Shown here in pieces: positions 1 to 17,220 of a stretch of DNA of 17,220 nucleotides. Location: positions 407,232 to 424,451 of the forward strand of contig JBOEGD010000001.1 in NCBI GenBank assembly GCA_050633245.1, in the 5' to 3' direction. This stretch comes from Calditrichia bacterium. Lineage in GTDB: Bacteria; Calditrichota; Calditrichia; RBG-13-44-9; J075. Within the stretch, counting starts at the first letter, position 1. Every line of letters starts with the position of its first letter. The notes beneath the pieces were generated by a model, which did not search any database, was not told the DNA's origin, and saw only the letters and a program-made list of their open reading frames with translations. Both the position numbers and the translations under genes were made by a program.

Positions 1-9
1 CGCGCAACC

Positions 10-36
10 AATCCTGTAAATCCTGTTAATCCATGT
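10..36. repeat. Short 9-bp-period tandem repeat (AATCCTGTA/AATCCTGTT/AATCCATGT)
   Basis: Three imperfect 9-mers at 10-18, 19-27 and 28-36, just downstream of the 43..606 gene. The repeat may extend beyond the window. Confidence 0.55.
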
Positions 37-42
37 CCATGT

Positions 43-606
43 TTATGTTGGTTTCACCATCTTTGCCAAGATTAATCCCACAATAACCCACGAGACCGCC
101 ATATCCGCAATCATGACCAGCGTGAAATCTGCCGGAAAATGCCACCAGTTCCAGTTGGCCAGCGGACCAACCAGCATTGCGATAGTTCCCACTGTTAACA
201 TAAAGAGAACCTTTTCCATCGTTCCGTTCAGTTTGGGTAGTGCCATTAGCAACAGCCAGGCAGCAGCGATTCCGGTAAGAATGTTCATAATAAGCGCGGC
301 AAGGAAAGACATTGGAGACATCGGATCGACACCATTGGGATTGTAGACCATGAAGTGCATGTTCGGGCCTTGCTTCATCTTGTTGAACATGGCTTCCATC
401 TCAGAATCACTTTGTTCTAACGGAAAGCCCGGATAGTGATACACCTGATGTTCGGTTAGATTTTCTTTCATTAGAGCCGCGATTTCTTCTCCGTTGGGCA
501 TGTTGTTGATTGTAGCATTGTGCCATGGAATAACCATCCATGAAACAGCTGCCCAAATAAACAATGCAACGCCTGCTGCAATTCCCGGAACGATAAAGTT
601 TTTCAT
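43..606 (-). CDS. Hypothetical integral membrane protein (about 4 TM helices)
   Basis: 187-aa ORF with an AGGAGA RBS on the minus strand (tctcct, 611-616). It has one N-terminal hydrophobic helix, a soluble loop (YHYPG) and three C-terminal hydrophobic helices. Confidence 0.8.
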   Translation of the reverse strand: MKNFIVPGIAAGVALFIWAAVSWMVIPWHNATINNMPNGEEIAALMKENLTEHQVYHYPGFPLEQSDSEMEAMFNKMKQGPNMHFMVYNPNGVDPMSPMSFLAALIMNILTGIAAAWLLLMALPKLNGTMEKVLFMLTVGTIAMLVGPLANWNWWHFPADFTLVMIADMAVSWVIVGLILAKMVKPT

Positions 607-880
607 GCTTTCTCCTGCTTGAATAATGGGTTTTGGACTTCTTATTTATTAAGAAAAGCCCTCGAATTGTTCTTCCCGATTTAACCCACACACAATTAAA
701 CATATCAGCTTTGCCGCAATTACGCAAATAGCTGGCCGGTCCAATTCATATTCTCATTGCTATTGAATTTAAGCGCAACGTATATTTTTACGTTAAGATG
801 CAACAGTGCGTCTCGATCACAATAATAGGGCCACCCGAATTGGCCATGTGTTCATGTTTACCCCAAACGATGAGACCTAT

Positions 881-3800
881 ATGGATACCGTAAAATACGA
901 CCTAAAAAACAAGATTCGAATTGTAACCGCTGCTTCACTGTTTGATGGGCATGATGCAAGCATAAATATCATGCGCCGCATACTGCAGAGCTCGGGTGCA
1001 GAGGTGATTCACCTCGGCCATAACCGCAGCGTGCAGGAGATCGTGGACTGTGCCATTCAGGAAGATGCGCAGGCCATTGCGCTTACTAGTTATCAGGGTG
1101 GGCATGTTGAATATTTGAAGTATATGTACGATTTGCTAAAGGAACGCAACGCCGGACATATCCGTATTTTTGCCGGAGGTGGAGGAACTATCTTTCCCGA
1201 AGAGATTGCCGAGCTTCATGACTACGGTATCACGCGCATCTACTCGCCAGCTGATGGAAGTAATATGGGTCTGCAGGGAATGATCGATGATCTGCTTAGT
1301 AAAAGCGATTACATAACCGTATCCTCTTTAAACGGCCAGCTCAAAAAGTTGGGAAAGCGTGACCCCGGTGCAATTGCCCAAACCATTTCATTTATCGAGA
1401 ATTATCCTGAAAAAGCGCAAGACGTTGTTGAGCGTCTGGAAAAAGAAGCGGCAAAAAGCAGTACGCCGGTTCTTGGTATTACCGGAACAGGCGGTGCAGG
1501 GAAGTCGTCACTAACCGATGAGTTGATTCGACGTTTTATTACAGATTTTGAAGATAAGCACATTGCCATAATTTCGGTCGATCCGTCTAAGCGCAAAACC
1601 GGTGGCGCACTCCTTGGCGACCGCATTCGCATGAACTCCATTTATCATCCGCGAGTATACATGCGATCTTTTGCCACGCGTCAGGCCCACCTGGCACTGA
1701 ACACCACGATTGTTCCCGCAGTGAATGTGTTAAAGGCTGCTGGTTTTGATTTAGTTATAGTTGAAACGGCCGGCATTGGACAGAGTGATTCTGAAATTAC
1801 GGAAATTTCAGATGTTTCTGTCTACGTGATGACGCCTGAATACGGCGCCGCTACTCAACTCGAAAAAATTGATATGATTGATTATGCCGATCTCATTGCC
1901 ATCAATAAATTCGATAAGCGCGGTGCTCTCGATGCCCGTCGCGACGTGCAGAAGCAGTTTCAGCGTGGCCGCGGACTGTGGGATCAAAAGCCAGCCGATA
2001 TGCCGGTTTATGGTAGCATCGCATCGCAGTTTAACGATCCGGGAACGAATAGTTTTTATCGCGCTGTAATTGATGAGTTAGTAGAAAAATTGAATCTGGA
2101 CTGGCAGTCGGGCTATCAAATTACTGACGAGATGAGCGAGAAGGTTCACATTATCCCACCGGAACGCGTGCGCTATCTTGCCGAGATAGCTGAACTCCAT
2201 GAACGCTTTAAGGCCTATGTGGAAAAACAAACCGATATGGCGCGCAAAGCGTATCAGCTAAAAGGGACGATTGACCTGTTGAAATCTCAGGATAAAGATG
2301 CTGGTGAGCTCGAAACGTTATATCAGGAATTCGATCGTTCATTGGATAAGGACTGTAAGGAAGTGCTGGATAATTGGGAGGCAACCAAGCAAAAGTATCG
2401 CGATGAGTTCTTTACCTATACGGTGCGCGGTAAAGAGATCAAAGTTGAAAACTATACTGAGTCATTGAGTCATTCACAAATCCCCAAGGTGGTCTTGCCA
2501 TCCTATAAAGATTGGGGAGATATCCTGAACTGGGCACTTACCGAAAACGTTCCCGGTGCTTTTCCTTATACGGCTGGCGTGTATCCATTCAAACGTACTG
2601 GTGAAGACCCTACCCGCATGTTTGCCGGTGAGGGTACGCCGGAACGCACCAACCGACGCTTTCACTATCTCAGTGATGGCATGCCTGCCGCTCGTTTGAG
2701 TACCGCCTTCGACTCGGTTACGCTTTACGGTGAAGATCCTGCGCATCGTCCGGATATCTATGGAAAAATCGGTAACTCCGGTGTTTCTATTGCAACAGTT
2801 GATGATGCCAAGAAACTTTACTCCGGTTTTGATCTCAGCAAGAAAACGACCTCTGTATCAATGACGATTAACGGGCCGGCTCCGATGCTGCTTGCGTTTT
2901 TTATGAATACAGCTATTGATCAACAGTGCGAGAAATACATTCTTGAAAACGGTTTAATGGAAGAAATAGAAAATAAAATTGATGCAATTTATAAAGATCG
3001 CAACGAACTGCGTCCGCGTTACGAAGGTAATCTGCCCAAAGGAAACGATGGACTCGGACTCATGCTGCTTGGCGTGAGCGGCGATCAGGTGCTCCCGAAG
3101 AATGTGTATGAAAAGATAAAAGCCGAAACGATGTCCGCCGTTCGCGGAACGGTCCAGGCGGATATTTTAAAAGAAGACCAGGCGCAAAACACCTGCATCT
3201 TCTCAACCGAATTTGCGCTGCGGATGATGGGGGATATTCAGAGTTATTTCGTCGAAAAAAACGTTCGCAACTTCTATTCGGTATCGATCTCGGGGTATCA
3301 CATCGCTGAGGCCGGAGCAAATCCGATTACACAACTGGCCTTTACCCTGGCGAATGGATTTACCTTCGTCGAGTTCTATCTCAGTCGCGGTATGGACATT
3401 AACAGCTTTGCGCCGAACCTTTCCTTTTTCTTCAGCAATGGTGTCGATCCGGAGTATTCGGTTATTGGTCGCGTTGCTCGGCGAATTTGGGCAAAGGCCA
3501 TTAAGTATAAATATGAAGGCAATGCGCGCTCGCAAATGTTGAAGTATCATATTCAAACTTCCGGGCGCTCGCTGCATGCGCAGGAGATCGACTTTAACGA
3601 TATTCGCACCACGCTGCAGGCACTCTATGCCATTTATGACAACTGTAATTCGCTGCACACCAATGCCTATGATGAGGCTATTACCACGCCGACAGAAGAA
3701 TCGGTGCGTCGCGCGGTTGCTATTCAGTTAATTATTAACAAAGAACTGGGACTTGCAACCAATGAAAATCCACTTCAGGGTGCCTTTATAATCGAAGAAC

Positions 3801-4243
3801 TCACCGATCTGGTAGAAGAAGCAGTCATGACCGAGTTTCGCCGCATTACGGATCGTGGTGGCGTTCTGGGTGCGATGGAAACGATGTATCAACGCAATAA
3901 GATTCAGGAAGAGTCGCTACATTACGAGTCGCTGAAGCACAGTGGTGAGCTACCGATTATCGGAGTGAATACCTTCCTGAATAAAAAGGGTGGTGACGTG
4001 GAGATGCCGAAAGAAGTGGCTCGTTCAACACCGGAAGAGAAGAAAGAGCAAATTGATGCGGTCACGGCATTTCAACAGCGCAATGAGGCTGATACTGCTG
4101 CGGCTCTGGAACGCTTAAAAAAGGCTGCTGTTAAAAATAGCAATGTCTTTGAGGAATTAATGGAAGTCGCGAAGGTCGCTTCACTTGGACAGATCAGTGC
4201 GGCGCTTTATACCGTTGGTGGGCAGTATAGAAGGAATATGTAG
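881..4243 (+). CDS. icmF: Fused isobutyryl-CoA mutase / MeaB-like G-protein chaperone (IcmF; methylmalonyl-CoA mutase family)
   Basis: N-terminal B12-binding domain (LFDGHDAS), then a MeaB GTPase ([24 protein letters not shown]), then a C-terminal mutase barrel ([47 protein letters not shown]). Phe in RMFAG and Gln in EDQAQN are ICM-type specificity residues. The start is placed at ATG 881 rather than GTG 806. Confidence 0.93.
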
Positions 4244-4414
4244 AACGCGCCTTCGGCGCCAGGGGGTAGGACGTCCCGATGGATCGGGACTTTAGGAGGT
4301 AGGACGCCCTCTTTTGTCGGGCTGGTAGGAAGTAATCACCAACCAGCGAGTATAACGAGCGATCTACCAATGAGCTCAGCGAATGGCCTATCAGCGAATG
4401 TAATGAGCGTCCTA
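4240..4414. repeat. Cluster of GTAG-flanked REP-like palindromic units (3 forward, 2 inverted)
   Basis: GTAGAACG at 4240, GGTAGGACG at 4265 and 4298, and CTGGTAGG at 4322. Inverted copies lie at 4339-4368 and 4387-4414. Internal hairpins are GCGCC-TTC-GGCGC and GTCCCGAT-GG-ATCGGGAC. Confidence 0.7.
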
Positions 4415-4429
4415 AATACAGGAGGACTT

Positions 4430-4858
4430 ATGTCTGAAGTAAAAACCAAACCTAATGAAGACAGCGTACTGGAATTTCTGAACGCAATTGAGAATGAAAA
4501 GAAACGGGAAGATTCTTTCAGAATTTTCGAGTTGATGCGCGAAGTAACTGGTGAAGAGCCCAGGATGTGGACCGGTGGTATTGTTGGCTTTGGCAGTTAT
4601 CACTACAAATACAAAAGCGGCAGGGAAGGAGACTGGTTTGTAACCGGCTTCTCTCCGCGTAAACAGAACCTCACAATGTACATCATGGCTGGCTTTGCAC
4701 AATATGATGAGTTGATGTCGAAGCTTGGAAAATACAAAACCGGCGTATCATGCCTTTATATCAAAAAGCTGGAAGACGTGGATCAGGACGTGCTTGTAGA
4801 ATTAGTGACTCAGTCAGTTGAGTATGTGAGAGCCAATGATGCGAATAAATCCGGATAA
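4430..4858 (+). CDS. DUF1801 (YdhG-like) domain protein
   Basis: Family-typical motifs MWTGGIVGFGSYHYKYKSGREGDWFVTGFSPRKQNLTMY and LGKYKTGVSCLYIKKL. A strong AGGAGG RBS at 4420-4425 supports ATG 4430. Confidence 0.88.
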   Translation: MSEVKTKPNEDSVLEFLNAIENEKKREDSFRIFELMREVTGEEPRMWTGGIVGFGSYHYKYKSGREGDWFVTGFSPRKQNLTMYIMAGFAQYDELMSKLGKYKTGVSCLYIKKLEDVDQDVLVELVTQSVEYVRANDANKSG

Positions 4859-4868
4859 TGGGGGAACG

Positions 4869-6704
4869 TTGAAAAAAGTTACATTATTCATTCTGACAGT
4901 TTCTCTGGCTCTGTTCCTGGCCGCATGTCAGAGTGCTACTGAGCCTGAAGAAGAGCCGGTGGTAAGCGGGAATACGTTTATGTTCACCGACTCCACGGAT
5001 ACATTGTTTGTCTGGGGAACTGTAAGTATTGACTTGAATTCACAAATAGACACCACCAATATTTCGGATTCGCTAGTGTGCTTTCTTGACGATGTCCGGC
5101 ATAGTGCAGTCTACAATTACCAGTCAGGGCCACTTACTTTTCGAAGCATTCAATTTGCCAGCGGTACGTATACGTTGCGATATCTTCTTTATACAACAAG
5201 GGGTGCAAATGGAAGCTCTCAAGGACAGCAGTTTGTCGAAGAGATATCGCGAATTATTGTAATTAATAATGACCCGCCAGCTCCAAGTGAGATTGTAGCA
5301 CTTGCACCTATAGATGGAAAACTACAGTTCGATTGGGAGCCGTATGACATATTTAATTTCCAGGAATACCGAATTGAATTGAAGCATGAAGTCGGTTGGG
5401 GGCAGGTGACGACAATTGTTAACAGCAAAACGACGACTTGGCGACACCCAATTTTTGTTGGTGGAGATCATCAAGAATATCGAGTTGTTGTAAAGGCAGC
5501 TGATCAGGAAGCCGCCTCGCAGCCGCGATCTCCTAGTAACACAGATCCTCTTCTAAATCCAGTTGAAGTTACCAGCGATTATGGGATGAACTTTTCGTGG
5601 CGGAGAAGTGTTTTCGATTCTGCTTTTGCTGCATATCATTTGCAGGTATACCTTGATGAATCGCCTGGCTCTGCCTACCAAGATATTGCAATTATCACCG
5701 ATATAGATTCAACAGCATTTTCCTTCTCCAAGCCGTTGTTTGGTAATCCTATTCACTTCGTGATTTGGACAGAATCAAATGTACGTGGCTCTAACTCACG
5801 GTTCTCAGAGCAACAGCCGGCAGTGGTTGGAGAGAAAATTAACTCGCATCGTTATCTAAGACACATACCTCAGCGTGATCGACTCTTTATGTATCGAGAG
5901 GGAACAGCGATTGAATATCAAGCCTCGACCATGGATTCGCTAACGACTCATCAGGTGGCACCAGACTTTAGTAAAAATGCCCTTCTTGCATATCAGCAGA
6001 GACCGAGTTCCAGTGACATTGAAGACAGAAAATATTTTTCTTCTGTCGATCCGGTTACAATACAGCAAATACAAGAGTTCAATACCTTTGATTTCGTTGG
6101 ATATAACTCCTATCTCGGCGATGATCGATTACATCCAGATAACACCGGTCGAATTTGGTATTCCGGGTTTACATTTTCTTCACCGACATTTTTTTTTGAT
6201 AAGGTGTTTCTCTTAAACTTAAATACCGGTATGGTTGAAGTTGAATTTGATGGTAAATCCCTTATCTCTGAAGTCTCCGCCGATGGTAACTATATTGTCT
6301 TATCTAGCCCTTCGCCTGCAACTCTTTATCATTTTGATGGAAGCCAGCTTGTTGCTTTGAGAATTATAGACTCACCGGACCTTTTTAAGTTTCACCCAGA
6401 TAATCTGCACTATGTCTTGATTCAAAATCAGAGTATTCAGATGTATGATCTTGCAACGAACTCACTTGTCTCGGAGGTTGCTCTTCCAGAATTCGTGCAA
6501 AGGCCTGATGTCGATATACTTACCGATTATGTTGGCTGCCGGTCGGTTGCATCGATAAATGGGCAATATACTTATCGAGTATTAGATATAAGTTCAGGTG
6601 AGATAAAAAAGGAAATCTCTTTGATCGGTGGAGCAAATGCTCAGCTGGCTAATGGAACATTGTTTAGTAGCCGCGGATATTTCTTACCGCTGAACTTGGA
6701 ATAG
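4869..6704 (+). CDS. Large lipoprotein, probably Ig/Fn3-like domains plus a C-terminal beta-propeller-like region; function unknown
   Basis: TTG start at 4869 after GGGGGAA gives a type II signal peptide, MKKVTLFILTVSLALFLAAC, with lipobox LAAC. Fn3-like patterns include LQFDWEP..FQEYRI and MNFSWRRS..FAAYHL. The C-terminal repeats are propeller-like (VSADGNYIVL, FHPDNLHYVL, IQMYDLAT). Confidence 0.75.
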   Translation: MKKVTLFILTVSLALFLAACQSATEPEEEPVVSGNTFMFTDSTDTLFVWGTVSIDLNSQIDTTNISDSLVCFLDDVRHSAVYNYQSGPLTFRSIQFASGTYTLRYLLYTTRGANGSSQGQQFVEEISRIIVINNDPPAPSEIVALAPIDGKLQFDWEPYDIFNFQEYRIELKHEVGWGQVTTIVNSKTTTWRHPIFVGGDHQEYRVVVKAADQEAASQPRSPSNTDPLLNPVEVTSDYGMNFSWRRSVFDSAFAAYHLQVYLDESPGSAYQDIAIITDIDSTAFSFSKPLFGNPIHFVIWTESNVRGSNSRFSEQQPAVVGEKINSHRYLRHIPQRDRLFMYREGTAIEYQASTMDSLTTHQVAPDFSKNALLAYQQRPSSSDIEDRKYFSSVDPVTIQQIQEFNTFDFVGYNSYLGDDRLHPDNTGRIWYSGFTFSSPTFFFDKVFLLNLNTGMVEVEFDGKSLISEVSADGNYIVLSSPSPATLYHFDGSQLVALRIIDSPDLFKFHPDNLHYVLIQNQSIQMYDLATNSLVSEVALPEFVQRPDVDILTDYVGCRSVASINGQYTYRVLDISSGEIKKEISLIGGANAQLANGTLFSSRGYFLPLNLE

Positions 6705-6707
6705 CGA

Positions 6708-8273
6708 ATGAAAATCGGCATCCTCTATACCGGCGGAACTATCGGCTGCATTAGCGAGCCGCTTGTTCCTCTTGATGAAGCCCGCTTTGAAGCCGCTTTT
6801 ATGAAGCACCTTGCTCCGGTAGTTGTGTCACGCTATCCTGCCTGTGAGATGCGCTTTATTCCCTTTGGTTTGAGCATTGACAGCACCAACGTACAGCCTC
6901 GTGATTGGTGTACTATGGCATCGGCGATTCTTGAAAGCTATATGGATTTCGATGCCTTCGTTGTTTTGCACGGCACCGATACGATGGCCTGGACGGCTTC
7001 TGCGATGTCGTTTTTATTAACCGGATTGAACAGCGATGGCTATCCTAACGCCGTACTTAGCAGACCAGTTGTGTTTACCGGTGCTCAGCTTCCGCTATTT
7101 CAAGAACTCGATGATGCGGACTTACAGCTTCTTTTCAACACCGATGCCTTTCAAAATGTGTGTGGCGCTTTTGCAGCTGCGCATGCCGGGGTTCAGGAAG
7201 TATGTCTGTATTTTAATGATGTACTTTATCGCGGAAATCGAACTGTAAAAACCAGCGCGTCGGATTTTAATGCGTTCCTTTCGCCAAACTTTCCTCCCCT
7301 CGGCACCAATGGCACGGACTTCTTTCTGCAAAATGATCATATTCAGCATCTTCCAACGACTGCTACAATTTCACTTGATGACGCAGAAGCGCGTAAGCTT
7401 TTGCGAAAGCAGCTCAACTACATAACTGCCCATATCGATGAAACAACGGTGATGCCTTTTTTAGCCTTCCCGGCCTCATTTGGAAATACCAATGGTAGAA
7501 ACCACTCGTTTCTAAACTCACTCCTGTCGACTTCGCTGGAACAAGGTGTTGAAGGAGTAATTCTGCAGGCTTATGGTGAAGGTAATTTTCCATCGGGAAA
7601 TCCCGAAAATCCGCACGAAGGGGCACTTTTTCAAACCCTCAAAAAAGCGCATGATGATGGCACCATACTAATCGACTGTTCGCAGGTCCTCAATGGCGTA
7701 GTGGATTCACAATCTTATGCCGCCGGTTCCTGGCTGGGTAGTAGCGGTGCGATCGGTGCATTCGATATGACGTCTGTTGCGGCTCTCACCAAGCTGTATT
7801 TCTTACTGACGCTACGTGATTATGACGATTATCATTGGGATCAACGTACTCTGGAGCGCCTGATGCTTACCAATCTCATGGGTGAAATTATGGACGTGCA
7901 TCGGCTGGATACCCGTGGTAAGGAATTCCTTGCTCCCGGTGAGTCGATTGTTGCTTTGGATGGAAGCATTATTCTGTTCAATCACCGACGACTGGGCCCT
8001 GTTCTTCAAACACGAGACAAAAAAGAGATTCTTTGGCAGGCGATTGAAAATCCGGAAGTTGGTAGTATGCCGGGAAGACTTTATATGCAGGCCGACGGTA
8101 ATTTGATTTTCTATGATGGTTCAAATACGGTGCTTTACGCCTCTGAGACTGCGCGACCAACTAGTGCCACGTCAATGCTTGTACTTGATGGCGCCTCATC
8201 TTCTGCCGGCATCCGCCTCTATATCTACAACTATGCTAAAAGTGAGATTAGCAAGGTGCTTTTTAGCGGCTAA
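6708..8273 (+). CDS. Type I (AnsA-like) L-asparaginase with a C-terminal bulb-type (B) lectin-like domain
   Basis: Catalytic motifs YTGGTIG and HGTDTMA, plus PVVFTGAQ, RGNRTVK..FNAFLSPNFPPLG, ILQAYGEGN and DMTSVAALTKL. The C-terminal ~120 aa contain FLAPGES, ILWQA and LYMQADGNLIFY. Confidence 0.88.
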   Translation: MKIGILYTGGTIGCISEPLVPLDEARFEAAFMKHLAPVVVSRYPACEMRFIPFGLSIDSTNVQPRDWCTMASAILESYMDFDAFVVLHGTDTMAWTASAMSFLLTGLNSDGYPNAVLSRPVVFTGAQLPLFQELDDADLQLLFNTDAFQNVCGAFAAAHAGVQEVCLYFNDVLYRGNRTVKTSASDFNAFLSPNFPPLGTNGTDFFLQNDHIQHLPTTATISLDDAEARKLLRKQLNYITAHIDETTVMPFLAFPASFGNTNGRNHSFLNSLLSTSLEQGVEGVILQAYGEGNFPSGNPENPHEGALFQTLKKAHDDGTILIDCSQVLNGVVDSQSYAAGSWLGSSGAIGAFDMTSVAALTKLYFLLTLRDYDDYHWDQRTLERLMLTNLMGEIMDVHRLDTRGKEFLAPGESIVALDGSIILFNHRRLGPVLQTRDKKEILWQAIENPEVGSMPGRLYMQADGNLIFYDGSNTVLYASETARPTSATSMLVLDGASSSAGIRLYIYNYAKSEISKVLFSG

Positions 8274-8276
8274 AGC

Positions 8277-8870
8277 CTAAAGTTTCAGCCCCTTCAAGTG
8301 CTGATAGAATTGCGCAATTGGAAATCCCATTACATTGTAATAGCACCCGTTTATTTTCTTAATAAAAATTGATGCCAATCCTTGAATACCATAAGCTCCA
8401 GCTTTATCGAAGGCCTCTCCGGAGTTTAGATACGTTTCAATCTCATGTCCGGAGAATGAATGAAAGACCACATCGGTAACGGCATGGTTGATGATTTCGC
8501 TATTGTCGCTGAGCATGCAAAAGGCAGAGATCACCTGATGCGTTTTGCCACTTAGTTGTTTAAGCGTTACCGTTGCTTCCTCTCGCGATGCCGGCTTCTC
8601 AAATATCTGACCTTCCATCGCCACAATGGTATCTGCAGAAATAATCAGGTCAGCAGTAACGCGATCCTGCACCCAATAAGCTTTGCTGGCAGCATTCTGC
8701 CGGGCATAGTCTACTTCATCGTGATAGCTTGCAGGATTCTCATCTACACCGGCCGGGTGAATTTCGAATGACAATCCGATATCACGGAGCAGCTGTACGC
8801 GTCTGGGTGACTGGCTTGCCAGGACGATCTTCTTGTCGTTTATTTTTAGCAGTTCGGTAAGGAATTTCAT
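8277..8870 (-). CDS. maf: Maf family nucleoside triphosphate pyrophosphatase (YhdE-type)
   Basis: IVLASQSPRR, ISADTIV, EKP, LSGKTHQV, DKAGAYGIQG and GCYYNVMGFP. Confidence 0.95.
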   Translation of the reverse strand: MKFLTELLKINDKKIVLASQSPRRVQLLRDIGLSFEIHPAGVDENPASYHDEVDYARQNAASKAYWVQDRVTADLIISADTIVAMEGQIFEKPASREEATVTLKQLSGKTHQVISAFCMLSDNSEIINHAVTDVVFHSFSGHEIETYLNSGEAFDKAGAYGIQGLASIFIKKINGCYYNVMGFPIAQFYQHLKGLKL

Positions 8871-8889
8871 TTTTTAGGTTCCAGGCTAT

Positions 8890-8945
8890 AAAGTGAAAAG
8901 TGAAAAGTGAAAAGTGAAAAGTGAAAAGTGAAAAGTAAAAAGTGA
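8890..8945. repeat. Heptamer tandem array (AAAGTGA)x8
   Basis: Seven perfect copies and one variant (AAAGTAA, 8932-8938). Confidence 0.95.
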
Positions 8946-8946
8946 A

Positions 8947-8973
8947 AATAAGGCAATAAGGCAATAAGGCAAT
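8947..8973. repeat. Octamer tandem array (AATAAGGC)x3.4
   Basis: Perfect copies at 8947, 8955 and 8963, plus a partial AAT. Confidence 0.9.
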
Positions 8974-8988
8974 TCTGTTAATCTCCGG

Positions 8989-9047
8989 CTCGCTTCTCGC
9001 CCCTGTCCCCTGACTTCTGACTTCTGACTTCTGACTTCTGCTCCCTG
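8989..9047. repeat. Heptamer tandem array: (CTGACTT)x4 core with degenerate flanking heptamers
   Basis: CTCGCTT CTCGCCC CTGTCCC (CTGACTT)x4 CTGCTCC CTG; the perfect core is 9010-9037. Confidence 0.9.
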
Positions 9048-9893
9048 TTATCTAAAATATACGGCCAAAAGTCCCACAACCATATCCGATTTTAGCAGAT
9101 TACTCAAAAAGTTGAGTTGTTTTGAAGACGTATTTTGTTGAATTGAAAAAAGACAATAACCAAGAACCGGATAGACGCCGATTAACACAATTATCATATA
9201 GGTGATGCCATATTGCTGCAAATAGAAAGGTAGTAATGTTGCGAGCACCAACAGAATAAAGTTTAGCCAAATAAGCCTTTTCGCCGCACTGAAGCCAAAG
9301 ACTATCGGCAGCGTTCGTGCGCCCATTGCGCGATCACCTTCAATATCCTCCATATCCTTTATGATTTCCCTGCCAAAATGAAAGAAAAAGGCAAAGGTCG
9401 CAGGATAGATAGTTTCCCGAAAGCTGTTAACTGCCACTCCACCATAAATAAAAGCGGCGGCAGTGGAGAGACTAACAACCATATTTCCCCAAATTGGTTG
9501 CCGCTTAAAATGAGAAGCATAGAGAAAAGTGAGTGCGGAAAAGAAGAGTGCCATTGCCAGAGCAACAGGTGATATTATTGCTGCAATGCTATTTCCAACA
9601 GCGTATTCAATAAGTGCAATCTGTTTCCCGGCATTGGCAGATATATGGCCTGCCGGTAGAGGGCGATCCGGTTTATTAATCCGATCGATTTCGATATCAA
9701 AGTAATCGTTAATGCTGTTGGCCGCGGCTGCAATCAGTCCGGCAGAACACATGGCCAGCAGCAGCTGGATATGATAATCACCAATTCCTGCAATTAGCCC
9801 TGCAACGCCAATGGACAATGCGGTTATCAGCACGTTAACAGGGCGGGCAAGAGAGATGATGTATCGGATCTTGTTCATTAATGTGCTTGCCAT
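9048..9893 (-). CDS. UbiA-family prenyltransferase, geranylgeranylglyceryl-phosphate geranylgeranyltransferase (DGGGP synthase)-like
   Basis: RPVN, NDYFDIEIDRINKPDRPLPAG, WGNMVVS and REIIKDMEDIEGDRAMGARTLP, with multiple TM helices. The start could instead be ATG 9878. Confidence 0.85.
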   Translation of the reverse strand: MASTLMNKIRYIISLARPVNVLITALSIGVAGLIAGIGDYHIQLLLAMCSAGLIAAAANSINDYFDIEIDRINKPDRPLPAGHISANAGKQIALIEYAVGNSIAAIISPVALAMALFFSALTFLYASHFKRQPIWGNMVVSLSTAAAFIYGGVAVNSFRETIYPATFAFFFHFGREIIKDMEDIEGDRAMGARTLPIVFGFSAAKRLIWLNFILLVLATLLPFYLQQYGITYMIIVLIGVYPVLGYCLFSIQQNTSSKQLNFLSNLLKSDMVVGLLAVYFR

Positions 9894-9928
9894 CAGTTTT
9901 TCATAGCCTGGGTTTATGGCGAGTAGTG

Positions 9929-10102
9929 GGTAGATCGTCTCTCACTCTGTTCGAGACTGGTAGTTGATCGGTACAACATGTGAACGTGGTAAATGAGCTA
10001 CAATTATAAGGCCTGAGGTTGTAGTGTTCTACCAGTGATCCCAATACCTCGGGCGAACGACCTATCTTCTACCAGCAAGGCCGTAGGTCGAAGCGACCTA
10101 CC
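9929..10102. repeat. Second cluster of GTAG-flanked REP-like units (1 forward, 2 inverted)
   Basis: GGTAGATCG...CTGGTAG at 9929-9963. Inverted copies are CTACCAG...CGACCTATC (10029-10066) and CTACCAG...CGACCTACC (10069-10102). Confidence 0.7.
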
Positions 10103-10104
10103 CG

Positions 10105-11280
10105 CTATTGCGAAAACGCCCCAAAGTATTTATGACCGCTACCCGTGTTAAACAACACCACGCGATCTGACTCTTTAATCCAGCCGTCGGAGCGCAGCTT
10201 GTTAAAAGCAGCGAGCGTTGCACCACCCTCCGGACTGACGAACAGGCCTTCGGTTTTACCGATCAGGTTGGCCGCATCAATCATTTCGTTATCCGATACG
10301 GCTACTGCACTGCCATTGCTTTCTCGCACGGCATTTAATATCAGAAAATCGCCAACTGCAGCCGGAACACGTAGCCCATCTGCTTTGGTATGAGCATTTT
10401 CCCACGGCGTGGCAAATTTATCGCCATTTTGAAATGCTCGAACCATTGGTGCACAGCCTGCAGCCTGAACGCTTACCATACGCGGACGGAAGCTGTCTAT
10501 CCAGCCAAGTGCCTCCATCTCATCGAATGCTTTCCACATGCCGATAAGTCCGGTTCCACCTCCGGTTGGGTAGATGATCACATCCGGTAGTGTCCAGCCA
10601 AACTGTTCGGCAACCTCATAACCCATTGTTTTTTTGCCTTCCAAGCGATACGGCTCTTTTAGTGTAGACAAATCAAAGCGACCATACTCAGCAAGTTCCT
10701 TTGCAGCAAGTTTACCACAATCGGTTATCAGACCGTCGACCAGCGTTACTTTTGCACCAAGTGCCCGGCATTCGGCAATAAATGGTTCCGGAACATCTTT
10801 GGGCATGAATACATGCGATTCTAGCTCGGCCACTGCGGCATAGGCGCTCATCGCACCGGCGGCGTTACCCGCAGACGGAATAGACACTGCTTTAACCCCG
10901 AGTTCTTTCGCCTTCGACACGGCCATCGATAATCCACGTGCTTTAAAGGACGTCGTTGGGTTAACGCCTTCTTCTTTGATGAACAGGCCCTTAAAGTCCA
11001 GATGTCTGCGCAAGCGCTCCGTTTCGATTAGTGGAGTCCATCCTTCACCCAAAGAGATCACGAACGAATCGTCGATTACCGGCAACACTTCGCGATAGCG
11101 CCACATCGTTGGCGGACGCTTGGCAATCTGCTCGCGAGTGACATTCTTGCGAATTAAGTCCAGATCATAGCGAGCAAGCAGCGGCTTACCTGTCTTCGGA
11201 CAAAGATTCCAAAGCTTATCGATTGCATAGGTTGTTTGGTTGGCAGAACTTTCAAGATGAGTGAAGTAGGCAGTAGACAT
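10105..11280 (-). CDS. thrC: Threonine synthase (PLP-dependent, fold type II)
   Basis: MWRYREVLP, SLGEGWTPL, KEEGVNPTTSFKARG (PLP lysine), SAGNAAGA, EPYRLEGKKT, YPTGGGTG and FNTGSGHKY. GAGG RBS on the minus strand. Confidence 0.85.
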   Translation of the reverse strand: MSTAYFTHLESSANQTTYAIDKLWNLCPKTGKPLLARYDLDLIRKNVTREQIAKRPPTMWRYREVLPVIDDSFVISLGEGWTPLIETERLRRHLDFKGLFIKEEGVNPTTSFKARGLSMAVSKAKELGVKAVSIPSAGNAAGAMSAYAAVAELESHVFMPKDVPEPFIAECRALGAKVTLVDGLITDCGKLAAKELAEYGRFDLSTLKEPYRLEGKKTMGYEVAEQFGWTLPDVIIYPTGGGTGLIGMWKAFDEMEALGWIDSFRPRMVSVQAAGCAPMVRAFQNGDKFATPWENAHTKADGLRVPAAVGDFLILNAVRESNGSAVAVSDNEMIDAANLIGKTEGLFVSPEGGATLAAFNKLRSDGWIKESDRVVLFNTGSGHKYFGAFSQ

Positions 11281-11459
11281 GTTTTTCCTCGATTACAAAA
11301 AATGAACGTTTATAAGAAAAAACATACGAATTGCAGAGTTCTTTTCCACGCGAAAAAGCAACTTAGGAGGGCAAAATTTTGTTAAAACAGGGAATAGAGT
11401 TATGTTTTAAAAACATTTCCCGGCTAGCGGGAAACCCTATTGTCATTTAGGAGATTTGT

Positions 11460-12875
11460 ATGTCTACTTTCGACGCGCGTTCCTGGCTGCTCTTTGCTGT
11501 CTCATCTATTGTCGCGATTACGCTTTACAGTATGCCGATGGAAGCCTATTCCGGTATCAATTCGACCTTTGTACAGCTTGTTCGCGGTGCATTGATCCTT
11601 TTTGCGCTCTATCTCCTTTTTGAAAAGCTCTTCGAAATGGAGCTGCATACAAAAATTCTTCTTGGTATGGTTCTTGGGGCACTCGCGGGATGGCTTTTTC
11701 GAGAGAGTATCGTTGAGCTAAAGCCGGTGGGAACGGCTTTTATTCGTTTAATCCAAATGATAGTCGTGCCTTTGGTTTTATCCTCTCTGATTACCGGAAC
11801 GGCCAGCTTAGGCGACATCAATAAGATGAAGCGCATTGGCTCAAAAACGCTGAGCTATTACTTAATTTCGACGGCTTTTGCAATTACGATTGGATTGGTT
11901 CTGGCGAATGTTCTGCAGCCGGGAGCCGGCCTTAATCCGGAAGTGAAGGCAGACTTGCTTCAGAACTATAGCAGTGCGGCGGGGGACAAGGTTGCGAGTG
12001 CTCAGCAGAATACGGTGACACCAGTTGAAACGTTTTTAAATATGATTCCCCAAAATCCATTCGACGCGCTTGGGAATGGAAGAATGCTACAGATTATTTT
12101 CTTCGCTATTTTTACCGGAATTGCGCTAACGCTTATTCCAAAAGAGAAGGCGCGTCCGGTATTGGCCTTCTTTGAGGGAATCGATGAAGTGATGATCAAG
12201 ATTGTTACAATTGCAATCGAATTAGCTCCCTATGGAGTTTTTGCGTTAATTGCCGATGCTATAGGAGTATTCGGAATAGATATCCTTACCGTTCTGGCAA
12301 AATATACGCTTACGGTTGCCCTCGGCCTTAGTGTGATGCTGATCTTGTATCCGCTAATTGCAAGTCGGTTTACCAGTGTAAAACTTTGGCAGTTTCTGGA
12401 GGATATTCGCCCGGCGCAGCTTATCGCGTTCAGTAGTAGCTCAAGCGGTGCAACTCTTCCGGTAACAATGGAAGTCGCTGAGGAAAAGGTTGGGGTTTCG
12501 AATGAGATTTCCAGCTTTGTGCTCCCGCTTGGAGCAACGGTAAATATGGACGGCACGGCTCTTTATCAGGGTGTGGCAACGGTGTTCATTGCACAGGTTT
12601 ATGGCATTCCGCTGGATCTGGGGGCGCAGTTAACCATTGTTTTAACAGCCACGCTGGCCTCGATTGGAACCGCAGCCGCGCCGGGAGTCGGTATGATTAT
12701 GCTGGTATTGGTGCTGCAGCAGGTGGGAATTCCACTGGAAGGCATTGCGCTAATCCTGGCTGTAGATCGTCTGTTGGACATGATTCGCACGACCGTTAAT
12801 GTGACGAGTGACGTTACAGCAGCGACATTAATTGCTTCTTCAGAAAAACAACTTCATCGCCCCGTGGGCGCATGA
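11460..12875 (+). CDS. Dicarboxylate/amino acid:cation symporter (DAACS, GltP/GltT-like; probably Glu/Asp)
   Basis: FIRLIQMIVVPLV, AFSSSSSGATLP, PLGATVNMDGTALYQ and AVDRLLDMIRTTVNVTSD (the Arg is typical of acidic amino acid transporters). AGGAG RBS at 11449-11453. Confidence 0.92.
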   Translation: MSTFDARSWLLFAVSSIVAITLYSMPMEAYSGINSTFVQLVRGALILFALYLLFEKLFEMELHTKILLGMVLGALAGWLFRESIVELKPVGTAFIRLIQMIVVPLVLSSLITGTASLGDINKMKRIGSKTLSYYLISTAFAITIGLVLANVLQPGAGLNPEVKADLLQNYSSAAGDKVASAQQNTVTPVETFLNMIPQNPFDALGNGRMLQIIFFAIFTGIALTLIPKEKARPVLAFFEGIDEVMIKIVTIAIELAPYGVFALIADAIGVFGIDILTVLAKYTLTVALGLSVMLILYPLIASRFTSVKLWQFLEDIRPAQLIAFSSSSSGATLPVTMEVAEEKVGVSNEISSFVLPLGATVNMDGTALYQGVATVFIAQVYGIPLDLGAQLTIVLTATLASIGTAAAPGVGMIMLVLVLQQVGIPLEGIALILAVDRLLDMIRTTVNVTSDVTAATLIASSEKQLHRPVGA

Positions 12876-13059
12876 AGAAAAATTACTGTTGATATATTCA
12901 AATAGATGCCCTATTATCTGTCAATAATTTAGGGATATGTGCCACCAAAAAGGAATTAGGTCATTCGGGTTATTAGAATACTCAGAATTATTTGTTGATT
13001 TAAATCATCTTGTCAACTTGACGGTATGTCTATAATTTTATCAGAGCCCAGAAACCCGG

Positions 13060-14040
13060 ATGGTAGTGCGACATATGAATTTTAAGCAATATGATTACAC
13101 GAAAGTATTTTTTCGCCGGCCGATATGGACAGAGGGAAATGTCAGAATTTTGATGTTTCTTGTGCCCGTTGCGTTTGTTCTGTTTATGCTTACCTTTTTT
13201 TCGGTACGCTACTTCAGTAGCTATCCGGAATACCGTATTCAATCTCAAATAAAGCAAAAGTATATTGCCAGGGTTGTTGCCGAATACGCAAATGCCGAGC
13301 AGCCTCTATTGCCTCAGCGCAATGAGCCTATAAATCTTTCTATTTATGGAATAGATGTTTCCGCTTTGGAAGATGATGATTCAGATATCATCGAGGCTGT
13401 ATCTGATGCTATTCGCGAAGAAAACCGTGAAGAGAGTCCAATAAAGGGTAAGCCGAGGGTGCGCAAGCGAACGGCATTGGCAGAAGAGAAAAAGCCTGAA
13501 TATGATCAGTCATTATCCTCCTTTCTGAAAACGCCTTCCCAGACAAGTCTGGTTGTGCAAAATGCTATTCAGAATATACCGAATATCATCTCTCCCGGAG
13601 CTTCGGAACGTTACTCTCCACTTCAACCTTACAATACGCGCAAAAAAGCATATGAGTCTGGCACCAAGCAATTTACCGCAAATGGTGAAGGCAGTCAGAT
13701 TGACATTGCGAGTGCGGAATTTACGGATTTCGAAATTGTTAAAGGCTTAAGGAACTACGAAGAGACGATTACGATTGCCAAAGACAACCAAAAATTTGTG
13801 AAGCACTGTATTGAGCGGGCATTTCGCGATGATCCGACCGTTCGTGGAAATATTGAAGTGAAGTTCAATATTCATCCGGAAGGGTATGTGCTCGGTGAGA
13901 GTGTTCGTATTTTGAAGTCGGATGTGAAAGATGTGCGGGTGTTAAAATGCATTAAGCGAACTATCAGGCGCTGGCGCAATTTTCCGCGCGTAAAATACGA
14001 AAACGGCGAATACGTTATTACGCAGAAATATATCTTTTAA
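13060..14040 (+). CDS. Single-pass membrane protein with an AgmX/PglI C-terminal (TonB-C-like) domain
   Basis: One N-terminal TM helix (ILMFLVPVAFVLFMLTFF) and a charged low-complexity linker. The C-terminus reads NQKFVKHCIERAFRDDPTVRGNIEVKFNIHPEGYV...LKCIKRTIRRWRNFP. The start may be ATG 13075. Confidence 0.72.
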   Translation: MVVRHMNFKQYDYTKVFFRRPIWTEGNVRILMFLVPVAFVLFMLTFFSVRYFSSYPEYRIQSQIKQKYIARVVAEYANAEQPLLPQRNEPINLSIYGIDVSALEDDDSDIIEAVSDAIREENREESPIKGKPRVRKRTALAEEKKPEYDQSLSSFLKTPSQTSLVVQNAIQNIPNIISPGASERYSPLQPYNTRKKAYESGTKQFTANGEGSQIDIASAEFTDFEIVKGLRNYEETITIAKDNQKFVKHCIERAFRDDPTVRGNIEVKFNIHPEGYVLGESVRILKSDVKDVRVLKCIKRTIRRWRNFPRVKYENGEYVITQKYIF

Positions 14041-14065
14041 AGAACGTTCAGAGTTCAAAGTCTGT

Positions 14066-14093
14066 GGCGCCGCTGTTTATGCGGCGTTTTTTT
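14066..14093 (+). terminator. Rho-independent terminator
   Basis: CGCCGC-TGTTTAT-GCGGCG stem-loop followed by T7, about 25 nt after the 14040 stop. Confidence 0.8.
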
Positions 14094-14159
14094 ATAGAGG
14101 CGATGAAAAAGTGAATGGGCAGTTTGTAGCTTACTGTCGCCGGTTTTTTACTCCTTCTA

Positions 14160-14192
14160 CCGTCATTTCATTGCCGTCATTTCATTGCCGTC
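14160..14192. repeat. 14-bp tandem duplication (CCGTCATTTCATTG)x2.4
   Basis: Exact copies at 14160 and 14174, plus a partial CCGTC. An adjacent (CGATTCC)x2 lies at 14202-14215. Confidence 0.8.
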
Positions 14193-14214
14193 TTTTTATT
14201 TCGATTCCCGATTC

Positions 14215-15006
14215 CTATCCCCCATAATACTTCTGAATAAATTCACGCGAATTTAACGGATTGATTTTATCCTCATACTCCAGAATAATCGACTCTATTG
14301 CCGGTCTGGTTTTTTTAAGGAAGTTGAATATCTCATCGTAGGGAATATAGCCTTCTCCAAGAGTACAAAAGCTGGAGCGCGGCTGATCATCAGTCGTTGC
14401 ATCGATTAGGTGAAAAAGAATGGGCATACGTCGATTGCCAAAGAAATTGACCAACTGGAATGTCCACTCCATACTTTCCTGCACTGTAAATCCCACTTTT
14501 TTGTTAAACAATCGAGGGATATCCAACACCGGATATATGGGGTTACCAAAGTTGGAAGATAACGTGAAGAGTGCCAGATACTTTTTCAAGTTTTTCTCGG
14601 CATCCTCTTTTCCGTCCAGCGAAAAGTAGTTCTCCAGATAAATCCTTACGCCGCCTTTAGAGAGTTCTTCAGTCAATTTTATGAGTGAATCGATACTCGA
14701 TGTTTCGTCAAAATGCGAAATAAAATTTGGTGTCTCTATTTCCGCTAAAAAGCTATAGAGTTTTTTCTTGTAATCAGATTCAGCAAACTCAGTATTATAT
14801 AGACCTTCAGCATGATAAAAAGACTTGGGGAAATTTGCCTTTTTAATCTTTTTCAATTCCTTCTCATCTGAAAGAAGGTCATCATTTAAATAAATCTGTA
14901 TAGAGTCAAAGTTGCTTTGCTTGGCATAGGCCAGGGCATCGAGTGGATCGAAGTTGTGATTTGCCGAGACAGAATTTGCCACGCCAATAGATGGGTGAAC
15001 AGACAT
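14215..15006 (-). CDS. Xylose isomerase-like TIM-barrel protein (sugar phosphate isomerase/epimerase or AP endonuclease 2 family)
   Basis: IYLENY, VLDIPR, FHLID, LGEGYIPYDEIF and ILEYE follow the family pattern. An AAGGAG RBS (ctcctt, 15011-15016) supports ATG 15006 rather than 15102. Confidence 0.75.
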   Translation of the reverse strand: MSVHPSIGVANSVSANHNFDPLDALAYAKQSNFDSIQIYLNDDLLSDEKELKKIKKANFPKSFYHAEGLYNTEFAESDYKKKLYSFLAEIETPNFISHFDETSSIDSLIKLTEELSKGGVRIYLENYFSLDGKEDAEKNLKKYLALFTLSSNFGNPIYPVLDIPRLFNKKVGFTVQESMEWTFQLVNFFGNRRMPILFHLIDATTDDQPRSSFCTLGEGYIPYDEIFNFLKKTRPAIESIILEYEDKINPLNSREFIQKYYGG

Positions 15007-15177
15007 AGTGCTCCTTAAGCGTTTTTCCAGCCCAAAATACATATTCTGTCCGGGAATAGCCAGTAATAAGCCAAACAAAAAAATATTCAAAAAACGCAAC
15101 ATTTTTTCTAAGTGAATGATATAGGGAACCGAAAGCCAGGGTGATGAGGCTTCATTTGCTTTACTGGGGGAAAAATA

Positions 15178-16713
15178 ATGATAGCAAGGATATATTCTGC
15201 CGCATTGTTGGGTATAGATGCGAATCCGGTTGAGGTAGAAATCAGCCTTGAACGGGGATTGATGACGGTTGCGATTGTTGGCTTACCAGATTCTGCAGTG
15301 CGGGAAAGCCGTGAGCGTGTCATTGCAGCAGTTCGCAATAGCGGTTATGAGTTTCCAAACCGCCGCATCACCATTAACCTTGCTCCGGCAGACATTCGTA
15401 AGGAAGGCTCCGGTTATGATTTACCCATTGCCATTGGTATTCTGACAGCAAGTGGAATTGTCGCAGAAACGCGGTTAGCTGAGACCTGGATTATCGGGGA
15501 GTTGGCGCTTGATGGCGCACTGAGACCGGTGCATGGCGTCTTATCGCTTGCCTGGGAGGCGCGCCGGAAAGGAATTAAATCATTACTTGTGCCACCAGAG
15601 AACGCTCCGGAAGCAGCCATGGTGCGAGAGTTAACCGTCTATCCGGTGCAAAATCTGCGAGAAGCGGTAGACTATCTGAATCACGATGCCGATCCTGAAC
15701 CGTGTGTGGTAGACGTTAAGCAGATGTTTGAGAATGAGCGTCGCTCTTTGGTAGATTTCCATGACGTGAAGGGGCAGGAGCACGTGAAGCGAGCACTGGA
15801 GGTTGCTGCTGCTGGCGGACATAACATCATTATGGTTGGTCCACCAGGGTCTGGAAAAACCATGCTGGCGAAGCGCTTACCGACTATCCTTCCTTCTATG
15901 ACTCTGGAGGAAGCACTGGAGACGACCAAGGTCTATTCTGTTGCCGGATTGCTGCCGCCTGATCAGGCGATCATTGCCGGCCGGCCTTATCGCTCACCGC
16001 ACCATACAATTAGTGATGCCGGCTTAATCGGAGGAGGGAAGTATCCGCGTCCGGGCGAGGTAAGCTTGAGTCATCATGGCGTCTTGTTTTTAGATGAACT
16101 TCCGGAGTTTAAGAAAAATGTGCTGGAGGTGATGCGTCAGCCATTAGAGGATTCATCTGTCACTATTGCCCGTGCGGCATTAACTATTTCTTATCCGGCG
16201 AATTTTATGTTGGCAGCGGCGATGAACCCCTGCCCATGCGGCTACTACACTGACACCACGCGCGAGTGTCAGTGTGCTCCGCCGCTGGTTCAACGCTATA
16301 TGCAGCGTATTAGCGGTCCATTGTTAGACCGCATCGACATTCACGTCGAGGTACCGGCAGTGCAGTACGAAAAGTTGGTGGGGCAGGGCGGCGGAGAATC
16401 GTCGGAGGTCATCCGCGCTCGCGTTCAGCAAGCCCGTGAGCTGCAAACAAAGCGCTTCGATAGGCAAAATCATCTTTTCTGCAATGCTGACATGCAGCCA
16501 CGAGAAATACGTAAATTCTGTAAAATCGACGAAGAAGGCTCAAAGTTGCTGCGAGCTGCCATTGAGCGCCTGGGGCTCTCGGCTCGTGCCTACGACCGTA
16601 TCCTGAAGGTCAGCCGTACCATTGCAGACCTGGCAGGCAGCGAGAAGATCCTGCCCGATCATGTGGGCGAGGCGATCCAGTATCGAGGTTTGGATCGGGA
16701 AGTTAGGGGATGA
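15178..16713 (+). CDS. comM: ComM/YifB Mg-chelatase-like AAA+ ATPase (natural transformation helicase)
   Basis: [39 protein letters not shown], Walker [19 protein letters not shown], Walker [26 protein letters not shown] and [19 protein letters not shown]. The gene is full length (511 aa). Confidence 0.95.
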
Positions 16714-16868
16714 GTGTGATAGAATGGTAATCCCCCCGAAAAATAGTGCTATTTTAAAATAAAAATAAACCTCATGATGATTCACTTTAGCTTCTATCTG
16801 GATGAGTGAAATTGATTCTGTTATTGCCGAATTAAAAGCTCTCCTCTGTCCCAGGTTTTCTGAGAAAA

Positions 16869-17198
16869 TCATTCAAATAAGTTATCAAATACTAAGCCTT
16901 TTAAAAACCCGCCACTTGATTTTACTACACTTACTTCCTTTGTAGTAACAACTGCATGGGTGCCCGTGCAGTCCGTAGTTACAAAATCATGATTGAAGGC
17001 ATAAATAGAATAATCGATCCATTTATCACCGACTACAACTTCATCTAAAACTGTGCGAACCAGCTCTCTTTGATCTTGGAATTCGAGAGAATCATATACT
17101 TCCGCGAGCGAACTAAACTGATTCAATGTGAACTCAATGTCAATGTTTGAAACATCTTGAGAGTCCACTTTTGTTTTTAATTGTTCAATTTCTTCTTC
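16869..17198 (-). pseudogene. C-terminal fragment of a probable large serine recombinase (integrase), truncated upstream
   Basis: The frame reads EEEIEQLKTKVD (coiled-coil end) ... FSSLAEVYDSLEFQDQRELVRTVLDEVVVGDKWIDYSI, resembling the tail of large serine recombinases. There is an in-frame TGA at 17208-17210, and no catalytic domain in the window. Confidence 0.55.
16940..16984. mobile_element. Putative attP-like site of a comM-targeting large serine recombinase
   Basis: Imperfect inverted repeat ACTGCATGGG-TG-CCCGTGCAGT (9/10 arm match) with outer TTGTA...TACAA. The core TGCCCGTGCAG matches comM TGCCCATGCGG (16231-16241) at 9/11. Confidence 0.55.
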
Positions 17199-17220
17199 TG
17201 TAAGTCGTCAAAATCTCCCG
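17199..17220. mobile_element. Possible terminus of an insertion sequence (TG-start terminal inverted repeat, IS3-like)
   Basis: TGTAAGTCGTCAAAATCTCCCG begins exactly where the recombinase-like frame breaks. Only 22 nt are visible. Confidence 0.3.

Follow-up and report, generated by a model that had tools for sequence, protein, structure and literature searches.

The SCC composite islands at rlmH/orfX are tandem accretion islands of serine recombinases, to which the array at comM described below can be likened. Prophages e14 and 21 at icd bring a substitute 3′ end for their target gene, while the original end stays behind at the far junction as a pseudogene fragment; their integrases are tyrosine integrases, with long homology in attP. 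In the skin (SpoIVCA, sigK), SPbeta (SprA, spsM) and XisF (Anabaena) elements, the site of a large serine recombinase (LSR) lies in a coding sequence, and the state of the gene depends on recombination. In their resting state, the sites are attL and attR, the integrase is intact and excision restores the gene. Two further systems share features with our locus. The accessible text of Durrant et al. (bioRxiv 10.1101/2021.11.05.467528) describes elements with phage- or ICE-type LSRs that are likewise inserted at a conserved motif inside a coding sequence, with attP adjoining the 3′ end of the integrase gene; we infer that their conserved target gene belongs to the ComM/YifB family. The Dehalococcoides ssrA islands are alike, in the accessible part of their description (PMC3146451), in that tandem islands lie downstream of a single-copy target and are bounded by repeated att sites, with a serine-integrase module beside attL and many units without an integrase ("cis-mobilizable", accretion).

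We analysed a window of 17,220 nt, the whole stretch of DNA under study, which lies at the end of contig C1. It holds comM with an attB inside it, an element-end module, an attP-type dyad and the 3′ stub of an LSR gene. Probably, LSR islands inserted in comM formed a tandem (accretion) array that has since decayed, and the locus is its chromosome-proximal end.

Attachment sites in and downstream of comM

comM (15178..16713, plus strand) encodes a ComM/YifB Mg-chelatase-like AAA+ protein of 511 aa, as judged from its ORF, Pfam and the alignment of relatives. The ChlI, Mg_chelatase and Mg_chelatase_C domains are all present (Pfam, E 2.5e-46 to 6.5e-97), and the full-length alignment with nine genomes of the same family gives 71-75% identity over residues 1-508. 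The gene is thus intact, as had been read from the window.

The attB of the LSR family (16207..16256, plus strand) lies inside this gene and consists of a B arm on the comM 5′ side, a central TG at 16231-16232 and the B′ arm CCCATGCGGCTACTACA. The TG in AACCCC-TG-CCCATGCGGCTACTACA falls within the NPCPCG codons, 482 bp before the comM stop, and is the crossover of the attB for the LSR family to which the stub in the window belongs. Hybrid sites have their breakpoints at the central dinucleotide, in an attR of the same genome (J4) and in the attL sites of four metagenomic loci (L044, L046, L047 and L049). Moreover, eight of the 15 non-self phmmer homologues of the stub end in an eight-residue tail, [RKM][GD]S....[AT]-stop. 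This tail equals what comM encodes in antisense immediately before the TG; the match holds for the window (RGSSPLPT*) and for the comM of 13 of 13 relatives. These junctions and protein tails bear out the original prediction that comM contains a genuine attB, used by an LSR family that targets this gene.

Four of six metagenome loci with a full-length LSR carry comM in antisense, abutting the LSR stop. The comM residues beside the LSR are 1-354/355 in L046 and L049, 1-365 in L047 and 328-354 in L044, which is a short contig. All four junctions read ...ATGAAYCCC-TG-CCC[GA]TGCG..., an attL at the TG homologous to that of the window. Simple integration splits comM in these relatives, as had been supposed from the window, and they have comM-5′-TG-P′ junctions at the same TG. 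The interiors of the metagenomic elements have nothing in common with this genome.

The attP-type dyad (16939..16984, plus strand) is composed of the P arm TTGTAGTAACAACTGCATGGG, a TG at 16961-16962 and the P′ arm CCCGTGCAGTCCGTAGTTACAA. It lies 730 bp downstream of the comM TG on the same strand, inside a minus-strand ORF (16869-17198). The direct orientation and spacing of the two sites, the match between their cores (TGCCCATGCGG versus TGCCCGTGCAG, 9/11) and the 3-nt outward shift of the outer TGTAGTA motif in the dyad arm (spacer ACAACT versus GCC) are all as originally described. The dyad arms pair at nine of ten positions beside the 2-nt TG, and the core common to both sites is TGCCC. 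This agrees with the usual build of LSR sites, an imperfect dyad of about 40-50 bp centred on a non-palindromic dinucleotide, in which attB resembles attP only close to the core. This inner palindrome (9/10, 2-nt spacer) was attained in 30 of 1000 shuffles of 16714-17198; therefore, taken by itself, it is modest support. On strong independent evidence, the dyad is a real attP-type (P-O-P′) site, as had been claimed, in that the homology of the module stops at its centre and one copy of the module is joined there to comM. Its P′ arm matches the P′ arms of the four metagenomic attL sites, and its P arm recurs at the junctions J3, J4 and J5. The left arm ends the element module, and the right arm is the 3′ end of the LSR gene. 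From the sequence of the two sites, recombination of attB with attP by an intact cognate integrase would be predicted to remove 16233-16962 and to leave comM-5′-TG-LSR.

The recombinase stub and the contig end

The 3′ stub of the LSR gene (16869..17198, minus strand) was recognized by phmmer homology to the C-termini of LSRs. Its native LSR codons, ~79 in number, extend from 17198 to about 16963, and the module supplies the last 31 codons (16960-16872) and the stop. The 16 phmmer matches range from E 6.5e-35 (P0002, 92% identity over residues 1-76) down to 4.4e-4, and homologues of 519-594 aa align with the stub at their extreme C-terminus, in the part that follows the coiled coil. LSR domains were found in eight of the 11 homologues scanned: Resolvase, Recombinase and Zn_ribbon_recom are all present in five, Recombinase (PF07508) and the zinc ribbon (PF13408) are both present in seven, and one more has the zinc ribbon only. 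The 112-aa stub peptide gave no Pfam match above threshold and was identified only by the exhaustive phmmer search; PF00239, PF07508 and PF13408 are all absent from its ORF. The matches to domain-bearing homologues confirm that this ORF is an LSR remnant, and it is classed as what remains of the 3′ part of an LSR gene and not as a functional member of the family. The N-terminal part of the gene is absent from the assembly (tblastn with P0002 and P0011). With a cut-off of E<=1e-20, 85 genomes of the class yielded no P0002-like LSR. The P0002 query retrieved only distant Bacillota LSRs in genome contigs and had no match in metagenome contigs, and a search of viral contigs with alignment A2 gave no match.

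The stub abuts the terminal inverted repeat (17199..17220, plus strand) of a multicopy IS3-family element of ~1.5 kb, and this repeat forms the end of contig C1. The same 22 nt are found at the ends of C8, C15, C17, C18, C24 and C37 and of the IS contigs C51 and C52. The family is assigned from C51, which has orfA (HTH_Tnp_1), orfB (rve) and TG...CA repeats; the window holds only the 22-nt end. The LSR gene was truncated by this element. The integrase is broken, as originally predicted, but the cause is different, as the apparent stop at 17208-17210 lies in the IS3-family terminal repeat at the contig end.

The complement of the TTC flank of the window was present on no contig end, and pairing IS-flanked contig ends by target duplication did not reveal the partner of the window. 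The lack of a target duplication at this IS end is compatible with an IS-associated deletion. C8 was considered as the partner across the IS and rejected; the ORF at its end encodes an unrelated TPR lipoprotein paralogue. C1 and C15 end in the same IS repeat but are not joined in the assembly; their flanks differ (TTC versus GAT) and have no target duplication in common. The end of C15 does not encode the missing part of the LSR.

Modules, displaced comM ends and islands

The comM 3′ segment (B′ unit, 16233..16713, plus strand) is the present completion of the gene and one of three diverged versions in the genome, whose mutual difference is 11-28%. Its identity to the displaced copies is 0.79 over 405 nt at J3 and 0.89 over 45 nt at J4, and its identity to relatives is 0.53-0.67. 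GC3 in the window is 0.613 in the 3′ segment versus 0.493 in the 5′ part of comM; in ten relatives, the difference between the two parts is -0.09 to +0.05. A complete comM carried by the element was considered and rejected because the whole assembly holds a single comM 5′ part. A 13-nt spacer (16714..16726) leads from the comM stop codon to the module and has no homology to the sequence past the stop codons of the J3 and J4 comM fragments. No tRNA or tmRNA was found in the window or at the module copies on C15, and Rfam gave a single sub-threshold snoRNA-like match on 16500-17220, which was read as chance.

The element-end module (P side, 16727..16960, plus strand, ~234 bp) was delimited by BLAST and alignment. 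Three further copies are located on C15 at about 95093-94857, 84964-84785 and 69588-69350, all in the same orientation and with 72-80% identity among copies. Homology among the four copies starts at 16727 and stops at the dyad centre. The left block of the module (16727..16772, plus strand) is homologous to the left end of an IS3-like element, and its motif also occurs at C17:19013 (followed by orfA, MKKSRFTESQ...), C18:27366 and C14:187877. A k-mer scan located an exact 38-nt repeat, 16922..16959, which equals C15 69350-69387, the P arm of the module copy at 69.3k. Outside this identical patch (38/38), the identity between the window module and that copy is 50-85% per 20-nt bin. A 50-aa plus-strand ORF within the module has no conserved counterpart in the other copies and is not taken to be a gene. 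Module DNA was not found in 40 related genomes, except for one 25-nt match. Because there is no close relative of the module or the LSR in these 40 (DNA) and 85 (protein) genomes, the history of the array is read from one assembly.

On C15, J4 is a clean attR, ...TTGTAACTAGCGACTGCACGGG-TG-CTCCTGCGGCTACTACACTGAC..., in which the match to the window begins at 16231 and runs to 16285 with 89% identity. J3 is an attR with its core deleted, and J5 is a module joined to unrelated DNA. A census of arms over the whole assembly gave a single B arm, a single P′ arm, two B′ arms (J1 and J4) and P arms at J2, J4 and J5, plus J3. There is no attL in the assembly. Four modules or P arms lie in the same orientation at att-type junctions, and C15 carries no recombinase gene of the LSR family of the stub. 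The displaced comM 3′ end at C15 69352-68940 has 78.6% nucleotide and 82-87% amino acid identity, with one in-frame stop and a frameshift, and a second one is located at C15 84786-84680. The high amino acid identity versus the lower nucleotide identity indicates that the displaced ends diverged as working genes. The cargo of the islands (CHAT-TPR, trypsin-EAD1, trypsin with an NS endonuclease, and subtilase) is conflict- or defence-like.

Readings of the site pair and comparison with known systems

The locus is best read as a frozen leftover of gene islands piled up at comM and not as a working switch. Since C15 has two displaced, diverged comM 3′ ends, comM was probably re-completed at least twice. 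In the course of such accretion, comM would have been split and then re-completed, with the old 3′ end left each time behind an island relic, and the 730-bp unit (comM 3′ end, 13 nt and module) would be the last of these relics, stripped of its cargo. The last LSR island may have joined the module of this relic at the old element end, and not comM, by homologous recombination in the 38-nt P-arm patch or by a non-canonical attP x old-attR reaction. As a result, attB and attP would both be intact, with attP on the downstream side, and the pair would persist only because no cognate integrase is left. The original suggestion that the island entered by a route sparing comM fits accretion downstream of a repaired comM. 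The original prediction took in neither the array nor the IS, nor the fact that the left arm of the dyad is part of a repeated element-end module. However, several points count against the array, among them the separation of C1 and C15 in the assembly. Tandem arrays are not expected from canonical attP x attB chemistry. P0002, the nearest LSR homologue, ends in ...FVTSAVSNK and diverges ~12 nt before the dyad centre; beyond the module at J5, no B′ or P′ arm is recognisable past about 10 nt; and synteny downstream of comM is not conserved among six relatives, the one 255-nt match, in one relative, falling on C15, so that it singles out neither the chromosomal continuation nor a native comM 3′ end. 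The tight adjacency of comM stop, 13 nt and module is explained by no site-specific step and would require a deletion that was not observed, or else a join that was illegitimate or guided by an IS end.

The P-arm join depends on the repeat resolution of the assembler, because of the exact 38-nt repeat and the 22-nt end overlaps. A mis-join at this repeat, which ends 1 nt before the core, would leave the sites real but not 730 bp apart: the module of comM would continue into the core-deleted attR and the C15 comM fragment, and the attP and LSR stub would follow the copy at 69.3k. The overlaps between contig ends (22 nt in 56 and 21 nt in 18 of the 84 overlapping pairs) make the assembly look like a k=23 graph, and contigs also break at short heptamer arrays. 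However, both contigs pass through the repeat without breaking, which implies read support for the paths, and 38 nt is far below an ordinary read length. The assembled order moreover makes one simple path (C1, IS, C15 reversed), and after the swap a 32-kb piece with IS ends on both sides would be left over; we consider a mis-join unlikely. Among public reads, no run matches more than 7% of the sampled words, and the three mapped runs cover comM only, with none from 16729 onward. It is also improbable that the 730-bp unit is a minimal mobile "repair cassette", a recombinase-less circle that a resident LSR with a directionality factor would insert into attL. The site of the circle itself would be attR-like (module-TG-comM 3′), its insertion would restore comM and convert attL to attP, and the larger C15 unit would be a cargo-bearing element of this type. 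Such a reaction of attL with an attR circle predicts exactly the observed order of attB, comM 3′, module, attP and LSR. In addition, homology to comM ends no more than 13 nt past the stop codon, as it would in a trimmed surrogate, the GC3 of comM jumps at the crossover, and the second unit on C15 does start with a comM 3′ remnant and end with a module. That unit, however, has attR-type junctions at both sides and not attB and attP, and the module also ends three cargo-bearing units without an adjoining comM 3′ end. The product would be re-deleted by the integrase alone after loss of the directionality factor; a directionality factor, a circle and a second 730-bp unit were looked for, and none was found. 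There is a slim chance that comM-targeting LSR islands have mobile satellites that lack a recombinase, are composed of a comM 3′ end, optional cargo and module, and insert by an excision-type reaction. If so, insertion would heal comM, turn the resident attL into attP and lock the island in place.

The original prediction also offered a one-way competence off-switch, in which attB and attP are kept in cis for the irreversible deletion of the comM 3′ third and are now frozen by the loss of the integrase. The direct orientation agrees with this, as recombination would remove the intervening DNA and truncate comM, and comM is commonly inactivated by mobile genetic elements according to the accessible part of one report (PMC11472951). 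We nevertheless regard the switch as very improbable and do not retain it. IS3 has cut the LSR to a 3′ stub, and no intact, regulated recombinase is present. The left attP arm belongs to a repeated module with which three further island units end, the signs in the genome are of repeated re-completion of comM and not of programmed loss, and the layout is absent in all four relatives with resolvable comM junctions, which are plain attL. An active LSR recombines attP with attB without a cofactor, as stated in the accessible text of PMC12286644. It would therefore delete the 730 bp at once, and no poised switch could stand beside a working enzyme unless its expression were tightly controlled; nothing at the locus shows such control. 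Given a decayed tandem array with four modules and two displaced comM 3′ ends, the cis pair is best taken as a by-product of accretion and repair.

With the array as the preferred reading, the biology is that of a relic and not a new mechanism, unless the cassette reading is true. The sites form a set for one comM-targeting LSR clade, in which one genome supplies attB, attR and an attP-type site and relatives supply attL, and the crossover is fixed to a single TG in the NPCPCG codons. The comM hotspot can gather recombinase-less, defence-like islands, and the host keeps comM intact by means of new 3′ ends. This is relevant to the conflict, itself under debate, that mobile elements have with natural transformation. 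Candidates for an orthogonal integrase/att system are the site pair and intact relatives, among them the proteins behind L046 and L047.

No attB/attP cis pair at comM was described in the open-access literature that we searched. Compared with e14 and 21, no element is shown here that carries a substitute comM 3′ end within its attP. The locus differs from the skin, SPbeta and XisF elements in that the gene is whole, the site pair is unrecombined and the integrase is gone. The elements in the accessible text of Durrant et al. (10.1101/2021.11.05.467528) have a split target (attL/attR), as do the four metagenomic relatives, whereas in the window the target is intact, an attP-type site lies in cis and the integrase is a stub only. 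At the Dehalococcoides ssrA islands, as far as their accessible description goes (PMC3146451), the crossover is at the very 3′ end of the target (20-bp repeat) and the gene is never split. In comM, the crossover is 482 bp before the stop; therefore, each re-completion supplies a whole new 3′ third, and the old 3′ ends pile up behind the islands.

comM, its crossover site and the integrase remnant

The comM gene (15178–16713, plus strand) is an uninterrupted ORF of 511 amino acids. All three Pfam domains of ComM/YifB are present, and the ORF aligns over its full length, at 71–75% identity, with comM of nine same-family genomes. Its site AACCCC-TG-CCCATGCGGCTACTACA has the central TG at 16231–16232. 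A dyad, TTGTAGTAACAACTGCATGGG-TG-CCCGTGCAGTCCGTAGTTACAA, lies on the same strand 730 bp further on, with its central TG at 16961–16962. Both features were read directly from the sequence, as originally predicted.

The original prediction also called the ORF overlapping the dyad recombinase-like. The ORF (native frame from 17198 down to 16872, minus strand, 109 residues) matched no Pfam domain. An exhaustive phmmer search matched it to 16 proteins, one of which is the window's own ORF. The homologue P0002 is 92% identical to residues 1–76 and ends in FVTSAVSNK, and matches of 519–594 residues align to the ORF at their extreme C-terminus. Among 11 scanned homologues, five contain Resolvase, Recombinase and Zn_ribbon_recom domains, two only the latter two, and one only the zinc ribbon; the three without any domain of a large serine recombinase (LSR) are all short fragments. 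A tblastn search of the 97%-complete assembly with P0002 and a second homologue, P0011, found no N-terminal part of this gene and returned only unrelated LSRs of 22–32% identity on contigs C12, C17 and C25. Because of the C-terminal homology and the missing N-terminal part, the ORF is identified from sequence as the 3′ remnant of an LSR gene.

The window (G000:C1:407232–424451, G000 being the source assembly) ends where contig C1 ends. A terminal repeat occupies its last 22 nt (17199–17220). This repeat comes from a ~1.5-kb element that makes up contigs C51 and C52 and whose ends also close C8, C15, C17, C18, C24 and C37. The ORFs of this element contain HTH_Tnp_1 and rve domains; therefore, it belongs to the IS3 family. 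The apparent stop of the LSR ORF (17208–17210) falls within the repeat, and the predicted breakage of the integrase is explained by truncation of its gene by this element.

The multicopy element accounts for at least eight contig ends in the assembly. It bounds both sides of C17 (47 kb, 38% GC versus ~45% elsewhere), which carries another LSR-like gene at 42828–43736. C8 (58740–64443) encodes three paralogous secreted TPR-repeat proteins in tandem, the third of which the element interrupts after ...AQTELYQI. Tandem heptamers (GTTCTGT, CGGTGAG, GACTGCC, CACTTTT and others) at the ends of many contigs (for example, C2, C3, C5, C9, C20 and C29) suggest that short tandem arrays of heptanucleotides form an abundant family in this genome.

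Three independent lines of evidence identify the TG at 16231–16232 as the crossover of this LSR family. A metagenome scan gave 20 loci, six with a full-length relative and DNA past its stop. At four of these six (L044, L046, L047 and L049), comM lies antisense and abuts the LSR stop, with comM residues 1–354/355 in L046 and L049, 1–365 in L047, and 328–354 in L044, a short contig. Their junctions read ...ATGAAYCCC-TG-CCC[GA]TGCG.T.GTAA..TACAAAA, that is, the 5′ (B) arm of the comM attB, TG, and an element-side P′ arm resembling that of the window. The predicted splitting of comM by normal integration is thus observed; L043 and L051 are arranged differently. An attR is found in the same genome at junction J4 on C15, where 84786–84732 matches window 16231–16285 at 89%, beginning at the TG and preceded by the P arm TTGTAACTAGCGACTGCACGGG. 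Finally, the LSR frame continued over the core into antisense comM encounters eight codons and a stop (RGSSPLPT-stop in the window). The pattern [RK][GD]S[WSL]...[AT]-stop is encoded by comM of all 13 relatives, and a tail of this kind terminates eight of the 15 non-self homologues (RGSWQRPA twice, RGSWRRQA, RGSSPRRT, RGSLPQPA, MGSLPQRA, MDSSRTLA and KDSSLQPA); the other seven have different endings.

In metagenome runs X1 and X3, some short contigs match the 3′ portion of comM at ~90–96% and start or stop at 16229–16232. Two of them, from X1, stop at 16232, and one is a fragment that skips 16320–16567 internally (248 nt). Such contig ends are weak evidence and may reflect a branch point at this att core in relatives.

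Element-end modules and the island array on C15

The dyad has an inner palindrome of 9/10, which was equalled in 30 of 1000 shuffles and is on its own only suggestive of an att site. Its attP-like nature is better seen from the module to its left (16727–16960, ~234 bp), which has three more copies on C15 at 72–80% identity. In the four-way alignment, homology begins at 16727 and ends at the dyad centre. The sequence to the right of the centre is the LSR stub at J2 (the window copy) and comM starting at 16231 at J4. At J5 it is CCCATGCAGCGCAT... and then unrelated DNA; at J3, the module is followed by comM from about 16293, with the core and about 60 nt deleted. Because homology stops at the centre and the right-hand sequence varies by copy, the module is recognized from sequence as the end that an element family carries on its P side; the window dyad is then module (P)-TG-P′ (integrase end). 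The P′ arm also resembles those of the four attL relatives.

Translated in the LSR frame, the modules have retained a similar peptide (..SVVKSSGGFL..). A 50-residue plus-strand ORF in the window module is not retained in the other copies. The integrase tail would depend on the DNA state, with 31 module-encoded residues in attP versus eight antisense-comM residues in attL. In the LSR relative at L051, the reading continues in frame into an HTH-like segment, giving 637 residues. The left ~45 nt of the module (16727–16772) match a second IS3-like element at its left end (C17:19013, C18:27366 and C14:187877). The copy on C17 is degenerate (orfA MKKSRFTESQ...), and solo copies of the left-end motif sit upstream of unrelated genes.

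A whole-assembly arm scan found one B arm, one P′ arm, 3′ (B′) arms at the comM site (J1) and J4, P arms at J2, J4, J5 and also J3, and no attL. In window orientation, C15 carries the IS end, cargo, module, J5, cargo, module, J4 and a comM 3′ remnant, followed by 15 kb of cargo, module, J3, a comM 3′ fragment and an AraC-type gene. The C1-IS-C15 join is absent from the assembly, and the flanks of the C1 and C15 ends share no target duplication. Cargo in C15 69650–100536 (L063 and L064) includes a 956-residue TPR-CHAT protein, a 717-residue subtilase, three trypsin-like proteases (one with EAD1) and a 653-residue fusion of trypsin and a non-specific (NS) endonuclease; Pfam gave nothing for 13 of the 21 ORFs scanned. 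In content, this cargo resembles conflict or defence genes.

The J4 remnant holds only 16231–16285 and 16658–16709, and the J3 fragment corresponds to 16286–16699 (78.6% nucleotide and 82–87% amino acid identity), with one stop and one frameshift. Nucleotide identities are 0.79 over 405 nt (window–J3), 0.89 over 45 nt (window–J4) and 0.80 over 50 nt (J3–J4), and the three versions are nearer one another than they are to relatives (0.50–0.67). Amino acid identity is high relative to nucleotide identity; therefore, they diverged as working genes before displacement. We infer at least two rounds in which comM was completed anew with a replacement 3′ end. GC3 of the window comM is 0.493 on the 5′ side of the crossover versus 0.613 on the 3′ side, and the difference in ten relatives ranges from −0.09 to +0.05. 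This jump agrees, as a weak hint, with re-completion; the J3 fragment is likewise GC3-rich (0.59), so that GC3 does not identify the native copy.

Origin of the paired sites

Exactly the comM 3′ end, 13 nt and the module lie between the two TGs. Most likely, this segment is a cargo-less island relic built like the larger C15 unit, which runs from the J4 comM remnant to the module at 69588–69350 (module 69.3k). It is quite unlikely that units of comM 3′ end plus module are mobile satellites that heal comM. Over 38 nt (16922–16959 and C15 69350–69387), the window module and module 69.3k have identical P arms, and outside this patch the two modules share 50–85% identity per 20-nt bin. One patch lies on either side of the whole stretch that runs from the LSR stub through J3. 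This footprint is expected if a composite island whose attP included module 69.3k joined the chromosome.

The 38-nt repeat might have caused a mis-join, and the swapped join would place attP away from comM. The repeat is located right at the P arm, and 84 contig-end pairs overlap, by 22 nt in 56 and 21 nt in 18, as for a k=23 graph. However, both contigs pass through the repeat, which is much shorter than the reads; therefore, we consider this explanation unlikely. This stretch is present in no public sequencing run: the best contains 7% of the window's sampled words, and matching contigs span comM only. The att pair and the LSR remnant of the original prediction stand, but its reading of the pair as a competence off-switch is highly improbable: no integrase is present, the left dyad arm is a generic element end common to three cargo-bearing units, the genome shows repeated comM repair rather than programmed loss, and the four relatives whose junctions could be resolved all show plain attL.

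Canonical integration gives attL, attR and a split comM, as in L044, L046, L047 and L049. Under the relic model, a circular composite island with an attP of module 69.3k-TG-LSR end would instead have entered a chromosome in which comM was followed by the module, the old attR and the old comM 3′ end. The joining could have occurred by homologous recombination in the 38-nt patch or by a non-canonical attP × attR exchange; both routes would spare comM and leave an intact attP behind it. More speculatively, the left-end homology to the second IS3-like element may have placed the module 13 nt past the comM stop. Work described in PMC12286644 indicates that integrase alone recombines attP × attB; therefore, the cis pair would be stable only without the cognate enzyme, in agreement with the IS3 truncation of the LSR gene. 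The locus, best read as comM-targeting LSR islands in an accretion array, is now inert.

Comparison with known systems

Durrant et al. describe LSR elements that target one conserved gene, which probably belongs to the ComM/YifB family. PMC11472951 describes comM as a recurrent target of mobile genetic elements, often defence-carrying ones, and considers that recombination may salvage it. For Dehalococcoides ssrA, PMC3146451 describes serine-recombinase islands in tandem, some units of which lack an integrase; such islands are also reported for streptococcal IMEs. Our targeted search of the open-access literature found no description of the combination seen at this locus. The locus is a well-resolved new case of comM-targeting LSR islands. 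Compared with the known systems, what is new is the combination: a mid-gene target that was apparently re-completed repeatedly, earlier 3′ ends piled up behind the islands, and an attB/attP pair that has survived.
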